A stretch of 64,000 nucleotides of DNA from an uncultured Gammaproteobacteria bacterium (GTDB lineage: Bacteria; Patescibacteriota; Patescibacteriia; UBA9934; GWF2-40-263), in assembly GCA_964399675.1 (NCBI GenBank), contig CAYNRK010000004.1, forward strand, positions 12,715-76,714, in the 5' to 3' direction. This document shows, in pieces, positions 1-64,000 of this stretch. Both the position numbers and the translations under genes were made by a program. A model generated the notes under the pieces. That model had not been told where the DNA came from, did not search any database, and was given only the letters and a program-made list of their open reading frames with translations. Numbering within the stretch: position 1 is the stretch's first letter; each line of letters begins with the position of its first letter.

Positions 1-51
1 TTGGTTGAAAAAAAGTCTATTTTTGGCTAAACTACTATAAACTTACCTTGC

Positions 52-447
52 ATGAAATCCTACAAGTTTGCGTTTCGACAATCAGTCAAGACATTCAAAG
101 AAATGAGTAAGAAATCAAAGATGTTTAGACGGACAACGTTACTGTCTGTTCTTCTTCTTGCGCTCGCATTTGCACTTCCTATTTGGCGAGTTATCCCTCT
201 TGTTTCTGAGCAGCCATTCCTGCCACTTCATTACAATATTTATTTTGGTATTGATCGGTTTGGACCTTGGTATTACATTTTCATTCCCGCGATTCTGGGA
301 CTTGTTATTCTTCTCATTAATATTTTGTTTGAAATTCATTTTTATAAACGGGAAAAAATTCTCACGCAAATGTTTTTTGTTTTAACTGTCATTACTGAGC
401 TAACATTACTTGCAGCAACATTTTTCTCTGTTCTAGCCATTATCTAA
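52..447 (+). CDS. hypothetical small integral membrane protein
   Basis: ORF with several hydrophobic helices. No diagnostic motif. Confidence 0.35.
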   Translation: MKSYKFAFRQSVKTFKEMSKKSKMFRRTTLLSVLLLALAFALPIWRVIPLVSEQPFLPLHYNIYFGIDRFGPWYYIFIPAILGLVILLINILFEIHFYKREKILTQMFFVLTVITELTLLAATFFSVLAII

Positions 448-448
448 T

Positions 449-1504
449 ATGACTTTGGAATCATTTGAAATTGTTCGTGTCCTGCTTCTTAGTACAGTGG
501 CGTTTGTGGTTGCTTTTTTTTGGGCGCCTTTGCTTCTTAGAACACTTAGGTATTACAAAGTTGGAAAGTCAATTCGATCAGAAGCAACAGCTCCAATTTT
601 TGCCAAACTTCATGCAAAAAAGCGCGGCACTCCAACCATGGGAGGTATATTGATTTGGGGAACGGTTTTTGTGCTTGCAATTGTGCTTTCGCAAATAGCG
701 CCATTTTTTCAAGACGGGTCATTGTTGTCACGTCTTGATTTTTTATCCCGAGGAGAAACTTTGTTGCCACTTGGGGCATTGGTTGCGTCAGCTGTTGTTG
801 GGTTTGTAGATGATTATTTTGATGTAAAAGGTTTTGGAGCAAAAGGTGGAGGTTTACGAATGCGCCACAGACTTCTTATTTACACATTGATTGCAATAGT
901 TGGAGCCTGGTGGTTTCGAGTAAAACTTGACTGGGATCTTTTGCATGTTCCATTTTTTGGTGATTTTAATATTGGACTTTGGTATGTTCCGTTTTTTATT
1001 TTTGTAATTGTGGCAACAGCGTTTTCTGTAAATGAATCAGATGGACTTGATGGTTTAGCCGGCGGCACGCTTATGACAGCGTTTGGTGCATTTGCGCTTA
1101 TTGCTTTTGCACAAGGGAAATATGATTTGGCTGTGTTTTGTAGTGTAATTCTTGGTGCGCTTTTGGCCTTCTTGTGGTTTAACATTAATCCAGCTTCATT
1201 TTTTATGGGTGATACCGGATCAATGTCGCTTGGTGTAACGCTTGGAATTGTAGCCATGCTAACGAACTCTGCTTTATTATTGCCAATTATTGGATTTGTT
1301 TTTGTGCTTGAGTCTCTTTCTGTGATTGCTCAAATCTTTTCCAGAAAAGTTTTTAAGAAAAAGTTTTTAAAATCCGCACCATTTCATCACCATTTGGAAG
1401 CTATTGGTTGGCCAGAGCCTCAGATTGTGATGAGGCTTTGGGTTGTTTCTATTATTTTTGCATCCATTGGTGTTGCCCTTGCTTTACTTGATGCACTCTT
1501 ATAA
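449..1504 (+). CDS. mraY: phospho-N-acetylmuramoyl-pentapeptide transferase
   Basis: Multi-TM protein with MraY signature segments (..GLDGLAGG.., ..MGDTGS..). Confidence 0.9.
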   Translation: MTLESFEIVRVLLLSTVAFVVAFFWAPLLLRTLRYYKVGKSIRSEATAPIFAKLHAKKRGTPTMGGILIWGTVFVLAIVLSQIAPFFQDGSLLSRLDFLSRGETLLPLGALVASAVVGFVDDYFDVKGFGAKGGGLRMRHRLLIYTLIAIVGAWWFRVKLDWDLLHVPFFGDFNIGLWYVPFFIFVIVATAFSVNESDGLDGLAGGTLMTAFGAFALIAFAQGKYDLAVFCSVILGALLAFLWFNINPASFFMGDTGSMSLGVTLGIVAMLTNSALLLPIIGFVFVLESLSVIAQIFSRKVFKKKFLKSAPFHHHLEAIGWPEPQIVMRLWVVSIIFASIGVALALLDALL

Positions 1505-1506
1505 TC

Positions 1507-2613
1507 ATGCGTGGTTCAATCGGTTCAATCGATTATGTTTATTTGGGAATTATCATGGCGATAATTCTGTTTGGGTTTATCATGCTTTTGTCAGCTTCTT
1601 CACCAATTGGATACGATTCATTTGGCGACAGCTATTATTTCATCAAGCACCAAGTTATTTTCGGATTTATTCCAGGCCTTGCGGCATTGCTTGTGTTTAG
1701 TCGGGTTCCATATACTTTTTGGAAAAAGCATGCCTGGAACTTGTTGATTATTTCAATTGTTTTACTTGTTCTTGTTTTTATTCCAGGATTATCCGCGGGA
1801 ATTGGAACAGCACATAGTTGGATTTCAATTGGGGGAGTTTTTTCACTTCAGCCATCTGAGATTGTGAAATTAACTTTTTTGTTTTATTTGGCTGCGTGGT
1901 TGGGGCAACGCGGACGACATTCCGTAAGTAATGTGCAGGCAGGGTTTGTGCCATTTGTGTCTGTGCTTGGAACAATCATGATCCTCATGGTTTTGCAACC
2001 GGACATTGGAACAATGTTTATTATTGCTGCAATGTCGCTTGTTGTTTATTTTGTTGCCGGAGCGCCAATCACTTATATCATTGGTTTGGTTCTTGCCGGA
2101 GCAGCAGGCCTTGCAGCGCTTATTGGTTTTGCACCTTATCGCGCAGCACGGTTTACAACTTTTTTGCATCCTGAACTTGATCCGCAGGGAATTGGCTATC
2201 ACATTAACCAAGCGCTTTTAGCAATTGGATCAGGTGGAATATTTGGTTTGGGTTATGGTCACTCGCGACAAAAGTTTCAATATCTTCCAGAGGTTGCCGG
2301 AGATTCGATTTTTGCTATTATCGCTGAAGAAATGGGGTTGATTTTTTCTTTTTTGACAATTGGTCTGTTTTTGCTATTTTTGTGGAGAACTGTTGAGATT
2401 GCAAAGCAAGCGCCTGATAAGTTTGCAAAGTATGTGGTTGTCGGAGTTGGTGCATGGATTGCGATTCAAGCTTTTGTTAACATTGGATCAATGGTTGCAT
2501 TAATGCCAATTACCGGCGTGCCTCTTCCGTTTATAAGTTATGGCGGAACCTCACTCGCGGTTTCAATGGCAGCGGTTGGAGTGGTGTTAAATATATCGAA
2601 GTCATCAAAATAA
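1507..2613 (+). CDS. ftsW: SEDS-family peptidoglycan glycosyltransferase FtsW/RodA
   Basis: Polytopic membrane protein with C-terminal ..PFISYGGTSL.. motif. Lies between mraY and murG. Confidence 0.85.
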   Translation: MRGSIGSIDYVYLGIIMAIILFGFIMLLSASSPIGYDSFGDSYYFIKHQVIFGFIPGLAALLVFSRVPYTFWKKHAWNLLIISIVLLVLVFIPGLSAGIGTAHSWISIGGVFSLQPSEIVKLTFLFYLAAWLGQRGRHSVSNVQAGFVPFVSVLGTIMILMVLQPDIGTMFIIAAMSLVVYFVAGAPITYIIGLVLAGAAGLAALIGFAPYRAARFTTFLHPELDPQGIGYHINQALLAIGSGGIFGLGYGHSRQKFQYLPEVAGDSIFAIIAEEMGLIFSFLTIGLFLLFLWRTVEIAKQAPDKFAKYVVVGVGAWIAIQAFVNIGSMVALMPITGVPLPFISYGGTSLAVSMAAVGVVLNISKSSK

Positions 2614-2853
2614 ATTTCGTATGCGTCTTTGCGAGGAAGGAGGCGTTAGCCGACTGACGAAGTCGAGCTGAGCTCGACGAAGCAATCTCCATGTTATTAT
2701 GTCATCCCGACCGAGCGAAGCGAGCGGAGGGATCTCGAATATGCGAGATCTCTCCGTGCGCTCGCTTTGCTCGCTTAGTCGAGATGACAAAGCATGACCA
2801 CACGGAGATTGCTTCGTCGGCCTAGCGGCCTCCTCGCAACGACGCAGTGCTAT
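2614..2853. repeat. family-A nested palindromic element (modules gcgtctttgcgagg, gaagcaatctccgt, gtcatcccgaccgagcgaagcgagcggag, gatctcgaatatgcgagatc)
   Basis: Long imperfect hairpin read directly from the sequence. Same modules recur at 15 or more other places. Confidence 0.85.
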
Positions 2854-2854
2854 T

Positions 2855-3916
2855 ATGAAAATACTATTCACAGGCGGAGGAACGCTTGGGCCTGTCACAC
2901 CTCTTTTGGCAGTGATGGAAGCTTTTAAGAAACAAGACAAGTCTGTTGATTTTGTTTGGGTTGGAACAAAACATGGTCCTGAACAACGGTTGATTAAAAA
3001 GTTAAACGTTCGATTTTATTCATTACCAAAAGCGCGACTGCCTCGCCACTTTTCTCTTGAATGGCTTTTATTGCCAATAACTTTTTTGTCTGCATTTTTG
3101 GCAGCTATTCATATCTTGCATCAAGAAAAACCAAACGTAGTTGGATCTGCCGGTGGTTATACTGCAGTGCCGATTATTTATGCAGCAAAGTTTTTAAAGA
3201 TTCCGGTTTGGATTCATCAGCAAGATGTTCGTTTGCTTCTTACAAATAAGATTACGGCTTCCAAAGCAAAATTTATTACAGTTGCCTGGGAAGCATCAAA
3301 GAAAGATTTTTCTAGTCTGACAACCCAAGTGATTGGAAACCCTGTTAGGCAAAGTGTTATTGATGGTTTAAAAAAGAACGCGCAAGATCAATTTGAATTA
3401 AACAAAAACAAACCAACTGTTCTTGTGATGGGAGGAGGGTCCGGTGCGAAATGGTTGAATCAACAAATGGCAGAAATTGGCAAAAAGCTTGCCGGGAGCG
3501 CAAACGTTATTCATCTGACCGGTCGTGGGAAAATGATTGCAAGGCTCGAGGAGCTGCACGATGATTATCATGCTGTTGAATTTTTATCAGAAGGAATGGC
3601 TGATGTGCTGAATGCTGCAGATGTGATCGTTTCTCGTGCTGGCATGGGTGCGATTACTGAGTGCAGTGCTCTTTCAAAGGCTTGTGTTTTTGTGCCGCTT
3701 GTTGAATCGCATCAGGAGGATAATGCAAAAGCTTTGGGTGAGTCAGTGGTTGTTCTTGAACAAAAGAGCACAACAACATCTGTGTTGTTGAAGAGTGTTT
3801 TGGAATTGGTTGGTGATGAGAAAAAAAGAAAAGCACTTGGGAGTGCTCTTCATAATCGTTTGAGAACTGATTGTGTATCTGAGATTGTGCAAGTTTTGAA
3901 AACGATTGCAAAATAA
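2855..3916 (+). CDS. murG: UDP-GlcNAc:undecaprenyl-PP-MurNAc-pentapeptide GlcNAc transferase
   Basis: N-terminus MKILFTGGGTLGPVTPLLAV typical of MurG (GT28). Length about 350 aa. Confidence 0.9.
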   Translation: MKILFTGGGTLGPVTPLLAVMEAFKKQDKSVDFVWVGTKHGPEQRLIKKLNVRFYSLPKARLPRHFSLEWLLLPITFLSAFLAAIHILHQEKPNVVGSAGGYTAVPIIYAAKFLKIPVWIHQQDVRLLLTNKITASKAKFITVAWEASKKDFSSLTTQVIGNPVRQSVIDGLKKNAQDQFELNKNKPTVLVMGGGSGAKWLNQQMAEIGKKLAGSANVIHLTGRGKMIARLEELHDDYHAVEFLSEGMADVLNAADVIVSRAGMGAITECSALSKACVFVPLVESHQEDNAKALGESVVVLEQKSTTTSVLLKSVLELVGDEKKRKALGSALHNRLRTDCVSEIVQVLKTIAK

Positions 3917-3918
3917 TA

Positions 3919-3946
3919 CGCACCCAATGGGTGCGAATCATTTTTA
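3919..3946 (+). terminator. rho-independent terminator after murG
   Basis: Hairpin cgcaccc-aat-gggtgcg followed by a T-tract. Confidence 0.7.
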
Positions 3947-3955
3947 CTTTTCTGC

Positions 3956-4150
3956 TTATTCTGCTGGAACTGCTGGAGTTTCCTCAGCTGGTGCTTCGGC
4001 CGGTGCCTCAGCAGGAGCTTCGGCTGGTGCTTCGACTGGAGTTTCGACCGCTGCTTCAGGAGCAGCAGCTTCACCACCAGCACAACCAGGGCACTTGCTT
4101 TCCTCGTTGAGGTCTGCAGATGCACTGCAAGAAGTACATGTACCTTCCAT
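3956..4150 (-). CDS. small Cys4 zinc-ribbon-like protein with acidic (PAEA)n tail
   Basis: CxxC-x11-CPGC followed by AEAPAEAP repeats. Upstream on minus strand TTGCAA-17-TATACT promoter-like hexamers. The opposite-strand ORF 3906..4172 starts inside the murG terminator. Confidence 0.35.
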   Translation of the reverse strand: MEGTCTSCSASADLNEESKCPGCAGGEAAAPEAAVETPVEAPAEAPAEAPAEAPAEETPAVPAE

Positions 4151-4274
4151 AATAATGTTGTTAACTAATTAACGGAAATAGTATACACATACGGTTTGAT
4201 TCTTGCAATAGTTTCAAGAATTTGGTATATTCATCGCCGCGATCTTGTCAAATCAATTTATATTCCCAGTTTAT

Positions 4275-4349
4275 GCGCCGGTAGCTCAGTGGTAGAGCAG
4301 AGGCCTTTTAAGCCTAAGGTCGTGGGTTCGATCCCCACCCGGCGTACCA
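4275..4349 (+). tRNA. tRNA-Lys (anticodon TTT)
   Basis: Manual cloverleaf with GCTCAGTGGTAGAGC D-arm, loop CTTTTAA, GGTTCGATCC T-arm and encoded CCA. Confidence 0.85.
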
Positions 4350-4350
4350 C

Positions 4351-4385
4351 AAAAACACTCCAGCTTGCCTGGAGTGTTTTTGTTT
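4351..4385 (+). terminator. rho-independent terminator after tRNA-Lys
   Basis: acactccag / ctggagtgt stem followed by TTTTT. Confidence 0.7.
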
Positions 4386-4410
4386 TAAGTTATGATAAAC
4401 TCTACCTTGT

Positions 4411-5331
4411 ATGAAAATCATAACAACAACTTATAACGGCCCAGATCTGGATGGATATGGGTGTGCTGTTGCGTACGCGGAATTATTGCGCTCGCAGGGC
4501 AAGGATGCTCAGGCGCATGTGTGGGATGATCCACATATTGAGGTTCAGTGGCTTTTTGAAACTTTTAATTTACCACGTGCTTTGGGTCCGGTTGATGACA
4601 AAGATGCACAAACAGTTCTTCTTGATTGCAGTAGCCCTGAGGACATGCCAGGATCGTTTAATCTTGATCAAGTTGTTGAGATAATTGATCACAGAAAAGT
4701 TTTTAAAGTAGACGAATTTAAAAATGCAAAAGTTCAGATTGAGCCAGTTGGTGCTGCAGCAACACTTGTGGCCGAGCGGTTTAAAAAGTTAGGAATCAAT
4801 CCATCAAAAGAAAGCGCCTTATATTTGCTTGGAGGAATTATTTCCAATACACAAAATTTTACTGCTGTAGCAACTGATCGAGATCGTGAAATGGCTAAGT
4901 GGCTTAAAGAAATTTCAAACGCACCAGACGATCTTGCAAAACAAATGTTTATTGCAAAGTCAGATTTGTCTGGTGACAGACTTCAGCAAACTCTCAAAAA
5001 TGATTTTAAAGTCGTTCAAATTCAAAATATAACAGCGGCAATTACACAATTGGAAATTGTCGGAGTGTTGGATCTTGTTGCTCGCCGTCGAGATGAGCTT
5101 GAAGATTTTTTATTGGATCTTAAAAAACAACATGATTCTGATTTGACTTTTGTAAACATGAAGGAGTTGGAAACCGGTGAAAGTTATATTTTATGCGCTG
5201 ATGAAAAGACAAGAGACTTTTTAGCAAACATGCCAGATGTTGACTGGACAGATGGTCTGGGTCATTCAAAAACTTTGACACTTAGAAAACATATTGCCAA
5301 TTGGATTAAGAAAGAGTTGGACAAGAGTTGA
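4411..5331 (+). CDS. DHH-family phosphoesterase (family II inorganic pyrophosphatase-like)
   Basis: N-terminus NGPDLDGYGCAVAYAELL resembles the family II PPase N-term. IIDHRKV sits at the DHH position and a GGIISNTQNF motif is present. Confidence 0.55.
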   Translation: MKIITTTYNGPDLDGYGCAVAYAELLRSQGKDAQAHVWDDPHIEVQWLFETFNLPRALGPVDDKDAQTVLLDCSSPEDMPGSFNLDQVVEIIDHRKVFKVDEFKNAKVQIEPVGAAATLVAERFKKLGINPSKESALYLLGGIISNTQNFTAVATDRDREMAKWLKEISNAPDDLAKQMFIAKSDLSGDRLQQTLKNDFKVVQIQNITAAITQLEIVGVLDLVARRRDELEDFLLDLKKQHDSDLTFVNMKELETGESYILCADEKTRDFLANMPDVDWTDGLGHSKTLTLRKHIANWIKKELDKS

Positions 5332-5368
5332 AAGAGCTAATGAATCAGGATTAAACCAATATGATATA

Positions 5369-5413
5369 AAATTACTTATACCAACCGTGACGATCGTCAG
5401 TTATGGTATAAGT
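5369..5413. repeat. 44-bp perfect hairpin (cttatacca..tgacgatcgtca..tggtataag), copy 1
   Basis: Nested palindrome. Near-identical copies at 5948..5992 and 54185..54236. Confidence 0.8.
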
Positions 5414-5441
5414 AATTATTATCAATTCCGTAGTTTGAAAT

Positions 5442-5948
5442 ATGTCAGCTGATAAAAAACAACAAAAGCAAATCTCAAATCTTCTTGGTAAAATCAATAA
5501 CGAAGTGAACGCGTTGTTTTCAGCAAATTGGTCATATTGCGACAGGCGTCAGTGGATTGATATATCTGACGAAGACAAGGAAAGAATTTATCAATACAGA
5601 CGACTTCAGTATTTAAAAAGAAAAAAATGGATAAAAATTAAAAAAACTGAAGAGGGATTGCTTTGTTCATTAACTCAAGTAGGAAAGAAAGAATTACAAA
5701 GACGAGAAATTATTAAGAAAAAAGAAAAATTACCTGCAGGCCAAAAATGTCTTGTGATGTTTGACATTCCTGAAGATGCACGGTCGGGCAGACACGCACT
5801 TCGCCAGTTTCTTAAAAACGCTGACTTTAAAAGAATTCAACTCAGTGTTTGGGAAAGCGATCGTGATATTGGTGAGGAGGTGAAGAAATTTATAAAAAGA
5901 GCCGGTGTCAGCAAGTGGGTAATTGTGTTCGTTGGAAAGAAGTTATAA
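5442..5948 (+). CDS. hypothetical protein with C-terminal Cas2/VapD-like segment
   Basis: C-terminal CLVMFDIPEDARSGRHALRQFLKNADFKRIQLSVWES follows the Cas2 pattern hhhhYDI..R..L...G.R.Q.SVFE. No cas1 or CRISPR array in the window. Confidence 0.4.
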   Translation: MSADKKQQKQISNLLGKINNEVNALFSANWSYCDRRQWIDISDEDKERIYQYRRLQYLKRKKWIKIKKTEEGLLCSLTQVGKKELQRREIIKKKEKLPAGQKCLVMFDIPEDARSGRHALRQFLKNADFKRIQLSVWESDRDIGEEVKKFIKRAGVSKWVIVFVGKKL

Positions 5949-5992
5949 AACTTATACCAACCGTGACGATCGTCAATTATGGTATAAGTATT
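5948..5992. repeat. 44-bp perfect hairpin, copy 2 (direct repeat of 5369..5413)
   Basis: Sequence identity to copy 1 except one base in the loop. Confidence 0.8.
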
Positions 5993-6064
5993 TTTTTGAA
6001 ATTTTTTGGAGTGTTTTAGTTCTGTAACAAATTTATTCAGAGATTACAGTATTGATTGTCTTAG

Positions 6065-8743
6065 ATGTTAAAAAATCGTACAATACAATTGATGAACAGA
6101 AAATTTTTATGGCATTCGTTGTCTGTTGATGAGACTTTAAAAAAATTAAAGTCATCAATGGACGGACTGACAAAACGCGAAGTGGAGGAACGCCGCGAGC
6201 GTTTTGGTTTAAATGAATTACCAAAAGAAAAACCAGTGAAATGGTGGACAGTTCTTTTCGGTCAATTGTCCGGTCCAATGATTGTTATTCTGGCGATTGC
6301 TGCTTTTATAAGCGCTGGACTTCACGAGTGGGTTGATACTGGTGTTATTGTTGCTGCAATTGTTGTAAACACTGCCATTGGTTTTTTTCAGGAACTAAAA
6401 GCCAGTCGCGCACTTGAACATTTACAAGCTTTGGTTCAACCTCATGCTTTTGTTGTTCGTGATGGTAAAGAAGTATTTTTAACAGCCAAAGAAATTATTC
6501 CAGGAGACGTTTTGGTTTTGAAAACCGGAGACAGTATTACCGCAGACGCTCGTCTTATTGAATCAATTGATCTACAAGTAAACGAAGCGTCCCTTACCGG
6601 TGAATCAGTACCAATTTCAAAATCACTTGAGCCAAATAACCGCGGAACTGTTCTTGCTGAGCGAACCTGCATGGTTTTTGCCGGAACTGCAATAGTTGGT
6701 GGAAGAGGCCGTGCTGTTGTAGCTGCAACCGCAACCGACACAGAGCTTGGGTCAATTGCACAACTTGTTTCAGACACTAAAGAAACAAAAACACCACTGC
6801 AACACGAACTTGGTCGTCTGGCGCGATGGATTGCCGGCGCTGTTGTTTTTATAGTTGTAGCTCTTTTTTTTGCAGGGCTGTTTACCGGTCGAGATATAAC
6901 GGAAATGTTTGAGATTAGCGTTGCGCTTGCAGTGGCCGCTGTTCCTGAAGGATTAATTGTTTCTGTTACGATTATTTTGGCTATTGGAATGCAGAGGATT
7001 TTGCGTCGTAAATCTTTAGTACGTCGTCTTGTTGGTGCTGAAACTCTTGGGAGCGTGTCTGTTATTTGCACTGATAAAACAGGAACACTTACAGAGGGAG
7101 AAATGCAAGCCACGAAATTTTCGTTTCTTGATAAAGATGTTCAGTTGTCTGAAATGGTTGGTAAAACACTTACAGCTGGACCAAAAAAGATGGTAGAAAT
7201 TTCTGTTTTGTGTAATGACGCAAGTGTTGCTGAAACAGATGCAGAAGAAATCGAGCTTAGAGGAAGCCCAACTGAACGGGCGCTAATTGACGCAGCGCTT
7301 CGAGTAAACACTGATACAAAAAAGTTAATTGCATCACACAAGCGGCTTGCTGAGATTCCGTTTGATTCTGAGTACAAGTTTATGGTTACGCTGAATGAAT
7401 GGAAAGGAAAAGAGAATCGATTTTTATTAAAGGGCGCGCCGGATATAATTGTTGATTTTTGTGATCAAGTCGAAGTTGCTGGAAAAAAGAAAAAATTGAA
7501 TTCAACACAAAGGGCTTTGATTGATCAAAAGATAAAGGAGTTAACATCAGGTGGCATTAGATTGATAGCTTGCGCTTACAAGCCTTCAAAACAATCCCAG
7601 CCAGGTATTGATAAATCAAAGCTTGGTGGATTTATTTTTGTTGGATTTATTTGTTTACAAGATCCTTTGAGGCCGGATGTTAAGAAAAATATAATGGCAA
7701 CAAAAAAGGCTGGAGTGCAAACAGTTGTTATTACCGGCGATCATCCGCGCACAGCGCGGGCCATTGCAGAAGAGGCCGGGTTGTATTCGTCTGAAGAAAA
7801 TGTTGTAACAGGTGCTGAGATAGATTTGTGGTCTGATCAGGAGCTTGAAAAACGTGTTGGTAGGATTTCTGTTTATGCGCGTGTTGAGCCAGCACATAAG
7901 ATTCGTATTGTTCGCGCTTGGCAGGCTCGGGGCCATGTTGTTGCAATGACAGGCGATGGTGTTAACGATGCGCCAGCACTTAAAGCCGCGGATATTGGTT
8001 TGGCTTTGGGTTCAGGAACAGAGGTTGCCAAGCAAGCATCAGATGTTGTGATCATGAACAATAATCTTGGCACAATCTCAGCAGCGATTGAACAAGGGCG
8101 TGTGATTTTTGACAACATTAGAAAAGTCACTGTGTATTTAATGTCTGACAGTTTTACAGAAATTATTTTGATTGGTGGATCAATGATGCTTGGACTTCCA
8201 CTTCCACTTTTGCCAGCGCAAATTTTGTGGATCAATCTTGTTGCGGACAGTTTCCCGGGCGTAGGGCTCACGCTCGAACCCGGTGAAAGAGATACCATGA
8301 GTTTTCCTCCTCGGCCAAAGAATGAGCCGGTGTTGAACAAAGAAATGATTTCATTGATTTTTGTCATTGGAATTGTAACGGATGTTTTGTTGTTTGCTTT
8401 GTACTTCTGGCTTCTTGGTTCGTTTGATGATTTAAAGCTGGTTCAAACAATGATGTTTGCTGCGGTTGGAATTGATTCTTTGATGTACGTTTTTGCTGTT
8501 AAGAGTTTTAGAAAGCCGATTTTCAAGATCAATCCGTTTTCCAATAAATGGCTTATTTTAGGTATTTTGGTTGGTTTTGGGCTGATGTTGCTTGCAATTT
8601 TACATCCGTTTTTCCAGGAGATTTTTGAAGTCACATCCCTTGGCTTGTCGCACTGGGGTTTACTGCTTATGATAGGCTTGATAAAACTTATTGGTATTGA
8701 AGTTGCAAAGTGGTGGTTTATTCTTAAAAAGAAAAGAGCATAA
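6065..8743 (+). CDS. P-type cation-transporting ATPase (IIA-like, Ca2+/Mg2+ type)
   Basis: Phosphorylation motif CTDKTGTLT, hinge TGDGVNDAPALKAADIG, and 8-10 TM helices. Confidence 0.9.
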   Translation: MLKNRTIQLMNRKFLWHSLSVDETLKKLKSSMDGLTKREVEERRERFGLNELPKEKPVKWWTVLFGQLSGPMIVILAIAAFISAGLHEWVDTGVIVAAIVVNTAIGFFQELKASRALEHLQALVQPHAFVVRDGKEVFLTAKEIIPGDVLVLKTGDSITADARLIESIDLQVNEASLTGESVPISKSLEPNNRGTVLAERTCMVFAGTAIVGGRGRAVVAATATDTELGSIAQLVSDTKETKTPLQHELGRLARWIAGAVVFIVVALFFAGLFTGRDITEMFEISVALAVAAVPEGLIVSVTIILAIGMQRILRRKSLVRRLVGAETLGSVSVICTDKTGTLTEGEMQATKFSFLDKDVQLSEMVGKTLTAGPKKMVEISVLCNDASVAETDAEEIELRGSPTERALIDAALRVNTDTKKLIASHKRLAEIPFDSEYKFMVTLNEWKGKENRFLLKGAPDIIVDFCDQVEVAGKKKKLNSTQRALIDQKIKELTSGGIRLIACAYKPSKQSQPGIDKSKLGGFIFVGFICLQDPLRPDVKKNIMATKKAGVQTVVITGDHPRTARAIAEEAGLYSSEENVVTGAEIDLWSDQELEKRVGRISVYARVEPAHKIRIVRAWQARGHVVAMTGDGVNDAPALKAADIGLALGSGTEVAKQASDVVIMNNNLGTISAAIEQGRVIFDNIRKVTVYLMSDSFTEIILIGGSMMLGLPLPLLPAQILWINLVADSFPGVGLTLEPGERDTMSFPPRPKNEPVLNKEMISLIFVIGIVTDVLLFALYFWLLGSFDDLKLVQTMMFAAVGIDSLMYVFAVKSFRKPIFKINPFSNKWLILGILVGFGLMLLAILHPFFQEIFEVTSLGLSHWGLLLMIGLIKLIGIEVAKWWFILKKKRA

Positions 8744-8945
8744 CTCATCTTGCGTCGTTGCGAGGAGCGAAGCGACGAAGCAATCTCCGTGTTATTATGT
8801 CATCCCGACCGAGCGAAGCGAGCGGAGGGATCTCGCATATTCGAGATCTCTCCGTGCGCTCGCTTTGCTCGTTTAGTCGAGATGACAAAGCATGACTACA
8901 CGGAGATTGCTTCGTCAGTCGGCTTCGCCTCCTTCCTCGCAAAGA
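8744..8945. repeat. family-A nested palindromic element
   Basis: Same four modules as 2614..2853, almost base-for-base. Confidence 0.85.
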
Positions 8946-8961
8946 CGCGGGAAATACAAAT

Positions 8962-9567
8962 ATGAAAATTAAAAGACCGGCACTGTTTTCACAAATAAAA
9001 AAACAATATCAAACGCGTTCGCAAGCGCGGCGAGAAAACATTGGTAAGGCAAATGACGCGCTCAGTAAATCAAAGCGAGCAATTTTTGCTTTGCATCGAA
9101 ATGATCCTGCTGGTGCAGCAAAGTTGATTAAAGAGGCTGTGCAGTTGTTTGTTGTCTGTGAGAAAAAATTTATAAAGTTTCCAAATTTGATACACGAGGG
9201 AGCTTACAGAGCAGCGCTTGAGGAATATGCAGAGGCTCTTTTGTTTGATCAATATTTGAAAAAAGGATCAATTGGAAAAATTGATAAGCGTGCAATGGCT
9301 CCGGATATTTATTTGGCCGGACTTTCAGATACAACAGGTGAGATTGTTAGATATGCTATTCGCGAAGTTACGTCCGGGAATTTTGACCAGGTTAAAAAGG
9401 CAAAAGCTGCGGTTGAAATGATTATTGAGTTTTTGTTGGATTTGGATCTTACTGGTTATCAACGAACAAAATTTGATCAAGCAAAAAAGAATTTGCGTAG
9501 ACTTGAGGAAATAATTTATGACATATCAATCCGATCCACAGCATCCATGGATTTTTCATCGCGATGA
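8962..9567 (+). CDS. hypothetical protein
   Basis: ORF only. Helical and charged. No motif recognised. Confidence 0.4.
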   Translation: MKIKRPALFSQIKKQYQTRSQARRENIGKANDALSKSKRAIFALHRNDPAGAAKLIKEAVQLFVVCEKKFIKFPNLIHEGAYRAALEEYAEALLFDQYLKKGSIGKIDKRAMAPDIYLAGLSDTTGEIVRYAIREVTSGNFDQVKKAKAAVEMIIEFLLDLDLTGYQRTKFDQAKKNLRRLEEIIYDISIRSTASMDFSSR

Positions 9568-10192
9568 AGTTGATCTTTTAGAGGAGGACATTGAAGATAT
9601 CTATAGGGGTTATCAAGAGCAACCAAAAACTCAAACAGTGGTCGAGGATCAGGTCTTGAAAGAACAATTAGAAACAGAAGAATTATCAGACGCAGAGCTT
9701 GTGCTCAAAATGGGTTCGAAAATGTTTGATTTGGAAGATCGATCTTGTGGTGTTGATCACAATGATAATGAGTCATTTGCAGTTCCACTTAGACCGCATG
9801 TGAATCGCAATCCGCTTTATATCCATACGCGCACATGGGCACAGGAAGTGTATCGATTTGCAAAGGATACTTATCACAATAAACAAGTTCACTCCAGAGA
9901 TATTTTTCGTGTGTACATTAATGTCAACATGATTCCTATTAAATTATCGATTGCGCAAACAGAGGAGATGCAAGAAGATCCGCTTGCGTTTGAAATTGCA
10001 GAAAAGGAATACGTGCTTGTGCTTACATATTTAGATCGCGTGCTTGAGTCTCTTGAGAAAATTCAAATGCAATCGCTAACAGCACTTGATGAATTGATTA
10101 ATAAGGGGAAAATTATTAGAGCAGAAATATTTCGTGTGTATCAGCAACTCATTGATCGCAAAGATAAAAAGCGACCCGATAACTTTTTATGA
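9518..10192 (+). CDS. hypothetical protein (start uncertain, overlaps upstream ORF by 50 nt)
   Basis: ORF only. Confidence 0.35.
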   Translation: MTYQSDPQHPWIFHRDEVDLLEEDIEDIYRGYQEQPKTQTVVEDQVLKEQLETEELSDAELVLKMGSKMFDLEDRSCGVDHNDNESFAVPLRPHVNRNPLYIHTRTWAQEVYRFAKDTYHNKQVHSRDIFRVYINVNMIPIKLSIAQTEEMQEDPLAFEIAEKEYVLVLTYLDRVLESLEKIQMQSLTALDELINKGKIIRAEIFRVYQQLIDRKDKKRPDNFL

Positions 10193-10851
10193 AAAAACCC
10201 AAAGTCGCTGCTATTGTACCTGCTTTTAATGAAGAGAAAACCATTGCTGATGTGGTAAAAGTATTATGTTCATCAGAACTTATTGATAAGGTAATTGTGA
10301 TTTCTGATGGTTCAACTGACAAAACAAAAGAACGTGCTACAAAGGCGGGGGCAACAGTGTACGAGCTTCCAAAGACAACTGGAAAAGGTCAAGCAATGCT
10401 TCATGCCCTTAAACATACAAAAGCGTTGGTAATTGCTTTTTTTGATGCAGATCTTATTGGACTTACACAAGATCATGTTGAGCGATTACTTTTTCCGGTG
10501 ATAAATGGTGCGCGCATTATGAATGTTGGAGTGCGTGATAGAGGTCAGGTCATTAGTTTATTAACGCACAGAATGCCTCTTATTGGCGGCGAACGTGCTA
10601 TGATGAGACAAGTGATTGAAGGTGTGCCATCTGAATATTTGCAGGGATATATGATAGAATCAGCATTGAACTACTATTGTAGATCTAACAAATATCCATA
10701 TGGATCCGTGGATTTGCCCGGCCTTTCTATTCGCATGAAGTTTGATAAAGTAGGGGTTCCAACCGGAATGGTTCAATATATAAAAATGTATTTGCAGGTT
10801 TTTAAGGCGATGCTGATTGTGAGATTGGCACGATTATTTAGAAAGTTTTAA
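10189..10851 (+). CDS. family 2 glycosyltransferase
   Basis: KVAAIVPAFNEEKTI..ISDGSTDKT is the GT2 N-terminal signature. Following DAD motif present. Confidence 0.75.
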   Translation: MKKPKVAAIVPAFNEEKTIADVVKVLCSSELIDKVIVISDGSTDKTKERATKAGATVYELPKTTGKGQAMLHALKHTKALVIAFFDADLIGLTQDHVERLLFPVINGARIMNVGVRDRGQVISLLTHRMPLIGGERAMMRQVIEGVPSEYLQGYMIESALNYYCRSNKYPYGSVDLPGLSIRMKFDKVGVPTGMVQYIKMYLQVFKAMLIVRLARLFRKF

Positions 10852-10854
10852 GTA

Positions 10855-10930
10855 GTAGGAACTGGGAACTAGGAACCAGGACCTGGGATTAGTAGTCCCA
10901 GTCCCCAGTACCCAGTTCTCAGGCCCCAAA
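10855..10930. repeat. imperfect palindrome ggaactgggaactaggaaccagg..cccagtccccagtacccagttc
   Basis: Long hairpin in the GT2-murD spacer. Confidence 0.6.
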
Positions 10931-10933
10931 ACT

Positions 10934-12415
10934 ATGCCACTAAATTTATCTAAAATTGAAAATTTTCAGGATGCAATGGTGACTGTGATGGGGCTTGGTC
11001 GGTTTAAACAAGGAAGTGGTGTTGGTGCTGCAAAGTGGTTAATGCGTCACGGCGCTCAAATTGTGATTACAGATCTTAAAGATGAACTTGAACTAAAAGA
11101 ATCAGTTGATGAGATAACAAACTGGTATACAAAATACAAAGCTGAATATAAAGATCGAGAAATTTATCAGCCAATTTTCACTCTTGGTAAGCACGAAGAG
11201 GATGATTTTACAAATGTTGATCTTGTTGTACAAAATCCAGGTGTTGCTCGTGAAAGTGAGTTTGTTGTACTTGCAAAGGAGCAGGGAGTTCATGTTGAAA
11301 GTGATGTGTCGTTGTTTTTTAGATACTGTCCGTTTCCGATTTACAGCATTACAGGCACACGAGGAAAATCAACAACCACAGCATTGCTCGGAGAAATGCT
11401 TAAACACAAACATCCAAAAACAGTTGTGGCAGGAAATATTACTCGCTCACCGCTTGAGGATTTGGATTGGTTGTTAGAAGAAAAAGAACCCGTGCCAATT
11501 GTGCTTGAGCTTTCTTCTTGGTTGCTTGAGAGTTTAGAGGATTTAGGCATTGGTCCGGATATTGCGCTATTAACAAATGCATACAAAGATCATTTGGATC
11601 GATATGATTCATTTGAGCATTATGTTTGGGCAAAGGAGTTAATTTTTAAGATACAAAACGAAAATCAAATTGCAATTTTAAATGCTGATCAGGAAATCAT
11701 GGACGAGATTGCTTCTAGAACAAATGCAGGAAAGGTTTATTGGTTTTCTCAAAAAGGCTTGTCTGGTGACAAAGAGGGTGTGTATCAAGACAGCGATGAT
11801 TTGAAACGTCGCATAAGTGAAAGTGATGTGGTGTTTGGGCATGTGCATGATATTAAAATCGAAGGTGAACATAATATAATGAACGCATTGAGTGCATCGC
11901 TTATTGCACACTTGGCCGGTGTTTCAGATGATGACATTCATTCAACGCTTAAAACATTTATTGGCTTGCCGGGTCGACAACAGATTGTAGCTGAGATTGA
12001 GGGGGTATTATATGTTAATGACACAACCGCCACATCACCGGAAGGAGTATTGGCAGCTATTAAACGATTTGGAAAAGGAGGGAACATTGTTTTGTTAGCT
12101 GGCGGATCATCAAAAGGGTTGTCCTATGATGAGATGGGTAAGGCTGTTGGTGAACAATGTAAATTTGTTGTTTTGTTTGAGGGAACAGCCACTGAAGATA
12201 TTGCAAAAGCCATTGGCGATGGAGCACCGTCGGTTCGAGTTGATTCCATGGAAAAAGCCATGGAGGCTGCAGCTGATGTTGCTCAGCTTGGTGATGTTGT
12301 ATTACTTTCTCCCGGAACATCAAGTTTTGGAATGTTTAAAAATGAATTCGATCGGGGCGATCAGTTTGTGGAGATTGTAAAGAAAATAAAAAGAGAAGCA
12401 AAACCGCTGGAATAA
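10934..12415 (+). CDS. murD: UDP-N-acetylmuramoylalanine--D-glutamate ligase
   Basis: Rossmann-like N-domain (VMGLGRFKQGSGVGAAKWL) and Mur ligase P-loop ITGTRGKSTT. Confidence 0.85.
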   Translation: MPLNLSKIENFQDAMVTVMGLGRFKQGSGVGAAKWLMRHGAQIVITDLKDELELKESVDEITNWYTKYKAEYKDREIYQPIFTLGKHEEDDFTNVDLVVQNPGVARESEFVVLAKEQGVHVESDVSLFFRYCPFPIYSITGTRGKSTTTALLGEMLKHKHPKTVVAGNITRSPLEDLDWLLEEKEPVPIVLELSSWLLESLEDLGIGPDIALLTNAYKDHLDRYDSFEHYVWAKELIFKIQNENQIAILNADQEIMDEIASRTNAGKVYWFSQKGLSGDKEGVYQDSDDLKRRISESDVVFGHVHDIKIEGEHNIMNALSASLIAHLAGVSDDDIHSTLKTFIGLPGRQQIVAEIEGVLYVNDTTATSPEGVLAAIKRFGKGGNIVLLAGGSSKGLSYDEMGKAVGEQCKFVVLFEGTATEDIAKAIGDGAPSVRVDSMEKAMEAAADVAQLGDVVLLSPGTSSFGMFKNEFDRGDQFVEIVKKIKREAKPLE

Positions 12416-12430
12416 TCAGCGGTTTTTTAT
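12396..12430 (+). terminator. rho-independent terminator after murD
   Basis: ccgctg-gaataat-cagcgg followed by TTTTTT. Confidence 0.65.
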
Positions 12431-12442
12431 AAATATATCAAA

Positions 12443-13270
12443 ATGGAATTTGATTATTTTTTATACAATAAAAAAATTTTACCAATTTCAAAAGCGGTCG
12501 TTTCATTGTTTGATATTGAATATGCTTATGGATTCGGTGTTTACGAATCAGTTCGCGTTTCTAAAGGAGCAGTAAATTTTATTGATGACCATATTGAACG
12601 ATTGATTGAATCAGCAAAGGTAATCGGTTTAAAACACAACTTTTCGCAACCAGTGATTGAAAAAGGAATTTTGGGTTTAGTTGCGAAAACCCAATCACCA
12701 TCTTTCAACATAAAAATATTATTGATTGGTGCATCTGAAAAAGAGGATGCATCATTATTTGCTTTGTGTTTAAATCCATTTTTCCTTGATAAGAAATTAT
12801 ACAAAAATGGAGCTGACTTTATTACTTATAATCACGAAAGGGTTTTTCCTCATGCAAAAAGTTTGAACATGCTCCCAAGTTATGTCGCATATAAAAAAGC
12901 TAAGAGGGCTGGTGCTTATGATGCATTATTGATTAATCGGAATGGATTTATTACAGAAGGAACAAGAACAAATTTTTTCTGCATAAAAGACAAAATCATT
13001 TACACACCTCCGGATAAAGAAGTCTTGCTTGGTGTGACAAGAAAAGCATTGTTTAAAGTTGCTCAATTAAATGATTATGAAATCATTCAAAAGAATATCA
13101 GGTTTAGCGATGTTAAAAATTATGAAAATGCATTTGTATCTAGTACTTCAGCAAAAATCCTACCAATAAAAAAAATCAACACAACAATTTTTCAATCACC
13201 ATCAGAAGATCTTAAAAAGTTAATGAATTTGTTTGATGATTTTTTAACGAAGTGCAATGGAAAAATTTGA
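12443..13270 (+). CDS. class IV aminotransferase (D-amino acid / branched-chain type)
   Basis: Fold-type IV pattern (..YGFGVYESVRV.., ..EGTRTNFF..). Adjacent to murD, so a plausible D-Glu/D-Ala supplier. Confidence 0.6.
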   Translation: MEFDYFLYNKKILPISKAVVSLFDIEYAYGFGVYESVRVSKGAVNFIDDHIERLIESAKVIGLKHNFSQPVIEKGILGLVAKTQSPSFNIKILLIGASEKEDASLFALCLNPFFLDKKLYKNGADFITYNHERVFPHAKSLNMLPSYVAYKKAKRAGAYDALLINRNGFITEGTRTNFFCIKDKIIYTPPDKEVLLGVTRKALFKVAQLNDYEIIQKNIRFSDVKNYENAFVSSTSAKILPIKKINTTIFQSPSEDLKKLMNLFDDFLTKCNGKI

Positions 13271-13296
13271 GTTTTTGATAAAAAACGATTCGGAAA

Positions 13297-13330
13297 ATTT
13301 GACAAACAGGGAAAAATTTGGTTTAATATA
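13297..13330 (+). promoter_or_regulatory. sigma70-like promoter (TTGACA-18-TAATAT) of tRNA-like unit 1
   Basis: Hexamers read directly. The same layout is repeated at 15588..15622. Confidence 0.5.
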
Positions 13331-13427
13331 AATGCAGATGAGGGTTTAAAAACCTCCACCAACTGATGTCAATAAAATCTCCCTTCCAAATTTGTGATGG
13401 GAGATTTTATTTATTTCCCGAGTTCAT

Positions 13428-13504
13428 GGGCTTGTGGAGGTAATTGGTAACCTCATCTGCTTTGACATCAGAAGTTGCGGGTTCGAATCCCGTCGAGTCC
13501 ACCA
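13428..13504 (+). tRNA. tRNA-like gene with Val(GAC)-type loop TTGACAT inside a 9-nt loop closed by a 4-bp stem
   Basis: Good acceptor, D and T arms plus CCA. Anticodon arm is tctg/caga with loop cTTTGACAt. A 12-bp leader-trailer helix (cccgagttcatgg / ccatgactcggg) encloses the body, and a terminator follows. Confidence 0.5.
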
Positions 13505-13602
13505 TGACTCGGGTTCGAGCAAATCCACTTTTAATTAAGTGGATTTGTTTTTGTAAGAAATCAGCTGGAACAATAAGTGGTTTTTTGATAGTCTGGTTTG
13601 GT

Positions 13603-15582
13603 ATGGAGTTCATAAAAGATTTCAAAAATATTAATAAAGACAATGTAGAAATTGCCGGTGGCAAAGGTGCGTCTTTGGGAGAGATGACGCAAGCTGGGCT
13701 TCCAGTTCCGCCTGGTTTTGTTGTGTTAGCAGGCACCTTTGATTTTTTTCTTAAAGAAACAGACATAAATGTTGAGATTGATGCAGTGCTCGATACTGTT
13801 GATCACAAAGTGGTTCATACAGTCCAAGATGCATCTGAGAAAATTCAAGCAATGATTTTAAATGCAGTAATGCCAAAAGAGATCCAAGACACAATTCAAT
13901 CAAGTTTTGAAAAGCTGGATGCAGATTTGGTTGCTGTACGATCAAGTGCAACTTCTGAAGACAGCGCGACTGCTGCTTGGGCGGGGCAGCTGGATACTTT
14001 TTTGAACACGACTTCTGATGAATTGATCGAGAACATTAAGAAATGTTGGGCCTCGCTTTTTACACCAAGAGCGATTTTTTATCGATTTGAAAAAGAACTT
14101 CATCAGGAAAATATTTCTGTGGCAGTTGTTGTTCAGAAAATGATTGACAGTGACGTTTCTGGAATTGCTTTTTCAGTTCATCCTGTTACAGAAGATCCAA
14201 ATCAAATGATTATTGAAGCAGCATTTGGTCTTGGCGAGGCGATTGTTTCAGGACAAGTTACACCTGATGCTTATGTTGTTGATAAAGAAACATTTGAGAA
14301 TATTGATATTAATGTAAACCAAGAAAAACAAGTTTTGTCAGAAGACCAGATTCTGAACCTTGCCAAAGAGGTTGTGAAAATCGAATCACATTATGGCTTC
14401 CCGGTTGATGTTGAGTGGGCAATGAAAGATGGGGAGTTGTTTATTCTTCAAAGCAGACCGATTACGACTCTTTCACCAAAACTTAAGGATAAAGTACTTA
14501 ATATTGATGATTATTACCAGTGTTTGTTTCGTGTAATTGCAGGGGGTGTGGCCTTTCTTACATCTGATGTGTTTCGTAGGTATTACGAGACATTACAGGC
14601 AATTTTGACAGTTAAAGATGGGGTTTGGACAAGCTATATTCCAATTGCGGTACGTGATCAATTATTAGAAGAGGGGATTAAACTCTATTCGAATAGAAAA
14701 GCATTTGAAGAATATCAAACGGCTTTTAATACTTATATTAAATTTTCCGATACGTATTTTGACAAAATACTTAATAAAAAAAATCTAACAAAAAGTGATG
14801 TAAAAAAAGGTTACGAAACAGCAGATAAACATTTTTCATTTTATTCAAAAACTGAATTCTTTTATACAGACAAAGCGTATGAGTTATCTCTTGAGGCAAA
14901 CCAACAAGAGTTGAGGGAAAATCTGAGTCGTTTAGAAGAAGTTAAAAATAATGGTAGAGAACATCTGAACCGCATGTTTTTTGGAGGAGATGGGTATATT
15001 AGTAGAATGTCTGTGAAAGTTGCTCGGCAATTTGGTGTTTCAGAAGAAGATGTTTATTTGTACAAGGTTCAAGAAGTGATTGATTTGTTTGATCACAATA
15101 GAGTGTCTGCTAAGGAATTAAAGAGACGATTAGATTCATTTGTAACCATCAGCGATGGAGGTTCTACTAAGTATTTAGTCGGTGACGAGGCGATTGCATT
15201 CATCAATAAATTTGAAGAAAAACAAAATGTTAAAGGGGGTGTGTTGCGTGGCATGAGTGCTAATGTGGGTAAAGTAACGGGAAGAGTTAAGATTATACCA
15301 TCTGATTACTATTTTGATTTTTCAGTTCTTGATTCAATAATTGATTCAATGAATGAAGGAGATGTATTGGTTGCAGAAACAACATCTCCAGAATTAATGA
15401 GAGCTTGTAAAAAAGCATCTGCGATAATTACTGATCAGGGGGGGCTTCTATCACACGCTGCAATTGTAAGTCGGGAAATGGAAATACCGTGTATTGTTGC
15501 GGTTTCAAATGCAACTCAAGTTTTAAAAGACGGTGACGAGGTTGAGGTTGATGCAAACAATGGAGTGGTTCGCAAAATTTGA
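13603..15582 (+). CDS. PEP-utilising enzyme family protein (pyruvate,water dikinase / rifampicin-phosphotransferase-like)
   Basis: N-terminal PPDK-type ATP/PEP-binding domain (GGKGASLGEM, AVRSSATSEDSATAAWAG) and C-terminal mobile His domain (TDQGGLLSHAAIVSREMEIPCIV). Start moved from 13444 to the first Met downstream of the tRNA-like element. Confidence 0.75.
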   Translation: MEFIKDFKNINKDNVEIAGGKGASLGEMTQAGLPVPPGFVVLAGTFDFFLKETDINVEIDAVLDTVDHKVVHTVQDASEKIQAMILNAVMPKEIQDTIQSSFEKLDADLVAVRSSATSEDSATAAWAGQLDTFLNTTSDELIENIKKCWASLFTPRAIFYRFEKELHQENISVAVVVQKMIDSDVSGIAFSVHPVTEDPNQMIIEAAFGLGEAIVSGQVTPDAYVVDKETFENIDINVNQEKQVLSEDQILNLAKEVVKIESHYGFPVDVEWAMKDGELFILQSRPITTLSPKLKDKVLNIDDYYQCLFRVIAGGVAFLTSDVFRRYYETLQAILTVKDGVWTSYIPIAVRDQLLEEGIKLYSNRKAFEEYQTAFNTYIKFSDTYFDKILNKKNLTKSDVKKGYETADKHFSFYSKTEFFYTDKAYELSLEANQQELRENLSRLEEVKNNGREHLNRMFFGGDGYISRMSVKVARQFGVSEEDVYLYKVQEVIDLFDHNRVSAKELKRRLDSFVTISDGGSTKYLVGDEAIAFINKFEEKQNVKGGVLRGMSANVGKVTGRVKIIPSDYYFDFSVLDSIIDSMNEGDVLVAETTSPELMRACKKASAIITDQGGLLSHAAIVSREMEIPCIVAVSNATQVLKDGDEVEVDANNGVVRKI

Positions 15583-15587
15583 TAAAC

Positions 15588-15622
15588 AGACAAAAATTTG
15601 ATTTAATATAACTACGATCGAG
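15588..15622 (+). promoter_or_regulatory. sigma70-like promoter (TTGATA-18-TAATAT) of tRNA-like unit 2
   Basis: Paralogous to 13297..13330. Confidence 0.45.
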
Positions 15623-15705
15623 GTTATCCTCTGTAAATAAATCGGTATCAACCAAAAAGAACTCCCTAAAATTACGGGAGTTCTTTTTGTATAACCCGGG
15701 CTCAA

Positions 15706-15781
15706 GGGCCTGTGGGGGTAATGGTAACCCCGATCGAGTTGATACCGATAGCTGCCGGTTCGAATCCGGTCGGGTCCACCA
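15706..15781 (+). tRNA. tRNA-like gene with Ile(GAT)-type loop TTGATAC inside a 9-nt loop closed by a 4-bp stem
   Basis: Same architecture as 13428..13504 (stem atcg/cgat, loop agTTGATAc). Leader-trailer helix cccggg..cccggg and a downstream terminator hairpin. Confidence 0.5.
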
Positions 15782-15849
15782 TGACCCGGGACTAAACAAA
15801 CCCACCTTAGTTTAGGTGGGTTTGTTGTCTTAGAAATATTGTCCAGCAT

Positions 15850-16326
15850 TCATGTTCGTGACGACTTCTCCCATTCGCGGACAATTGTTAGCGATTCGTT
15901 TTCCAGTTCAGGTAAGTGGACTAATTCTATGGGTTGTGTCAGTTCAGAGTTAATGCTTGATAACTTGTAGTGTCCGCCGTAGTATTCATTTGACACTTTT
16001 TCTTTTTGACATGCAAAAACTATTTTTGGAATTGCACTCCAGCTAGAAGCGCCAAGGCACATAATGCAAGGTTGCATAGATGCATACAGCACCGCGTCAG
16101 ACAGATCACAAGATTGAAGATTTTTGCACGCTGCTCGAATCGCGGCCATCTCGCCATGATTGGTTGGGTCGTTCTGCTTGTTGCCGACGCTGATTCCTTC
16201 ACTAATAACTTTCTCGTTTTTTACGATAACCGCACCGGCAGGAAAGCCTCCTTGCGCTACTGATTCTTTTGCCTTTTCTATTGCTTGTTGTAAAAAATGT
16301 TTGTCTTTCATAGATAATAATTTCAT
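15850..16326 (-). CDS. CMP/dCMP-type zinc deaminase (TadA / guanine deaminase-like)
   Basis: HGEMAAI ... PCIMCLGA zinc-binding signature. Confidence 0.75.
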   Translation of the reverse strand: MKLLSMKDKHFLQQAIEKAKESVAQGGFPAGAVIVKNEKVISEGISVGNKQNDPTNHGEMAAIRAACKNLQSCDLSDAVLYASMQPCIMCLGASSWSAIPKIVFACQKEKVSNEYYGGHYKLSSINSELTQPIELVHLPELENESLTIVREWEKSSRT

Positions 16327-16478
16327 TACTTATGCGGAAGAATATCAACTTTTTATTTTTTTCACAATATTGACAAACATAATTTGACAAAACACAAAAA
16401 ATTTAATTTAATACAATTATCCAGTTGAGATATTATCTCCACGTCGGTGTCAACAAAAATCTCCCTTCCAAATTTATG

Positions 16479-16757
16479 TTAGGGGGTTTTTTGTTTGCCC
16501 CGGGCAAATTTTTTTTGCGCAGCAAGCGCTTTTTCAATACACTCATTTGGATCCAATCCAAGATCATCACACCAACGAATGGATGAGACAATCATATTGC
16601 CAAGTTCCTTTTTCAATTCATCATCCTCAACGCCATCGCGAGCCTGTCTACACAAATCACCATAAACAACACCCATTGCAACGACAATTTCATTAAGTGT
16701 CATTTTTTTATCTCCCCAAATATTTCTGCTTTGTAAAAGAAGTTCTTGAATGGTCAT
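16479..16757 (-). CDS. MazG-like nucleotide pyrophosphohydrolase (small single-domain)
   Basis: About 90-aa all-alpha protein with the MazG-type acidic motif E..E...D. Confidence 0.55.
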   Translation of the reverse strand: MTIQELLLQSRNIWGDKKMTLNEIVVAMGVVYGDLCRQARDGVEDDELKKELGNMIVSSIRWCDDLGLDPNECIEKALAAQKKFARGKQKTP

Positions 16758-16825
16758 ATGAGTTTATTATAGCTCGATTCCGTGCTAAAATGAATTTTGT
16801 CCAGGTAATCTGGATTTTTTAGCAT

Positions 16826-18142
16826 ATGATCAAAAGACTTCTTAAAAAATTGATTCCAGAAGTATTGATAAATTTTTATCATTTTTTATTAGCTCATCTT
16901 GCAGTAATAATCTATCGCCACCCATCTCGAAAAATGATTGTGATCGGTGTTACAGGAACTTCAGGGAAATCAACAACTTGTTATCTTCTTTCTCGCATGC
17001 TTGAGCAGATGGGTTATACAGTTGGGGTTGCTTCAACGATTCAATTTAAGATTGGTGAAAAGGAATGGATCAATGATCAAAAGATGACAATGGTCGGGCG
17101 GTTTCAGTTACAACGATTGCTTAGCGATATGGTAAATGCAAAATGTCGTTTTGCGATTGTTGAAACTACTTCAGAGGGAATTAAACAATCTCGGCACAAA
17201 GGAATCCATTACGATGTTGCAGTGTTAACGAATTTATATCCAGAGCATATTGAATCTCATGGAAGTTTTGAAAATTACAAAGCTGAAAAACTAAAGCTTT
17301 TTAAAAAACTCGAGCACGATAAGGTGAAAGTTATTAATGGAAAAGCTGTTGAAAAAACTATTATAGTAAACGCACAGGATGAACATGCAAACGACTTTTT
17401 GGATTTTAATGTTAAAATTAAATATACGTTCTCAATTGGCGATCAAATGAATGGCAACAATAAAGCAGTGATCGCAGATGAAATTACGAGCAATGCTCAA
17501 GGGCTCCGGTTTCGTGTAAACAGCGTGTTGTTCCAAGTGCCAATTCTTGGTCATCACAACATATCAAATTGTTTAGCGGCAATTTGTATTGGCCTTTCAC
17601 AAGGAATGAATCTTAATGAAATGGCCAAAGCGTTGAGGCGTGTTAAAGCAATTCCAGGAAGAATTGAGCGCATTGATGAAGGTCAGTCGTTTGTTGTAAT
17701 TGTTGATTATGCTTTTGAACCTCGGGCCATGTTAAAATTGTACGAGACAATCAAAGACTTAAAATGCAATCGTATTATCCACGTCTTTGGTGGAACCGGA
17801 GGTGGAAGAGATCGAAGTCATCATGAAAAGAACGGTTTGTTTGTTGGCCAACATGCAGACATTGCCGTTGTAACAGATGAAGATCCATACGATGATGATC
17901 CAATGGAAATTATCAATAGCGTGGCAAAGGGGGTGGAAGCTTCTGAAAAGTGTGAAGTAATTAAGATTCTTAATCGACAAGAAGCGATCAACAAGGCAGT
18001 GCAACTTGCACAGCCAAACGATATTGTTTTAATCACTGGAAAGGGAAGTGAACAAGCCATGGTTGTTGCACACGAAAAGCATGTTCCATGGGACGATCGG
18101 GTAGCAGCTCGGAAAGCACTCAAAAAGTATGGACATAAGTAG
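16826..18142 (+). CDS. Mur ligase family protein (MurE-like)
   Basis: P-loop VIGVTGTSGKSTT. C-terminal domain present. The DNPR-like region is degenerate, so MurE cannot be told from MurF. Confidence 0.65.
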   Translation: MIKRLLKKLIPEVLINFYHFLLAHLAVIIYRHPSRKMIVIGVTGTSGKSTTCYLLSRMLEQMGYTVGVASTIQFKIGEKEWINDQKMTMVGRFQLQRLLSDMVNAKCRFAIVETTSEGIKQSRHKGIHYDVAVLTNLYPEHIESHGSFENYKAEKLKLFKKLEHDKVKVINGKAVEKTIIVNAQDEHANDFLDFNVKIKYTFSIGDQMNGNNKAVIADEITSNAQGLRFRVNSVLFQVPILGHHNISNCLAAICIGLSQGMNLNEMAKALRRVKAIPGRIERIDEGQSFVVIVDYAFEPRAMLKLYETIKDLKCNRIIHVFGGTGGGRDRSHHEKNGLFVGQHADIAVVTDEDPYDDDPMEIINSVAKGVEASEKCEVIKILNRQEAINKAVQLAQPNDIVLITGKGSEQAMVVAHEKHVPWDDRVAARKALKKYGHK

Positions 18143-18617
18143 ACTTATTGAATTAAAACCCAACGAAGAAATTTTAGAGGTTGTGCACGAGTCTTTGGTT
18201 CCAAATTTGTTTAAGTTCTTAGGCTTAACCATTTGGCTTGTTGTTCCATTTTTCTTTTTGTTTCCATTGTTTGCTCTTGGAATTTTTGGAGTCATAATAT
18301 TTTTTGCGCTTGTGATCTCTGCGATTGTTGCAATTTTAAAAGCTTTTCTCCTGTGGTCCAGAACTGTGTTTGTGATTTCTGATAAAAGAGTGATTGATAT
18401 AAATCAAAAGAGTTTTTTTGATCGTGAAGTAACCGAGACTTCGTATAGACAAATTGATGAAGTGAGTTATCGGGTGAAAGGATTTGTGGCAACGATTTTT
18501 CGTTATGGATTTATTCGTTTGGATTTAAAGGGTTCATCTGCTGACATCGAGTTTGTTCATGTAAGTAGACCTGCGCGAATTCATAATCTTATTAATGACT
18601 TGCGAGACAATGCGTGA
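18129..18617 (+). CDS. membrane protein with bacterial PH (YdbS-like) domain
   Basis: Two TM helices followed by a short beta-rich domain. Confidence 0.4.
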   Translation: MDISRLIELKPNEEILEVVHESLVPNLFKFLGLTIWLVVPFFFLFPLFALGIFGVIIFFALVISAIVAILKAFLLWSRTVFVISDKRVIDINQKSFFDREVTETSYRQIDEVSYRVKGFVATIFRYGFIRLDLKGSSADIEFVHVSRPARIHNLINDLRDNA

Positions 18618-19077
18618 TTCTCAAAATTTATTTTTAAAAAGAATTTTAAAGTGGCGATTTTTGTTCGTTGTTAATTTGTTGTTGATTTTGTTTATATCTG
18701 TTTCATTGGGAAGAGAAATTTTTCGTAGTCAAGATATTCAAAAAGACATTGATGCTTTGCAGGTTGAGGCTGATGAACTTGCAACCAAGAATATGGCAAT
18801 TAAAGAATTTTATACTGCAATGCAAACTGAATCATATATTGAGCGAGAGGCGCGGTTGAAATTGGGTATGAAAAAGGAGGGGGAAGATGTGGTGATTGTT
18901 CAAAGGGCAGAAAAGGGAGAAGAGGTAGAAAAGGGAGAAGAGGGGGGGGATGAGAACGATCCACTTGGATTGATTATTAATGAAAATTCCACACAAAAGC
19001 TTGCTAATCCAACCAAGTGGTGGTATTACTTTTTCAATAAACCAGCGTTTGAAGATCAAAAGTCATATGAAAATTGA
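18595..19077 (+). CDS. septum formation initiator FtsB/DivIC-like
   Basis: Single TM helix, coiled coil, and conserved ..EREARLKLGMKKEGEDVV.. segment. Confidence 0.65.
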   Translation: MTCETMRDSQNLFLKRILKWRFLFVVNLLLILFISVSLGREIFRSQDIQKDIDALQVEADELATKNMAIKEFYTAMQTESYIEREARLKLGMKKEGEDVVIVQRAEKGEEVEKGEEGGDENDPLGLIINENSTQKLANPTKWWYYFFNKPAFEDQKSYEN

Positions 19078-20032
19078 ACATTTAGAACCTGAGCCTACAA
19101 ACGAGAACGAAACCAACTTACAAAAACCAAAATCTTCTTTATCAAATTTTTTTTCTACAAAGCGTGGAAAGCAAGTGATTGGAATTATTGTTGTTTTGGT
19201 GGTTGTTATAGGGCTTGTATTTTCGGTTTATAAACGAAGTCCTGATGACAAGCTTGTAAGGTTTGTGTCTGCAATTATTCCAATCCCTGCAATTAGCGTG
19301 GATTCACACTCGGTTCGGATGTCTGAATATTTGGTGGAATATGATGCTTTGATTAATTATTTTAATTCCATTGGAGAGGTTGATGAGATTCAAAAGGATC
19401 AAATTAAAGATACTATTGTTGAGACTTTGATTAATAAAGAGGTTGTTAATATTTTAACGGAGGAACACGGTATTTCCGTTGATGATGAAATAGTTGAAGC
19501 ATATTACAATGAAGTTGTTCTTGGTCAGGGAGGACAAGAGTCGTTTGAAACAGAGGCTCAAGAAATGTTTGGTTGGACAAATGAAGAGTTTAAAGAACGT
19601 ATTGTAGAGCCGATTGTGCTGGCACTTAAAATGAGTTCGTATGTGTTAAGCAATGTTGAGATCCAGTCGGGAAAGCGCAGCACTGTTGATAATGCACATG
19701 AGCGGATTATGAATGGGGAAGATTTTGTTTTAGTGGCAAAAGAGGTGCACACGCAAGAGCAGGTGATGTTTGAAACAGATCTTGGGTTTATCAAAATGTC
19801 TGAGTTACCAGAGGAGTTGGTTCATGTGATTGGTGTGCTTCAAGAAGATGAGGTTACAGATGTTATTGATATGTCAGATGCGTTTGTTATTTTCCAACTT
19901 AAAGAAAGAATTAAAACCGGCGATGATTCGCAATTGCATTTGTACTCGCTGACTGTGCCGAAAAAAACATTGGAGGATATGGCTAAAGAGTATTTGTTGA
20001 CGGCAAAGGTTAAAAGATACATCAAATCATAA
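19067..20032 (+). CDS. hypothetical membrane-anchored protein
   Basis: ORF with one N-terminal TM helix. Start set at the first Met after the upstream gene. Weak SurA/parvulin-like flavour only. Confidence 0.4.
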   Translation: MKIEHLEPEPTNENETNLQKPKSSLSNFFSTKRGKQVIGIIVVLVVVIGLVFSVYKRSPDDKLVRFVSAIIPIPAISVDSHSVRMSEYLVEYDALINYFNSIGEVDEIQKDQIKDTIVETLINKEVVNILTEEHGISVDDEIVEAYYNEVVLGQGGQESFETEAQEMFGWTNEEFKERIVEPIVLALKMSSYVLSNVEIQSGKRSTVDNAHERIMNGEDFVLVAKEVHTQEQVMFETDLGFIKMSELPEELVHVIGVLQEDEVTDVIDMSDAFVIFQLKERIKTGDDSQLHLYSLTVPKKTLEDMAKEYLLTAKVKRYIKS

Positions 20033-20066
20033 AAACAGACATGATAATTTTTTTTGGGGGACTCAT

Positions 20067-20142
20067 GCCACCGTAGCTCAGCTGGTAGAGCAATACTTTC
20101 GTAAAGTAGAGGTCAGCGGTTCGACTCCGCTCGGTGGCTCCA
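20067..20142 (+). tRNA. tRNA-Thr (anticodon CGT)
   Basis: Manual cloverleaf. Loop TTCGTAA, T-arm GGTTCGACTCC, encoded CCA. Confidence 0.85.
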
Positions 20143-20158
20143 GAAAGGATCATCTGTG

Positions 20159-20232
20159 GCGGATGTAGTTCAATGGTAGAATGTAAGCTTCCCAAGCTTG
20201 AGGCGGGGGTTCGATTCCCCTCATCCGCTCCA
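20159..20232 (+). tRNA. tRNA-Gly (anticodon CCC)
   Basis: Manual cloverleaf. Loop TTCCCAA, T-arm GGGGGTTCGATTCCCCT, encoded CCA. Confidence 0.85.
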
Positions 20233-20312
20233 AGGGGTCTTTTTTTGTTTGTAAACAGAAAACCCCCGCAGTCCAAGTCGGACTTTGGGGGCAGGGGGAG
20301 AAGTGGTTGTGG

Positions 20313-21620
20313 CTACTGACAGACGACGTTGAACTCGCCGCTGCCGAGACCACATTCGTTCCAGCGGGCCGAAGTGCAGGTGACCGTCTTGAATTCGTTG
20401 CCACCGGCCTGGGCTCGACCGACGAATGCTGCCACGTGCGTTTCGAACGGTCCTCCGCCTTCCACGCAGACTGCGTCACCGATTTCGTAGTTGGTGTGGA
20501 AGTAGACCTCGCGATTGGACGGGATCTCGAGCGGGATCTCGAGGTTCCAGATCATGAGGTACATGTGCGCTCGCTCCCGCGCCTCATCCAAATCCCGGAC
20601 GAGCGGAAGGTTCACGTACTCTACCCTGTCCTCGTACGGAACTGCCAGGTAGAGCTGGAAGGTTGTGTTGCGTCCCATTGCCCAGCTTGCACCTACCAGG
20701 ATTTCGATCGTGTCGATCGTCACCTGGTTGTACCTGGTCCTGACACGAACCGCCTGGGTGTCCAGACGGTTGTCCACTAGATCACTGCAATTGACCACCT
20801 CGGGCACGATGCGTTCGGGCTGGTCTGTGCAGAGAGCCTTGTTGCAGGGCTCGTTGGGTTCGTTGAGTTCCACACATTCGCCGTCCAGACAGAGACCGCT
20901 TTCACACGAGGAGAAGTCCTGCATTGCGCTGTGCACACATTCGCCGTCTGGCGTGCACCGATCCTGCGTGCACTCGTTGCTATCTCCGCAGTGATCGTTT
21001 CCGGTGCACTCCACGCAGCCGGTTGTTGATACTACTCCTTCGGTCTGTGAGATGCACCACCGTTCGGGCTCGTCACATACTCGAATGAGGTTCTCGCATC
21101 GGTTGTTGATGCAGAAGTACTCGCGACACGGCTCGCCTGTGATTGGGCAGTGACGGTCTTCGGTACAGTCCATGCCCGGATCCTCACCAAAGCAGACACC
21201 TTCCTCACACCGGCCATGCGTACCGCACGGCACGTTGTGGAGCGGGACACTCTCGCACCTACCGAAGTAGTTGCACTTGTCGAACGTGCACGGGTTGTTG
21301 TCCAGGCAATGCATCGGATCCGTGCATTCGATACAGCCCGGAACCTTGGTGTTGTAGGACGCGTGGGGCACGCACCACTCACCCTCGCCACAGAGGACCG
21401 ATGCCCACTCGCATCGGTTGTTGAGGCAGACCGGGATGAGACAGGCGTTGCCAGTCCCGCAGTCCAGATCCTCCCAACACTCGATGTTGGGATCGGTTGG
21501 TTGCGAACCCGCGTCCGTGTCGGAGTACGGAACTCCTGTGAACACGAGTTCACGTGTTCGTGCGTCATCGCATCCCCCGAGGAACACAACGAGCAGGGAA
21601 GCGATCATCAGCTTGTACAT
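20313..21620 (-). CDS. cysteine-rich secreted lipoprotein with Cys-repeat modules (GC-rich island)
   Basis: Signal peptide plus lipobox (..VVFLGGC). Many CxxDxxC / CTxDxC repeats. Strong SD aaggtgg. Composition about 60% GC against the AT-rich flanks. Confidence 0.7.
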   Translation of the reverse strand: MYKLMIASLLVVFLGGCDDARTRELVFTGVPYSDTDAGSQPTDPNIECWEDLDCGTGNACLIPVCLNNRCEWASVLCGEGEWCVPHASYNTKVPGCIECTDPMHCLDNNPCTFDKCNYFGRCESVPLHNVPCGTHGRCEEGVCFGEDPGMDCTEDRHCPITGEPCREYFCINNRCENLIRVCDEPERWCISQTEGVVSTTGCVECTGNDHCGDSNECTQDRCTPDGECVHSAMQDFSSCESGLCLDGECVELNEPNEPCNKALCTDQPERIVPEVVNCSDLVDNRLDTQAVRVRTRYNQVTIDTIEILVGASWAMGRNTTFQLYLAVPYEDRVEYVNLPLVRDLDEARERAHMYLMIWNLEIPLEIPSNREVYFHTNYEIGDAVCVEGGGPFETHVAAFVGRAQAGGNEFKTVTCTSARWNECGLGSGEFNVVCQ

Positions 21621-21824
21621 GTTTCCACCTTTGTGGATGACCGGCCATCGGCCTACCTTTTACGCTCGCGCGTCCGTTTGTCATTGCTGAAAATGACATT
21701 CGGAGGTCAAGATCTCTAAACAATTCAATCAGGTTGGCGCCTAATCAAACAGAGAAACAATATACCAGAAAATTAGGCTTTTGTCAACAGTTCTCGTATG
21801 GTAAAATGAATAAGCTTTTGGAAT

Positions 21825-22505
21825 ATGATCCGTCTTAAAAACGTTTCAAAATTTTATCTACCCAACATTGTTGGTGTGCAAGGTGTTAGTCTCCACATTC
21901 CGGCCGGGGAATTTGTTTCTATTGTGGGTCAAAGCGGAACCGGAAAAACCACACTTGCAAAGCTTTTGTTTGTTGAGGAGCGACCAAGTCGAGGGAAAAT
22001 TGAGATTGGTGGATGGGATATTAGTAAAATTGATGAGCGTGAGGTTCCACTTCTTCGCAGGCAAATGGGAGTTGTTTTTCAGGATTTTAAGTTGCTTCCC
22101 AAGAAAACCGTTTACGAAAATATTGCTTTTGCACTTCAGGTTGCGGGTGCCAGGCCAAAACGAATTCGAGAAGTTGTGCCACGCGTCTTAGATATTGTGG
22201 GGCTTTCAGATAAACACAATCGCTATCCAAAACAACTTTCAGGCGGGGAGGCACAGCGTGTTGCAATTGGAAGAGCGCTTGTTCATCAACCAAAATTGTT
22301 TGTAGCTGATGAGCCAACCGGAAATCTTGATACTTTAAACACGCTTGAAATAATTGATCTTCTTAAAAAAATAAATGAGTTTGGCACAACAGTTGTTTTG
22401 GTCACACACAACCGAGAGGTTGTTAATCGTTTGAAAAAAAGAGTCATCACATTAGATGACGGTCGGGTTGTTTCAGATGTGGAAGAGGGAAGATATAAAT
22501 TATAA
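21825..22505 (+). CDS. ftsE: cell-division ABC ATPase
   Basis: Walker A GQSGTGKTT, ABC signature LSGGEAQRVAIGRAL, Walker B LFVADEPTGNLD. Confidence 0.85.
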   Translation: MIRLKNVSKFYLPNIVGVQGVSLHIPAGEFVSIVGQSGTGKTTLAKLLFVEERPSRGKIEIGGWDISKIDEREVPLLRRQMGVVFQDFKLLPKKTVYENIAFALQVAGARPKRIREVVPRVLDIVGLSDKHNRYPKQLSGGEAQRVAIGRALVHQPKLFVADEPTGNLDTLNTLEIIDLLKKINEFGTTVVLVTHNREVVNRLKKRVITLDDGRVVSDVEEGRYKL

Positions 22506-22612
22506 TTGCTGTCATCCCGAGCGAAGGCCCGTCAGACGGGCCGAAGCCGAGGGATCTCGAATATTGCGAGATCTCTCCGCTCGCTTCGCTCGGTCGAGAT
22601 GACATCTAGTAT
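22505..22612. repeat. family-A palindromic element (modules 3 and 4 plus the ggcccgtcagacgggcc submodule)
   Basis: gtcatcccgagcgaag..gagggatctcgaatattgcgagatctctcc..tcgagatgac. Confidence 0.8.
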
Positions 22613-23525
22613 GTTTGTAAATTCATACAGAGTAACAAAATTCGCTTTCCAGAATTTCTGGAGAAATTTTTGGTTGTCCATAGTGACAATAAGCATGTTG
22701 ATTTTGACATTGCTTACAATTAATATTTTGCTTGTTCTGAATCATGTTACAAATCAGGCAATAGGGTTTGTTGAGGATCGGATTGAGGTGTCAGTGTATT
22801 TTCACGATTCAACTGAGGAAGAAACAGTAACATCAGCGGTTGATTATTTGCGATCATTAGCGCAGGTTAAAAATGTTGAAACGATTTCAGCTGGTGAAGC
22901 TTATGAACGATTTGTTGAACGACACCAAGACGAGCCGGCAATTATGGATTCGCTTGAAGAGTTGGGTGGTAATCCATTTGGTCCAACCCTAATAGTAAAA
23001 GCGTTTGCTGCCGAGGACTTTGATTTGATTATTGAGGCTTTGGATAATCCAAAGTTTAGAGATGATATTAGGGAAAAAGATTTTTCAGATTATGAGCAAA
23101 TAGTTGAAAAGATTCAATCAACAACCAGCAAGATTCGAACGTTTGGGGTTGTGTTATCTTTGATCTTTTTGTTTATTGCCACTTTGATTATTTTCAACAC
23201 AGTCCGAATGGGGGTTTTTGTACACAGAGAAGAAATTGGAATAATGAAATTGGTTGGAGCATCGAATTGGTTTGTAAGAGCACCGTTTATACTTGAGGCG
23301 ATTTTGCTTAGTTTGATCACAGTGGCACTTGTTGCAATTCTTGTTTATCCAACTATTTCAATTTTAGAACCAAAGTTTGATTTGTATTTTGGCGGACAGA
23401 GTTCAGAGGTGGTTGAGTATTTCAAACAAAACGGACTTAAGATTTTCGGCATTCAATTGCTTGTAATGATTGCCTTGACCATAATTTCAACAAGCATGGC
23501 TATAAGGAAGTATTTGAAGGTTTAG
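22601..23525 (+). CDS. ftsX: cell-division permease
   Basis: 4-TM FtsX-like permease following ftsE. The track ORF starts at 22506 because the repeat is open in frame. Start placed at the first Met after the repeat. Confidence 0.75.
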
Positions 23526-23568
23526 ACTTGAATTTTTTTCTATTGTCATTTACAATCCGCTCGTTCAC

Positions 23569-23642
23569 TCCCGGATCGTCTAATGGCAGGACACCTGGTT
23601 TTGGTCCAGGCAATCGGGGTTCGAATCCCTGTCCGGGAACCA
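23569..23642 (+). tRNA. tRNA-Gln (anticodon TTG)
   Basis: Manual cloverleaf. U1-A72 start, loop TTTTGGT, T-arm GGGGTTCGAATCCCTG, CCA. Confidence 0.8.
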
Positions 23643-23682
23643 AAGCAAAAACACCAGTCAAGCTGGTGTTTTTGCTTTGGAA
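23643..23682 (+). terminator. terminator hairpin after tRNA-Gln
   Basis: aaagcaaaaacaccag-tcaa-gctggtgtttttgcttt. Confidence 0.7.
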
Positions 23683-23803
23683 AAGTCCAGAATCCAGACC
23701 TGGCTCCTTTGTCCCTTTTCAAGCCGGTCAGAAATCAAGATTAAAATAAAAAAACAGCAAGTCATCCTTGCGTGCTTCTATCACAATTATCCATCCAGAT
23801 TGT

Positions 23804-24067
23804 TTATTTCAAGTGTTGGTCGAACTGATCTTTTGTACAAATTTCTGTTGCAACAACCCTCCTCATTAAATCTTTTATAATATATTTATTCACTGTATTG
23901 TGTTTGAAAGGTATCGGGAATGGTCTTGACCAAGAGTCGTGTTTAATTAGCCATTGATGTTTTCCTCCATTATCAACTGTAAATCCGGTTTGAGCCTCTA
24001 ACCATTTCAACAACTTTAATACCTTATTGCGCTTTACATCTGCATACTCTCCCATAGTTCTTTTCAT
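23804..24067 (-). CDS. hicA: HicA-family toxin (mRNA interferase)
   Basis: About 87 aa with ..GGKHQWLIKHD..PIPFKHNTVNKYIIKDL.., the HicA dsRBD-like signature. Confidence 0.7.
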   Translation of the reverse strand: MKRTMGEYADVKRNKVLKLLKWLEAQTGFTVDNGGKHQWLIKHDSWSRPFPIPFKHNTVNKYIIKDLMRRVVATEICTKDQFDQHLK

Positions 24068-24460
24068 TTAAGAAGCGGGTAACGCAACTTTGCCAAAATT
24101 AAAAGAAGATTTTTTAATTGCTGTATTGTTCAATTCATCAAATTCTTTTTGTGATGGTCTTACTCTGTAATGTCCACCTAATTCTTTTGCGTAATTAAGA
24201 GGGATTTTATAAACAGCATAAAGTACATCATTCACCATTTCAATAAACTCTTGAGCAGATTTGGCTTGAGTTATATAACGCTCACCATCAACATCAATAA
24301 AACCTATTATAAAGTCACCGTCTCTTTTCCAAGAAACACTGACTGGATTACTAAGTTTATGGGCGTTTGCTACCAAGACTTCAAATATAATTTCACTATC
24401 TCCAAAGATAGCTTCCTTTATTATTGACAGTTTGTATTTAAGTGGTGATAAAGCAGGCAT
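24068..24460 (-). CDS. hicB: HicB-family antitoxin
   Basis: Directly upstream of hicA in the same operon. UPF0150-like ..FEVLVANAHKL..SVSWKRDGDFIIGFIDVDGERY... Start set at the internal Met. Confidence 0.65.
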   Translation of the reverse strand: MPALSPLKYKLSIIKEAIFGDSEIIFEVLVANAHKLSNPVSVSWKRDGDFIIGFIDVDGERYITQAKSAQEFIEMVNDVLYAVYKIPLNYAKELGGHYRVRPSQKEFDELNNTAIKKSSFNFGKVALPAS

Positions 24461-24639
24461 AAAAAATTTGAAATTCAAAAGGAGAATTATCAATAAAACT
24501 CAATGTTGTCAATAATACTCATTCAATTTGATTATATCATTGAATTCTCAGCTTAGATACACTCTGGCAATTAAGGAGGTTCAAACGACTAAAACAAAAA
24601 CACCTTCAATTACAGCAAGGGTTTGTTGAGAACAAAAGA

Positions 24640-24690
24640 ATATACTTATAAAATACTTCGCGATCGCGAAGTATTTTATAACAACTTTTC
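24640..24690. terminator. perfect palindrome tacttataaaatacttcgcgatcgcgaagtattttataa (bidirectional terminator-like)
   Basis: Member of the TACTTATA..CGATCG..TATAAGTA hairpin family. Confidence 0.6.
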
Positions 24691-24776
24691 AAAAAGAAAA
24701 GCCGCCTGTACAAGAACGGAAACGTATCGGCATTTGAGTTATGCAAACAGTTTTTCTTGTATGGCGGTTGAGCAGC

Positions 24777-24983
24777 CTATGAGGAGGCCAGTCCGAGTTC
24801 CTCGAGGCTCTTGAACGGAACGACGGTGACCTGGTGATGCTTGTCATTGGAAGTGACACCAACATCGCTTCCGTCGTCTGGGTCACCTACTCGAAGTCGC
24901 TTCTGCCTGCACCATTCCATGGCGTTATCTATGGCGATCTGCTTGGTGAACGGCCCGTCTTCTGTGAAGCTCACTACGTGCAC
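24777..24983 (-). CDS. hypothetical small protein (GC-rich island)
   Basis: 68-aa ORF. Downstream motif gcggcttttcttttt is shared with the next gene. Confidence 0.35.
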   Translation of the reverse strand: MHVVSFTEDGPFTKQIAIDNAMEWCRQKRLRVGDPDDGSDVGVTSNDKHHQVTVVPFKSLEELGLASS

Positions 24984-25188
24984 GGCTCTTTGGTTTTCAT
25001 TACCCAGTCTCCTTTTCCTCGGTTCGAGAGTGTGGTCGATTTGGTTAAGGTTTTGTATCAGAAAACCAAAAGTCTGTCAATCCAAAACAACCTTATTATT
25101 AAAAGAGAATTTTTTACTCAAAAAGAAAAGCCGCGCCTTAGAGTAGACGGGCCGTGCGTGTGCTGCTCATGGCAGCTGGTTGCTGCGG

Positions 25189-25521
25189 TTAGGCAGCGAT
25201 CGGGACGATCTCGTAGCTTCCGAAGCGTCCGATACCACCGATGGCGGCCTTGTCAGCGCTTGTCAGGCCGAAGAGCTCGGTGTATCCCGCTGCCACGTTG
25301 GGGTGGAAGCCGGCGAGCAGTCTCGCGAGTGTTCCGGTTCTGGTGCCCATGCCGCCTTCGGGGCTGTCGAGGAAGGCCTCGAAGCTGCCATCGTCGCGAC
25401 GTTCGATGTGGTTATCCCACAGAGACCTGCCCCACATGATCCACCTCTCGACCCTGATCACTCTGCCATCTCTGACAGTGATCTTGTTCGGGGGAAGCTC
25501 GACGTTTGCTCGGCTGGCCAT
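25189..25521 (-). CDS. hypothetical protein (GC-rich island)
   Basis: 110-aa ORF in a roughly 60% GC block. Shares the downstream gcggcttttctttttga motif. Confidence 0.4.
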   Translation of the reverse strand: MASRANVELPPNKITVRDGRVIRVERWIMWGRSLWDNHIERRDDGSFEAFLDSPEGGMGTRTGTLARLLAGFHPNVAAGYTELFGLTSADKAAIGGIGRFGSYEIVPIAA

Positions 25522-25662
25522 GAAGCACCTTCCTTGTCGATGATCTGTTTCGGATGGAGTTAATTATTTTTACAGGTATGAAGTTGCATTGTCAACAAAA
25601 ACACCTTCATCAGAGAGAAGGGTTTGTTGATTTTTCTTTACACATGAGGAAGAATAAGATAT

Positions 25663-26352
25663 ATGCCTATTGACCAAAAAGAATGGGAACAGGAGGTTCG
25701 AGATGTATTTGAAAAAATGAAAACACATCAAGAACCGTACGATATTTCTGTTGATGGAGTTGATATTACAATTCTTCCAAATGTATTTTCACCCGCTTAC
25801 TTTACTGATAGCGCCTGGTTTACCAGACATGTTTCCAGAATTGCAAAAGATAAAACATTACTTGAGATTGGAACTGGCACTGGTATTGTTGCTTTGTTTG
25901 TAGCGCTTAATGGCGCGACAGTGACTGCAACAGATATAAGTCCGGATGCAGTTGAAAATGCAAAGCTTAATTTTGAAAAATACGGTATTGATGCAAGTGT
26001 GTATTTGGGAAACATGTACGAACCTATTCCAACAGATTCTCAATTTGATATAATTTTTTGGAACCATCCATTTAACAAAGGCGATAATCCAGACGAAGAA
26101 ATTTTGTTGCAATCCGGATTTGATTATAACTATAATTCGCTAAAACAATATCTTGGAAATGCAGAGCGCTTTTTAAAACCAAACGGTCAGTTGCTATTAG
26201 GAACAGGGAATTTTGCAAAGTTAGATGAAGTTGAAAAGATTGCCTCTGAGGCAGGTTATGAAATGGAGCTTCTTGTTAAAGAAGACATGCCTCTTGCTGC
26301 TTCAAGTGAAATTGACAACGATTATCGAATCTATTCATTTTTCAAAAATTAG
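25663..26352 (+). CDS. class I SAM-dependent methyltransferase (NPPY-type, HemK/RsmC-like)
   Basis: Motif I LEIGTGTGIVAL and motif IV IIFWNHPF. Confidence 0.7.
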   Translation: MPIDQKEWEQEVRDVFEKMKTHQEPYDISVDGVDITILPNVFSPAYFTDSAWFTRHVSRIAKDKTLLEIGTGTGIVALFVALNGATVTATDISPDAVENAKLNFEKYGIDASVYLGNMYEPIPTDSQFDIIFWNHPFNKGDNPDEEILLQSGFDYNYNSLKQYLGNAERFLKPNGQLLLGTGNFAKLDEVEKIASEAGYEMELLVKEDMPLAASSEIDNDYRIYSFFKN

Positions 26353-26378
26353 TAAGATCGTGTTATAGTTATCTCACT

Positions 26379-26852
26379 ATGCCAAACCCAACCGGACTAT
26401 TTATTGGGAAATTTCAACCATTTCATAATGGGCATTTTTTGGTGATTGGAGGAATGACAAAGGTGTGTGGAAAGATCCTTGTTGGTGTTGAAAAAGTTGA
26501 TAAACCGTTTACTTCACAAGAAAGGAAAGAAATGATGCAACGTGCGTTGCAGGCCAAGAATTTGATTCCAATGTTTGATATCAATTTTATTGATCTTCCA
26601 GAGCGATCTGCTGATTGGGCTGATAAGGTTTTGGAAGCCACTGGTCCGGTTGATAAACTTTGGTGTGGAGATGAGGAAACAAAAAAGTTGTTTGAAGGAA
26701 AAATTGAAGTGCAGAACATTGCAGAGGTTCCGGGGATTTCCTGTTCTGAAATTCAAGAGAAAATGAAAACAGGAGGGGATTGGCAATGGAATGTTCCAGA
26801 TGAGGTTGTGACGTATATAAGAGAGGTTGAAGGATTAAAAAGAATTACCTAA
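26379..26852 (+). CDS. nicotinamide-nucleotide adenylyltransferase (NadM-like cytidylyltransferase fold)
   Basis: GLFIGKFQPFHNGH is the (H/T)xGH nucleotidyltransferase motif in the NadM context. Confidence 0.7.
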   Translation: MPNPTGLFIGKFQPFHNGHFLVIGGMTKVCGKILVGVEKVDKPFTSQERKEMMQRALQAKNLIPMFDINFIDLPERSADWADKVLEATGPVDKLWCGDEETKKLFEGKIEVQNIAEVPGISCSEIQEKMKTGGDWQWNVPDEVVTYIREVEGLKRIT

Positions 26853-26885
26853 AAAACGCGAGCTGATAGCTCGCGTTTTTTTATT
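26852..26885. terminator. bidirectional rho-independent terminator
   Basis: aaaaaacgcgagc-tgata-gctcgcgtttttt between convergent genes. Confidence 0.75.
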
Positions 26886-26905
26886 CTCGTATTATTTTTT
26901 GTTCA

Positions 26906-27472
26906 TCATTTTACAATCAGAGCACCTTCCATTCCAAATGTTTGGTGACTTCCAACATCACAGTAAAAAGGATACTCGCCTGATTTTGTTGGCGCAGTAA
27001 ACGTCAGTGCTTCACCTTGCTTGATCGAGTAATCAAGATTAATCTCATCAATCACAAATGTATGGAAGCCGGCATTTTTTGTGAATGAGATTGTAATTTT
27101 TTCACCTGGGCTTGCATTAATAACATTTGGGGAAAAGAAGAAGTTTCCAGATTCCATATTCAAACTGTTACCGGTTGGATCGCCAAGAACAACATCTGTT
27201 ACTGGCACACCGTCTTCTTCATCAGGTAGATCTTCAGCCTCTGGTTCTTCTGTAATGGGTTTATAAGTAACATTCATGCCAGAATCAGTTTTAACAGTTA
27301 TTGTTTCAGAATCTTCTGCCTGGCTTTCTTGATCATCTGATCCGCCTTTAATAATATCCATTACATCTGAACGGCTGTCTGCTGATTTTGTTTCTGTTTG
27401 AGATTCTGTTGCAGATGCGCATCCTCCCCCAATAAGAACAAGAATTCCAAGACTTATAAGGGTTTTTTTCAT
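26906..27472 (-). CDS. cupredoxin-domain lipoprotein (plastocyanin/azurin-like)
   Basis: Lipobox ..IGGGC. C-terminal type 1 Cu ligands H..C....H....M (FYCDVGSHQTFGM). Confidence 0.7.
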   Translation of the reverse strand: MKKTLISLGILVLIGGGCASATESQTETKSADSRSDVMDIIKGGSDDQESQAEDSETITVKTDSGMNVTYKPITEEPEAEDLPDEEDGVPVTDVVLGDPTGNSLNMESGNFFFSPNVINASPGEKITISFTKNAGFHTFVIDEINLDYSIKQGEALTFTAPTKSGEYPFYCDVGSHQTFGMEGALIVK

Positions 27473-27477
27473 AATTT

Positions 27478-27605
27478 TTCCTTTGTCATCCCGAGCGAGC
27501 CCATTCGACTCACTTCGTTCGCTCAGGGCAGGCTCCGCGAGCCGAGGGATCTCGTATATTCGAGATCTCTCCGCTCGGCTGACGCCTCGGTCGAGATGAC
27601 ATTAG
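27478..27605. repeat. family-A palindromic element
   Basis: gtcatcccgagcgagcc..gagggatctcgtatattcgagatctctcc..tcgagatgac. Confidence 0.8.
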
Positions 27606-27726
27606 ATAGATAAAGGGGTTAATCTTTCTACGTTAAGATTAACGCGATTTCACTTAGATGACAAGATGATACCAAAGCTTAGCTTTGGTAAGAGGATTAT
27701 CCACAGTTTATTGTGGGTATTTTTGT

Positions 27727-27755
27727 TGACGAGTGTTTGTGTGTGGGATAGAATG
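27727..27755 (+). promoter_or_regulatory. sigma70-like promoter (TTGACG-17-TAGAAT) with about 145-nt structured leader upstream of mraZ
   Basis: Hexamers read directly. The leader contains several hairpins. Confidence 0.45.
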
Positions 27756-27906
27756 GTTGGGAGTGGAGAAAAGTGGGGATTAGCGAAGTTCTTCGCTGAT
27801 GCTCACTTTTGTTACTTGACCCAGGCTATCCACCTTCGCTAAAGCTTCGGTGGACAGGAAGCCTGGGGCTACCGGTTAATTCGTGAGCTTTCACTCAAGC
27901 GCCTCT

Positions 27907-28338
27907 ATGTTTATTGGAGAATATAAACATGCCATAGATGAGAAGGGACGTCTTGCGATTCCCAAAAAATTTCGAAAGAAATTAGAAAAAGGCGCTGTTG
28001 TTACAAGAGGATTGGACACAGCTCTTTTCCTGTTTCCCAAGGAGGAGTGGGACAAGCTCGCGGAAAAACTCGCAAGTTTGCCCCTGGGGCAATCCAATAG
28101 CCGTGCATTCGCCCGACTCATGCTTGCGGGCGCAATGGACGTGGCTTTGGACAAACAGGGGAGGGTTGTGATTCCGGAATATTTACGCTCATACGCAACA
28201 CTAAAAAAGAACGTTATTGTTGCCGGACTTTTTACGCGCCTTGAACTTTGGGATGAAAAGAAATGGGAGGCGTATAAGAAAAAGGTTGAAGGCGATGCAG
28301 AAAGTGTTGCTGAGAAATTAGGAGAGTTAGGGTTTTAG
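27907..28338 (+). CDS. mraZ: transcriptional regulator MraZ
   Basis: MFIGEYKHAIDEKGRLAIPKKFR and a second ..DKQGRVVIPEYLR repeat (two MraZ/SpoVT-AbrB-like halves). Start at the Met matching the canonical MraZ N-terminus. Confidence 0.85.
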   Translation: MFIGEYKHAIDEKGRLAIPKKFRKKLEKGAVVTRGLDTALFLFPKEEWDKLAEKLASLPLGQSNSRAFARLMLAGAMDVALDKQGRVVIPEYLRSYATLKKNVIVAGLFTRLELWDEKKWEAYKKKVEGDAESVAEKLGELGF

Positions 28339-28429
28339 AAAATTCAGGATTCCAGGTCGCGCGGAGGAGAAGCGGCCCGGCATCCTGAAGTAAGTCCGTG
28401 TGACCCATTGTATGGAAAATTTTAACCAT

Positions 28430-29299
28430 ATGATCACACATGTACCTGTCTTACTTCATGAAGTGATTGAGTACTTCAATCCAAAGCCGAACCAATTGTT
28501 TATTGACGGCACTGTGGGGCAGGGAGGACACGCTGAGGTTATCCTTGAGCGTATCCTTCCTCGGGGCCGTCTGCTCGGAATCGATCGTGATTCTGAAAGT
28601 CTGGGAGTCGCAAAGAAGCGACTTTTATCATCGCAGGATCGAGTTGTCTTTGTAGAGGACTCGTTTGCGAACACAAAATCCCACGCCTATGTTCATCAAT
28701 TCACTCATGTTAACGGAATCCTATTGGATCTTGGCTTTGCTTCTCATCACGTTGATGTGGCAAGCCGCGGTTTCACGTTCAAGAACAATGGCCCGTTTGA
28801 CATGCGTTATGACCGATCTCAGAAGCTCAGTGCACAGGAGATAGTTAATACTTGGTCTGAAGATGAATTGGCACGGATTTTTCGTATCTACGGTGAAGAG
28901 AAAAAGGCACGTGAGATTGCAAAAGCGATTGTGCGCGCCAGAAAAACCAAACCTCTTAAAAGTACAACCCAGCTGGCTGATTTAGTTGAGCAGGTTGTAA
29001 AACGAAGAGGGAAAATTCATCCAGCCACAAAAGTGTTTCAAGCAATCAGAATTGCTGTGAACACTGAGCTTGATGAGTTGGAGAAAGCACTTCCAGATCT
29101 CATTGAACTGCTGGAACCAAAAGGTCGAATAGCGATAATCACTTTTCATTCGCTTGAAGATCGAATGGTCAAACGCTTTTTTGCAAACAGTGATCAGTTA
29201 ACGCTGGTAAACAAAAAAGTGATTAAGCCGTCACAAAAAGAGATCAAAGCAAACCCAAGAGCACGAAGTGCAAAATTACGCATTGCAGAGAAAGTCTAA
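28430..29299 (+). CDS. rsmH: 16S rRNA m4C1402 methyltransferase
   Basis: HVPVLLHEVIEYF..FIDGTVGQGGHAE is the RsmH/MraW signature. Follows mraZ. Confidence 0.85.
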   Translation: MITHVPVLLHEVIEYFNPKPNQLFIDGTVGQGGHAEVILERILPRGRLLGIDRDSESLGVAKKRLLSSQDRVVFVEDSFANTKSHAYVHQFTHVNGILLDLGFASHHVDVASRGFTFKNNGPFDMRYDRSQKLSAQEIVNTWSEDELARIFRIYGEEKKAREIAKAIVRARKTKPLKSTTQLADLVEQVVKRRGKIHPATKVFQAIRIAVNTELDELEKALPDLIELLEPKGRIAIITFHSLEDRMVKRFFANSDQLTLVNKKVIKPSQKEIKANPRARSAKLRIAEKV

Positions 29300-29323
29300 A
29301 TCATATAGACCTCCCCACAGTCT

Positions 29324-29677
29324 ATGACTCCTCACGCACAGTCTTTTACAACACAACAAGTCAACACAAGATCTGTGCGCGATTTTTTTGCAGCAAAGGT
29401 TGGTTGGCTTAATGTTGTTACTTTGGGAGTTTTGTTTGTTCTTTGCTTGTCATATATCTTTTACGTGAACAGTGTCATTTCTCAAGGTTATAAAATGCGT
29501 GAACTTGAAACTAGAATTAACAATCTTACACTTTCAAATCAAGAGATTGAACTTGATTCAAGAAAAGCACAGTCTTTAAAAAATGTTGAGCGAAGTGTAA
29601 AAATGCTTGGTCTTGTAAAAGCTGATGGTCCGGTTTATGTAAAATCAACTGAACCAAGCTACGCACTTGCGGATTAG
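29324..29677 (+). CDS. FtsL-like cell division protein
   Basis: Small bitopic coiled-coil protein in the canonical position after rsmH. Confidence 0.5.
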   Translation: MTPHAQSFTTQQVNTRSVRDFFAAKVGWLNVVTLGVLFVLCLSYIFYVNSVISQGYKMRELETRINNLTLSNQEIELDSRKAQSLKNVERSVKMLGLVKADGPVYVKSTEPSYALAD

Positions 29678-29732
29678 TTAAAAGACGGACATAAGGGTCT
29701 GTTTTTTGTTTGTGATATAATTATTCCTGTCA

Positions 29733-29885
29733 TCTCGACCAAGGCGTTACTTACCCTTGTCATCTCGACCAAGGTGCTACTTACCCTTGTCATCTCGACC
29801 AAGGTGCTACTTACCCTTGTCATCTCGACCAAGGTGCTACTTACCCTTGTCATCTCGACCGAGCGAAGCGAGCGGAGAGATCTTG
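29733..29885. repeat. tandem array of four and a half 30-bp units (ccttgtcatctcgaccaaggtgctacttac) running into a family-A module
   Basis: Direct tandem copies with no spacers. The unit equals the gtcatctcgacc end of family A. Confidence 0.85.
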
Positions 29886-29889
29886 CATT

Positions 29890-30180
29890 ATGGAAGAAAA
29901 ATTTTACTACATTTATATACTTACCAACTCCTCCGAGGCGGTTCTATATGTTGGAGTCACGAATAATTTGATTAGAAGAATGCATGAGCATCAAAATAAA
30001 CTGATAGAAGGTTTTACGAAAAAGTATAACTGTACGAAACTTATTTACTATGAGGTCACCAACGATGTGTACGCTGCGCTAGAAAGAGAAAAACAAATAA
30101 AAAAATGGAATAGAAAAAAGAAGGAACATCTTGTTAATTTAGATAATCCCGAGTGGAAAGACTTGTCAGTCGATTTTTGA
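29890..30180 (+). CDS. GIY-YIG nuclease domain protein (small stand-alone)
   Basis: FYYIYILTN..VLYVGVTNNLIRRMHEH is GIY-YIG with the conserved R and E. The start codon abuts the repeat. Confidence 0.75.
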   Translation: MEEKFYYIYILTNSSEAVLYVGVTNNLIRRMHEHQNKLIEGFTKKYNCTKLIYYEVTNDVYAALEREKQIKKWNRKKKEHLVNLDNPEWKDLSVDF

Positions 30181-30184
30181 TAAT

Positions 30185-30535
30185 TCGAGATTTCTCGCGT
30201 AAAGCGACGTGCCACGTAAAAGCTCAAGCACTCTACGTGGTGTGGTCGCCACGCGACTTTGCGTCGGCTTCGCTCGGGATGACAAAAAAGAAATAATTGT
30301 CATCTCGACCGGAGGCCCGTCAGACGGGCCGGAGCGGAGAGATCTCGAATATGCGAGATTTCTCCGCTCGCTGTGCTCGGTCGAAATGACATAATAATAA
30401 TTGGTCGAAATGACATGTATCGGTTGTCATCCCGAGCGAAGCCGAGGGATCTCGAATATTGGAACAACACGATTCGAGATTTCTCCGCTCGCTTCGCTCG
30501 GTCGAAATGACAGAAACGGCACTGACACATAGAAT
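30185..30535. repeat. cluster of family-A modules, including the cgcgtaaagcgacgtg..cacgcgactttgcg palindrome and three gtcat..gatctcgaatat..atgac units
   Basis: Read directly from the sequence. Confidence 0.85.
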
Positions 30536-30541
30536 GTAACT

Positions 30542-31915
30542 ATGCTTAAACTCTACAACACATTAACACGCAAAAAGGAGGAGTTTCAGCCGCTTAAAAA
30601 AGGCAAGGTTGGTTTGTATGTTTGCGGGCCAACAGTTTATTGGTTTGCACATGTTGGGAACTTTCGAACCTATTTGTTTGCTGATGTTTTATGCCGCGCG
30701 CTTGAGATGAACGATTACTCGTTAACAACGGTTGTGAACATTACAGACGTTGGACATCTAACCGATGATGAAGATCAAGGTGAAGATAAAATGTTGGTTG
30801 CAATGCGTCGTGAAGGCAAAACGGCTTTTGAGATTGCTGAGTTTTATACGCAAGCATTCATGAAAGATGTTGAACAACTTAATATCAAGCCGGCTCAGGA
30901 ATTTCCAAAAGCAACTGATCATATTCAAGAACAGATCAACATGATTAAGCTTATTGAGAAAAATGGTTTTGCTTATACAACATCAGACGGTGTGTATTTT
31001 GATACAAGCAAGCTGCCAGAATACGGAGTTCTTTCAGGACAAAAAGCTGAGGACAAAAAAGCTGGCGCGCGCGTTGAGATGAAAGAGAAAAAAAATCCAA
31101 CGGATTTTGCATTGTGGAAGTTCTCACCTAAAGACCAGCAGCGAGACATGGAATGGGAATCGTCTTGGGGAAAGGGTTTCCCAGGTTGGCACATTGAATG
31201 TTCGGCAATGGCTGAAAAATATTTAGGGCCAACATTTGATATTCACACAGGCGGGGTTGATCACATTGCGGTGCATCATGAAAATGAGATTGCACAGGCT
31301 GTTGGCGCGAACCATGCTCAGCAGGCTAGGTTTTGGATGCATGGTGAGTATTTAACAGTTGATAACGGTAAGATGAGCAAGTCGCTTGGCAACTTGTATA
31401 CCATCGATGATTTGGTTGAAAAAGGAATTGATCCATTGTCATTTAGATATTTTGTTTTAGGAGCGCATTATCGAACCAAATTGAATTTTACTTGGGAGGC
31501 GCTTGAAGCTGCACAGAATGCTTTGTTTAGATTGCGAGATATTGTTCGAGATTGGGAAGCTCCAAAAGATGAATGTGATAAATGTGGAAAACGTTTTAAG
31601 GATGCAATCAATGATGATTTGAATACACCACAAGCGCTTGCGATTGTGTGGGAACTTGTTGACTCTGATAAACCATCACACACAAAAGCCCAGACACTTT
31701 TGAAGTTTGATGAGGTTCTTGGGCTTGGACTAAAGGAATACATTGCAAAACCGTTGTTGATTCCAGACGAAATAAGTGCTTTGCTTGTTGAACGAGAAAA
31801 GGTTCGTAAAGAAAAAGATTGGAAAGCATCAGATGAAATAAGAGAACAAATTAAAACAAAAGGATTTCTGGTTGAGGACACTGATCAGGGACAAAAACTT
31901 CGGGAGAAAAGATAG
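30542..31915 (+). CDS. cysS: cysteinyl-tRNA synthetase
   Basis: HIGH-type CGPTVYWFAHVGN and KMSKSLGN motifs. Confidence 0.9.
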   Translation: MLKLYNTLTRKKEEFQPLKKGKVGLYVCGPTVYWFAHVGNFRTYLFADVLCRALEMNDYSLTTVVNITDVGHLTDDEDQGEDKMLVAMRREGKTAFEIAEFYTQAFMKDVEQLNIKPAQEFPKATDHIQEQINMIKLIEKNGFAYTTSDGVYFDTSKLPEYGVLSGQKAEDKKAGARVEMKEKKNPTDFALWKFSPKDQQRDMEWESSWGKGFPGWHIECSAMAEKYLGPTFDIHTGGVDHIAVHHENEIAQAVGANHAQQARFWMHGEYLTVDNGKMSKSLGNLYTIDDLVEKGIDPLSFRYFVLGAHYRTKLNFTWEALEAAQNALFRLRDIVRDWEAPKDECDKCGKRFKDAINDDLNTPQALAIVWELVDSDKPSHTKAQTLLKFDEVLGLGLKEYIAKPLLIPDEISALLVEREKVRKEKDWKASDEIREQIKTKGFLVEDTDQGQKLREKR

Positions 31916-31982
31916 AGGACAGTAAAAACCGTGACTGTGGGAAACGTGCCCCAATAGTCGCGGTTTTATGATAAAATAAGAC

Positions 31983-32564
31983 TTGCATATGCCAACAGAT
32001 AAAAATAAACCAACACGAGAACCTGTGGAACCAACAGGTTTTTCAGAGGTTCAGGAAGAACCGGTTGAAAAAGAGTTGCCTGTAGAACAAGAACAGGCTG
32101 GTGTTGGGGTTGAGGGAGAAGAAGTGGGAGAGGTAAAAGAGGTCCGAGAGGTGGAAGAGGTAGAGGAAGTAAAAGAGGTGGAAGATGGCGAAGTGGTGGC
32201 TGATGAGTCTGTTCAAGGCACAGCGCAAGTGGTTGTTGATCCGCTTGTTGCAGAAGACGATCGATTAACCAAAGAGGTTGAGTCTATTATGGAAGAGGAT
32301 TTTACAGATATATTTCTTTCCATGCCCCCTGACAAGCAGCAGGAGTTTAAAGAGACAGGAGAAGAAACACTTTCGAAAATTAGGCAGTTACTTGAATCAA
32401 CAAAGATAAACGCAAAAAAGATTTTTCAACTGTTGCGTGATTGGATGAAAATTATTCCTGGAGTGGACAGATTTTTTCTTGAGCAGGAGGCAAAGATAAA
32501 AACAGACAAAATTTTGTTTATCAGTGAAGAGGAAAAGAAACGTTCGCTTGATGAGATTGAATAA
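31983..32564 (+). CDS. hypothetical acidic protein with (EVEEVKEV)n repeats
   Basis: Low-complexity N-terminal half and helical C-terminal half. Confidence 0.4.
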   Translation: MHMPTDKNKPTREPVEPTGFSEVQEEPVEKELPVEQEQAGVGVEGEEVGEVKEVREVEEVEEVKEVEDGEVVADESVQGTAQVVVDPLVAEDDRLTKEVESIMEEDFTDIFLSMPPDKQQEFKETGEETLSKIRQLLESTKINAKKIFQLLRDWMKIIPGVDRFFLEQEAKIKTDKILFISEEEKKRSLDEIE

Positions 32565-32595
32565 AGGAACAGTCCCATAAAATCTAATTGAATTT

Positions 32596-35139
32596 GTGTT
32601 CTATTTACTTCAATTAGGATTGCAGCCTGAACAAGAACCGATGCAAGCATTTGCAGCCGGGGATTTGGGATACATGAAATGGATCCTTATCGTAGTGATT
32701 ATTTTGGCTGTTATTGCAGGCCTTGTTTTTTTAGCCAGGTTTTTTGTGATTAGGATTGCAAGTGCACGACACGCAACGTTTGGGCGTGTTGTTTTATTGA
32801 TTACATTGCCAAAGTTTCGTCGTGAAGAAGAAAGTGAGCGTGGCCCACAAAAAGAACAGGTGCACGAAGCAATTGCCGCTGCTGAGACGGTTTTTAGTTC
32901 AATTGGAGGACTAAAGGCTGAGCGTGGATTTAATGCATGGTTTTTTGGTCGAAATGATGAGGTTTCTTTTGAAATAATTGTTCAGAAAAAGTTGATTGAG
33001 TTTAAAATTAGTGTTCCAAAACACATGCGTGTGTTTTTGGAGCAGCAACTTTCAGCGGCTTATCCGGATGCATATCTGGAAGAAGTAGAAGACTATAATT
33101 TGTTTCAACCGGATGGGACCATTCTTGGCGCCCATCTTGTGTTTAAAAGACAAAGTTCTTTTCCAATAAAAACTTATCGTAAACTTGATAAAGATCCGCT
33201 TAATGCAATAACAAACGTTTTAACACAAGTTGATGAAGAGGATGGTGCGGCTTTCCAGTTTTTGGTTCGTTCGTCTTATGCAAAATGGCGTAAGAAAGGT
33301 ATTGCAATTGCATCTCGCATGCAGCAAGGAATGAAATTGGAAGAGGCAATTAAAGGTCACAAAAAATCAAAAATGTCACTTGGTGAACTGGCCGGTACTT
33401 CAGAAGCAAAGCCGGAAAAGGATTATCGTCTTTCACCGCTTGAGGAAGAGATTATAAAAGGTCTTGAGGAAAAGGCCAGCAAAGGAGGAATGGATGTTTG
33501 TGTTCGTGTTATTGCTTCATCAAAAAATCCTGCGCGCGCACAAAGTATTTTAGCTAACATGCTTAATGCATTTGCACAATATAACATTTATCAATACGGC
33601 AATTCTTTTACAAAAGTTGTTCCAGGTTCTAAAAAGAAAATCATTCGCAAGTTTATTTATCGAATATTTTCTCCTCGTAACACTGTTGTGATGAACTCTG
33701 AAGAAGTGGCAAGCTTGTGGCATCTTCCATTGCCGTGGACTGAAACTCCAAATATCAAATGGTTGGGTGCGAGAAAGGCTGCTGCGCCAGCCTCGATTCC
33801 GGATGAAAACGAAGGATCAATTGAACTTGGATACAACACATATCGCGGTATTCATACGCCTGTTTGGATGAAAGAAAAGGATCGAACACGGCACATGTAC
33901 ATTGTGGGTAAATCCGGAACCGGTAAATCTCAATTGATCGCAAATTTGGCAATACAAGATATTATTAATGGTCATGGTGTTGCTGTTGTAGAACCTCACG
34001 GAGATTTGATAGAACAGATTCTTGGAAACATTCCGCGAGAACGTGTGGACGATGTGGTTCATTTCAACCCTTCGGATCTAGAGCGTCCAGTGGGTCTTAA
34101 TATGCTTGAGACCAAAGATGAAGCAATGAAAGATTTTGCTGTTCAGGAAATGATTTCCATTTTTTACAAACTCTTTCCGCCGGAAATGATTGGTCCAATG
34201 TTTGAGCACCACATGCGAAACGTGATGCTTACGCTAATGTCAGATCCGGAAAATCCAGGGTCTATTATTGAAATTCCACGCATGTTCTCTGACGAAGATT
34301 TCCAAAAGAAATGGCGTGCAAAGGTGAAGGATCCGGTTGTTCAATCGTATTGGGTTAATGAAGTTGACAAGACTTCAGATTTTCATAAGTCAGAAATGCT
34401 TGGTTATTTGATTTCCAAAGTTGGTCGTTTTGTAGAAAACGAGATGATGCGAAATATTATTGGTCAACAAAAGTCTGCTTTTGATTTTAGAGAAATAATG
34501 GACAATAAGAAGATTTTGCTTGTGAACTTGTCTAAGGGAAAAACAGGGGATGTTAACTCTGAGCTTTTGGGTCTTATCATTGTTTCAAAATTACAAATGG
34601 CCGCGCTTGCACGTGCTGACATGCCAGAGGAAAAACGTCACGACTTTTTCTTATACATTGACGAGTTCCAAAACTTTATCACTGATTCGATTGCAACTAT
34701 TTTATCTGAGGCACGAAAGTACCGCTTGAACCTAATTATTGCTCACCAGTACATTGGTCAGCTTGTTAAGAACGGTGACACGCAAATTAAAGAAGCTGTG
34801 TTTGGAAACGTTGGAACAAACTTTGTTGCGCGTGTTGGTCCAGAGGATGTGGAAACTCTTGGCAAAATTTACTCACCGGATTTTTCCGGATATGATCTGA
34901 TCAACTCAGATAAATTTACCTGGTATGTGAAAATGATTGTGGATAACACACAGGAGAAACCATTCACACTTAACTTTAATCAACCTCCAAACGGTGATCA
35001 TGAGTTGGCATCTGCAATTAAAGAGTTGTCCAGATTGAAATTCGGTCGTGATCAGGCTATTGTAGAGGCGGATATTTTGGAACGTACCACTCTTGTTGGA
35101 GGAACATCACAACCAACACCTCCTCCATCAACTAAATAA
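32596..35139 (+). CDS. TraD/TraG/VirD4-like (type IV coupling-protein family) P-loop ATPase
   Basis: N-terminal TM helix, Walker A GKSGTGKS, Walker B LYIDEFQNF, IIAHQ motif. Start could be 32674 (MKWIL). Confidence 0.55.
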   Translation: MFYLLQLGLQPEQEPMQAFAAGDLGYMKWILIVVIILAVIAGLVFLARFFVIRIASARHATFGRVVLLITLPKFRREEESERGPQKEQVHEAIAAAETVFSSIGGLKAERGFNAWFFGRNDEVSFEIIVQKKLIEFKISVPKHMRVFLEQQLSAAYPDAYLEEVEDYNLFQPDGTILGAHLVFKRQSSFPIKTYRKLDKDPLNAITNVLTQVDEEDGAAFQFLVRSSYAKWRKKGIAIASRMQQGMKLEEAIKGHKKSKMSLGELAGTSEAKPEKDYRLSPLEEEIIKGLEEKASKGGMDVCVRVIASSKNPARAQSILANMLNAFAQYNIYQYGNSFTKVVPGSKKKIIRKFIYRIFSPRNTVVMNSEEVASLWHLPLPWTETPNIKWLGARKAAAPASIPDENEGSIELGYNTYRGIHTPVWMKEKDRTRHMYIVGKSGTGKSQLIANLAIQDIINGHGVAVVEPHGDLIEQILGNIPRERVDDVVHFNPSDLERPVGLNMLETKDEAMKDFAVQEMISIFYKLFPPEMIGPMFEHHMRNVMLTLMSDPENPGSIIEIPRMFSDEDFQKKWRAKVKDPVVQSYWVNEVDKTSDFHKSEMLGYLISKVGRFVENEMMRNIIGQQKSAFDFREIMDNKKILLVNLSKGKTGDVNSELLGLIIVSKLQMAALARADMPEEKRHDFFLYIDEFQNFITDSIATILSEARKYRLNLIIAHQYIGQLVKNGDTQIKEAVFGNVGTNFVARVGPEDVETLGKIYSPDFSGYDLINSDKFTWYVKMIVDNTQEKPFTLNFNQPPNGDHELASAIKELSRLKFGRDQAIVEADILERTTLVGGTSQPTPPPSTK

Positions 35140-35400
35140 CCACCCAGTGCGTCATTGCGAGGAGGTCAAAGGCCGACGAAGTCGAGCTCAGCTCGACGAA
35201 GCAATCTCCGTGTAGAGTCATACTTTGTCATCTCGACTAAGCGAGCAAAGCGAGCGCACGGAGAGATCTCGCATATTCGAGATCTCTCGCGTAAAGCGAC
35301 GTGGTCGCCACGCGACTTTACGTCGGCAAGCTCGAGATGACATAATAACACGGAGATTGCTTCGGCCCGTCTGACGGGCCTCGCAAAGACGCAAGTGAAC
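35140..35400. repeat. family-A module cluster
   Basis: gcgtcattgcgagg, the acgtaaagtcgcgtggcgaccacg palindrome, and gatctcgcatattcgagatc. Confidence 0.85.
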
Positions 35401-35402
35401 AT

Positions 35403-36014
35403 ATGAATGAGTTAAACGAACAATTTGAAATTGAGGAAGAGGCAGAGGCTCATGCCAATAGAATTGAAAATGGTGATGCCAGACATCGCCTGGCTATTCA
35501 AATGCTCAAACAAACGCGAGATAGTTTGAATCATGTAATCAATTTGCTTGAAGATGGTGATACTTCGCGTGCCACAAGACACATGGTTGATCTTGTAACA
35601 AATCGTAAAGGCAGCATGGAGGAGTTTGAGTCTGAGTCTGGTGCAGCAATGATTGAAGGGGTTTTTGACGGACAGACAATGGTTGGTGCAGATGGCATTA
35701 GTTATCCAATTCCTGAGAACTATGCATCAAAATCTCAATTGGTTGAGGGTGACATGTTAAAACTATTTTTACGACCAGATGGCACACACGTTTTTAAACA
35801 AATCGGGCCGGTTGATAGACAACGTGTTGTTGGTAAGCTTGAGCATGATTCTCAAACAGCAGAGTATGTTGTCATTCACGATGACAGCATGTATAAAGTA
35901 CTTGATGCAAGCGTTAGTTATCACAAAGGAGTGCCTGGTGATGAAGTGGCAATCTTGATTCCAAAAGGAGGGAAAAGCCGTTGGGCGGCTGTTGAAAGAA
36001 TTATCAATCTATGA
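35403..36014 (+). CDS. hypothetical protein (co-oriented with and overlapping dnaX start)
   Basis: ORF only. Confidence 0.4.
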   Translation: MNELNEQFEIEEEAEAHANRIENGDARHRLAIQMLKQTRDSLNHVINLLEDGDTSRATRHMVDLVTNRKGSMEEFESESGAAMIEGVFDGQTMVGADGISYPIPENYASKSQLVEGDMLKLFLRPDGTHVFKQIGPVDRQRVVGKLEHDSQTAEYVVIHDDSMYKVLDASVSYHKGVPGDEVAILIPKGGKSRWAAVERIINL

Positions 36015-37666
36015 GCCAAACATTATATAGAAGATATCGACCGGAAAAGTTTAAGGATATTTCAGGTCAGGAACATGTTGTTAAAACCCTGCAGAATCAG
36101 CTAAAAGCTGGTTCTGTTGCTCATGCATATCTGTTTACAGGGCCACGTGGGATTGGGAAAACCACAATTGCGCGTTTGGTTGCAAAGGCTATTAATTGCG
36201 AGAAAGTAAAAGAAAGCGAGCCATGCGGAAAATGTTCGTCATGTACAGAGATTACTACTGGAAATGCGCTGGATGTTTTTGAGATTGACGCGGCATCTCA
36301 CACTGATGTTGAAAACGTTCGTGAGAACATTATTAAAAATGTTCGATTTGCACCAAACAAGTTGAATCGAAAAGTTTATATTATAGATGAGGTTCACATG
36401 CTTTCAACCTCTGCTTTTAACGCGCTGTTAAAAACACTTGAAGAACCCCCAGAGCACGCATTATTTATTCTTGCAACAACTGAGATTCATAAAGTTCCTG
36501 AGACGATTATTAGTCGTTGTCAGCGTTTTGATTTTGCAAGGATTGACAAAGCAGAGCTTGTTAAGCGAATGAAAAGGATTTTGAAAAAAGAAGGGGTGGT
36601 TGTGGCTGATGATGTGCTTGCAGAGATTGCACGACACAGCGGTGGATTTGCGCGCGATGCGGAAAGCATGCTTGGCCAAGTGCTGGCATTGGGAGAAAAG
36701 GAGATCAGTATGGATCAGGCAATGCTTGTGCTTCCGGCAACCACAGCAATTATTGTTGAACAATTTATTGATTCAATGTTTTCCAAAGGAGCAGGGGAGA
36801 CAATCAAGCTTTTGAATCAGAATCTTGAGCAGGGAGTTGACCTTAAACATTTTTTGGATGATGTTATTTCAAAGTTGCGCGACCAGCTTCTTGAAACTGT
36901 TTCAGAAGGAAAGGCTTTAGTTTCTGTTGATCAGCTTCGGTTTGCAATTGAGAAATTTTTAAAAGCCCGCAGACATATTAATGTTGATCACTTGCCACAG
37001 CTTCCGCTTGAATTGGCTATTGTGGAGATTGTAAGTGAAGGAGCCAGGGATCAGGAGCTGGCTGTCGGGAATAGCACATCTGCGTCATTGCGAGGAGCCG
37101 AGGGCGACGACGTAAAGTCGCGTGGCAACCACGTTGCTTTACGCAAAGCAGTCTCCGTGGAAAAAAAAATTGAAAAATCGGATTTTAAGAAACAGGAGGT
37201 TGATTTGGATATCCAAGAAACACAACCCCTGTCATCTCGACCGAGCGAAGCGAGCGGAGAGATCTCGCATATTCGAGATCTCCCGGCTTCGTCCAACAAC
37301 AGCGAGGCTTTGCTTGAGACAGTACAAGAGGAGACTGTGTTCGATTCCGTCCCAGTCATATCACTCGAGGAAGTCAAAGAAAAATGGCCAACCGTGTTTG
37401 AGCAAATTCAAGAGTGCAATGCATCCTTGCCGTTATTTATGGAGTCCTGTGAGATTTGTGGAGTAAAAGACGATCATGTTGAGCTTGCGTTTGAATACGA
37501 TTTGCACGTTCAGGCAGTGAACAAAGAAAAGAACCGTGTGTTAATTGAAAAGGTGTTGGAAAAGGTTTTGGGTAAGAAAGTTAAGGTGAGGGCTTTGAAA
37601 ACAGAAAAAAAGGAATCAGATTCGGTCAAAGATTTGCTTGAAGAGTTTGGTGGGAGTGTAGTGTAA
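36011..37666 (+). CDS. dnaX: DNA polymerase III subunit tau/gamma
   Basis: YRPEKF..GQEHVV..AYLFTGPRGIGKTT clamp-loader AAA+ module. Carries an in-frame family-A repeat insertion at 37075..37300. Confidence 0.9.
   Translation: MSQTLYRRYRPEKFKDISGQEHVVKTLQNQLKAGSVAHAYLFTGPRGIGKTTIARLVAKAINCEKVKESEPCGKCSSCTEITTGNALDVFEIDAASHTDVENVRENIIKNVRFAPNKLNRKVYIIDEVHMLSTSAFNALLKTLEEPPEHALFILATTEIHKVPETIISRCQRFDFARIDKAELVKRMKRILKKEGVVVADDVLAEIARHSGGFARDAESMLGQVLALGEKEISMDQAMLVLPATTAIIVEQFIDSMFSKGAGETIKLLNQNLEQGVDLKHFLDDVISKLRDQLLETVSEGKALVSVDQLRFAIEKFLKARRHINVDHLPQLPLELAIVEIVSEGARDQELAVGNSTSASLRGAEGDDVKSRGNHVALRKAVSVEKKIEKSDFKKQEVDLDIQETQPLSSRPSEASGEISHIRDLPASSNNSEALLETVQEETVFDSVPVISLEEVKEKWPTVFEQIQECNASLPLFMESCEICGVKDDHVELAFEYDLHVQAVNKEKNRVLIEKVLEKVLGKKVKVRALKTEKKESDSVKDLLEEFGGSVV
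37075..37300. repeat. family-A repeat inserted in frame inside dnaX (about 75 codons)
   Basis: gcgtcattgcgagg..acgtaaagtcgcgtggcaaccacg..gtcatctcgaccgagcgaagcgagcggagagatctcgcatattcgagatctc lies within the ORF and translates as ..SLRGAEGDDVKSRGNHVALR..SSRPSEASGEISHIRDL... Confidence 0.8.
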
Positions 37667-37748
37667 CAAATTTTTGCACGTCTTGATTAGACAGTTTAAG
37701 GTAGCTTTGTTAGTATAATCTTAACGTAATTTAGTAAATATAGAATCT

Positions 37749-38012
37749 ATGCGCGAAACAACACCAACTCCAGAACCAACCCCAGAACAAGTAGCCAACA
37801 ACGAGGTTGGTGTAGAGGAGGCATTGAAGACCTTTGTAATTCCTGAAACAATGAGTGAGCTTGCCAGCGTAAAAGTGATAGAACGAGCCGAACAAGGCGA
37901 AACATTTTGGGTGCCTTCCGAGCTACATGTTGGAGTATACGAAGCGCGTGCAAAAGGACTTGACAGAGGTGATTTAAAATTCCTTGTTGAAGAAGGTAAG
38001 GGTGGTGAGTAA
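37749..38012 (+). CDS. hypothetical small acidic protein
   Basis: ORF only. Confidence 0.35.
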   Translation: MRETTPTPEPTPEQVANNEVGVEEALKTFVIPETMSELASVKVIERAEQGETFWVPSELHVGVYEARAKGLDRGDLKFLVEEGKGGE

Positions 38013-38085
38013 ATTATCCTGAATTTTTAAGCGACAAAAAACTGAAACAGGGCAGCGGTAATGTTGTCTGGAAAAATTTCCTAGA

Positions 38086-38142
38086 AAAAAATACTTATAA
38101 AATACTTCTCGATCGAGAAGTATTTTATAAGTATTTTTTTGG
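38086..38142. terminator. 54-bp perfect palindrome (A-tract tacttataaaatacttctcgatcgagaagtattttataagta T-tract)
   Basis: Bidirectional terminator-like. Same family as 24640..24690, 5369..5413 and 54185..54236. Confidence 0.7.
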
Positions 38143-38225
38143 TTCCCAATAAAGTTAACAGAAAAACCGCCAGAACTTCCTTGGGATGGGAAGGTGGCGG
38201 CTTGAGAATCGTGTGGTTGGTTAGC

Positions 38226-38672
38226 TCACACGCGCGTGCAGGTTTTGGCCTCGCAGTCAATGTGACATGCATCGCCCTTTTCGATTTCTTGTCCCCTGAA
38301 GTTGGCACCAAGCACGTCTTCTCCGTAGTCCTCAGGGAACCACCTCGTATACTCGAAGTGGGTTACCAGGATCAGGAAATCGGCTTGATCCGCATGCTCC
38401 TGGATCAGGGCAATGGCAGCGTCTGAGTCCATTGGATGGCTGGCTTCCGACCAGAGCACCTCGTGTTCGGTGAAGCTGACACCGAACAGGTCGGCCAGGA
38501 TCTGGGCGCTCTCGCTTGCTCGATCCTTGGTCGATGAGAGTATGCACACGGAAGCGTTGCCGATGCGCTCCTTCAGCCTAGCGTGCAGTGCGCGAATCTG
38601 CTCGGTACCGCGTTTGGAGAGGTGGTCATCGGCTTTGTAGTGACCGTGCCGGACCACAATCAGACTCTTCAT
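38226..38672 (-). CDS. histidine phosphatase family protein (SixA / phosphoglycerate-mutase-like), GC-rich island
   Basis: N-terminal LIVVRHGHY (RHG catalytic motif). SD ggagga. Followed by ccgccag..ctggcgg hairpin and T-tract. Confidence 0.7.
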   Translation of the reverse strand: MKSLIVVRHGHYKADDHLSKRGTEQIRALHARLKERIGNASVCILSSTKDRASESAQILADLFGVSFTEHEVLWSEASHPMDSDAAIALIQEHADQADFLILVTHFEYTRWFPEDYGEDVLGANFRGQEIEKGDACHIDCEAKTCTRV

Positions 38673-38916
38673 ATTCTTCCTCCAACATGGAGATCAAGGC
38701 TCCGTTCTCACCATCTCATCGATATGAGAGCTGGGGAGAATTTAGGCTTGTTTCTAGCTGAATATTAGTAAGAAAAATTATCATAAAAAGACTTTTTTGT
38801 CAACACAAAATCGTCAGCTTTCGCTGAGCGCATGTGGCTTGCCACGTGAACACCGACGTTGTACTACACTACAGCCCCGTAAAATTGACATACCGACATG
38901 GTCAATCACGTGGCAC

Positions 38917-38949
38917 GTAAAAACACCAACTAGAGTTGGTGTTTTTACG
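38917..38949. terminator. perfect palindrome acgtaaaaacaccaactagagttggtgtttttacgt
   Basis: Terminator at the 3' end of the minus-strand tRNA-Gln. Confidence 0.7.
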
Positions 38950-39023
38950 TGGTTCCCGGGCAGGGACTCGAACCCCGATTTAGTGGACCAGAACCACTCG
39001 TCCTGCCGTTAGACGACCCGGGA
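38950..39023 (-). tRNA. tRNA-Gln (anticodon CTG)
   Basis: Reverse complement folds as a canonical cloverleaf with loop TTCTGGT, T-arm GGGGTTCGAGTCCCTG and CCA. Confidence 0.8.
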
Positions 39024-39039
39024 ATAAATTGCCTGGCAA

Positions 39040-39105
39040 AATATACCTTTAATATTCCCAAAAGTCAATCGAATCTTGACAAAATCACTAAAAAATGCTA
39101 TCATG
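39040..39105. promoter_or_regulatory. divergent promoter pair: minus-strand TTGACT-17-TATATT for tRNA-Gln(CTG), plus-strand TTGACA-18-TATCAT for the small GC-rich ORF
   Basis: Hexamers read directly on both strands. Confidence 0.5.
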
Positions 39106-39153
39106 GTTTCTTGTTGTTTCGCAATGGTGCGGACAACACTCCGGGGAGAGGAT

Positions 39154-39255
39154 CATGCCCGCGAAGCACCGATGCGGTCACAACCGCTGCCAGTTCTCCA
39201 CGTCGCAGGCGCACCGCAGCGCCAAGGACATGGGCGGCGGCTCCAAGAAGAAGTA
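39154..39255 (+). CDS. 33-aa basic peptide MPAKHRCGHNRCQFSTSQAHRSAKDMGGGSKKK (GC-rich micro-island)
   Basis: Preceded by RBS ggagagg. Has its own promoter and a downstream terminator. Not in the ORF track because it is shorter than 60 aa. Confidence 0.4.
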
Positions 39256-39270
39256 GCCCAACAACTCGAA

Positions 39271-39315
39271 CTCACCCTGCGGGGCGCCTACTCTAGGGCG
39301 CCCCGTGTTCGTTTT
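39271..39315. terminator. GC-rich hairpin cggggcgcc-tactcta-gggcgcccc followed by T-tract
   Basis: Bidirectional. Also the 3' end of the minus-strand RimK-like gene. Confidence 0.7.
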
Positions 39316-40207
39316 AAAAATTTATTGAAAATTCGATTATTTTTTTGGCAATGTCTTTGCCGGTAACTTCCTCCAAGGCTTTAAATCCAGGATTGGCATT
39401 TACTTCCAAAACAAGCGGTCCACTTTCAGATCTAATAAGATCAACTCCTGCAATTTCAAGGTTAACTGATTTTGCAACTTTTACTGCAAGTTGTTTTTCC
39501 TGATCTGATAATTCAATTTCTTTTCCTGTTCCACCTGTTGAAGTGTTTGCTCTAATGTCTCCAGAAGACGCTGATCGTTCCATTGCGGCAATTACTTTAT
39601 TTCCAATCACAAACGCACGCACATCTTTTCTTTCTGCCTCTTTGACAAATCGTTGAACAATAATTGGATTGTGATCTCGGATTGCTAAGTATTCAGCAAT
39701 TGGCTGAAAAGTCTCTTTGTCTGGCGCATAAAATACACCCTTACCATGAGTTCCAAATGCAATTTTGATAATCACAGGAAAACCAAGTTGATTTGCAAAC
39801 ACTAAAGCTTGTTCAGGATTTTTTGTGATTGCTGATTCAGGATGAGGAATGTCATTATTTTGAAAATGTAGTAATTGTCTAATTTTGTTTTTTGATAAAC
39901 CAAGATGATGCTTGCTGTTTATCAATTTAAATCCAGATTGATTTAAATAATGAATCGGATGCATGTGCAAGCTTGGCTCTTCAATAAAGTTTGGTCTTGG
40001 AAGAATTACATCAAGTTTTGGAAGTGGTTTTCCATCATAAAGATAACCCCCCCTAACCCCCCCTTGAAAGGGGGGGGAACAAAACAAAAAGTTTGGTTCG
40101 TACAATCGAACTGTTTCATGTCCAAGCTCTTTTGCAGCTTCTTCAAGTCGATCAACACTTGAATATTGCTCCCAGGATTGTTTTGAAATAAGAATTCCAA
40201 TTTTCAT
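39314..40207 (-). CDS. RimK-family ATP-grasp ligase (alpha-L-glutamate ligase-like)
   Basis: ATP-grasp C-terminal half (..AGVDLIRSESGPLVLEVNANPGF..). Contains an in-frame family-C element (..[12 protein letters not shown]..). The track N-terminus 40208..40321 is read-through of a family-A repeat. Confidence 0.7.
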   Translation of the reverse strand: MKIGILISKQSWEQYSSVDRLEEAAKELGHETVRLYEPNFLFCSPPFQGGVRGGYLYDGKPLPKLDVILPRPNFIEEPSLHMHPIHYLNQSGFKLINSKHHLGLSKNKIRQLLHFQNNDIPHPESAITKNPEQALVFANQLGFPVIIKIAFGTHGKGVFYAPDKETFQPIAEYLAIRDHNPIIVQRFVKEAERKDVRAFVIGNKVIAAMERSASSGDIRANTSTGGTGKEIELSDQEKQLAVKVAKSVNLEIAGVDLIRSESGPLVLEVNANPGFKALEEVTGKDIAKKIIEFSINF

Positions 40208-40325
40208 ATTATTTCTATATGTCATCTCGACCGGAGACCCGTCTGACGGGCCGGAGCGGAGAGATCTCGAACACGAATATGCGAGATCCCTCGACTCACT
40301 GTCGTTCGCTCGGGATGACACAGTG
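40208..40325. repeat. family-A palindromic element
   Basis: gtcatctcgaccggagacccgtctgacgggccggagcggagagatctcgaacacgaatatgcgagatccctcg..gggatgac. Confidence 0.8.
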
Positions 40326-40330
40326 TTTCA

Positions 40331-41362
40331 TTATTTTGTCATTTGAATTCGGCCGGATGCTTTTGGATGAAGCGCATCCCGAGTTGATAATGCACCATCT
40401 TTGAGTCCATCAGCTAGCATTTCATCTAAGATAGCATGTACTTCTTCTTTTGTAGATGTTGTGTGCAATCGTTGTCTAAATCGTTTAGCTCCATCGATTC
40501 CCTTAAAGTACCAACTTAAATGTTTCCTAAATGTTACAACCCGATTATCGCCATACTGCGCGATGTGAAGATCTAAATGTTGCTTTATTGTTTTAACCCT
40601 TTGTTCAAGTGAAATTTGGGTTGGCTCTTTACCACTAATTATTTCTTCAATCTGAGAAAAGATCCAAGGGTTGCCAAGAGCACCGCGGGCAATTAAGACG
40701 CCATCACATCTGGTCTCTTTAAGCGCTTGAAAAGTCAACAAGGCTGTGTGGATATCTCCGTTGGCAAGAACGGGGATAGAAACTTTTTCTTTTGCTTGCT
40801 TGATTATCTCCCAGTCGGCTTTTCCAGCATAGCCTTGTTTTTTTGTTCGACCATGAATTGTAATAAGATCTGCGCCAGCTTGTTCAAGAATTTTTACAAA
40901 TTCAAAGCATTCTGTTGGATTTTCCCAGCCTGTTCGAATTTTTACAGACAAGGGAACTGTGATAACTTTTTTTACTGCTTGAACAATTTTTGTGGCCAGG
41001 TCTGGATCTTTCATCAAGGCTGCTCCGTTGAAATGATTTACAACTTTGTAAACAGGACAGCCCATGTTGATATCAAACCCTTCTGGGTTATGTGATTCCT
41101 CAATCAAATTCGCGGCCTCGGCCATCACCTCAGGGTCGCTTCCGAAAATTTGTTGAACAATTGGTCGCTCACTTTTATGAATTTCTGTCATGCCAAGCGT
41201 TTTATGATTACCACGAACAACTGCTTCTGAAGAAACCATCTCTCGAAAAACAACAGGAGACGCCATGGTCTTAACCAACTGACAAAAAGCCGAGTCAGTC
41301 ATGTCTGCCATTGGCGACAATGCAACAATGGGTCGTTTGATTGAATTCCAGTTTAGTTTCAT
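40331..41362 (-). CDS. tRNA-dihydrouridine synthase
   Basis: ..ALSPMADMTD.. plus an FMN-binding TIM barrel (Dus family). Start placed at MKLNWNS. Confidence 0.8.
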   Translation of the reverse strand: MKLNWNSIKRPIVALSPMADMTDSAFCQLVKTMASPVVFREMVSSEAVVRGNHKTLGMTEIHKSERPIVQQIFGSDPEVMAEAANLIEESHNPEGFDINMGCPVYKVVNHFNGAALMKDPDLATKIVQAVKKVITVPLSVKIRTGWENPTECFEFVKILEQAGADLITIHGRTKKQGYAGKADWEIIKQAKEKVSIPVLANGDIHTALLTFQALKETRCDGVLIARGALGNPWIFSQIEEIISGKEPTQISLEQRVKTIKQHLDLHIAQYGDNRVVTFRKHLSWYFKGIDGAKRFRQRLHTTSTKEEVHAILDEMLADGLKDGALSTRDALHPKASGRIQMTK

Positions 41363-41429
41363 AAGTAAAAGGAGGATATAGGAAAAAGTTAATTGAAGCA
41401 AGAATGGGATCAGTGTATAATCTTCTCAT

Positions 41430-41813
41430 GTGAAAAAAGAATCTTCATCAATCTACTTGTATGGCGCAGCAGTTTTAGTTGTTGTGATTATTGGTTTTGT
41501 TGTTCTAAAAAACAGCACACCATCAGTGCACACATCGTTTGCAGAATGTTTAGCTGAAAATGATGTAAAAATGTATGGTGCATGGTGGTGTTCACATTGC
41601 GAGAATCAGAAAACAATATTTGGTAATGCGTTTGATCAAATTGAATATATTGAATGCTCAGACTCCGGATCTCGTGCAATTAATGAAACTTGCAAAGACA
41701 TTGGACTTAAAGGATATCCAACTTGGGAATTTTCAGATGGAAGTCGGCTTGCAGGCGAAGTTACGCTTGAGGTTTTAGCGGAAAAGACTGGATGTGAATT
41801 ACCAACACAATAA
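41430..41813 (+). CDS. membrane-anchored thioredoxin-like protein (CxxC: WCSHC)
   Basis: N-terminal TM helix followed by a Trx-fold CxxC. Immediately upstream of VKOR. Confidence 0.6.
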   Translation: MKKESSSIYLYGAAVLVVVIIGFVVLKNSTPSVHTSFAECLAENDVKMYGAWWCSHCENQKTIFGNAFDQIEYIECSDSGSRAINETCKDIGLKGYPTWEFSDGSRLAGEVTLEVLAEKTGCELPTQ

Positions 41814-41824
41814 ATATCCCCCGA

Positions 41825-41866
41825 GCCTGTCGAGGGGCGCAGGCCTTCGACAGGCTCGGGCAATAT
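41825..41866. repeat. perfect GC-rich hairpin cccgagcctgtcgaagg...ccttcgacaggctcggg
   Basis: 17-bp stem between the Trx-like gene and VKOR. Confidence 0.7.
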
Positions 41867-41871
41867 CATTT

Positions 41872-42309
41872 ATGAAAAAAATCATCACAACACTTATTAT
41901 ATTATCACTGATCGGTGTGGCCATTTCCACTTATTCCTTTTTGCACAACAAAGGTTTTGTGTCTGGTGAAATTTGTGTAATCGGTGAATCATTGGATTGT
42001 GATGTTGTAAACCAAGGACCTTACTCAAAACTGTTTGGTATTCCTGTTTCATTGATAGGGATTATTGGATACGCTTTTCTTTTTGTTGGATCTGTAATGA
42101 AGCGTAACGACCAAAAAGACGAGGGGCTTACCAGATTTTTGTTATTAGCATCTTTGGGAGGTCTGTTGTTCAGCTTTTATTTATCCGGAATTGAGGCGTT
42201 TATTTTGCAGACTTGGTGTTTGGTTTGTTTGATATCTCAGTTGGTAATTTTGCTCATTACTATTCTGGCTGGTAAGGTTTATTTATTGGAGAAAAAGTCA
42301 GAGAAATAA
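41872..42309 (+). CDS. vitamin K epoxide reductase family protein (VKOR, DsbB analogue)
   Basis: Loop cysteine pair (C..C) and TM4 CLVC redox motif. Four TM helices. Confidence 0.75.
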   Translation: MKKIITTLIILSLIGVAISTYSFLHNKGFVSGEICVIGESLDCDVVNQGPYSKLFGIPVSLIGIIGYAFLFVGSVMKRNDQKDEGLTRFLLLASLGGLLFSFYLSGIEAFILQTWCLVCLISQLVILLITILAGKVYLLEKKSEK

Positions 42310-42322
42310 AAGTTTAAAATAT

Positions 42323-42631
42323 ATGGATAAACAAAAAGCAATTATAATAGGTTTTTTACAGGCAGTTGCAATGACTGTATATGTTTTTTTGGTTTCAGCT
42401 TTAATGATGAGTCTTGATAATATTTTGCCAAACATGCCAGCATTTGGTATTGCCAGCTTTTTACTCCTCTTTGTTTTATCTGCTGCATTTATGGCTCTGA
42501 TTTTTGCAGGTTATCCGGTTTCATTGTTTTTCAAAAAAGATACAAAAAGAGGATTGCACATAATGGGATTCACAGTTCTTTTTTTAGCATTATTTTTTCT
42601 AGCATTCATTATTATCCAGGCTTCAGTTTAA
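42323..42631 (+). CDS. hypothetical small membrane protein
   Basis: Three hydrophobic helices. Confidence 0.35.
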   Translation: MDKQKAIIIGFLQAVAMTVYVFLVSALMMSLDNILPNMPAFGIASFLLLFVLSAAFMALIFAGYPVSLFFKKDTKRGLHIMGFTVLFLALFFLAFIIIQASV

Positions 42632-42637
42632 ATCGAT

Positions 42638-44005
42638 ATGTTGCTTTCTTTTCATGGGGCGGCGCGGGGGGTAACCGGATCTTGTCATTTATTAAAATTA
42701 AAAGACGCTGATGGCAAAGATCATCAGCTTCTTTTTGATTGTGGAATGTTTCAAGGCGAAAATTTGTGTGGATCAAAAAACTTGGAAGACTTTGGTTTTG
42801 ATCCAAAACAAGTTGATGCGTTATTTATCACACACCCTCATGTGGATCACACCGGACGAATACCAAAGTTGGTCAAGGAAGGTTTTTCCGGTTCGATTTA
42901 TATGACGCATCCGTGCCATGGATTATCAAAGCTTGTTTTGGAAGATGCGTATCATATTATGACAGAAGATGCTGAAAAGTGTGGAAGTTCTGTTTTGTAT
43001 GAATTGAAAGATTTAATGAAATCATTTGAACAAATAAAAACAGTTTCATATCACGAGCAGGTGGATGTTGCTCCAGGTGTTAGTATCATGTTCCATGATG
43101 CAGGGCATGTGTTAGGCTCCTCGTTTATTTCTGTTGAAGCAGAAGGTAAGCGTGTTGTTTTTTCAGGTGATATTGGAAACGACAATGTGCCAATATTGCC
43201 GGACACAGAGGCCCTTTCAAAAGCTGATGTTGTTATTTGTGAAGCAACATATGGACATAGAGTTCATGAGGAAAGGTCTGAGAGGTCAAAAAAGCTGAAA
43301 GAGGCTTTGGAGGAAACAATAAAAAATAAATCGGTTTTGATGATTCCGGCTTTTTCAATTGAGCGAACCCAAGAATTGTTATACGAGATTGACAGGATTC
43401 TTTTGAATGAACTTAAAACAAAGATTCCGATTTTTCTTGATAGTCCAATGGCAATAAAGGCTACTCAGCTTTATCGAGATTTTAAACAGTTTTTACAATT
43501 TGATGTTTCAATTTTAAGCGAACCGGATCGGGACTTTTTTACTTTTAAGAATCTGCGTGAGACTCTTTCAAGAGATGAATCAAAAGAGATTAACTATACA
43601 AAACCACCAAAGGTTATTATTGCCGGCTCTGGCATGATGTCTGGGGGACGAATTATGCATCATTTGATTCGTTATCTTCCTGATTCAAAAAATCAAGTTT
43701 TGATTATTGGTTTTCAGGCCAAAGGAACACTTGGGCGAAAGATTTTTGAGGGAGAAAAAAAGGTGCACATATTTCGAGAGGAGGTTGAAGTAAAAGCAAA
43801 GGTGTCAGCCATTGGCGCGTTTTCAGCGCATGGTGACATGAACAAACTTACAAAATGGCTTAAGCCGGAAGATGGGAAAGTGCCTGAACAGATTTTCCTT
43901 GTGCATGGGGATCCTGAAGCAAAAGAATTATTTGCAACTCATCTAAGACACAAATTACGAACTGACGTGATTGTGCCCGGGTATCATAGCGAACACGAAA
44001 TTTAA
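42638..44005 (+). CDS. beta-CASP metallo-beta-lactamase family ribonuclease (RNase J / CPSF-like)
   Basis: HxHxDH (ITHPHVDHTG) plus beta-CASP motifs. Length about 455 aa. Confidence 0.7.
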   Translation: MLLSFHGAARGVTGSCHLLKLKDADGKDHQLLFDCGMFQGENLCGSKNLEDFGFDPKQVDALFITHPHVDHTGRIPKLVKEGFSGSIYMTHPCHGLSKLVLEDAYHIMTEDAEKCGSSVLYELKDLMKSFEQIKTVSYHEQVDVAPGVSIMFHDAGHVLGSSFISVEAEGKRVVFSGDIGNDNVPILPDTEALSKADVVICEATYGHRVHEERSERSKKLKEALEETIKNKSVLMIPAFSIERTQELLYEIDRILLNELKTKIPIFLDSPMAIKATQLYRDFKQFLQFDVSILSEPDRDFFTFKNLRETLSRDESKEINYTKPPKVIIAGSGMMSGGRIMHHLIRYLPDSKNQVLIIGFQAKGTLGRKIFEGEKKVHIFREEVEVKAKVSAIGAFSAHGDMNKLTKWLKPEDGKVPEQIFLVHGDPEAKELFATHLRHKLRTDVIVPGYHSEHEI

Positions 44006-44032
44006 AACACCCGCCTTGAGCGGGTGTTTTTG
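44006..44032 (+). terminator. rho-independent terminator
   Basis: cacccgc-cttga-gcgggtg followed by TTTTT. Confidence 0.75.
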
Positions 44033-44130
44033 TCACCCCCCTCTTTTTGCGTCTTTGCGAGCCCCCTTTCGCGGAAAGGGGCGAAGCCCGTCCGAACGGC
44101 CGCAAGGCCGGGCGGGCAATCTCCGTTGAG
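44033..44130. repeat. GC-rich family-A variant (gcgtctttgcgagccccctttcgcggaaaggggcgaagcccgtccgaacgg..)
   Basis: Module 1 plus a cccctttcgcggaaagggg hairpin. Confidence 0.6.
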
Positions 44131-44245
44131 AACTATGTAGGACAGTCACGTTGTATAATTTCGGCAGACTCGCTTCGCTCGTGCTGGCGAAATTATACAA
44201 TATACCTGTTGATGGCGTCCTGGAGGTTCGTTGGAGGATTGTGGG
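44131..44245 (+). repeat. family-B repeat (about 110 bp), copy 1
   Basis: gacagtcacgttgtataatttcggcag..ctggcgaaattatacaa..cctgttgatgg..ttcgttggaggattgtg. Near-identical to 45412..45530 and 56521..56635. Confidence 0.85.
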
Positions 44246-44462
44246 GGACAGTCATGTTGTTTCACATGCACACAGGAAAAATTTTCTTGCTGCGGAACTC
44301 GTGCTCTTTGTTGTTTATTTTAAAGGTAAGCACTCAGACAGTCCTCGCTGCAAAAATTTTCCCTGTGTGCATGTGAAACAAATCCGAGGGCATTATTAAA
44401 TAGAAAAACCGCCAGAGCTTTCAGTGAAAGATGGCGATCTGATTGCTTGCTGAGTTCGTGGC

Positions 44463-45296
44463 CTAGGCCGCGAGCGGGAAGCGGTCGTGAAGGAGCTTCA
44501 TGGCGTTGAGCCCGATGAGTGCGGCTTCTTCGTCGCCGGTGACCTCGAACGTGTTGGTCTGGCGATTGCCGTAGATGGCGTTGACCGAGCCGGCCCAGTA
44601 GCCGCCATGGGTCATGCACCAGACGTAGATCGTTGCCGACTCCATGGAGTAGAGCAATACACCGCGTTGGGTCAGCTCGTCGTGGAGCATTTGCAAGCGC
44701 GGAGGGATGTAGCCCATGTCGTCCGGTCGTGCCTGGCCTTCGTTGAAGCACGTGGTTGTTGCCTCAATGCCGACGTGGTGCGGCAGGCTGAGAGTCTCGG
44801 CAGCCTCGATGAGCGCAGCGATCACTCGGTGGTCAGCGAATGCAGGATACTCGATCGGCGCCCAGTTGGTGCTGGCGCCATCCAGTCGAACAGCCCCGCT
44901 TGCGATGGCTGATTCACCGACGTTCGGCTCTCTCTGGAGCGTGGAGCATGAGCCCACACGGATAAAGCGCTCTGCTCCCGAACGCACTGCCTCGGGCAGC
45001 ACAATGCCCGTGGATGCGCTGCCCATGCCGGTTGTGACCACAGACATGGGAACGCCCTGGAATTCGCCGGTGAAGCTCCTGAGCCCCCGGTGATCACCGA
45101 CCTTGATCGCCCCGGGACCGAAGAAGCGGCTCACCAACTCCTCAGCATCCTTGATCGGATCTGTTCCGGCGATCAGCTCTGCCCGTTCGGGTGAGCCCAC
45201 CAACAGGCAGTGGGGCGCCAGATCGTGTGCGTCTGTGTGGAGATGGTATTGCTTGCCACCTGCAGAGGTTGGGGCGTCAGCCTTTCTATCGCTCAT
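44463..45296 (-). CDS. nucleoside phosphorylase, PNP/UDP family 1 (purine/uridine phosphorylase-like), GC-rich island
   Basis: ..HCLLVGSPERAELIAG.. N-terminal fold and ..TGMGSASTGIVLPE.. segment typical of PNP_UDP_1. Confidence 0.7.
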   Translation of the reverse strand: MSDRKADAPTSAGGKQYHLHTDAHDLAPHCLLVGSPERAELIAGTDPIKDAEELVSRFFGPGAIKVGDHRGLRSFTGEFQGVPMSVVTTGMGSASTGIVLPEAVRSGAERFIRVGSCSTLQREPNVGESAIASGAVRLDGASTNWAPIEYPAFADHRVIAALIEAAETLSLPHHVGIEATTTCFNEGQARPDDMGYIPPRLQMLHDELTQRGVLLYSMESATIYVWCMTHGGYWAGSVNAIYGNRQTNTFEVTGDEEAALIGLNAMKLLHDRFPLAA

Positions 45297-45411
45297 GAAA
45301 CCCTCCTGGTTTCGCAGAGGTTCAAAAACAAAAACCGTTCGTATATTTACAACGGTTTAAGTGTTCTGTCAACCATGTCGCTTTATACGAAGCAATCTCC
45401 GGGAGACTTTT

Positions 45412-45530
45412 GGGGGACAGTCACGTTGTATAATTTCGGCAGACTCGCTTCGCTCGTGCTGGCGAAATTATACAACGTACCTGTTGATGGTGGCTTGGGG
45501 GTTCGTTGGAGGATTGTGTGAGTGCGGGTG
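45412..45530 (+). repeat. family-B repeat, copy 2 (direct repeat of copy 1)
   Basis: Over 90% identity by eye. Confidence 0.85.
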
Positions 45531-45576
45531 TTTAATAATGGACAGTCTGTTAATTTTATTTTAGTATGATCTCGTT

Positions 45577-47433
45577 ATGACCGATCAAAAGCAAATTCGG
45601 AATTTTTGCATTATTGCACACATTGATCATGGTAAGTCGACCCTTTCGGATCGGCTTCTTGAATTTACCGGCACAGTTGAAAAGAGAAAAATGCAAAATC
45701 AGATTTTGGATACAATGGAGCTGGAAAGGGAGAAAGGAATTACAATAAAGCTTGCGCCGGCAAGGATGGAGTATGACTACACACCAATAACCCCCCCTAA
45801 CCCCCCCTTGAAAAGGGGGGGAACTTACGTTCTCAATCTAATTGATACTCCGGGTCATGTTGATTTTAATTATGAAGTTTCTCGATCATTGGCAGCTGTT
45901 GAGGGCGCAATACTTTTAGTTGATGCAACTCAAGGTGTGCAAGCGCAAACCATTGCAAATCTTTTTTTGGCCATTGAAGAGGATTTAGAAATTATCCCTG
46001 TTCTTAATAAGATCGATCTTCCGGCAGCAGATGTTCCAGCACGAACAAAAGAAATTGTGAAACTTATTGGATGTGATCCAAAAGAGGTTTTGGCTGTAAG
46101 TGGAAAAACAGGCGAAGGTGTTGAAGCGCTTCTTGATGCAATTGTTAAGCGCATTCCAGCACCAAAAGGAAATACAGATGCGAATCCTCGAGCTTTGATT
46201 TTTGATTCTTTTTATGATGACTACCGTGGAGTCATGGCTTATATTCGCATGGTAGATGGTTTGCTTGAGAAAGGTTCAAAAATTGAAATGATTGGAACAA
46301 GTGCGCGCGCTGAAGTGTTGGAAATAGGGGCTGTTACTCCAAATGGACTAAAACCAAGTCCTGAATTTTCAACCGGGCAAATCGGTTATGTTGTCACAGG
46401 GCTTAAAGATATTTCCGCATGTCGAGTTGGTGATACTATAACTTCGGGAACCCCCCCTAACCCCCCCTTGAAAAGGGGGGGAACGTCACCGCTTCCGGGC
46501 TATAAAGATGTAAAGCCAATGGTTTTTGCTGGAATGTTTCCGCAAGAAGGTAATGACTTTCAAAAGTTAAGAGAAGCAATTGAAAGGCTAAAATTAAATG
46601 ATTCAGCGTTGATTTATGAACCAGAACACTCACCGGCGCTTGGTTATGGATTTCGGTGTGGGCTTTTGGGAATGTTGCATTTGGAGATTTTAAAAGAACG
46701 ACTTGAGCGTGAGTTTAATTTGGAACTTGTTGTTACTGTTCCATCAGTTGCGTATCAGGTTCATCAGCGTTCCAAAGAAATGATTATAATCAAGAGTCCG
46801 CTTGATCTTCCGGATCCGTCACATATTGATTTTATTGAAGAGCCATGGGTAAAATTAGATATTGTTACACCAACGGATTATGTTGGTGCTGTAATGCAGT
46901 TGGTGCAGGATAGGCGCGGTACTTACAAGAACACAGAATACCTTTCTGAGAATCGGGCGATTTTGCATTACGAGATTCCGCTTTCAATGATCATTGTTGA
47001 TTTTTACGATAAACTTAAAGGAGTAACAGCCGGATACGCATCAATGAATTATGAGGTCATTGATTATCGTGAAGCAAATGTTGTGCGTATGAATATTTTA
47101 GTGGCTGAGGATACTGTTGATGCGTTTGCTACACTTGTCTATCGAGATGAGGCGGATAAGGCTGGACGGAGAATTGTGAAGTCACTTAAAGAATCAATTC
47201 CGCGAGCAAACTTTGTAATCAAACTGCAAGCCGCTGTTGGTGGTAAGATTGTTGCAAGTGAAAGAATTTCCGCAGTTCGAAAAGACGTGACTGCAAATTT
47301 GTATGGAGGTGACGTAACACGGAAGCGCAAACTGCTTGAAAAGCAAAAGAAAGGAAAAGCTAAAATGCTAGCTCATGGAAAAGGAAAGGTAAATATTCCA
47401 ACGAATGCATATTTGAATGTTTTAAAAAGATAG
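45577..47433 (+). CDS. lepA: elongation factor 4
   Basis: FCIIAHIDHGKSTLSDRLL G1 motif and LepA-specific C-terminal domain. Two in-frame family-C insertions (PPNPPLKRGGT) at 45789..45825 and 46449..46485. Confidence 0.9.
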   Translation: MTDQKQIRNFCIIAHIDHGKSTLSDRLLEFTGTVEKRKMQNQILDTMELEREKGITIKLAPARMEYDYTPITPPNPPLKRGGTYVLNLIDTPGHVDFNYEVSRSLAAVEGAILLVDATQGVQAQTIANLFLAIEEDLEIIPVLNKIDLPAADVPARTKEIVKLIGCDPKEVLAVSGKTGEGVEALLDAIVKRIPAPKGNTDANPRALIFDSFYDDYRGVMAYIRMVDGLLEKGSKIEMIGTSARAEVLEIGAVTPNGLKPSPEFSTGQIGYVVTGLKDISACRVGDTITSGTPPNPPLKRGGTSPLPGYKDVKPMVFAGMFPQEGNDFQKLREAIERLKLNDSALIYEPEHSPALGYGFRCGLLGMLHLEILKERLEREFNLELVVTVPSVAYQVHQRSKEMIIIKSPLDLPDPSHIDFIEEPWVKLDIVTPTDYVGAVMQLVQDRRGTYKNTEYLSENRAILHYEIPLSMIIVDFYDKLKGVTAGYASMNYEVIDYREANVVRMNILVAEDTVDAFATLVYRDEADKAGRRIVKSLKESIPRANFVIKLQAAVGGKIVASERISAVRKDVTANLYGGDVTRKRKLLEKQKKGKAKMLAHGKGKVNIPTNAYLNVLKR

Positions 47434-47534
47434 TATGAAAAAGAAAACAAAGTTCCGAATCTTTTGGGGTGTTGTTGGGGGAATGGTGATCATCAGCATG
47501 GTCATGTTTACGGTTGCTATTGGTTTTGGGCTCT

Positions 47535-47615
47535 AGTTGTCATCCCGAGCGAGGCGCAGCCAAGCCGAGGGATCTCGCATATTCGAGATTTCTCCGCTCG
47601 CTGTGCTCGGTCGAA
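47535..47615. repeat. family-A palindromic element
   Basis: gtcatcccgagcgaggcgcagccaagccgagggatctcgcatattcgagatttctcc..tcgaaatgac. Confidence 0.8.
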
Positions 47616-49355
47616 ATGACAAAAAGAATGCAGTGGCGTGTTGCTGAGAAAATTTTAGAGGAAATCAAAAAACAGTTTCCGGAGATTGATCCGGCTGTTT
47701 TGCAATTATTGTTTAATCGCAACATTAAAACACAAGAAGAGATTGATGTTTATTTAAGTCCGGATTGGAGCCGAGACACTTTTTCACCTCATCTGTTTAA
47801 CAACATGAGTGAGGCGATCAAAAGAGTGTTTGATTCACTTGAGGCCGGTGATGTTATTACTGTTCATGGAGATTATGATGCAGACGGCGTATGCGCTTCG
47901 GCAATTCTAATATCAACACTTAAAGAAATTTGTCGAGAATTTGATTTTGATAAATTAAAAATCACTTCATATATTCCGCATCGCGAAAAAGAGGGTTATG
48001 GCATGTCTGTGGAAACGATTGAGCATCTTCATGAACACGACAAGACAAAACTTGTAATTGCTGTTGATTGCGGAATTAGCAACAAGCCGGCGGTTGATCG
48101 CGGAAAAGAACAGGGAATGGATACGATTATTTGTGATCACCACACAATGCCGGAAGAATTACCTGATCAAGCAATTCTGATTCATCCGTTGGTTCCAGGT
48201 GAAAAGTTTCCAAACAAGCATCTTTGTGGCACAAGTGTGGCGTTTAAGCTTGCAAGCGCTTTGTTGGATGAGGCGCGAACACGCGGGGCATCGTTTCCGG
48301 CGGGTTATGAAAAGTGGCTTTTAGATTTGGTTGCAATCGCAACTGTGACAGATGTTATGCCGCTAACAGGAGAGAATCGTGTGCTTGAAAAGTATGGTCT
48401 TTTGGTTTTGAATAAAACACGAAGAAAAGGCATTCAGAAACTTATTGATATTGCAGGTTCAAAAAAGGGCAAGCTTGATACTGTTTCGATTGGTTTCCAA
48501 CTTGGTCCTCGGATTAACGCAGCCGGAAGAATGACGCATGCCAATGAGGCGCTTGCGCTTATGGTTGAGGAAGATGATTTGCAAGCAACAAAGTTTGCAA
48601 TGCAATTGAATGATCGAAATAAAGAACGACAAGCAGCTTCTCAACAAATGTATTTGCAAGCAAAAAAACTTGTAAAAGACCCTGGCGATCAAAAGTTGTT
48701 GATTGTGTGTCAACAAGGTTGGCCAGCAGGGCTTGTGGGTTTGGTTGCCGGAAAGCTTGTGAATGAGTTTCATGTACCAACGTTTGTTGTTGGACAAGAT
48801 GGTGAAAAATTTGTTGGCTCAGGTAGGAGTATTAAAGGATTTGATATTACAAAGGCCATGCATGCAGCATCGGAACATCTTGATCGATTTGGTGGACATC
48901 CGGAAGCGTGCGGCTTTTCAACCACTGGTCAGGATCGATTTGAAAAAGCAAAAAGTGTAATGCTTGAATATGCTCAAACACAGATTAAAGATGAAATGCT
49001 TTTGCCAATCCTAAATATTGACGCAGAAATTGATTTTAAAGATGTTACATGGGATTTGCAAAAAGAGCTTGAAAAGTTTGAGCCATTTGGTAAGGGGAAT
49101 CCGCAGCCGATTTTTGCCAGCAAACAAGTTGAGGTTGTAGACAAAAGATATGTTGGGGCTGATGGAAAACATTTACGACTGACGGTTCGTTCACCGCGTG
49201 GTACCATAATGAAAATGATTGGGTTTCGATTTGGTGAAATGTTTGATCAACTCGAAATCGGAAAACCAATAGACGTTGCTTATGAGATTGGTGTTAATGA
49301 GTGGAATGGTAATAGGGAATTGCAATTAAAGATTGTGGATATTAAATTGAGGTAG
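47616..49355 (+). CDS. recJ: single-stranded-DNA-specific exonuclease
   Basis: DHH motifs (VHGDYDADGVCA; CDHH), DHHA1 and an OB-fold C-terminus. Track start 47514 is repeat read-through. Confidence 0.85.
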   Translation: MTKRMQWRVAEKILEEIKKQFPEIDPAVLQLLFNRNIKTQEEIDVYLSPDWSRDTFSPHLFNNMSEAIKRVFDSLEAGDVITVHGDYDADGVCASAILISTLKEICREFDFDKLKITSYIPHREKEGYGMSVETIEHLHEHDKTKLVIAVDCGISNKPAVDRGKEQGMDTIICDHHTMPEELPDQAILIHPLVPGEKFPNKHLCGTSVAFKLASALLDEARTRGASFPAGYEKWLLDLVAIATVTDVMPLTGENRVLEKYGLLVLNKTRRKGIQKLIDIAGSKKGKLDTVSIGFQLGPRINAAGRMTHANEALALMVEEDDLQATKFAMQLNDRNKERQAASQQMYLQAKKLVKDPGDQKLLIVCQQGWPAGLVGLVAGKLVNEFHVPTFVVGQDGEKFVGSGRSIKGFDITKAMHAASEHLDRFGGHPEACGFSTTGQDRFEKAKSVMLEYAQTQIKDEMLLPILNIDAEIDFKDVTWDLQKELEKFEPFGKGNPQPIFASKQVEVVDKRYVGADGKHLRLTVRSPRGTIMKMIGFRFGEMFDQLEIGKPIDVAYEIGVNEWNGNRELQLKIVDIKLR

Positions 49356-49378
49356 ATACCGAACGTCCCCCTTTTCAA

Positions 49379-49475
49379 GAAATACTAACCACCCCTAACC
49401 CCTCCTTGAAAAGGAGGGGAATAATGCATGTCGGTTGAAAGTTCTCCCCCTTTTTAAGGGGGAGTTAGAGGGGGT
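49379..49475. repeat. family-C palindromic element (aaccacccctaacccctccttgaaaaggaggggaa) plus second hairpin tctccccctttttaagggggag
   Basis: Direct repeat of 49852..49892. The same core sits in frame inside lepA, ligA, pilD and the RimK-like gene. Confidence 0.85.
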
Positions 49476-49488
49476 TATGATTTTGGAT

Positions 49489-49848
49489 ATGTATAACGAA
49501 CTTTTCAATAAAAAAGAAAAGAAAACTTTCAGACAAAAATTACGAACTGATCCAACAGCAGCAGAAAAACAGTTGTGGCCACATCTGCAAGGTAGACAAA
49601 TAGAAGGATTGAAGTTTCGGCGTCAGCATGGAATCGGAAAGTATGTCGTCGATTTCTATTGTCCTGAAATCAAACTTATTATAGAGGTTGATGGTGATTC
49701 ACATTTTGAACCTGGAGCTCAAGAAAAAGATGTTGAACGAGAGAGAAGTCTTATTAATAGTGGTTTTCGAGTTTTGCGCTTTACCGATCGTGACATTTTT
49801 GATTCGATGGAAGATGTGATTGAAATTATAAAATCAAATTTATACTAG
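49489..49848 (+). CDS. DUF559 / Vsr-like (PD-(D/E)xK fold) endonuclease-domain protein, copy 1
   Basis: ..KFRRQHGIGKYVVDFYCPEIKLIIEVDGDSH..RVLRF.. pattern of the very-short-patch-repair-like DUF559 family. Start set after the repeat-derived 18 codons. Confidence 0.7.
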   Translation: MYNELFNKKEKKTFRQKLRTDPTAAEKQLWPHLQGRQIEGLKFRRQHGIGKYVVDFYCPEIKLIIEVDGDSHFEPGAQEKDVERERSLINSGFRVLRFTDRDIFDSMEDVIEIIKSNLY

Positions 49849-49851
49849 AAA

Positions 49852-49892
49852 TACTAACCACCCCTAACCCCTCCTTGAAAAGGAGGGGAACT
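49852..49892. repeat. family-C palindromic element
   Basis: gaaatactaaccacccctaacccctccttgaaaaggaggggaa. Confidence 0.85.
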
Positions 49893-49903
49893 TTCCAAAA
49901 ACT

Positions 49904-50302
49904 ATGAAACTAACTATTTTTACTGACGGTGGTTCAAGAGGGAATCCCGGACACGCGGCTTCTGCTGCTGTGTTAAAAAATTCTGCTGGAGAAACAGTTG
50001 CAACCGTATCAAAGTACCTTGGTAAAACAACAAACAACCAGGCTGAATACACTGCAATTGTTTTGGGTCTTCAAAAAGCAAAGAAAATGAAAGCCACAGA
50101 AGTGCAGGTTTATATGGACTCAGAACTTGCTACAAAACAGCTCAATGGTCAGTACAAGGTGAAGAATCCCGGTATTGCTGAGCGGTTTTTGGAAGTTAAA
50201 AATCTTATGCACGCTTTTAAACGTGTGAAGTTTTCACATGTAAGACGTGAAAAAAATAAGGAATCCGATGCTTTAGTAAACAAAGTTTTGGACGAATTGT
50301 GA
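49904..50302 (+). CDS. rnhA: ribonuclease HI (small RNase H-like)
   Basis: IFTDGGSRGNPG..TNNQAEY..D(S)..D catalytic DEDD arrangement. Confidence 0.75.
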   Translation: MKLTIFTDGGSRGNPGHAASAAVLKNSAGETVATVSKYLGKTTNNQAEYTAIVLGLQKAKKMKATEVQVYMDSELATKQLNGQYKVKNPGIAERFLEVKNLMHAFKRVKFSHVRREKNKESDALVNKVLDEL

Positions 50303-50317
50303 TATAATAATTCCATT

Positions 50318-51433
50318 ATGGGATTGTTTGGAGGTAAAAAATCAAATACGTTTTTAGGCGTTGATGTTGGGGCAAGCAGCATCAAAATTATTGAATTTGC
50401 AAATGTAAAGGGTCGTGCCAAACTAATGACTTATGGTTATGTTGAAGTTCCTGTTGCTGAGTCTGGCGAGTCTTTGTTGGATACTCCAAAACGAACAGGG
50501 GAGTTGCTTCAAAAGGTTTGCAAAGATTCCGGATGTAAATCAACCAGTGCAATGGCAGCACTTGCTTCATCAGCTGTGTTTTCAACAATCCTTTCTATTC
50601 CAAAAGCAAAGGATAAAAAAATGATGAAACCGCTTATTGATGCAGAGCTTGAAAAGCTCACCCCGCTTCCTTTGACTGAAATGATTACGTATTCGACATT
50701 TTTAGATGAAGAGAAAGAAAAAAAACCAGAAGGAAAAAAGAAGGAAGTTGAGAAAGTTGAAAAGAAAGATGAGACAAAACACTCGCGCGTACTTGTCACA
50801 GCTGCGGCAAAAACATTGGTTCAAAAATATATTGAAATTTTCCGTGTTGCAAAACTTGAGCTTCAGGCTTTGGATACAGAATCGTTTGCGCTTATTAGAT
50901 CGCTTATTGGAAAAGACAAAGGATCAATCATGATTATTGATCTTGGGTCCAAACGAACAAATCTAACAGTTGTTGAAAAAGGAATTCCTTTTATTTCACG
51001 TAGCATCAACATTGGGGGCGACTCAGTCACAAGAAAGATAATGGAAACAATGCAACTTTCAGAGACTGATGCAGAGCGAATGAAACGTGATCTTGGTCAA
51101 ATGAGCGGAGAAGGTTCTGATCTTCCAGGAGGCTTGCCAAAAATTTTAGAGTTTTTTATCCAGCCATTAGTAAATGAGATTCGATACACGTTTGAGCTTT
51201 ATGCAAACACAGAGCTTACAGACAGAAAGTCGATTGATAAAATTGTTCTAACCGGTGGTGCATCAAACTTGCCGCGCGTCCCAGAGTATTTGGCTGAGGC
51301 TCTGAATTTAAATGTATATCGCGGTGATCCATGGGCACGTGTTGTTTTTCCAAATGATCTGGCATCTGTTTTGGAAGAGATTGGTCCAAGGATGAGTATT
51401 TCAATAGGACTCGCAATGCGAGACATAGAATGA
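50318..51433 (+). CDS. pilM: type IV pilus assembly ATPase-like protein PilM
   Basis: Actin-like fold. N-terminus LGVDVGASSIKII. Followed by pilin and prepilin peptidase genes. Confidence 0.75.
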   Translation: MGLFGGKKSNTFLGVDVGASSIKIIEFANVKGRAKLMTYGYVEVPVAESGESLLDTPKRTGELLQKVCKDSGCKSTSAMAALASSAVFSTILSIPKAKDKKMMKPLIDAELEKLTPLPLTEMITYSTFLDEEKEKKPEGKKKEVEKVEKKDETKHSRVLVTAAAKTLVQKYIEIFRVAKLELQALDTESFALIRSLIGKDKGSIMIIDLGSKRTNLTVVEKGIPFISRSINIGGDSVTRKIMETMQLSETDAERMKRDLGQMSGEGSDLPGGLPKILEFFIQPLVNEIRYTFELYANTELTDRKSIDKIVLTGGASNLPRVPEYLAEALNLNVYRGDPWARVVFPNDLASVLEEIGPRMSISIGLAMRDIE

Positions 51434-51447
51434 TAGAATCTAATAGT

Positions 51448-51960
51448 ATGAAAAACAAAAAAGGCTTTACTTTAGTAGAAATTTTAGTGGTTGTTGCCAT
51501 TATTGCGCTTGTTGGAACAATGGCAGCTGTTGCTGTTAATTCAGCGCGGTCAAAACAAAGAGACGCAACTAGGCTTTCAAATGTAAGACAGCTTCAGTCA
51601 GCAATGGAAGATTTCTTTAATGAAAGCAATCATTATCCAAACGGCGATCTAACTCCACTTGGGGACGCCTCAATCAGTTCTTGTTTGAGTACAACTGGAT
51701 TCCATGGAGACTGTTCACTTGATTCCGCCGTGTTTCTTAGAGTGGTTTCCGGTACATATGAAAAAGGTCTTGATGGTGTTGTTACCTGCGGTGATCCGGC
51801 ACGAAATGCACTTTGTTACACACAACTCAAAGAAGGTGATGCATATGTAATTCATTTTGAACTGGAGAATGGTTTGGCTGCAGTTGGATTGCAGCAAGGT
51901 GTGAACTGTGCAACACCAAACGGAATGTTTGCCGGTGTGTGTGCTGAAGAAGTTGAATAA
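51448..51960 (+). CDS. type IV pilin / pseudopilin with prepilin N-terminal methylation domain
   Basis: MKNKKG|FTLVEILVVVAIIALV is a class III signal peptide. Confidence 0.8.
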   Translation: MKNKKGFTLVEILVVVAIIALVGTMAAVAVNSARSKQRDATRLSNVRQLQSAMEDFFNESNHYPNGDLTPLGDASISSCLSTTGFHGDCSLDSAVFLRVVSGTYEKGLDGVVTCGDPARNALCYTQLKEGDAYVIHFELENGLAAVGLQQGVNCATPNGMFAGVCAEEVE

Positions 51961-51963
51961 AAT

Positions 51964-52734
51964 ATGACACTCTTCATACTTTTTCTTTTAGGAATTTGTG
52001 TGGGGAGTTTTTTAAATGTTGCGATTTTTAGAGCGCATGAAGACGAGAAGTTGCGTGGGCGTTCAAAGTGCATGAAATGTGAGATTCCAATCGGTGCTAA
52101 AGATTTGGTGCCGGTTTTAAGCTACTTGTTGCTAAAAGGTAGGTGTAGAAATTGCAAACAAGTTTTCTCATGGCAATACCCAGCAGTTGAGCTTGCAACC
52201 GGATTGCTTTTTATAATTCCCCCCCTTATCAAGGGGGGGTTAGGGGGGGTTAGCTTTGATTTATTGCCGATCCTAATCCGCGACTGGGTTTTCATTTCTT
52301 TTCTAATAATCATTTTTGTTTACGATCTAAAGCACATGTTGATTTTGGATCGTTTTACAATTCCAGCAATGATATTTGCTTTGATCGCAAACCTTTGGAT
52401 TGGAATCATTCCAGCATGGTTATTGTTGCTTGGGGCAGTTGTGTTAGCAGGATTTTTTTACATTCAGTTTTTGATTTCAAAAGGCAAATGGATTGGAGGG
52501 GGAGATATTCGACTTGGAGCACTCATGGGATTTATGCTTGGACTCCAGTATGGATTGGTTGCTTTGTTTTTAGGATATGTATTTGGTGCTGTGTTTGGTT
52601 TGATTTTGATGGCGCTTAATAAAGCCAATAAAAAAACAATGATTCCTTTGGGAACATTTTTAACCATTTCAACGCTCATAACTCTTTTTTACGGGCACAA
52701 CATTCTTGATTGGTATTTAGGGTTTTTCGTCTGA
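51964..52734 (+). CDS. pilD: prepilin peptidase (A24 family)
   Basis: N-terminal CxxC..CxxC zinc module (CMKC..CRNC) and a polytopic A24 domain. In-frame family-C insertion at 52218..52253 (..PPLIKGGLGGV..). Confidence 0.8.
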   Translation: MTLFILFLLGICVGSFLNVAIFRAHEDEKLRGRSKCMKCEIPIGAKDLVPVLSYLLLKGRCRNCKQVFSWQYPAVELATGLLFIIPPLIKGGLGGVSFDLLPILIRDWVFISFLIIIFVYDLKHMLILDRFTIPAMIFALIANLWIGIIPAWLLLLGAVVLAGFFYIQFLISKGKWIGGGDIRLGALMGFMLGLQYGLVALFLGYVFGAVFGLILMALNKANKKTMIPLGTFLTISTLITLFYGHNILDWYLGFFV

Positions 52735-52740
52735 TACTGA

Positions 52741-52890
52741 ATGTCCCCCTTTTCAAGGGGGACTACAGGGGGTTAGCATTTCATAAGCATAACCACCCCT
52801 AACCCCTCCTTGAAAAGGAGGGGAATAATGCATGTCGGTTGAAAGTTCTCCCCCTTTTTAAGGGGGAGTTAGAGGGGGTTAGCATTTTGA
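52741..52890. repeat. family-C element cluster (gtcccccttttcaagggggac; aaccacccctaacccctccttgaaaaggaggggaa; tctccccctttttaagggggag)
   Basis: Paralogous to 49379..49475. Confidence 0.85.
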
Positions 52891-52892
52891 AT

Positions 52893-53252
52893 ATGTATAA
52901 CGAACTATTTAATAAAAAAGACAAGAAAACTTTTAGACAAAAATTACGTACTGATCCAACAGCAGCAGAAAAGTTGTTATGGTTGCATTTGCAGGGTAAG
53001 CAAATGGAAGGATTAAAGTTTCGGCGGCAGCACGGAATCGGAAAGTATGTCGTTGATTTCCATTGTCCTAAAATTAAACTTGTTATTGAGGTTGATGGTG
53101 ATTCGCATTTTGAATCAGGAGCTCAGCAAAAAGATTCCGAACGAGAGCAATATCTAATCAACAAAGGTCTTCGAGTTTTACGGTTTACTGATCGTGACAT
53201 TTTTGATTCGATGGAGGACGTTGTTGAAATTATTCAATCAAACTTATACTAA
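52893..53252 (+). CDS. DUF559 / Vsr-like endonuclease-domain protein, copy 2
   Basis: About 90% identical to copy 1 at protein level (alignment by eye). Confidence 0.7.
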   Translation: MYNELFNKKDKKTFRQKLRTDPTAAEKLLWLHLQGKQMEGLKFRRQHGIGKYVVDFHCPKIKLVIEVDGDSHFESGAQQKDSEREQYLINKGLRVLRFTDRDIFDSMEDVVEIIQSNLY

Positions 53253-53285
53253 CCACCCCTAACCCCTCCTTGAAAAGGAGGGGAA
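53245..53285. repeat. family-C palindromic element
   Basis: tactaaccacccctaacccctccttgaaaaggaggggaa. Confidence 0.85.
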
Positions 53286-53456
53286 GAATGCGAGATCTTC
53301 AATCAACTATTGACATTTTAGTCTTTTTTTGTTAATTTATTTTTCTCTTTGCCACAGTGTTTAGTGCACCAACTTGATGCCTTAAACGTTGTGGCAAAGG
53401 GCGCTGCTTGCGCATATCGCGTAGGAGTTTGTTGGTTGCCATGGCAAAGGAACACA

Positions 53457-54044
53457 ATGGCTGCAAGTATTGGTCAGGCATTGGAGCTCATGACAAAGCT
53501 CGCAACAGCAGTCCCGTGGGGCGAGCTGGACAAACAGTTCGTTCAAGGTCTCATCGCTGACCCAGAGATCGGTTCTGAGTTCGTCTACTTCCTTCGAAAC
53601 TGGGGCGGGTCGGTCGTCGGTGAGCAGATCATCGACCTCGAAGTCAATCCGTTCATTCCGGATGGTTCTGAGATCTGCCCCAAGGACCAGATCGACAGCA
53701 GCGTTTGCGGCAAGTTCATCTTCGACCCCGATCAGATCGAGCTACATCTCGATTCGGGTCAGGAAGACGAGGAGTCGATCCAAGGCTATGACCTGCGCAG
53801 AGCCCTTGAGGGTCAGCCGGTTTTGCCCGCACATGTTCTCGACTTCCTGCTCGAGAACCCGCACTTCATCCCGGAGAGCTGGGAGGACAAGGGGGTGTTC
53901 TTCTGGGGCACCATCTACCGCTGCTCGGGCGGCAGCCTGTATGTCCGTTGCCTCCGCTGGCGCGGTGCTAGGTGGTGCTGGCGCTACGGCTGGCTTGGCG
54001 ATCACTGGGGCTCCGACGATCCTGCTGCGGTTTCCGCAAGCTAG
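53457..54044 (+). CDS. hypothetical protein (GC-rich island)
   Basis: ORF in a roughly 60% GC block. Preceded by TTGACA-like promoter elements and a 5' hairpin ctttgccacag..ctgtggcaaag. Confidence 0.45.
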   Translation: MAASIGQALELMTKLATAVPWGELDKQFVQGLIADPEIGSEFVYFLRNWGGSVVGEQIIDLEVNPFIPDGSEICPKDQIDSSVCGKFIFDPDQIELHLDSGQEDEESIQGYDLRRALEGQPVLPAHVLDFLLENPHFIPESWEDKGVFFWGTIYRCSGGSLYVRCLRWRGARWCWRYGWLGDHWGSDDPAAVSAS

Positions 54045-54184
54045 GATCTGGGAATCTGGAGCTCTGGTTACTAAGCTCTTTGAACTCTTGACTCCTAGCT
54101 CTCAACGGCCAATCACACTCGTGAACGGTCGTTTTTCAATTTAATTATTGATTTTTAAATTATCGAAAAACTTTTTAGAAAAAA

Positions 54185-54236
54185 TACTTATACCATTCGT
54201 GACGATCGTCAGTTTTGGTATAAGTATTTTTTAGTA
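54185..54236. terminator. perfect hairpin acttatacca..tgacgatcgtca..tggtataagt flanked by A-tract and T-tract
   Basis: Third copy of the 5369/5948 element. Confidence 0.7.
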
Positions 54237-54323
54237 TCCAATAAACAGCTTGCTGTTATAGTTACAAATTGTTGGCAATAATTTTTTGTTTTTTTCGTTT
54301 TCTCAACAAGTTTTTTGTGTTAA

Positions 54324-56348
<2,025 letters not shown>

Positions 56349-56379
56349 TTTCAATCTCACTCGCGTCTTTGCTCCGTTC

Positions 56380-56520
56380 CTTCATCCTGTGTCATTGCTC
56401 TCCCCTGCGTCGTTGCGAGCCCCCTTTCGTGAAACGGGGCGAAGCAATCTCCGTAAAGAATTCCCTCGTGTCCTGCACCTTGTGTCATTGCGAGCGAAGC
56501 GAAGCAATCTTCGTAAAGAA
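56380..56520. repeat. family-A module cluster
   Basis: gtcattgc..gcgtcgttgcgagccccctttcgtgaaacggggcgaagcaatctccgt.. repeated twice. Confidence 0.8.
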
Positions 56521-56635
56521 TTATGGGGGACAGTCACGTTGTATATAATTTCGGCAGTACTCGCTTTGTTCCGTGCTGGCGAAATTATATACAACGTACC
56601 TGTTGATGGCAGACTGAGTGTTCGTCGGAGGATTG
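56521..56635 (+). repeat. family-B repeat, copy 3
   Basis: gacagtcacgttgtatataatttcggcag..ctggcgaaattatatacaa..cctgttgatgg..ttcgtcggaggattgtg. Confidence 0.8.
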
Positions 56636-56656
56636 TGGATTTTTTTAAATAGATTT

Positions 56657-56962
56657 ATGTCTTTATCAAAAAACGAAGTTAAACACATTGCAAAATTGGC
56701 TCGGCTTTATATTTCTGAGGAAGAGCTTGAAACTTATCGTGAACAGCTTGGATCGATTTTGGAGTATGTGGAAAAGTTGCAAGAGGTGGATACAGAAGGT
56801 GTGCCGGAATTGCGGCATGCAGCTGATGTTGAGAATGTGTTTCGAGAAGATGTTGAGCAGGGATGTGATGATGGTGTGAGAAAGCGAGCGCTGGATAATT
56901 TTTCAAATCGTGAAGGTGACCTCTTGGAAGTTCAATCGGTTTTTGAAGAAAGAACAGAATAA
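56657..56962 (+). CDS. gatC: Asp/Glu-tRNA amidotransferase subunit C
   Basis: MSLSKNEVKHIAKLARLYISEEE.. is the GatC N-terminus. Precedes gatA. Confidence 0.8.
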   Translation: MSLSKNEVKHIAKLARLYISEEELETYREQLGSILEYVEKLQEVDTEGVPELRHAADVENVFREDVEQGCDDGVRKRALDNFSNREGDLLEVQSVFEERTE

Positions 56963-56964
56963 GT

Positions 56965-58410
56965 ATGGATGTATCATCAATAACAATCAAAGAAGCAAAG
57001 CAGAAAATGGAAGCAAAAGAAATCTCAAGTGAAGAGCTTGTATCTAGTTATGTTTCTGCAATTGAATCATCAAACGATTCAATGAATGCAATGTTGGATG
57101 TTTCTAAAACAGTAATTAAGGAAGCAAAAGAGATTGATAAAAAACGCGCAGCAGGTGAAAGTCTTGGACTACTTGCCGGAGTACCGATTGCGATTAAGGA
57201 TAATATTTTGGTTCAAGATTGGGGATCAACAGCAGGTTCACAGATTTTAGAAGGCCATAAAGGCGCTTACAATGCAACTGTTATTGAAAGATTAAAAATT
57301 GCTGGAGCAATTTTATTAGGGCGCGCGAACATGGATGAGTTTGCAATGGGATCGTCAAATGAAACATCTCATTATGGTCCAACAAAAAATCCTTGGGATC
57401 AGACAAAAATCCCTGGAGGTTCAAGTGGTGGACCGGCAGCAGCGGTTGCGGCTGGATATGTGCCTTGTGCACTTGGATCAGATACTGGTGGGTCTGTTCG
57501 TCAGCCAGCATCGTTGTGTGGTGTTGTTGGACTAAAGCCGACTTATGGACGAGTTTCCAGATATGGACTAATGGCAATGGCATCAAGTTTTGATCAGATT
57601 GGGCCTCTTACGAGAACTGTTGAAGATGCAGCGCTTGTAATGGAAACAATCGAAGGTATTGATCCAAAAGACGGAACATCGTTTGATCTTTCAAGCACAA
57701 CAATTCCCGAGCTTTTAGAAAAAGATGTTCAGGGCTTAAAAATTGGATTACCAAAAGAGTATTTTGTAGAACAAATGGATCCAGCGATTAAAAAGTCTGT
57801 AATGGATGCTGTGAAAGTTTTTGAGTCAGCCGGAGCAGCTGTACAGGAAGTGTCTTTACCGCATGCTGAATACGCGCTTGCAGCGTACTACATCATCATG
57901 CCATCAGAAGCAAGTTCAAATTTGGGGCGTTATGACGGATTAAGATATGGATATCACTCAAGCGGTTCAAACTTAATCGATACATACGCACGTACACGCG
58001 GGGAAGGTTTTGGAAGGGAAGTACAGCGCAGAATTATGCTTGGTTCATATACATTGTCAGCCGGTTATTACGATGCATATTATCGAAAAGCACTTCAAAT
58101 ACGTTCGCTTATTAAACAAGATTTTGATAAGGCTCTAAAAGAAGTTGATGTGATTTTAACTGCAACATCCCCGTCTGTTGCTTGGGGGCTTGGAGAAAAG
58201 TTTGATGATCCAATTACAATGTATCTTTCTGACATTTATACAGTTACTGCCAATTTAGCGACGATTCCGGCGATGTCTGTTCCGTGTGGATTTGTTGAAA
58301 ATTTGCCGGTTGGACTTCAGTTAATGGGGCGACCGTTTGATGAGCATACGCTTTATCGCATGGGCGCGTATTATCAATCTGTTACAGATTGGCACAATAA
58401 GACTCCTTAA
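56965..58410 (+). CDS. gatA: Asp/Glu-tRNA amidotransferase subunit A
   Basis: Amidase signature GGSSGGPAAAVAAG with Ser-cisSer-Lys triad context. Confidence 0.9.
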   Translation: MDVSSITIKEAKQKMEAKEISSEELVSSYVSAIESSNDSMNAMLDVSKTVIKEAKEIDKKRAAGESLGLLAGVPIAIKDNILVQDWGSTAGSQILEGHKGAYNATVIERLKIAGAILLGRANMDEFAMGSSNETSHYGPTKNPWDQTKIPGGSSGGPAAAVAAGYVPCALGSDTGGSVRQPASLCGVVGLKPTYGRVSRYGLMAMASSFDQIGPLTRTVEDAALVMETIEGIDPKDGTSFDLSSTTIPELLEKDVQGLKIGLPKEYFVEQMDPAIKKSVMDAVKVFESAGAAVQEVSLPHAEYALAAYYIIMPSEASSNLGRYDGLRYGYHSSGSNLIDTYARTRGEGFGREVQRRIMLGSYTLSAGYYDAYYRKALQIRSLIKQDFDKALKEVDVILTATSPSVAWGLGEKFDDPITMYLSDIYTVTANLATIPAMSVPCGFVENLPVGLQLMGRPFDEHTLYRMGAYYQSVTDWHNKTP

Positions 58411-58495
58411 TTTGTGTCATTGCGAGCGAAGCGAAGCAATCCTCGTATACGAAGATTGCCGCGTCGGCCTTCGGCCTCCTCGCAATGACACGGGA
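58411..58495. repeat. family-A palindromic element
   Basis: gtcattgcgagcgaagcgaagcaatcctcgtatacgaagattgccgcgtcggccttcggcctcctcgcaatgac. Confidence 0.8.
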
Positions 58496-58499
58496 AAAG

Positions 58500-59258
58500 A
58501 TGATTCCTTATTTTCAATTAACAACCATTCAATTAGGCCCCATTCCGATTCAGGTATGGGGTCTTATGGTTGCTTTGGGAATTGTTGCAGCAACTTTGGT
58601 TGCAGCCAAGATGGCAAAGAAGAGGGGACAGGATTCACAAATGTTTTGGGATCTTGCAGCTTGGGTAATTTTGGGTGCTGTTGTTATGTCTCGGTTGTTT
58701 TATGTTTTGTATGAACCAGGATTCTATTTTGAAAGTCCGCTTGAGATTTTTAAGATTTGGCATGGTGGGTTATCTATCATGGGTGGATTTGTTGGAGCGA
58801 TTATTGTTGGGATTTGGTTTTTACGAAAAAAGAAAGTTGATGTCTTTGCATATTCTGACACTGCGGTTTTTGGTTTACCACTTGGATTATTTATTGGTCG
58901 GCTTGGTTGTTTTTTAATTCACGACCACCCAGGAACTCTTACTGACTTTTCATTGGGTGTTAAATACATGGATGGCATTAGACATGATCATGGTTTGTAT
59001 CTGGCAATCAACGGATTGATTCTGTTTTTGGTTTTTCTTTGGCTTGCAAAAAGGAAAGTCAAGACTGGAACTTATATTGTTGTATTTTTGATTTGGTATG
59101 GAGTAATACGTTTCTTTTTAGATTTTTTACGAGCAACAGACGGCGCAATCGTAGATACTAGATATTTCAACTTAACCCCTGCTCAGTATTTTTCAATTGT
59201 TATGGTTGCAGCAGGAGTATATTTTTTCTCAAAAAGAAAAATATTGTTTAAGCCCTAA
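58500..59258 (+). CDS. lgt: prolipoprotein diacylglyceryl transferase
   Basis: Multi-TM. Lgt signature ..FIGRLGCFL.. with G..GG motifs. Confidence 0.8.
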   Translation: MIPYFQLTTIQLGPIPIQVWGLMVALGIVAATLVAAKMAKKRGQDSQMFWDLAAWVILGAVVMSRLFYVLYEPGFYFESPLEIFKIWHGGLSIMGGFVGAIIVGIWFLRKKKVDVFAYSDTAVFGLPLGLFIGRLGCFLIHDHPGTLTDFSLGVKYMDGIRHDHGLYLAINGLILFLVFLWLAKRKVKTGTYIVVFLIWYGVIRFFLDFLRATDGAIVDTRYFNLTPAQYFSIVMVAAGVYFFSKRKILFKP

Positions 59259-59264
59259 AATCTG

Positions 59265-59335
59265 TGGATCTGTGGGGAATCGAACCCCAGTCGCATAGGT
59301 TGATAATCCTTGCGACGCACCTGCCAGACCCACAG
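59265..59335 (-). ncRNA. tRNA-like element (acceptor, T-arm and CCA intact; D and anticodon arms non-canonical) inside an 18-bp inverted repeat
   Basis: The reverse complement has an 8-bp acceptor atctgtgg/ccacagat, T-arm tggggttcgattcccca and CCA. No 5-bp/7-nt anticodon hairpin could be found. Flanked by aagccctaaaatctgtgg / ccacagattttagggctt. Confidence 0.3.
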
Positions 59336-59602
59336 ATTTTAGGGCTTAAATTAAAACACTCCCAACCGAAATTTTGGAAGGGAGCATTTTTATTATCACA
59401 AGGATTATCAACCTGAGTTTATTAAATCAAATTTTTTCGATTATGTCAAATTAAAAACTTTTTTAAAAGTTATTTTTTTAGAAGTTAGTAGCCGAATTTA
59501 GATTGTTGACGAAAAAAAATTGACAAAAGTGTGTTAAGATATGACTTGAAAAATAGGTCATTTTTTATTTATCCACAATTCTGTTTACTAATTTTGTGAC
59601 AT

Positions 59603-60358
59603 ATGGAAAAAGCACATAAAATATCTGAGAAGACACTCGATGCAATTGGGCTTAAGAAAAAAGACATCGATGTCTATACAGCGCTTGTAAAGCTTGGAAC
59701 AGCTCCGCTTCGCAAAATTGCTGATGAAAGCGGTCTGAATCGTGGAACAACTTACGACACAATTAAACATCTAATGCACCTGGGTCTTGTAAGTTATGTT
59801 GATGCAAAAACGCATCGTTACTTTTCAGCAGAGGATCCGCGTAAACTTACAGGTGTTGCAACGCGTAAGGAAGTCGCACTCGAACAAGCTCGCGAGGATC
59901 TTAAAAAAGCGATTCCGCATTTTCAGGAACTTCTAGGCTGGAGTAAACATCGACCAACTGTTCGATACTACGAAGGCGAGACAGGTGTGCATGATATCCT
60001 GCAAGACGTTTTGGATGTATGTGATAAATCCAAGTCTCGGACTTTCAATGTGTATTCCTCTGCTGGCATCCGTGATCTGATTGCAAACGCTTGGCCTGGA
60101 TTTGTAAAAAGACGTATTAGAATGAAAGTGCACTGTAACGCGATTGCTATTGGTGAAGGAGGTAGAACAGCAGGACTTGACGAGCGCAAGTGGTTAAGTC
60201 AAGATCATCGCGCTCCAACTTACATCTTTGTTTATCCAGGAAAGACAGCATACGTTTCTATTGACGAAAAAAGACAACTGTTTGGAGTGATAATTGACGA
60301 CAAAGCAATTGCTTCAACGCAAAAAATGATATTTGAATCCCTTTGGGAGCATCTTTAA
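59603..60358 (+). CDS. TrmB-like winged-helix transcriptional regulator
   Basis: N-terminal ..LGLKKKDIDVYTALVKLGTAPLRKIADESGLNRGTTYDTIKHL.. wHTH. C-terminal TrmB-like effector-domain length. Confidence 0.55.
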   Translation: MEKAHKISEKTLDAIGLKKKDIDVYTALVKLGTAPLRKIADESGLNRGTTYDTIKHLMHLGLVSYVDAKTHRYFSAEDPRKLTGVATRKEVALEQAREDLKKAIPHFQELLGWSKHRPTVRYYEGETGVHDILQDVLDVCDKSKSRTFNVYSSAGIRDLIANAWPGFVKRRIRMKVHCNAIAIGEGGRTAGLDERKWLSQDHRAPTYIFVYPGKTAYVSIDEKRQLFGVIIDDKAIASTQKMIFESLWEHL

Positions 60359-60464
60359 ATCCCGCGCTCTAGGCGCGCGCCTTGGGTGCTGGAAATTTGT
60401 GAAGAGATGTGGCGAGTGGTATGACCAAGAGTCATCCGACTTGCCGCAACCTCTTCAGAAATTT

Positions 60465-60545
60465 CTCATGTCATCCCGAGCGAGCGCAGCGAGCCGAGGG
60501 ATCTCGCATATCCGAGATTTCTCCACTCGCTGCGCTCGGTCGAAA
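60465..60545. repeat. family-A palindromic element
   Basis: gtcatcccgagcgagcgcagcgagccgagggatctcgcatatccgagatttctcc..tcgaaatgac. Confidence 0.8.
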
Positions 60546-60563
60546 TGACAAGGAAGTAAGGAG

Positions 60564-61124
60564 GTGCGAATGCACAACTCGGTTGTTGCCATGTTCTGTG
60601 GCCCGCACGAGGACGGAAGGCCTACCTCCCGTCGCATCAACGCAGCGATCCAGACGGCCATGGGTCTGAAGGCACCGTTGATGATCGCCGGGGACGCGAA
60701 CGATGGCAAGGACCTGGAGTTGTTTGCCGGTCGCGCACACCGCCGTTCTCCCGCCCTGGATGTTGTCAAGCTCTACGACGAGCGCGCCAACACGCTCGCT
60801 GACGTCCAGATTCTCATCGAAGAGCTTCGCGAGCACAGGCATCGCGGAGTCACCACGATCTACCTGGTCACGGACTGGTGGCACATGCCCCGTTCGTTCG
60901 TGATGCTCGCCCTGGAGCTTCAGAACTTGATGCCAGAGCGTCGCTTTGACATCCAGATCGTGAACGTGCGGTGTCCTGAGCCGCCTCATGAAGAGCTTCT
61001 CGGAGAGCGGCAGGGAATCATGCACTACCTTGCTGGCACTTACGGCAGCCACGAGCTCACACGAAAGCCGTACGGAAAGCCAGCACAGGAACGTGCACTC
61101 GCGGCTCCTGTAGCCGCGAACTAA
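60564..61124 (+). CDS. DUF218 (YdcF/SanA-like) domain protein, GC-rich island
   Basis: ..IYLVTDWWHMPRSFVML.. matches the conserved DUF218 core. Strong SD aggaggt. Confidence 0.6.
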   Translation: MRMHNSVVAMFCGPHEDGRPTSRRINAAIQTAMGLKAPLMIAGDANDGKDLELFAGRAHRRSPALDVVKLYDERANTLADVQILIEELREHRHRGVTTIYLVTDWWHMPRSFVMLALELQNLMPERRFDIQIVNVRCPEPPHEELLGERQGIMHYLAGTYGSHELTRKPYGKPAQERALAAPVAAN

Positions 61125-61179
61125 AGAGCGCCAGACCATCTACTCGGTCCAGCGCTCATTTCTTTTTATTATTTTGCGT

Positions 61180-61262
61180 CTTTGCGAGAAAGCCCGTCAG
61201 ACGGGCTGACGAAGCAATCCCCGTAACAACGGAGATTGCTTCACCCCCACTTTTTTCAGAAG
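61180..61262. repeat. family-A palindromic element
   Basis: gcgtctttgcgagaaagcccgtcagacgggctgacgaagcaatccccgt..acggagattgcttc..cgcaacgacgca. Confidence 0.8.
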
Positions 61263-61286
61263 TGGGGGTTCGCAACGACGCAATGA

Positions 61287-61658
61287 TTACCTAAACAAAT
61301 TACCCCAAAATCCTTTTTTAGATTTACTGTCAGTTGTATCTTGGGAGTCGTTTGCAGGTTTTAGATTTTTAATAAATTGCGCAAGTCGTTCCATCTCTTT
61401 TTCAACAAGCACACCTTCATATTCGCCGCCATGTGCGCTTGTGCCTTCGTATGTTGCTGCCTTTTGATCTAAGTGTAGATTTATTTGCATTCCATTATCT
61501 CGATCTTCAACGTATGCGTGATAGCGAGGAAATCGTTCAGATGCCACACGTTTAACATAACTGATTTGTCCTTGCCGAGTGCGCTGTTCACCATAACCAA
61601 GACGTCTTAAGATGTTGCGCGAATGGTCAGCAAGCGGCCCTGAAAAAAATTGTTTCAT
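61287..61658 (-). CDS. hypothetical protein, paralogue A (..FPRYHAYV..INLHLDQ..YEG..EMERL..)
   Basis: Tandem paralogue of 61765..62166 (shared motif string). Family not recognised. Confidence 0.45.
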   Translation of the reverse strand: MKQFFSGPLADHSRNILRRLGYGEQRTRQGQISYVKRVASERFPRYHAYVEDRDNGMQINLHLDQKAATYEGTSAHGGEYEGVLVEKEMERLAQFIKNLKPANDSQDTTDSKSKKGFWGNLFR

Positions 61659-61664
61659 ATCTGT

Positions 61665-61750
61665 TATCCTGCGTCATTGCGAGGAGGCCGAAGGCCGACG
61701 AAGCAATCTCCGTACACGGGGATTGCTTCGGTCGCAAAGCTCCCTCGCAA
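61665..61750. repeat. family-A palindromic element
   Basis: gtcattgcgaggaggccgaaggccgacgaagcaatctccgtacacggggattgcttcggtcgcaaagctccctcgcaaagacgc. Confidence 0.8.
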
Positions 61751-61764
61751 AGACGCAGAGGCAA

Positions 61765-62166
61765 TTATGATTTGAAAATAAGGTCAAAGAGATTTTTTTT
61801 GCGCTTTGGTTTTTCTGTTGCCGGATTGTTAAGTGAGTGTTTTGGTTGATTAACTTTTTTGCCACCGCGAGCTCCACTAATAATTCCGATTAAGCGATTC
61901 ATTTCTGTTCGAACCCGTCCACCTTCATATGCCCATTCATGCTGATGATTACCTGAATGGTCAAGATTTAGTTGGTCAATATGAAGATCGATTTCCATGC
62001 CTTGATTATTGGTTGTGACGTATGCGTGAAATCGTGGAAAAGGCTCGTTACTTATTTGCCGATGATAGCACGGTTTACCATCCTCTGTGCAATGAAAAAC
62101 ATAGCCAGCGTTTTGCATAAGTTTATCCGGTCGATCTAAAAGCGGTCCTGGGATAAGAGTTTTCAT
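61765..62166 (-). CDS. hypothetical protein, paralogue B (..FPRFHAYV..IDLHIDQ..YEG..EMNRL..)
   Basis: See paralogue A. Confidence 0.45.
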   Translation of the reverse strand: MKTLIPGPLLDRPDKLMQNAGYVFHCTEDGKPCYHRQISNEPFPRFHAYVTTNNQGMEIDLHIDQLNLDHSGNHQHEWAYEGGRVRTEMNRLIGIISGARGGKKVNQPKHSLNNPATEKPKRKKNLFDLIFKS

Positions 62167-62244
62167 AAAACAACCTACTTCTATAGTAGGTCATTTTTTT
62201 GTTGCAAAGTCAAATGTTTTTATGTGAATAAAAGAAAGAGCATT

Positions 62245-62273
62245 GACAATTAGAACACTTTGTAGTATATTTT
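62245..62273 (+). promoter_or_regulatory. sigma70-like promoter TTGACA-17-TAGTAT upstream of the GC-rich lipoprotein gene
   Basis: Hexamers read directly. RBS aaggagg follows. Confidence 0.5.
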
Positions 62274-62308
62274 TTTCTTGTCAGAGTCTGGGGAACCAAG
62301 GAGGCACA

Positions 62309-62761
62309 ATGAGACTGCAAGGCATTCTGACACTGATCGCACTGCTTTTCCTGTCGGTGGTGGCTTGCAGACCGCCGCTCGAGTTCCTGCGTGGCGATGA
62401 TCACCTTTCCGATCAGAAAGAGTCCGAGCTCGATATGAGCCGTGCCGATCCGATCGTCAAGACAGTCGCCAAGATCTACAAGGGCAAGGAGGAGCTTCGA
62501 CAAGACGACATGGTCGATCTTTCCTGCGACGATCTCTACTTGCTCTGGCGAGCACTCTTCAGCAAGTACTTTCACTCAAACCTCGGCACCTGTCTGAAGG
62601 AGGGTGAGATCTGTTTGCGTCGGGAGGGTGTGGCCTGGATCGCAGAGGACGATCATGGTTTCAAGGACGACCCGCATACCATCAAGAGGTTCACCAAGGT
62701 CGACCGGAGCAATCGGCGTGCAATCGCCGCAATGAGATCTGAGAGTGGTTGTACTGACTAG
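62309..62761 (+). CDS. hypothetical lipoprotein (GC-rich island)
   Basis: Signal peptide with lipobox ..SVVAC. About 60% GC. Confidence 0.5.
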   Translation: MRLQGILTLIALLFLSVVACRPPLEFLRGDDHLSDQKESELDMSRADPIVKTVAKIYKGKEELRQDDMVDLSCDDLYLLWRALFSKYFHSNLGTCLKEGEICLRREGVAWIAEDDHGFKDDPHTIKRFTKVDRSNRRAIAAMRSESGCTD

Positions 62762-62898
62762 GGCATCACATGGCCCCAGGAACACGATCTGATCGCTTTC
62801 ACACTAGCTGCCCACTGGGCGGCTCTTTCGTTTGACAAAAATAGGCTTTTGGTGTAGGGTATTCACTCGGAAAAAGATGAACCGAGAGGAGGAAAACG

Positions 62899-63684
62899 AT
62901 GAGAAATCGTACGAGCACTGCGGCGAGCTGGATGGCAATCGCCATCGTGTTCGCCTTCTCCGTTCCCATGGTCGCAACAGCTGAGGAATCCGACACCGAA
63001 GCCGGAGCCGAAGGCGAAGGTGAGGGCGAAGGTGAGGGCGAGGACGGAGCCGAACCCGCCGAGGTGGTCTTGACAGGGGGAGGAACGGACGACGTCGTTC
63101 TGTCGAACACCGGCGGTGGTGGCAAGAAGGCCAAGAAGAAGGTCAAGAAGGGCAAGTGCGCTGACGGGAGCGACTGCGACTGTCGGAAGGCGGTCAGAGT
63201 CGCGCTCAAGGAAGCACGCGACGGATTCAAGAAGGCCAAGAAGAAGGCCAAGAAGGCCGCTGGAGAGCAGCAAGAGGCAGCCATCAGGGCTGCGGTCGAG
63301 AAGGCCGAGACAGCACTTCGCGCAGAGCTTCACAAGGGCGAAGAGGAGCGAGCCGAGGAAAAGGTCAAGAGGGCTCTCGCAGGCAGGCGTTCAGAGTTCC
63401 ACCTGGAGTGGATCCTCGAGGGCATGTTCGCGGGAACCGAGCTCACAGACCACGTGCTCGCCGAGCTGGATTGTGCACAACTGGGCATGCTCAAGATCAT
63501 GCCGCGTGCACGTCACGGATATGTCCCGGAAGACATGGAAGTGCGCAGGAAGCTCCTTGCTCAGGAGTGGTACAAGCCGAATCCTGCAGTCGACGACGCA
63601 GCTCTGCCCAGCCGCATGACCTCGGCGGATCAGCTCAACGAGCTCCGGATCAACAAGGCGCTCACTGCCAAGGAATGCGAGTAG
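62899..63684 (+). CDS. secreted protein with acidic (EGEG)n and Lys-rich regions and C-terminal YARHG-like domain (GC-rich island)
   Basis: Signal peptide. C-terminal ..[28 protein letters not shown].. matches the YARHG motif. SD gagaggagg. Confidence 0.55.
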
Positions 63685-63779
63685 TACAACAACTACCCGC
63701 AAGTCCACCACGACCGCTCAGCAATGGGCGGTTTTCAAATTGAAAAAAAAGTTTGAATGTTGTATATTCCGATGGTTGT

Positions 63780-63867
63780 GGTGAGGTGGCCGAGTGGTCG
63801 AAGGCGCACGCTTGGAAAGCGTGTAAACCGAAAGGTTTCCAGGGTTCGAATCCCTGTCTCACCGCCA
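63780..63867 (+). tRNA. tRNA-Ser (anticodon GGA)
   Basis: Type II tRNA with long variable arm. Loop CTTGGAAAG, T-arm GGGTTCGAATCCCTG, CCA. Confidence 0.85.
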
Positions 63868-63887
63868 TACTTATTAAATATTTTTTT

Positions 63888-64000
63888 ATGAAAAGCCTAG
63901 AAGGAACTCAAACCGAGAAAAATTTATTAAAATCTTTTGCCGGGGAATCACAAGCAAGAATGAGATATGATTATTTTTCCAAACAAGCGAAAAAAGACGG
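63888..64000 (+). CDS. rubrerythrin (5' partial, runs off window)
   Basis: [38 protein letters not shown] is the rubrerythrin N-terminal diiron-helix signature. Confidence 0.7.

Follow-up and report, generated by a model that had tools for sequence, protein, structure and literature searches.

A Patescibacterial GIY-YIG nuclease gene nested in an inverted hairpin-repeat element: a probable member of the Ssn family

The 96-aa open reading frame at 29890–30180 (+ strand) of the window, by which we mean the whole 64-kb stretch of DNA analysed, very probably encodes a small single-domain GIY-YIG nuclease of the Ssn family, with the surrounding family-A repeats as its cognate Ssn-related hairpin motifs. 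SsnA of Neisseria meningitidis is a 94-aa single-domain GIY-YIG protein belonging to CDD family cd10448 (Chenal et al., Nat Commun 2025; PMC11893778). Our reading draws on homology to this protein and conservation of the catalytic residues, on the nested layout of gene and repeat, on covariation within the repeat arms, and on an association across phyla in which no other conserved partner takes part. The window locus is a member of the published Ssn kind; the pairing is real and the kind is already known. Modest additions to the paper, which makes no mention of Patescibacteria or of tandem arrays (PMC11893778), are an Uhrbacteria-like Patescibacterial host, an arm variant missed by the published motif string, and recurrent half-site arrays of differing copy number.

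The nuclease gene and its enclosing element

The 96-aa protein matches the Pfam GIY-YIG family PF01541 over residues 6–78 (E 2e-17, 63.7 bits, cut-off 22.6), and its gene is the sole GIY-YIG ORF detected by tblastn within the 64-kb window. Its structure model (pLDDT 94.1) is a single compact domain with the GIY-YIG fold, for which UPF0213, Slx1 and UvrC-N are the best fold matches; the closest solved structure is 1zg2, followed by 4xlg and 7cq2, and no Ssn structure is present among the top solved-structure matches. A second or DNA-binding domain was found neither by Pfam nor in the structure model, and an NCBIfam scan returned no model above its cut-off, the group I intron endonuclease model reaching 17.1 bits against a cut-off of 56. 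Residues Y9, Y20, G22, H34, E67 and N86 are invariant across 60 homologues.

A tblastn search of a plasmid collection led to a Neisseria gonorrhoeae chromosome record carrying a 94-aa ORF (E 4e-20) that is 44% identical to the window protein (BLASTP E 3e-30). In the alignment, Y6, Y17 and E64 of the Neisseria protein correspond to Y9, Y20 and E67 in the window protein, and mutation of Y6, Y17 and E64 in N. meningitidis SsnA abolishes cutting (PMC11893778). Given its length, the occurrence of these three residues at the published positions, and the CGTCATTCCCGCGCAGGCGGGAATCTAG repeats (NTS/dRS3) that flank it, we infer that the gonococcal ORF is the SsnA orthologue. The paper took E < 1e-10 to Neisseria SsnA as its threshold for homology, and the window protein falls within it. 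The locus combines the traits of the Ssn kind, namely a single domain of about 94–100 aa, SsnA homology, the catalytic residues, and flanking hairpins with a 5′ GTC and a 3′ C. For the hairpins, the left arm reads TGTC-ATCTC..GAGAT-C at 29848–29882 and the right arm, on the minus strand, has two stem mismatches.

Upstream of the locus lie mraZ, rsmH and an ftsL-like gene, and cysS lies downstream of it. The closest named relatives of CysS are 64–67% identical and come from Candidatus Uhrbacteria and other Patescibacteria, which is the basis for assigning the host to an Uhrbacteria-like member of the Patescibacteria. A putative terminator-like hairpin with a T-run, identified by consensus scan only, follows the ftsL-like gene at 29679–29708 (+ strand) and bounds the repeat cluster on its upstream side.

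Family-A elements are palindromic, 82–118 bp in length, and follow the pattern TGTCATCYCGAsC ... GGAGRGATCTCGMAT|ATKCGAGATyTCTCC ... GsTCGARATGACA. Their terminus TGTCATCTCGACC occurs 28 times in the window with up to two mismatches against 1.04 expected, the maximum in 100 shuffles being five. Ten complete gene-less copies are present, together with one truncated copy at 37230. Eight of the ten are dispersed, at 2700–2789, 8798–8887, 22510–22604, 27484–27601, 35226–35342, 40220–40320, 47538–47621 and 60469–60550, each recovered by motif scan, element search and doublet analysis and the last two also by folding; the other two lie downstream of the nuclease gene. Gene-less copies have the centre CTCGMAT|ATKCGAG. 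The module that the preliminary description saw abutting the start codon is one half of this palindrome and the other half follows the stop codon, which places the ORF on the dyad axis (GCAT|ATTCGAG) of a family-A element of 438 bp spanning 29848–30285. At the left junction the sequence runs ...GGAGAGATCTTGCAT-T-ATG, and at the right TGA-TA-ATTCGAGATTTCTC...GGGATGACA. One extra nucleotide precedes the ATG and two follow the stop codon, so that the inserted cassette is the ORF plus 3 nt.

The left arm of the gene-bearing element (29848–29883, + strand) is an SRM-like hairpin, TGTC-ATCTC-GA..GCGAAGC..-GAGAT-CT, defined from the repeat families and from DNA folding, with a perfect 5-bp stem and the fold ....(((((..(((..((...))..))).))))). 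It is followed at 29884–29889 by the left half of the central palindrome (TGCAT), as recognised from the sequence and the gene-less copies, and by the single nucleotide that separates it from the start codon. On its 3′ side the left-arm stem (GGAGAG) doubles as a Shine-Dalgarno-like tract, 10 nt upstream of the ATG. On the far side of the gene, the right half of the central palindrome (ATTCGAG) and the right arm together occupy 30183–30285 (− strand), as delimited by inverted and direct repeats and by comparison with other arms. Read on the minus strand this arm is TGTC-ATCCC-..long loop..-GAAAT-CT. Its closest relative, the right arm of the element at 35226–35342, lacks an insertion of about 30 nt that is present beside the gene, and the combination of this insertion with the two stem mismatches suggests that the gene-bearing copy may be decaying.

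Further modules do follow the gene, as had been described, and extend to 30512. Beyond the right arm lies a complete gene-less element at 30298–30391, supported by element search, doublet analysis and folding, which has two inverted hairpin arms (stems CTC and TTC) and a 14-nt centre, CTCGAATATGCGAG. A solo 13-nt terminus (GGTCGAAATGACA) at 30403–30415 (− strand), detected as a direct repeat and by motif scan, duplicates the end of the neighbouring element with a period of 24 nt. It is succeeded at 30425–30512 by another complete gene-less element, found by element search and doublet analysis, with arm types CCC and TTC and a 14-nt insertion at its centre.

Upstream of the gene, Tandem Repeats Finder delimits an array at 29728–29860 (+ strand) with a period of 30 bp, 4.4 copies, 98% matches and a score of 252, and the repeat-family analysis agrees with it. 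The tandem repeat noted previously as four and a half copies is thereby upheld, beginning 5 nt earlier than had been thought. Each 30-bp unit consists of the 13-nt family-A terminus TGTCATCTCGACC, which is the 5′ half of an arm hairpin, and a 17-nt spacer, AAGGTGCTACTTACCCT. The units are half-sites without a 3′ stem of their own, and the last of them runs on into the family-A left arm at 29848–29888, whose end lies 1 nt before the ATG at 29890. The array is most likely a set of duplicated 5′ half-sites that arose by slippage or by break repair at the element end. In assemblies of the same population that are otherwise almost identical, the unit is present in 3.4 copies (L085–L087) or 2.4 copies (L092); these differences could be real variation or repeat collapse in short-read assembly. 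Iterated solo termini recur beside homologues in other phyla (L039, L023, L028, L021, L081 and L098), and on a Planktothrix plasmid a 23-bp array of iterated termini adjoins the homologue. One 689-bp contig (L093) joins the window locus to an element of another genome; we take it to be a chimeric assembly and not evidence of mobility.

Arm hairpins and their recurrence across phyla

Each arm takes the form TGTC-[ATyyy..loop..rrrAT]-CT. Covariation was assessed in 83 distinct 27-nt arms drawn from all loci and picked by their outer anchors only (TGTCAY, 17 nt, RTCY). The stem triplets are complementary in 70 of these 83 anchor-chosen arms against 11.8 expected. In the arm alignment 90.2% of cells are paired, compared with 68.6% in shuffles and 17–48% in slid controls, and double-sided changes number 164 versus 51 in shuffles. 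Compensatory changes also distinguish orthologous arms, such as ATCCC/GGGAT in L008 and ATCCT/AGGAT in L019. Doublets of arms number 86 in 38 loci, 11 of them in the window. In 50 of the 86 gene-less doublets the stems of the left and right arms differ from one another and each is self-complementary, which shows selection to act on the individual arm hairpins rather than on a left–right duplex. Nearest-neighbour DNA folding of whole elements nevertheless gives one long left–right hairpin as the minimum, and not two arm hairpins. It is covariation that supports the arm hairpins; thermodynamic folding lends separate arms no support.

Features outside and at the tip of the stem are also shared. 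At least 91% of the hairpin-forming arms in a scan of all loci and the window (439/481) have a C directly 3′ of the arm, and pyrimidines predominate in the 5′ flanks of elements, where C or T makes up 79% at position −1. Arm apices are often GCGAAGC or CCGAAGG, sequences that form extraordinarily stable mini-hairpins as DNA and much weaker ones as RNA (PMC13037366). The arms were also considered as hammerhead or hairpin ribozymes (GUC, CUGA..GAA), a candidate that was rejected as the U of CUGA is unconserved and there is no Rfam match; an Rfam E-value scan of 27000–31000 gave chance matches only.

The published degenerate SRM string, HGTCWYN(0-2)YYVSBRHN(0-5)WNVSBRGN(0-2)RNCYNB, is a search aid compiled from 29 genomes and not a definition of the family. 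It has nine matches in the Neisseria control locus, none in the window and matches in one of 76 related loci. The SRM positions that experiment found critical are present in the window arms. The near-complete failure of the string at these loci sets the arms apart as a divergent class, distinguished by a GA/GA internal loop and by loops about 11–60 nt long, and suggests that the repeat partners of Ssn proteins are more varied than the string captures.

The protein family is large and highly conserved, with more than 8000 clusters matched at 90% identity and 4329 at 50% identity with E up to 1e-10, and identity across phyla is around 60–70%. The association with repeats was followed in 79 homologous loci whose flanks were complete; these come from Patescibacteria, Chloroflexota, Nitrospirota, Planctomycetota, Bacillota, Pseudomonadota, Cyanobacteriota and others. 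Termini flank the gene on both sides in 56 of these 79 loci (71%), compared with 5% at control positions in the same loci, so the embedding recurs in many phyla and the adjacency in the window is not unique, the outcome on which the preliminary description had made its proposal depend. The gene is nested exactly as in the window in 37 of the 79 loci and stands beside elements in the other 42. No other neighbour protein is conserved at the homologous loci. An apparent partner cluster from 22 loci was set aside as spurious, its listed members being minus-strand ORFs, one of which lies antisense over the gene.

Comparison of related genomes separates the behaviour of the gene from that of the gene-less elements. 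The gene locus is kept between genomes that are 70–94% identical in nucleotide sequence (L008/L019, L028/31/45/49, L011/16/17/53, L015/22 and L038/43), and a complete 3.1-Mb Nitrosomonas genome encodes the exact queried protein (P0077) once, in the interval from hsdS to hsdR. A gene-less element present in L019 is absent at the same site in L008, and L031 lacks a five-copy array that is found in L028. A homologue 76% identical to the window protein has a different gene context, its neighbours being absent from the window. The search for an empty site gave no usable synteny, the relatives of the ftsL-like protein having other downstream genes, and a filled-versus-empty pair for the gene itself was not found.

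Predicted cleavage and the spread of the repeats

The biochemistry of SsnA provides a model for how the window protein may act. SsnA binds the NTS hairpin as single-stranded DNA only and cleaves it a short distance, a few nucleotides, to the 5′ side of the conserved GTC; the reverse strand, double-stranded DNA and RNA are not substrates (PMC11893778). Cutting depends on the GTC that precedes the palindrome and binding on the C that follows it, and the loop may be removed or extended (PMC11893778). A family-A element is a doublet of two inverted arms, 5′-TGTC-[ATyyy..loop..rrrAT]-C-3′, and the gene stands at the dyad centre of one such doublet. By analogy, when an arm is exposed as single-stranded DNA, whether in replication, repair, DNA uptake or conjugation, it would fold, and the protein would bind the stem and the following C and cut the same strand a few nucleotides 5′ of TGTC. 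The left arm would be cut on the plus strand just outside the element, and the right arm on the minus strand outside the other end. Since the cut is predicted 5′ of TGTC in each arm, cuts would fall just outside both ends of the 438-bp unit and on opposite strands. Double-stranded DNA and RNA would not be cut. Activity, cut position and biological role are all drawn here from the behaviour of SsnA. A likely role, as in Neisseria, is the modulation of recombination or the restriction of incoming single-stranded DNA; deletion of ssnA gives around five-fold more transformation by NTS-bearing DNA (PMC11893778).

This model bears on what had been proposed earlier for the locus. The pairing of the gene with the repeats, and the notion of a strand-cutting nuclease, fare well: given the 44% identity to the Neisseria ORF and the biochemistry of the Ssn enzymes, the protein is very likely aimed at the repeats. 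The choice of the gatctcgaatattcgagatc core as nicking substrate was probably wrong, as the unit recognised would by analogy be an arm hairpin with its 5′ GTC and 3′ C in single-stranded form. The true site is expected outside the element, where a nicking assay confined to the central core would probably not detect it. A reservation concerns specificity. The Ssn enzymes assayed are four, three from Neisseria and one from Wolbachia, in a family described in 2025 (PMC11893778), and the published data indicate that stem sequence matters in recognition besides shape. The window contains at least four stem types (CCC, CTC, TTC and TGC) and one ssn gene in 64 kb, which together suggest that one enzyme may not cut all arms.

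The assignment to the Ssn family is compatible with an extension in which the 438-bp unit at 29848–30285 acts as an autonomous IS-like element whose non-autonomous derivatives, the gene-less doublets, are mobilised by the Ssn nuclease. Each strand would be cut just outside its 5′ end when single-stranded, host replication or repair would complete the copying, and aberrant events would have left the half-site arrays as their footprints. We regard this as a possibility, though not a probable one. It would account for a cassette consisting of the ORF only and placed exactly on the dyad axis between inverted arms, and for cuts at both outer boundaries as inferred from the published SsnA data. It is also consistent with the variation of gene-less copies between related genomes (L019 and L008; L028 and L031), with the different gene context of the 76% identical homologue, and with the iterated solo termini seen in other phyla. 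The Ssn authors point to the IS-like NTS-ssnA-NTS layout and also raise the hypothesis of the nuclease as a repeat mobiliser, proposing domestication as for REP-associated transposases (PMC11893778). However, strand-transfer or ligation activity is not known for GIY-YIG enzymes so small. The element ends are inverted, yet no target-site duplication was seen in 62 of 86 elements and none is consistent, and the gene itself yielded no filled-versus-empty pair. The gene moreover keeps its locus across genomes of 70–94% nucleotide identity and occurs once in the Nitrosomonas genome, which gives it the look of a vertically kept, domesticated gene and not of an active hopper.

The mobiliser role given to the nuclease in the preliminary description is accordingly treated here as a hypothesis. 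In its strongest form, which we consider doubtful, the Ssn nuclease multiplies hairpin doublets and represents a class of mobile element in which a 96-aa GIY-YIG single-strand nuclease replaces the transposase, 29848–30285 being the master copy and the arrays scars of end processing. If true, nuclease-driven doublets would explain hundreds of repeats of the SRM, NTS and dRS3 type in many phyla.

The framing of the gene as a homing endonuclease, with which it was originally described, does not fit the protein. Under this explanation a classic GIY-YIG homing gene invaded the centre of the palindrome, cuts double-stranded gene-less copies at the CTCGMATATKCGAG core and copies itself in by recombinational repair with the arms as homology. 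The precise insertion at the dyad axis with just 1 and 2 extra nucleotides would be expected of such a gene, the gene-less copies at 30425–30512 and 40220–40320 carry small insertions at the same central point, and there is weak PHROG and NCBIfam similarity to homing endonucleases (E about 1e-4 to 5e-3). The protein is nevertheless a single 96-aa catalytic domain without a DNA-binding domain, and its characterised relatives act on single-stranded DNA only and are inactive on double-stranded DNA (PMC11893778). The gene is in only one of twelve window elements and stands beside elements instead of nested within them in 42 of 79 loci. Central sequences vary between lineages and the arm ends (TGTC, C) are conserved, which identifies the arm and not the core as the conserved contact. 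Taken together, homing is very unlikely.

It is equally improbable that the adjacency has no enzymatic meaning and that the arms are transcription or RNA elements (terminators, mRNA stabilisers or translational control) tolerated by the gene: the overlap of the left-arm stem with the Shine-Dalgarno-like GGAGAG, the almost exclusively intergenic position of the elements, and a −35-like hexamer that an element terminus supplies upstream of cysS (not above chance) are set against an association specific to one protein family across many phyla, the lack of an Rfam family at the locus, the binding of the motif by relatives as single-stranded DNA and not RNA (PMC11893778), and apical GCGAAGC-type motifs that are DNA-specific stabilisers (PMC13037366).

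The Ssn assignment has consequences for annotation and beyond. By its sequence the locus appears a clear Ssn member in the Patescibacteria, and family-A is not an orphan repeat but one to be read together with the ssn-like gene. Each pair of enzyme and motif is a potential tool for cutting single-stranded DNA with its own specificity. The position of the ORF on the dyad axis, the unlike but self-paired arm stems and the recurrent half-site arrays all bear on how such repeats spread.

Relation to known systems

Among systems that share the GIY-YIG fold, homing endonucleases of the I-TevI type combine a catalytic domain with a separate DNA-binding domain and cleave double-stranded DNA, and differ in this from the window protein, which has no second domain. 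The closest solved folds are those of UPF0213 proteins (BH0048 and EF2693; YhbQ-like) and of the SLX1 domain. UPF0213 proteins are likewise small stand-alone GIY-YIG proteins, but identity is only around 25%, and SLX1 has extra domains, needs SLX4 and acts on branched double-stranded DNA. UPF0213 proteins are not known to be associated with repeats.

Two transposase-based systems resemble the window locus in architecture. In IS200/IS605 elements subterminal hairpins are read as single-stranded DNA, cleavage takes place beside the hairpin, as predicted here, and no target duplication results; their ends, however, are not inverted repeats and their transposase is of the HUH type, whereas the window element has inverted ends and a 96-aa nuclease. 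The REPIN-RAYT system is similar in its inverted doublets of short hairpins between genes, a trait also found here in the 86 doublets and the flanking counts, and in having a gene that is low in copy number, vertically retained and bordered by its own repeats, with no target-site duplication seen. In both, the enzyme recognises hairpins in single-stranded DNA, a property that for the window protein is proposed by analogy with SsnA. The window enzyme differs in being a GIY-YIG protein and not an HUH/Y1 transposase, with no known strand-transfer chemistry, and the conserved flank is TGTC in place of GTAG.

The neisserial repeats are closer still. The dRS3 core of the dRS3/NIME repeats, ATTCCC-N8-GGGAAT, is the stem of a like hairpin, and clustered intergenic arrays are found in both, but stem sequence and length differ and the window repeats are built as regular doublets of two arms instead of as mosaics of variable RS segments. 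With respect to the Ssn/NTS system itself, the Neisseria motif is a continuous 8-bp stem, whereas the window arms start with a stem of 5 bp and a GA/GA internal loop and continue into a second short stem with a GNA loop, or else have loops that are much longer. The window arms are also arranged in 82–118-bp doublets with a central palindrome and in tandem half-site arrays. In other respects the two correspond: a 94–96-aa single-domain GIY-YIG protein, 44% identical and with the catalytic Y, Y and E; a gene placed between inverted hairpin repeats with GTC 5′ and C 3′ of the stem; and repeats dispersed in many intergenic copies (PMC11893778). The rates of association also agree, with at least one Ssn-related motif at 71% of homologue loci and motifs on both sides at 42% in the paper (PMC11893778), and termini on both sides at 71% of the loci in the present sample.

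Surroundings of ssn and promoter-like signals

In the window, ftsL and cysS are separated only by the repeat cluster that carries ssn (29890-30180, forward strand), whereas two related loci, L089 and L088, compared with window positions 29677-30542, have other genes after ftsL. Four genes lie between ftsL and cysS in L089, one of them for a sigma-70 factor, and those additional genes are absent from the 64 kb of the window.

The extended -10-like sequence TGTGATATAAT (29711-29721) lies directly upstream of the tandem array of 30-bp units (29728-29860) and downstream of a terminator-like hairpin (29679-29708). If this sequence is used, the ssn transcript would begin at the tandem array. At the far end of the cluster, the ATGACA right terminus of the last element combines with a TAGAAT located 17 nt downstream to give a promoter-like site (30507-30535, 10/12 matches) directly upstream of the cysS start at 30542, the number of such sites in the region being not above chance.

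Further palindromic repeats in the window

A second repeat family has arms of the same type as family-A, the dispersed palindromic element of the ssn cluster, with the stem ATTGC/GCAAT (TGTCATTGCGAGCGAAGCGAAGCAATCC...). Among its copies in the window are one full doublet and several isolated arms (58415-58490, 56483-56509, 56390-56449, 35150-35206, 61672-61708 and 37083-37095). The genome therefore holds at least two Ssn-type repeat families, against only one ssn gene in the 64 kb.

The family-A copy at 37230-37290, within the long ORF 36011-37666, is truncated, retaining the left arm, the centre and the beginning of the right arm and lacking the ATGACA terminus. Three elements share an extra flank, rGTCATrCTT, adjoining a CTC-type arm (2690-2799, 8788-8897 and 35216-35228), so that 9 nt of the terminus are duplicated beside an intact arm.

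An element of approximately 36 nt, TAACCCCCCCTAACCCCCCCTTGAAAAGGGGGGGAAC, which folds into a C7/G7 hairpin with a repeated TAACCCCCCC ahead of it, occurs five times, at 40044-40090, 45788-45835, 46449-46495, 52225-52260 (reverse) and 54812-54860; most of these positions fall inside the spans of long predicted ORFs in the window ORF list. Comparable C/G-rich palindromic insertions of approximately 30 nt lie within conserved genes in related genomes (L019, positions 5050 and 5212; L028, position 2285; L049, position 3593).

Ssn homologues and repeats in other genomes

The 689-bp metagenome contig L093 joins the 3' part of the window ssn and its downstream element to an element of another genome, the one adjoining glyS in the genome with the 76% homologue. 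L093 is probably a chimeric assembly across a repeat common to both genomes; contigs with the homologue often end close to these repeats.

Two ssn homologues sit within defence loci. The one on a Planktothrix agardhii plasmid (L098, NZ_LR882964.1) has an MmeI-type restriction-modification gene on one side and DISARM drmA on the other, and the one in Nitrosomonas (L095, CM135180.1) is enclosed by the type I system genes hsdS and hsdR. A 46% identical homologue in Sinorhizobium meliloti (L096, CP090106.1, 1664692-1664982) has another palindrome (..CCCTCATCCCTGTGCTCGTCACAGGGAT..) on either side, in place of TGTCAT-type arms, which suggests additional repeat partners for this protein family.

Follow-up and report, generated by a model that had tools for sequence, protein, structure and literature searches.

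The hairpin repeats that crowd this stretch of DNA (the window, 64,000 nucleotides long), termed family A, are best explained as a local expansion of CGTC/TGTC-tagged hairpin repeats, also described as CGTC REPs or Ssn-related motifs (SRMs), and would be the DNA sites that a small GIY-YIG nuclease of the Ssn type recognizes. We put the probability of this reading at roughly three in four. The repeats are placed in the CGTC-tagged REP/SRM class because a nuclease encoded in the window is homologous to one linked to the NTS repeats of Neisseria, and because tagged hairpins flank the gene in a set of 80 homologous loci. Counting against this explanation are the mismatch with the published SRM and with the stem and loop sizes of described CGTC REPs, the absence of excess stability in single units, the degenerate stem of the right-arm unit of the nuclease gene, the lack of a Q-flanked nuclease gene in the window, the limited number of homologous loci (30 of 76) with the gene directly within a tags-outward pair, and the lack of a target-site duplication or an empty/filled site polymorphism.

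The first-pass annotation had described a shared modular family of nested palindromes, and all 16 of its loci and all of its modules were found again at levels far above chance, alongside an additional locus at 45385-45520. In the 64-kb window GCGTCTTTGCGAGG has 11 matches at up to one mismatch (0.01 expected) and GAAGCAATCTCCGT has 13 (0.02 expected); the central GATCTCGMATATKCGAGAT is present at nine loci, GCCCGTCAGACGGGC occurs five times, and CGTAAAGTCGCGTGGCGACCACGCGACTTTACG occurs twice with one further, diverged copy at 30200-30260. Separate loci share copies that are 96-97% identical, for example 144 nt at 97% between 2622-2846 and 8773-8916. Every family A locus folds into long nested helices; for 30185-30535 the DNA fold reaches -89.8 kcal/mol, compared with -54.4 +/- 4.1 in shuffles (z = -8.7). 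An Rfam scan of the window returned tRNAs alone, with no Rfam family matching family A elements. The window sequence is not an assembly artefact, because it recurs in independent ENA and JGI assemblies (L001-L003), where the sole difference is one copy of a 30-bp tandem repeat.

The ‘inverted-repeat modules’ into which the family had been divided do exist, but they are better read as two directional hairpin unit types, P and Q, that are paired with their tags outward. The first two of those modules are the two halves of unit Q and the third is unit P, whilst the fourth marks where the two units of a P pair meet and the fifth is an apical insert. P units (23 copies) have the form TGTCAT-YYCGA..apex..GRRGAT-CTCG and Q units (approximately 16 copies) the form GCGTCWTTGCGAG..apex..CGAAGCAATCYCCG; P starts with TGTC-AT and Q with CGTC-(A/T/G)T. 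Each unit consists of an unpaired 5' (T/C)GTC tag, a 5-bp basal stem starting A-T/T-A, a swappable apex and a 3' tail, CTC(C)G. Above the basal stem there is usually a tandem G.A/A.G mismatch, followed by a second short stem and the variable apex, which is freely exchangeable and often GCGAAGC (inner length: median 12 nt, up to ~80 nt in the window). The P and Q units were defined by unit-specific regular expressions, which together with a generic tag-plus-stem search took the place of the published SRM pattern. Ten P pairs and six Q pairs are found in the window, all with tags outward and most of them heterodimers; within convergent pairs 4-6 nt separate the partners, and the loci at 2622, 8751 and 35148 each hold a P pair nested in a Q pair. 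The elements recognized along the window are as follows, with the strand given where one applies.

2622-2846: composite Q(+)[P(+) P(-)]Q(-), with the P pair central within the Q pair; 144 nt are 97% identical to 8773-8916
8751-8949: composite Q(+)[P(+) P(-)]Q(-)
22510-22604: P pair, tags outward, left apex GCCCGTCAGACGGGC; gives a spurious TTG start for ftsX
27484-27601: P pair, tags outward, with long apical inserts
29718-29847, plus strand: 30-bp tandem array of ~4.3 copies of the tag-proximal half of P (TGTCATCTCGACC plus 17 nt), with a one-copy difference in other assemblies
29848-29885, plus strand: P(+) unit, left arm of the nuclease gene, with a 5-bp stem, a 3-bp stem and a GCGAAGC apex
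29890-30180, plus strand: gene for a 96-aa single-domain GIY-YIG nuclease, Ssn-like (Pfam PF01541)
30186-30284, minus strand: P(-) unit, right arm of the nuclease gene, with a long apical palindrome insert; basal stem degenerate, with two mismatches
30298-30415: P pair (left apex GCCCGTCAGACGGGC) plus a duplicated terminal half unit at 30392-30415
30425-30512: P pair made of a minimal 30-nt P(+), a 20-nt spacer and a P(-); the pair ends in ATGACA, which forms a -35-like hexamer ahead of cysS
35148-35393: composite Q(+)[P(+) P(-)]Q(-), with the inner part reversed relative to the 2622 and 8751 copies
37081-37157, plus strand: Q(+) unit in frame in dnaX; the peptide is missing from the DnaX of L088 and L089
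37230-37290, plus strand: P(+) unit plus a truncated P(-), in frame in dnaX
40220-40320: P pair lying between genes of the minus strand; polarity inverted (a TCT unit precedes a CCC unit)
44047-44243, plus strand: degenerate Q(+) (44047-44125), then an R element (44128-44243)
45385-45518, plus strand: Q tail fragment, then an R element
47538-47621: P pair; gives a spurious N-terminal extension of recJ
56388-56637, plus strand: two Q(+) units (56409-56453 and 56484-56513), then an R element, in the ligA/gatC gap
58413-58491: Q pair in the gatA/lgt gap
60469-60550: P pair
61175-61282: Q pair
61670-61757: Q pair with a 4-nt spacer

In total the 23 P and ~16 Q units cover ~2.7 kb of the 64 kb, at ~0.6 units per kb, and the high density that had been noted holds for the window; another contig, L004, is likewise dense, with 13 units in 10.7 kb. 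The mosaic organization is also real, but it is less unusual than was claimed, because a paired, hetero-dimeric, mosaic and intragenic layout has already been described for CGTC-tagged REPs (PMC3733652). As the first-pass annotation had it, the elements are mostly intergenic, lying 2-40 nt from the ends of neighbouring ORFs in a genome that is ~92% coding, and they do generate spurious ORF extensions: the longest ftsX, recJ and rimK-like ORFs begin inside elements, and the lgt ORF, starting at 58485, overlaps the end of the Q pair at 58413-58491 by 7 nt.

What is conserved within the units points to the hairpin of the single unit. The complementary stem is kept in 22 of the 23 P units, in three versions (ATCCC/GGGAT, ATCTC/GAGAT and ATTTC/GAAAT) that usually differ between the partners of a pair. 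Across 22 P units of the window (seven distinct rows), both sides are altered at three of the six stem pairs, and pairing is kept in 95% of cells; covariation scores 0.397 vs 0.175 in shuffles, of which 1 in 500 reaches the observed value, and slid controls collapse. When 60 units adjoining homologous genes were compared, pair 1 was A-T in all 60 and pair 2 T-A in 56, with G.A in 46 and A.G in 44 at stem positions 6-7. The apex is GCGN(N)AGC in 23 of these 60 units, where 0.27 would be expected, and in 17 of 36 window units. GCGNAGC has been shown to form an extraordinarily stable DNA mini-hairpin (PMC13037366), and the G.A/A.G pairs together with the GCGN(N)AGC apex may be read as evidence for a structure formed at the DNA level. 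When single units were folded as DNA with nearest-neighbour parameters they showed no excess stability (z ~0), the long inter-unit palindromes alone being stable, and thus thermodynamics alone gives no support for the unit hairpin. The argument for this predicted hairpin rests on covariation and on motifs that are not credited by the energy model, and the conserved feature is the tag and short unit stem with its G.A pairs and DNA-type mini-hairpin, not the long helix.

The product of the ORF at 29890-30180 matches only GIY-YIG (PF01541, 2e-17) and the related T5orf172 (PF10544) above the Pfam threshold, both over residues 6-78, and the 96-aa protein carries all 27 of the 27 family-invariant residues. 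The ORF occupies the exact centre of a split P pair, between P(+) 29848-29885 and P(-) 30186-30284; it was overlooked in the first-pass annotation, although it lies directly upstream of the segment (30185-30535) that was flagged there. The protein is 44% identical to a 94-aa ORF of Neisseria gonorrhoeae over 89 of 94 aa without gaps (E 3e-30 pairwise, 4e-20 against 7.3 Gb). The gonococcal ORF is the sole tblastn match in that chromosome and has seven exact NTS copies around it in 1.67 kb. The published criterion for Ssn proteins is a blastp E <1e-10 with at least 75% coverage of CAX49033.1 (PMC11893778); the gonococcal locus, which was taken from mislabelled PLSDB records, stands in for CAX49033.1 here. 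We infer that the 94-aa ORF is the SsnA orthologue on the grounds of its length, its presence as a single copy and the NTS repeats around it, and not of its accession. A paralogue on L004 is also flanked by hairpins on both sides, and these are the only two gene-bearing copies seen vs dozens of empty pairs; no Q-flanked nuclease gene occurs in the window. Among the window ORFs put through Pfam there is no nuclease or transposase besides the GIY-YIG gene and two DUF559 genes. Across phyla the protein is conserved at 55-70% identity, and 11 homologues were found among 2.9 million viral contigs.

The association between gene and hairpins extends across a set of 80 homologous loci from more than 15 phyla. 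Within 300 bp of the gene, a hairpin with a GTCWY tag and a 5-bp stem is present on the upstream side in 70 of the 80 loci, on the downstream side in 73 and on both in 65; tagged hairpins reach 7.2 per kb near the gene vs 0.84 per kb far from it, and a complementary 5-mer follows the tag in 52% of cases near the gene vs 14% far away. Clean hairpin-gene-hairpin modules exist (L025 is one), and of 76 homologous loci only 30 have the gene directly within a tags-outward pair. The Neisseria NTS core itself is found in L021, L037 and L086; the L065 copy is ~860 nt from the gene.

These observations can be assembled into a mechanism. Two units with their tags outward make a pair, and hence the long palindromes. 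One pair holds the nuclease gene centrally and would in this respect resemble an insertion sequence with hairpin ends, and the other pairs look like gene-less miniature derivatives. The nesting (P pair in Q pair, gene in P pair) would arise because cargo sits between two partners, and the mosaic appearance because cargo sits in the apex. If it behaves like the Ssn proteins studied biochemically in Neisseria and Wolbachia (PMC11893778), the protein would bind a unit that is folded into a hairpin on single-stranded DNA, and would cut a few nucleotides 5' of the tag. Ssn activity may then spread the units, either directly or via repair, in which case it is the nuclease that would mobilize them.

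Expansion of the units to ~0.6 per kb is specific to the lineage of this Patescibacteria host. In the syntenic relatives L168 and L169, stretches of 16-21 kb contain 1-2 units and the ftsL-cysS interval is without a nuclease/P cluster, and the DnaX of relatives L088 and L089 is without exactly the Q- and P-encoded peptides. No target-site duplication was found, there being no direct repeat beside any pair inspected. The comparison of strains for presence or absence, which had been proposed, yielded matches of L001-L003 and L004-L006 to the window or to each other; no empty/filled site polymorphism was seen among assemblies of this organism, because they are identical apart from the number of copies in the 30-bp tandem array, which differs by one. 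A metagenome scan with DnaX gave closest matches of 46-51% identity, the nearest CysS was at 71%, and no empty/filled site pair was recovered. The 8-aa length difference between two LigA variants does not map to a repeat. It is possible, though doubtful, that the hairpin-gene-hairpin module is an autonomous single-strand DNA transposon with the 96-aa GIY-YIG nuclease as its sole protein, and that the P and Q pairs are its miniature, non-autonomous derivatives, inserted with fixed polarity. If so, this would be a transposase class so far undemonstrated in bacteria, its insertion polarity would be fixed relative to gene or replication direction, and its targets would be intergenic DNA, other elements of the family and, in frame, essential genes.

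The same repeats could be maintained by the host as part of a domesticated system for single-strand DNA restriction or transformation control, in which they mark DNA for Ssn-like cutting. This reading, which is unlikely, shares its recognition step with the preferred explanation and differs only in the reason for repeat abundance. Such a function of NTS and SsnA has been published for Neisseria meningitidis (PMC11893778), the 55-70% identity across phyla speaks of strong conservation of the protein, and DNA uptake or transfer machinery is plausible because a prepilin peptidase (A24) and a TraG/VirD4-like coupling protein are encoded in the window. However, the in-frame dnaX units and the near-identical composites at unrelated loci look like insertion and not designed placement, close relatives have very few units, and within the window the units do not cluster near particular gene classes. 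Alternatively, the nuclease gene would be incidental and the elements would be RNA or duplex-DNA structures selected by the host, serving as 3'-end stabilizers, attenuators, terminators, or protein-binding or supercoiling sites. Similar structural roles have been proposed for classical REP/BIME sequences. The position of the elements 2-40 nt from ORF ends in a ~92% coding genome fits such roles, as do the great stability of the long hairpins, the agreement of P heterodimer orientation with the direction of local genes in all 10 informative cases, and the -35-like ATGACA before cysS. We nevertheless consider this improbable, as the dnaX units are in frame, relatives manage without units, the linkage to the nuclease gene persists across phyla, and it is the tag, short G.A stem and DNA-type mini-hairpin that are conserved and not the long helix. 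The elements are not intrinsic terminators, because none carries a T tract, whereas real terminator-like hairpins occur nearby (family C, and one at 29679-29708); a terminator scan detected none of the family A elements.

Homing endonucleases of the GIY-YIG type are familiar, and the gene might be seen as a free-standing one that cuts duplex DNA at empty P pairs, with repair copying the gene into the centre and the P pairs acting as homing sites. Indeed the ORF, together with 1-2 nt per side, takes up precisely the middle of a P pair: at the empty site GATCTCGCAT runs directly into ATTCGAGAT, and the filled site reads ..GATCTTGCAT-T-ATG..TGA-TA-ATTCGAGAT. Homing is still very improbable, given that the protein is a bare 96-aa catalytic domain without a DNA-binding domain, that characterized relatives leave duplex DNA uncut (PMC11893778), that two gene-bearing copies alone stand against dozens of empty pairs, and that Q units, single units and intragenic units are left unexplained. 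That the elements are unrelated low-complexity GC-rich spacers, the outcome against which the first-pass annotation had set its claim, or artefacts of assembly, has a negligible probability. Nothing was found in favour of it, and it is refuted by 14-mers that recur 11-13 times vs 0.01-0.02 expected, by 97%-identical copies of 144 nt and by independent assemblies.

With family A read as Ssn-linked tagged hairpins, the system of Ssn nuclease and hairpin repeats is now placed in the Patescibacteria, in a host with little non-coding DNA, much of which the units occupy. Beside genes of this family the most frequent unit combines a 5-bp stem and a tandem G.A mismatch with a GCGNAGC mini-hairpin or other apex, and published censuses probably undercount these repeats because the published search motif misses the GA-type unit. 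For tools based on single-strand DNA nucleases, the units, with their variable apex and covarying stem, are a naturally occurring set of candidate substrates. Modules shared across phyla, a lineage-specific expansion, in-frame dnaX insertions and heterodimer polarity all bear on the question of mobility, and annotation of genomes from this group is affected by the spurious ORFs and N-terminal extensions that the elements create.

Several known systems can be compared with family A. Rickettsia palindromic elements and Correia-type MITEs are likewise short palindromes amplified in small genomes, where they create spurious ORFs and are tolerated as in-frame insertions in essential genes (here dnaX). 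Correia elements differ in having duplex terminal inverted repeats and a TA target duplication, whereas here no duplication was seen and the conserved structure is the unit and not the element as a whole. A classical MITE was rejected, as no target-site duplication was seen at the pairs inspected and the only linked gene encodes a GIY-YIG nuclease, not a DDE transposase. In IS200/IS605 elements, as proposed here, imperfect hairpin ends are recognized in single-stranded DNA and cleaved a few nucleotides from the hairpin foot, with no duplex terminal inverted repeats; these elements differ in using TnpA (HUH Y1), in carrying both hairpins on one strand and in having a defined tetra- or pentanucleotide target. 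The REPIN-RAYT/BIME system follows the same logic of a short tagged hairpin, inverted doublets that replicate, one or a few protein genes with the same hairpins on their flanks, and mosaic clusters, but its tag is GTAG and its enzyme an unrelated HUH/Y1 protein, whilst the tag here is YGTC; no RAYT is present among the window ORFs put through Pfam.

The CGTC-tagged REPs, which include dRS3 and the Rickettsia RPE-4/RPE-6 (Di Nocera et al. 2013, PMC3733652), have the same CGTC/TGTC tag, the same first two stem pairs (A-T, T-A) and an unpaired tail. They too are mostly found as tags-outward (HH) pairs, often heterodimers, with DNA between the partners, and have copies within replication and repair genes (here dnaX). 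The four described families have a stem of 8-9 bp and a loop of 4-5 nt, which the window units do not, and the tail is CCA there and CTC(C)G here; no dedicated enzyme was found in PMC3733652, whereas here a nuclease gene lies inside a pair. In the Ssn and NTS/SRM system (Chenal et al. 2025, PMC11893778) the hairpin has a continuous 8-bp stem and a loop of 3-5 nt, in place of the 5-bp stem, G.A/A.G mismatch and 7-60 nt apex of the window units. The window also differs in its nested tags-outward pairs 4-6 nt apart, its two unit types per genome, and its host, a member of the Patescibacteria carrying ~0.6 units per kb. The published SRM, HGTCWYN(0-2)YYVSBRHN(0-5)WNVSBRGN(0-2)RNCYNB, has 0 matches in the window (shuffle mean 0.16) and matches just 11 of the 80 homologous loci, GA-type and long-apex units falling beyond its pattern. 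In both systems, however, the protein is a single-domain GIY-YIG nuclease of ~95 aa (44% identity to the NTS-flanked gonococcal protein), the gene has on either side directional hairpins whose tag is (C/T)GTCAT, whose stem opens with A-T/T-A and whose tail is rich in C, and the repeats are abundant in the same genome as the gene; homologues in other Patescibacteria carry the NTS core.

The nested palindromic repeats of family A, flagged at 30185-30535, form a genuine shared family at all 16 loci listed in the first-pass annotation. Two 14-mers named there have 11 and 13 matches in the window at no more than one mismatch (0.01-0.02 expected), its remaining modules are also present, and a repeat search with a k-mer map found 16/16 listed loci again, together with an extra locus at 45385-45520. 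Long nested helices are predicted by folding at every locus, and 30185-30535 folded as single-stranded DNA reaches -89.8 kcal/mol against -54.4 +/- 4.1 for shuffled sequence (z = -8.7). Independent assemblies from ENA and JGI contain the window sequence too. Housekeeping genes flank the elements at distances of a few nt (e.g. ligA / gatC and gatA / lgt), and, as had been claimed, the elements give rise to spurious starts for ftsX, recJ and a rimK-like gene. A pattern search of the window resolved the modules into two directional units, P and Q:

P unit: TGTCAT-YYCGA..apex..GRRGAT-CTCG, 23 copies in the window
Q unit: (GC)GTCWTTGCGAG..apex..CGAAGCAATCYCCG, 14 copies by pattern and two degenerate copies

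Both units share one plan, in which an unpaired YGTC tag leads into a 5-bp stem starting A-T, T-A, followed by a tandem G.A/A.G mismatch, an apical hairpin, the returning stem and a tail, CTC(C)G. In minimal form, P is GTCATCCC-GA-GCGAAGC-(C)GA-GGGATC and Q is GTCATTGC-GA-GCGAAGC-GA(A)-GCAATC. The apexes are exchangeable: GCGAAGC, GCCCGTCAGACGGGC and a 33-nt CGTAAAG palindrome are common to the P and Q frames, and GTCGAGCTSAGCTCGAC and CCCCCTTTCGYGRAAMGGGG are also seen. This exchange of apexes between unit frames is the mosaic of modules described in the first pass. Units are arranged in convergent pairs, with outward tags and 4-6 nt between the tails, which accounts for the long palindromes. 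Three composites in the window (2622, 8751 and 35148) carry a P pair centrally in a Q pair, and two of them have 144 nt in common at 97% identity.

An open reading frame (ORF) overlooked in the first pass splits a P pair exactly at its centre:

29848-29885, plus strand: left arm, P(+), ending 4 nt before the nuclease ATG
29890-30180: nuclease ORF, 96 aa, Pfam GIY-YIG 2e-17
30186-30284, minus strand: right arm, P(-), starting 5 nt past the nuclease stop

GIY-YIG and the related T5orf172 are its only above-threshold Pfam matches, over one stretch. A paralogue on another contig (L004; 76% identity) is likewise embedded in P units. Relatives of the protein number at least 7,995 in a word-indexed search, and an exhaustive search matched 12,934 50%-identity clusters at E <=1e-3, including 4,329 at E <=1e-10; they are scarce in viral contigs (11 loci). 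Ssn nucleases have been defined as a family (cd10448) of GIY-YIG proteins with a single domain, whose binding to hairpin repeats is limited to single-stranded DNA and which cut some 3 nt to the 5' side of the motif, these repeats being the Neisseria NTS (CGTCATTCCCGCGMAVGCGGGAATCYRG) and a wider set of Ssn-related motifs (Chenal et al. 2025, PMC11893778). In the N. gonorrhoeae chromosome, the single tblastn match is a 94-aa ORF with 7 exact copies of NTS around it within 1.67 kb, aligned with the window protein at 44% identity over 89 residues, gapless (E 3e-30); the source records (PLSDB NZ_CP119140.1 and NZ_CP119142.1, L181) are labelled plasmids, are really 2.17-Mb chromosomes and have scant annotation. 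This alignment to an NTS-surrounded gene therefore places the window protein in the Ssn family by the similarity criterion of PMC11893778, assuming that the gonococcal ORF is, as we infer, the SsnA orthologue.

With nearest-neighbour parameters, the long palindromes are very stable when folded, and single units folded as DNA have no excess stability (z about 0). P stems occur as ATCCC/GGGAT, ATCTC/GAGAT and ATTTC/GAAAT; internal complementarity is kept in 22/23 P units, and the partners of a pair mostly carry different stem versions. Among trimmed window units, both sides have changed in 3/6 pairs and 95% of cells are paired. The covariation score is 0.397 versus 0.175 for shuffled sets (1/500 shuffles) in a set of only 7 distinct rows from copies related by descent, and sliding the partner abolishes the signal. 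This variation suggests the unit hairpin as the conserved structure, as support and not as proof.

A scan of species-representative genomes found 80 homologous loci (54-69% identity) from Planctomycetota, Calditrichota, Clostridia, Chloroflexota, Cyanobacteria, Nitrospirota, Spirochaetota, Bacteroidota, Proteobacteria, Deinococcota, several Patescibacteria lineages and others. Within 300 bp of the gene, a hairpin with a GTCWY tag and a 5-bp stem is present upstream in 70/80, downstream in 73/80 and on both sides in 65/80. Tagged hairpins reach 7.2 per kb near the gene against 0.84 per kb more than 500 bp off, and the share of tags followed within 100 nt by their complementary 5-mer is 52% near the gene versus 14% far from it. 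Many loci have clean hairpin-gene-hairpin modules; in 30/76 the gene is immediately enclosed by its nearest units as a pair with outward tags. At one (L025) the gene stands between perfect 31-bp inverted repeats, each of them a unit, and two others (L014, L059) share an orthologous site for the module, where the stems are CCC/GGG and CCT/AGG. Among units adjoining homologues, stem position 6 is G.A in 46/60 and position 7 is A.G in 44/60, and GCGN(N)AGC is found in the apex of 23/60 (0.27 expected), a motif described as forming an extraordinarily stable DNA mini-hairpin (PMC13037366). Homologues flanked by units with the Q-type stem ATTGC come from Calothrix, Pirellulales, Christensenellales and Ignavibacteriaceae, and the Nostoc homologue has such a unit 271 nt upstream; the NTS core adjoins the gene in L021, L037 and L086, and at L065 a copy is about 860 nt away.

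Among named relatives, the best CysS matches (64-71% identity) belong to Candidatus Uhrbacteria, Parcubacteria and Patescibacteria. Two syntenic relatives (L168, L169) keep the order mraZ-rsmH-ftsL-X-cysS and lack the nuclease/P cluster; they hold only 1-2 units in 16-21 kb, versus about 39 in the 64-kb window, and L004 holds 13 in 10.7 kb. Expansion of the units is lineage-specific. The dnaX gene (36011-37666) contains one Q and one P unit in frame, both located between its ATPase module and DnaX_C domain, and DnaX of the nearest relatives has gaps exactly at the Q- and P-encoded peptides. No insertion polymorphism was found at population level in other assemblies of the organism or in a metagenome scan.

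In 10/10 informative P heterodimers, the ATCCC-stem unit is upstream of the ATCTC/ATTTC unit relative to the flanking genes, pairs among minus-strand genes being inverted to match; two gene-bearing copies have the reverse arrangement relative to the nuclease gene. The P pairs listed for polarity are:

Window: 2700, 8798, 22510, 30425, 40220, 47538, 60469
L004: 1955, 2398, 9761, 9902

The tag-proximal half unit is recurrently duplicated in tandem at outer element edges, the reported location of the Ssn cut:

29718-29847: array of 30 bp x 4.3 ahead of the nuclease gene, shorter by one copy in other assemblies
30392-30415: half-unit duplication

Similar duplications occur in several other phyla and in N. 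gonorrhoeae (L007, L021, L026, L058, L065, L086 and, for the gonococcus, L181). They may be scars left where the nuclease cuts, and together with heterodimer polarity may bear on mechanism. Before cysS, ATGACA of the last P unit and TAGAAT 17 nt downstream form a sigma-70-like match (30507-30535; consensus match only).

Alongside the observed anatomy, covariation, homology, linkage, expansion and insertions, a mechanism can be proposed. By analogy with the published biochemistry of its relatives, the Ssn-like protein would recognise the hairpin that the unit forms in single-stranded DNA and cleave just 5' of the tag. Gene-less pairs would be miniature derivatives of the gene-bearing pair, spreading with its help, and DNA could be carried between two partners or in the apex, which would explain the nesting. 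The G.A pairs and DNA-type mini-hairpin are compatible with a structure at the DNA level. A role mainly at the RNA level is argued against by the units in frame within dnaX and by the lack of a T tract in the elements, which do not score in a terminator scan.

Other repeats were also noticed, among them a second nuclease-plus-repeat system at 49387-49896 and 52791-53291:

49435-49848 and 52839-53252: DUF559/Vsr-like endonuclease ORFs, 90% identical, each bracketed by TAACCMCCCCTAACCCCYCCTTGAAAAGGRGGGGAA copies
40045, 45789, 46449, 52233, 54815: solo TAACCMCCCCTAACCCCYCCTTGAAAAGGRGGGGAA copies
5374-5427, 5950-6003, 24636-24689, 38085-38138, 54186-54239: perfect AT-rich palindromes, about 40 nt, central CGATCG, all intergenic
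44128-44243, 45403-45518, 56516-56637: R element, about 116 nt, long AT-rich hairpin ACGTTGTATAATTTCG..CGAAATTATACAACGT

Solo TAACCMCCCCTAACCCCYCCTTGAAAAGGRGGGGAA copies lie in frame in lepA (twice, a 12-aa peptide), ligA, an A24 prepilin peptidase and a rimK-like gene; no paper tying DUF559 to repeats of this sort turned up in a coarse literature search. The AT-rich palindromes at 24.6 and 38.1 kb, the two copies inside the scanned stretch, are terminator-like, the latter with T tracts on both sides and a score on both strands. Every R element adjoins a Q unit or Q fragment, and two bracket a minus-strand purine-nucleoside-phosphorylase-like gene. In the Uhrbacteria relative L169 (15200-15800 and 9700-9900), a different 88-aa GIY-YIG gene is bracketed by the repeat TTATTGCCTGAGCTTGTCGAAGGC, with two direct copies upstream and two inverted downstream; it also occurs upstream of cysS there.

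The CGTC-tagged REP super-family was defined by Di Nocera et al. (2013, PMC3733652) by a CGTC/TGTC tag, a stem starting A-T and T-A and a short tail; its members, which include dRS3 and Rickettsia RPE-4/-6, form mainly outward-tagged pairs, often heterodimers, with copies within replication and repair genes, and no dedicated enzyme was known then. The ssn genes typically have flanking NTS or Ssn-related repeats, and Chenal et al. likened their loci to insertion sequences and REP/RAYT, mobility not being demonstrated (PMC11893778). The published degenerate Ssn-related pattern has 0 matches in the 64-kb window, and the window repeats form a structural variant of the Ssn-related or CGTC-tagged class. 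Family A, real and correctly placed in the first-pass annotation, does not add a new kind of element: it represents CGTC-tagged REP / Ssn-related hairpin repeats in a variant form, with their nuclease gene, an already known kind greatly expanded in a Patescibacteria genome. What is new is a unit architecture that escapes the published motif, though it predominates beside this protein family, along with the nesting of pairs, the density of the units, their in-frame insertion into dnaX and the polarity of the heterodimers.

Follow-up and report, generated by a model that had tools for sequence, protein, structure and literature searches.

In-frame palindromic repeat modules in the DnaX linker of an uncultured Candidatus Uhrbacteria-like bacterium

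How does hairpin-forming DNA of an intergenic type come to lie, in frame, inside a gene of the replication machinery? The question is raised by dnaX in the 64-kb stretch of DNA analyzed here (the window), in which a sequence-only reading had placed a palindromic repeat of about 225 bp in the linker of the encoded protein. We conclude that dnaX very probably acquired two short modules of the genome's own nested palindromic repeats, as selfish or neutral passengers, and that these modules flank the motif DFKKQEVD. If so, selfish palindromic DNA would invade coding genes outside Rickettsia as well, in the small genomes of uncultured Patescibacteria. Such insertions would affect annotation, homology searches, and protein-length comparisons in these lineages, and they would serve as natural experiments on which protein regions tolerate insertion.

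The dnaX gene and its linker

The gene is an intact ORF of 551 amino acids (36011-37666, forward strand, as are all dnaX features below) that encodes the DNA polymerase III tau/gamma clamp-loader subunit. The assignment combines equivalog HMM scores above curated cutoffs, an AAA+ clamp-loader N terminus, and a tau-type C-terminal domain that follows a linker. Specifically, the product scores 464.4 bits against NCBIfam PRK05563 (cutoff, 400) and 399 bits against TIGR02397 (cutoff, 250), and it has Pfam matches to DNA_pol3_delta2 at residues 19-178 (1.3e-46) and to DnaX_C (PF20964) at residues 447-536 (37.5 bits; cutoff, 26.2). Its closest relatives are Candidatus Uhrbacteria DnaX proteins, at 57-61% protein identity. 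Judged by these comparisons, the gene is full-length and comes from a Candidatus Uhrbacteria-like genome. The start of dnaX overlaps the stop of an upstream 203-amino-acid ORF by 4 nt, and the gene order around it is common to eight orthologous loci, with a TraG-like gene and the 203-amino-acid ORF upstream and RimK and the next gene downstream.

The folded N-terminal body, delimited by AlphaFold2 and Pfam, comprises AAA+ domains I-III (residues 1-356; 36011-37078); its pLDDT is mostly 85-95, and its helices stop at residue 356. The folded C-terminal domain, DnaX_C (residues 449-546; 37355-37648, again from Pfam PF20964 and AlphaFold2), has a pLDDT of about 75-83 with predicted alpha/beta elements and aligns to 31 of 31 orthologues. 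Between these two confidently predicted domains, the linker (residues 357-448) has a pLDDT of about 31 and no predicted secondary structure. Both repeat patches described below lie wholly within this segment of predicted disorder. The linker of the window protein measures 102 amino acids, versus a median of 63.5 in 96 relatives; minus the patches, it would measure about 54. Two further ORFs that overlap this region, one of 114 amino acids in another frame (37122-37466) and one of 108 amino acids on the antisense strand (37051-37377), were set aside as side effects of the stop-poor, GC-rich palindromes.

Repeat units and the two linker patches

The strings on which the sequence-only reading was built are all present in dnaX and recur in the window far above the shuffled expectation: GCGTCATTGCGAGG (37082-37095) has 16 matches at no more than two mismatches versus 0.26 expected, ACGTAAAGTCGCGTGGC (37110-37126) has 3 versus 0.10, and GTCATCTCGACCGAGCGAAGCGAGCGGAGAGATCTC (37231-37266) has 6 versus 0.00. 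The peptides that it quoted are the zero-frame translation of dnaX. The strings belong to a repeat family, here called family A, that occupies 16 intervals in the window, and the dnaX intervals are the only two that fall well within a supported ORF. Three ORFs (22506, 47514, and 40321(-)) also carry repeats at their 5' ends; these are most likely over-extended starts rather than insertions, as the Pfam domains of these ORFs begin well downstream.

One unit of the family, A2, is 37 nt long in its commonest form. In 24 of 24 units, the dinucleotides at head and tail can pair (CT/AG in 11, CC/GG in 8, and TT/AA in 5), and A2 units are thus true hairpin cassettes, the stem of which is maintained by compensatory changes across three variants. 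Inverted A2 pairs around CATATT or AATATT occur at 2701-2788, 8799-8886, 22511-22603, 47539-47620, and 60470-60549. Larger composites combine several modules and have terminal inverted repeats (GCGTCWTTGCGAGG at the start and CCTCGCAAAGACGC at the end). Our intergenic reference (35149-35392) nests A1 outer arms, an inverted A2 pair around CATATT, and an A3 hairpin; it fills a gap of 263 nt where the flanking genes of eight orthologous loci stand 1-50 nt apart. Rfam has no match to the repeats beyond spurious, subthreshold microRNA matches on an AT-rich palindrome (38085-38138), and viral contigs gave no match when compared with an exact A2 unit.

Compared with the rest of the window, the dnaX linker holds two separate repeat-derived patches rather than one 225-bp element. 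BLASTN of the linker region against the window is significant only for 37070-37144 and 37225-37294, and the repeat-derived share of 37075-37300 comes to about 143 of 226 nt. The sequence-only reading was therefore right that repeat-derived DNA is present, but its single inserted element of about 225 bp resolves into two patches with the DFKKQEVD motif between them. Both are built of hairpin units of 37-45 nt. Patch 1 (37081-37160, about 80 nt, with borders placed to within about 2 nt) consists of an A1 unit, TGCGTCATTGCGAGGAGCCGAGGGCGACG...AAAGCAGTCTCCGTGG, in which an A3 hairpin, ACGTAAAGTCGCGTGGCAACCACGTTGCTTTACGC, is nested (37110-37144, from the RNA fold); it codes for residues 357-384, SASLRGAEGDDVKSRGNHVALRKAVSVE. 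It has BLASTN matches at 8740-8791, 2801-2854, 35148-35182, 61669-61706, 35289-35334(-), and 30242-30277(-), and at the last two of these the A3 module is likewise nested in other units. Patch 2 (37230-37292, about 63 nt) consists of a complete 37-nt A2 hairpin unit, a CATATT spacer, and about 20 nt of an inverted partner, the remainder of whose right arm is absent. It codes for residues 407-428, LSSRPSEASGEISHIRDLPASS, and is 94% identical to 22539-22604(-) and 96% identical to 8798-8850, with more than 13 further copies. Junction peptides of the patches in the dnaX translation include SASLRGAEGDDVK and DLPASSNNSEALLETVQEETVFDSVPVISLEEVK.

These nucleotide matches to intergenic copies bear out the placement of intergenic-type hairpin DNA, in frame, in the linker between domain III and the C-terminal domain. 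Folding of the inserted RNA, which had also been proposed, gave hairpins of -18.6 kcal/mol for A3 (z -2.9) and -29.7 kcal/mol for patch 2 (z -3.6). The notion that dnaX tolerates these segments is supported in turn: the patches leave the reading frame unbroken and the C-terminal domain intact, AlphaFold2 predicts disorder, and the patch segments are absent from all orthologues compared. Nor does the orthologue alignment contain relatives with the same peptide encoded by unrelated codons, which the sequence-only reading had named as the pattern that would speak against a repeat insertion.

The motif between the patches and the A9 run

The patches are separated by 69 nt of AT-rich host sequence (37161-37229), and this stretch encodes the host-derived motif DFKKQEVD (37181-37204; GAT TTT AAG AAA CAG GAG GTT GAT). 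DFKKQEVD is the only linker motif conserved among orthologues, and it is present in most of the 96 relatives with extracted linkers. Its codons are nearly invariant in 10 DNA sequences, third positions included (the stretch reads GATTTTAAGAAGCAGGGGGTTGAT), and contain an SD-like AGGAGG. We ruled out that it is itself a repeat (with up to three mismatches allowed, the window has it a single time, and the fetched loci have it in dnaX alone), that it is a frameshift site (there is no fitting X_XXY_YYZ heptamer), and that it is an internal start (the in-frame TTG after AGGAGG is not conserved). The DnaX linker seems to be a repeated sink for repeat DNA, yet DFKKQEVD is frozen even at synonymous sites. 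Conservation of this kind points to an uncharacterized function.

A check of dnaX for its typical recoding, which had been suggested together with the insertion, turned up a candidate: a run of nine A's followed closely by a UGA in the -1 frame. The A9 run (37161-37169) begins directly 3' of patch 1, about 28 residues past domain III, and spans codons 384-387 (GAA AAA AAA ATT, 37160-37171) with the heptamer A_AAA_AAA in the zero frame. One codon past it lies the -1 frame TGA (37171-37173). Translation of 37147-37230 in the -1 frame gives SSLRGKKN and then this stop; the predicted product has 387 amino acids, ends in ...VSVEKKN, and corresponds to domains I-III.

Use of the A9 run for recoding is plausible. 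In an explanation compatible with passenger insertion, which we regard as possible but doubtful, the run would be a programmed slippage site that yields the gamma-like 387-amino-acid product, either by transcriptional slippage (addition of one A) or by -1 frameshifting on A_AAA_AAA, each ending at the UGA. The flanking repeat hairpins would be co-opted as stimulators, patch 1 as a nascent-RNA hairpin directly 5' and a patch 2-based structure on the 3' side.

The setting of the run favors this possibility. It is the sole A or T run of at least nine in the 64 kb, and long A runs appear to be avoided in coding regions here: there are 5 of at least eight versus 11.3 expected from a synonymous-codon shuffle, and 1 of at least nine versus 4.2. 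The dnaX gene of E. coli undergoes -1 frameshifting at A_AAA_AAG with termination one codon later, and that of Thermus thermophilus undergoes transcriptional slippage at an A9 (PMC1088944, PMC5009743); the sense-strand run past domain III, with its -1 stop one codon on as in E. coli, mirrors both. Slippage in Roseiflexus IS630 is stimulated by nascent stem-loops that stand immediately 5' of the slippery run (PMC5009743), and patch 1, in its minimum free energy fold, has a helix that closes at 37160, flush with the A9 run. A predicted RNA structure of -48.9 kcal/mol (z -5.5) begins 9 nt past the heptamer. Two orthologous loci carry runs at the same place, just upstream of DFKKQEVD, an A10 in L169 and an A9 in L170, with -1 stops 4 and 3 codons later.

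Other observations count against recoding. L169 and L170 are not random, having been picked for their Lys-rich peptides, and a long A run occurs in 3 of the 12 Uhrbacteria dnaX DNAs examined and is absent in the other 9. Because AAA accounts for 67% of Lys codons, an A9 is not rare given the peptide EKKI. L170 has a second A9 run inside the AAA+ domain, and such runs are therefore tolerated without function. Patch 1 forms a weak outer helix (z -0.7 to -1.3), the strong downstream hairpin stands 60 nt off, and there is no SD-like stimulator upstream of the run. The Thermus-type arrangement, with stops in both shifted frames, is only half present, because a stop lies close by in the -1 frame alone and none interrupts the +1 frame over about 100 codons; transcripts that lost one A or gained two would specify a junk tail of about 100 amino acids, unlike in Thermus. 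The structures that flank the run differ from those of known dnaX sites in that they are repeat-derived.

Patch 1, which adjoins the run, could nonetheless have a function, and the A9 run with its immediate -1 stop is a concrete candidate for gamma/tau production in Patescibacteria. We consider a still broader scheme improbable. It would have a subgroup of Uhrbacteria make a gamma-like subunit by A9/A10 slippage upstream of the nucleotide-conserved motif, stimulated here by selfish-repeat hairpins 5' and 3', such that selfish palindromic DNA would have become a recoding signal in an essential replication gene. On this view, Patescibacteria broadly would also have core genes (dnaX, ligA, and lepA) burdened across the genome with in-frame hairpin repeats, to an extent comparable to Rickettsia.

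Origin of the patches and comparison with known systems

Insertion of one composite of about 225 bp as a whole, such that all of 37075-37300 would be repeat DNA, is very unlikely. The patches do follow each other in the order and orientation seen in the left half of three intergenic composites, 2623-2845, 8752-8948, and 35149-35392 (A1, then A2 plus CATATT and the start of an inverted A2), and this agreement counts against two independent insertions, under which it would be somewhat unexpected. However, no repeat copy significantly matches the middle stretch, 37161-37229, and BLASTN against the window finds nothing above chance for 37145-37224. The GC content between the patches is 32%, versus 57-60% in the patches (60% in patch 1) and 41% in the rest of dnaX, and the equivalent spacer in the composites is just 6-20 nt. 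Complete composites (200-245 bp) also have stops in most frames, one being closed in all six and two being open in one or two frames each. One contiguous copy is rejected because the middle stretch carries the orthologous DFKKQEVD, at the orthologous place in nearly all relatives and with near-identical codons.

That the dnaX ORF is a chimera of metagenome contigs joined at repeat copies is hardly credible, for although the repeats are numerous and share more than 90% identity over 50-66 nt, which could confuse short-read assemblers, a single frame runs collinearly through the N-terminal body, motif, and C-terminal domain, which align with orthologues over their full length, the gene order on both sides is that of the eight orthologous loci, and relatives from independent assemblies have the same type of insertion.

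Acquisition of two short modules thus remains our preferred explanation. The modules, which are GC-rich and stop-free in the sense frame, would have landed in the disordered, length-variable DnaX linker and, once translated, would lengthen the linker of tau by about 27 and 21 residues, leaving the clamp-loader body and C-terminal domain undisturbed. The frame is kept, and the patches would be translated, because the modules are short, are stop-free, and lie in such a segment. A short unit has 3-4 of its 6 frames open, whereas full composites carry stops in most frames, and only short modules should be easily accommodated in frame. We envisage a survival filter, in which insertions persist only if they are in frame, stop-free, and in a tolerant protein region, and we infer that those in dnaX are neutral. 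The modules may have moved by hairpin-directed transposition in trans or by template switching. No direct repeat indicative of a target-site duplication was seen, by eye, at the borders of the dnaX patches, which are uncertain by about 2 nt, or of the composites. Contig scans for relatives were dominated by the generic motifs IDEVHMLS and YIIDEVHM and gave one useful Uhrbacteria locus, L001. Exact insertion borders, target duplications, and the number of events are unprovable because the search yielded no empty site from a close relative, the best match having 57-61% protein identity.

The same process probably recurs elsewhere. The DNA of loci L161 and L166 shows A2- and A1-type modules in the dnaX linker, at other positions or in other frames. 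Peptide 5-mers of the window repeats are enriched 9-fold in relatives' linkers over the folded parts, with 48 matches in these linkers versus 11 in shuffled linkers. Because many relatives have an A2-type unit directly upstream of DFKKQEVD, some of this recurrence may reflect shared ancestry or a hot spot rather than independent events. The claim that a second, unrelated repeat family enters coding genes here is also borne out: a G/C-rich family, B, is inserted in frame twice in lepA and once in ligA, where its copies, seen as gaps relative to solved structures, sit in folded domains. The window thus has five in-frame repeat insertions in three core genes. Our literature search returned nothing relevant on in-frame repeats in CPR or Patescibacteria.

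How, then, do these repeats compare with known elements? ERIC, BOX, and Correia-type MITEs are small and non-autonomous, have terminal inverted repeats, and occasionally form in-frame host fusions (PMC10969869). The composites described here resemble them in their terminal inverted repeats, whereas the dnaX patches have no visible target-site duplication and are partial single modules, not complete elements.

The resemblance to the REP/BIME elements of Enterobacteria and Pseudomonas, which are mobilized by RAYT transposases, lies in architecture. Both have imperfect palindromic units of about 35-40 nt, with the stem kept by compensatory changes (24 of 24 units here), alternating orientation, short conserved spacers (CATATT/AATATT in the window), mosaic clusters, and a mostly intergenic location. 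REPs are extragenic by definition, whereas two copies here lie in frame inside dnaX. Hairpins here also nest in the loops of other hairpins (A3 within A1 or A2), in contrast to REP/BIME.

In-frame palindromic elements are known from Rickettsia, as the Rickettsia palindromic elements (RPEs) of Ogata et al. (2000) (PMC10969869), and the recurrent in-frame insertion in this uncultured Patescibacteria lineage resembles that phenomenon. In both, short palindromic repeats occur between genes and inside ORFs of unrelated, often essential genes, several families share a genome, and insertion in frame adds a translated peptide without disrupting the ORF (dnaX here, with family B in lepA and ligA), at places that the protein fold tolerates. 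The differences are nevertheless considerable. The host here belongs to the Patescibacteria/Uhrbacteria and not to the Alphaproteobacteria, and no sequence relationship is apparent (the repeats have no Rfam match). The units are nesting, pairing hairpin cassettes of 37-80 nt, whereas RPEs are about 100-150 bp long and code for a conserved peptide; in dnaX, the copies occupy a predicted disordered linker, whereas RPEs lie on the surface of a folded domain. By analogy, then, the dnaX insertions would work like RPEs, but they are built of REP/BIME-like modular hairpins and occur in a different phylum.

Repeat modules in the dnaX linker

The dnaX gene is an ORF of 551 aa (36011..37666) that scores 464 bits against NCBIfam PRK05563 (cut-off, 400), with Pfam matches to DNA_pol3_delta2 (residues 19-178) and DnaX_C (residues 447-536). 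Its closest proteins are DnaX from "Candidatus Uhrbacteria" and other Patescibacteria, with only 57-61% identity. The sequence-only reading had placed one hairpin repeat of about 225 bp (37075-37300) in frame in the linker between the N- and C-terminal domains. All three strings that it quoted occur where it placed them, and its peptides are the zero-frame translation of the ORF. The strings recur in the window far above shuffled expectation: GCGTCATTGCGAGG at 37082 has 16 matches with at most 2 mismatches (0.26 expected), the 36-nt string GTCATCTCGACC...GAGATCTC at 37231 has 6 (0.00 expected), and ACGTAAAGTCGCGTGGC at 37110 has 3 (0.10 expected). The observation is real and the repeat origin holds. 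The interpretation was essentially right, except that two short insertions flanking a conserved host motif replace the single element.

When 37040-37330 was searched against the window by BLASTN, significant matches were confined to 37070-37144 and 37225-37294, with only chance-level matches between them. Patch 1 (37081-37160, about 80 nt) aligns with intergenic copies as an "A1" unit (TGCGTCATTGCGAGGAG..CGACG / AAAGCAGTCTCCGTGG; consensus of the intergenic copies, GCGTCWTTGCGAGGAGCGAAGCGACGAAGCAATCTCCGTGT), within which an "A3" hairpin is nested at 37110-37144; this hairpin recurs, nested in other units, at 35289-35334 and 30242-30277. Patch 2 (37230-37292, about 63 nt) consists of a complete 37-nt "A2" unit, a CATATT spacer, and some 20 nt of an inverted partner, the remainder of the right arm being absent. 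Copies at 22539-22604 and 8798-8850 match it with 94-96% identity. The intervening 69 nt (37161-37229) have a GC content of 32%, compared to 57-60% in the patches and 41% in the remaining dnaX, and encode DFKKQEVD, the sole linker motif common to nearly all orthologues. Given this host motif, the low GC content, and the lack of a repeat match, two insertions around a host motif are the simplest reading of the sequence, with the caveat that the patches are ordered and oriented like the left half of the composites found between genes (nested assemblies of these units).

AlphaFold2 modelling with 32 sequences is confident for the N-terminal (1-356) and C-terminal (449-546) domains, whereas residues 357-448 lack secondary structure, with a pLDDT of about 31. 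This predicted disordered segment contains both patch 1 (residues 357-384) and patch 2 (residues 407-428). The linker is 102 aa long and would shrink to about 54 aa if the patches were removed; in 96 relatives it ranges from 29 to 109 aa (median, 63.5). Short repeat units are stop-free in 3-4 of 6 frames, whereas full composites carry stops in most frames, which accounts for the restriction of in-frame copies to short modules.

The repeat families in the window and in relatives

Family A, to which the patches belong, occupies 16 intervals, mostly intergenic or at ORF edges, and only the two dnaX patches sit deep within a well-supported ORF. Its intergenic composites are 200-245-nt mosaics in which A1 outer arms surround an inverted A2 pair with a CATATT or AATATT center, the loops sometimes holding nested A3 or GC-rich mini-hairpins. 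The A2 head dinucleotide (CT, CC, or TT) is paired with a complementary tail (AG, GG, or AA) in 24/24 units; A2 units are true hairpin cassettes. No Rfam family was found for these repeats. A 244-nt nested composite (35149-35392) fills a 263-nt gap between a TraG-like gene and the 203-aa ORF upstream of dnaX. This gap measures 1-50 nt in eight orthologous loci, an independent sign that this lineage gained the repeats by insertion.

Several other features involve A2 sequences. At 29718-29870, four to five 30-nt units (TACTTACCCTTGTCATCTCGACCAAGGTGC), each beginning with the A2 head, are arrayed in tandem; the array leads into an A2 unit that is complete (29849). Longest-ORF calls start within A2-type repeats at 22506 (ftsX-like), 47514 (recJ), and 40321(-) (rimK-like); rather than N-terminal insertions, these are probably over-extended starts, as the Pfam domains do not begin until 90-140 residues later. 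Separately, AT-rich near-perfect palindromes (ACTTATAAAATACTTC.CGATCG.GAAGTATTTTATAAGT) follow gene ends at 38085-38138, 24636-24689, 5366-5427, 5942-6003, and 54178-54239. This family looks like a terminator, and Rfam gives only spurious sub-threshold miRNA matches to it.

In two relatives (loci L161 and L166), the DNA of the dnaX linker contains A2- and A1-type modules on either side of the conserved motif, differing from those in the window in position or frame. When the window's intergenic repeats were translated in six frames, the resulting peptide 5-mers had a frequency of 7.5 per 1000 aa in the linkers of relatives versus 0.8 per 1000 aa in the folded parts of these proteins; the 48 linker matches compare with a shuffled-linker mean of 11 (maximum, 17), and 22 of the 96 relatives' proteins have at least one match. 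The claim that another repeat family lies in a replication gene was also borne out: the G/C-rich family B (D3; AACCCCCCCTAACCCCCCCTTGAAAGGGGGGG) is in frame within folded domains of ligA, the NAD-dependent DNA ligase gene (54810-54855), and, twice, of lepA (45784-45829 and 46444-46489). Against solved LepA and LigA structures (PDB 2ywe and 2owo), they show up as gaps of 10, 5, and 7 residues. Family B repeats also edge two direct 300-nt copies (49386-49685 and 52790-53089) that are 90% identical.

A candidate recoding site and a conserved motif

Immediately after patch 1 ends at 37160, an A9 run begins (37161-37169; GAA AAA AAA ATT), the sole A/T run of at least 9 in the 64 kb. Long A runs are depleted in coding regions relative to synonymous-codon shuffles (at least 8, 5 observed versus 11.3 expected; at least 9, 1 versus 4.2), in agreement with the selection against slippage-prone runs described previously (PMC1088944). 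The -1 frame after the run reads AAT TGA. The recoding typical of dnaX, which the sequence-only reading had raised, has a candidate site here with a stop close by; its programmed use is plausible but less likely than not.

A 387-aa product made up of domains I-III would result if the transcript gained an extra A or if the ribosome shifted to -1 on A_AAA_AAA. In Thermus, dnaX recoding relies on an A9 run; in E. coli, termination comes one codon past A_AAA_AAG (PMC1088944, PMC5009743). Two relatives have an A10 (L169, 1480-1489) and an A9 (L170, 1727-1735) that lie 0-9 nt before the shared conserved motif and are each followed by a -1 stop close by. Other observations count against a programmed site: these two loci were chosen because their peptides are rich in Lys; AAA is the codon preferred for Lys (67%); L170 has a further A9 inside the AAA+ domain (886-894); nine other orthologue DNAs lack a long A run; and the +1 frame has no early stop. 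The run is flanked by predicted RNA structures: the minimum-free-energy outer helix of patch 1 closes at 37160, directly 5' of the run, and a downstream structure (-48.9 kcal/mol; z, -5.5) starts 9 nt past the heptamer and takes in patch 2. In Roseiflexus IS630, slippage is stimulated by hairpins that form in the nascent RNA immediately 5' of the slippery run (PMC5009743). The outer helix of patch 1 is not significant against shuffles, a further point against a programmed site. On balance, a biologically meaningful gamma-like (short) product is possible but rather unlikely, and co-option of the repeat hairpins as recoding stimulators is improbable. The A9 run, with a -1 stop so close behind it, is a lead worth following. 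In L162, an E. coli-type heptamer, A_AAA_AAG (CCA AAA AAG), occurs at about 5090, with a -1 stop 6 codons on.

The motif GATTTTAAGAAGCAGGRGGTTGAT is a second lead worth following. It corresponds to the sole conserved island in Uhrbacteria DnaX linkers, DF(K/N)(K/Q)QGVDSxR, and lies at 37181-37204 here and at about 5060-5085, 5096-5120, and 2624-2648 in L001, L161, and L168. Even its synonymous positions stay fixed between genomes that diverge freely in other places (TTT, 10/10; CAG, 8/8; GTT, 9/9; Gly always GGG), whereas PQLP and VFD codons vary freely in the same dnaX genes. It holds an SD-like AGGAGG or AGGGGG and -1 frame stops. The motif was considered as a repeat and is not one.

Comparison with known repeat systems

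No target-site duplication was visible at the repeat borders on reading the sequence. In the literature searched, in-frame repeats were not described for CPR or Patescibacteria, although such descriptions may exist. Rickettsia palindromic elements (RPEs) occur both intergenically and in frame inside unrelated genes (PMC10969869), and the occurrence of both kinds of copy here is a functional likeness. However, the modular hairpins described here are shorter, lack the RPE architecture, and come from another phylum; on these grounds, the dnaX repeats are not a member of the RPE family. REPs are extragenic by definition, unlike the dnaX patches, but the likeness to REP/BIME mosaics is structural: units measure about 37 nt and alternate in orientation, their spacers are conserved, and the stem is maintained.
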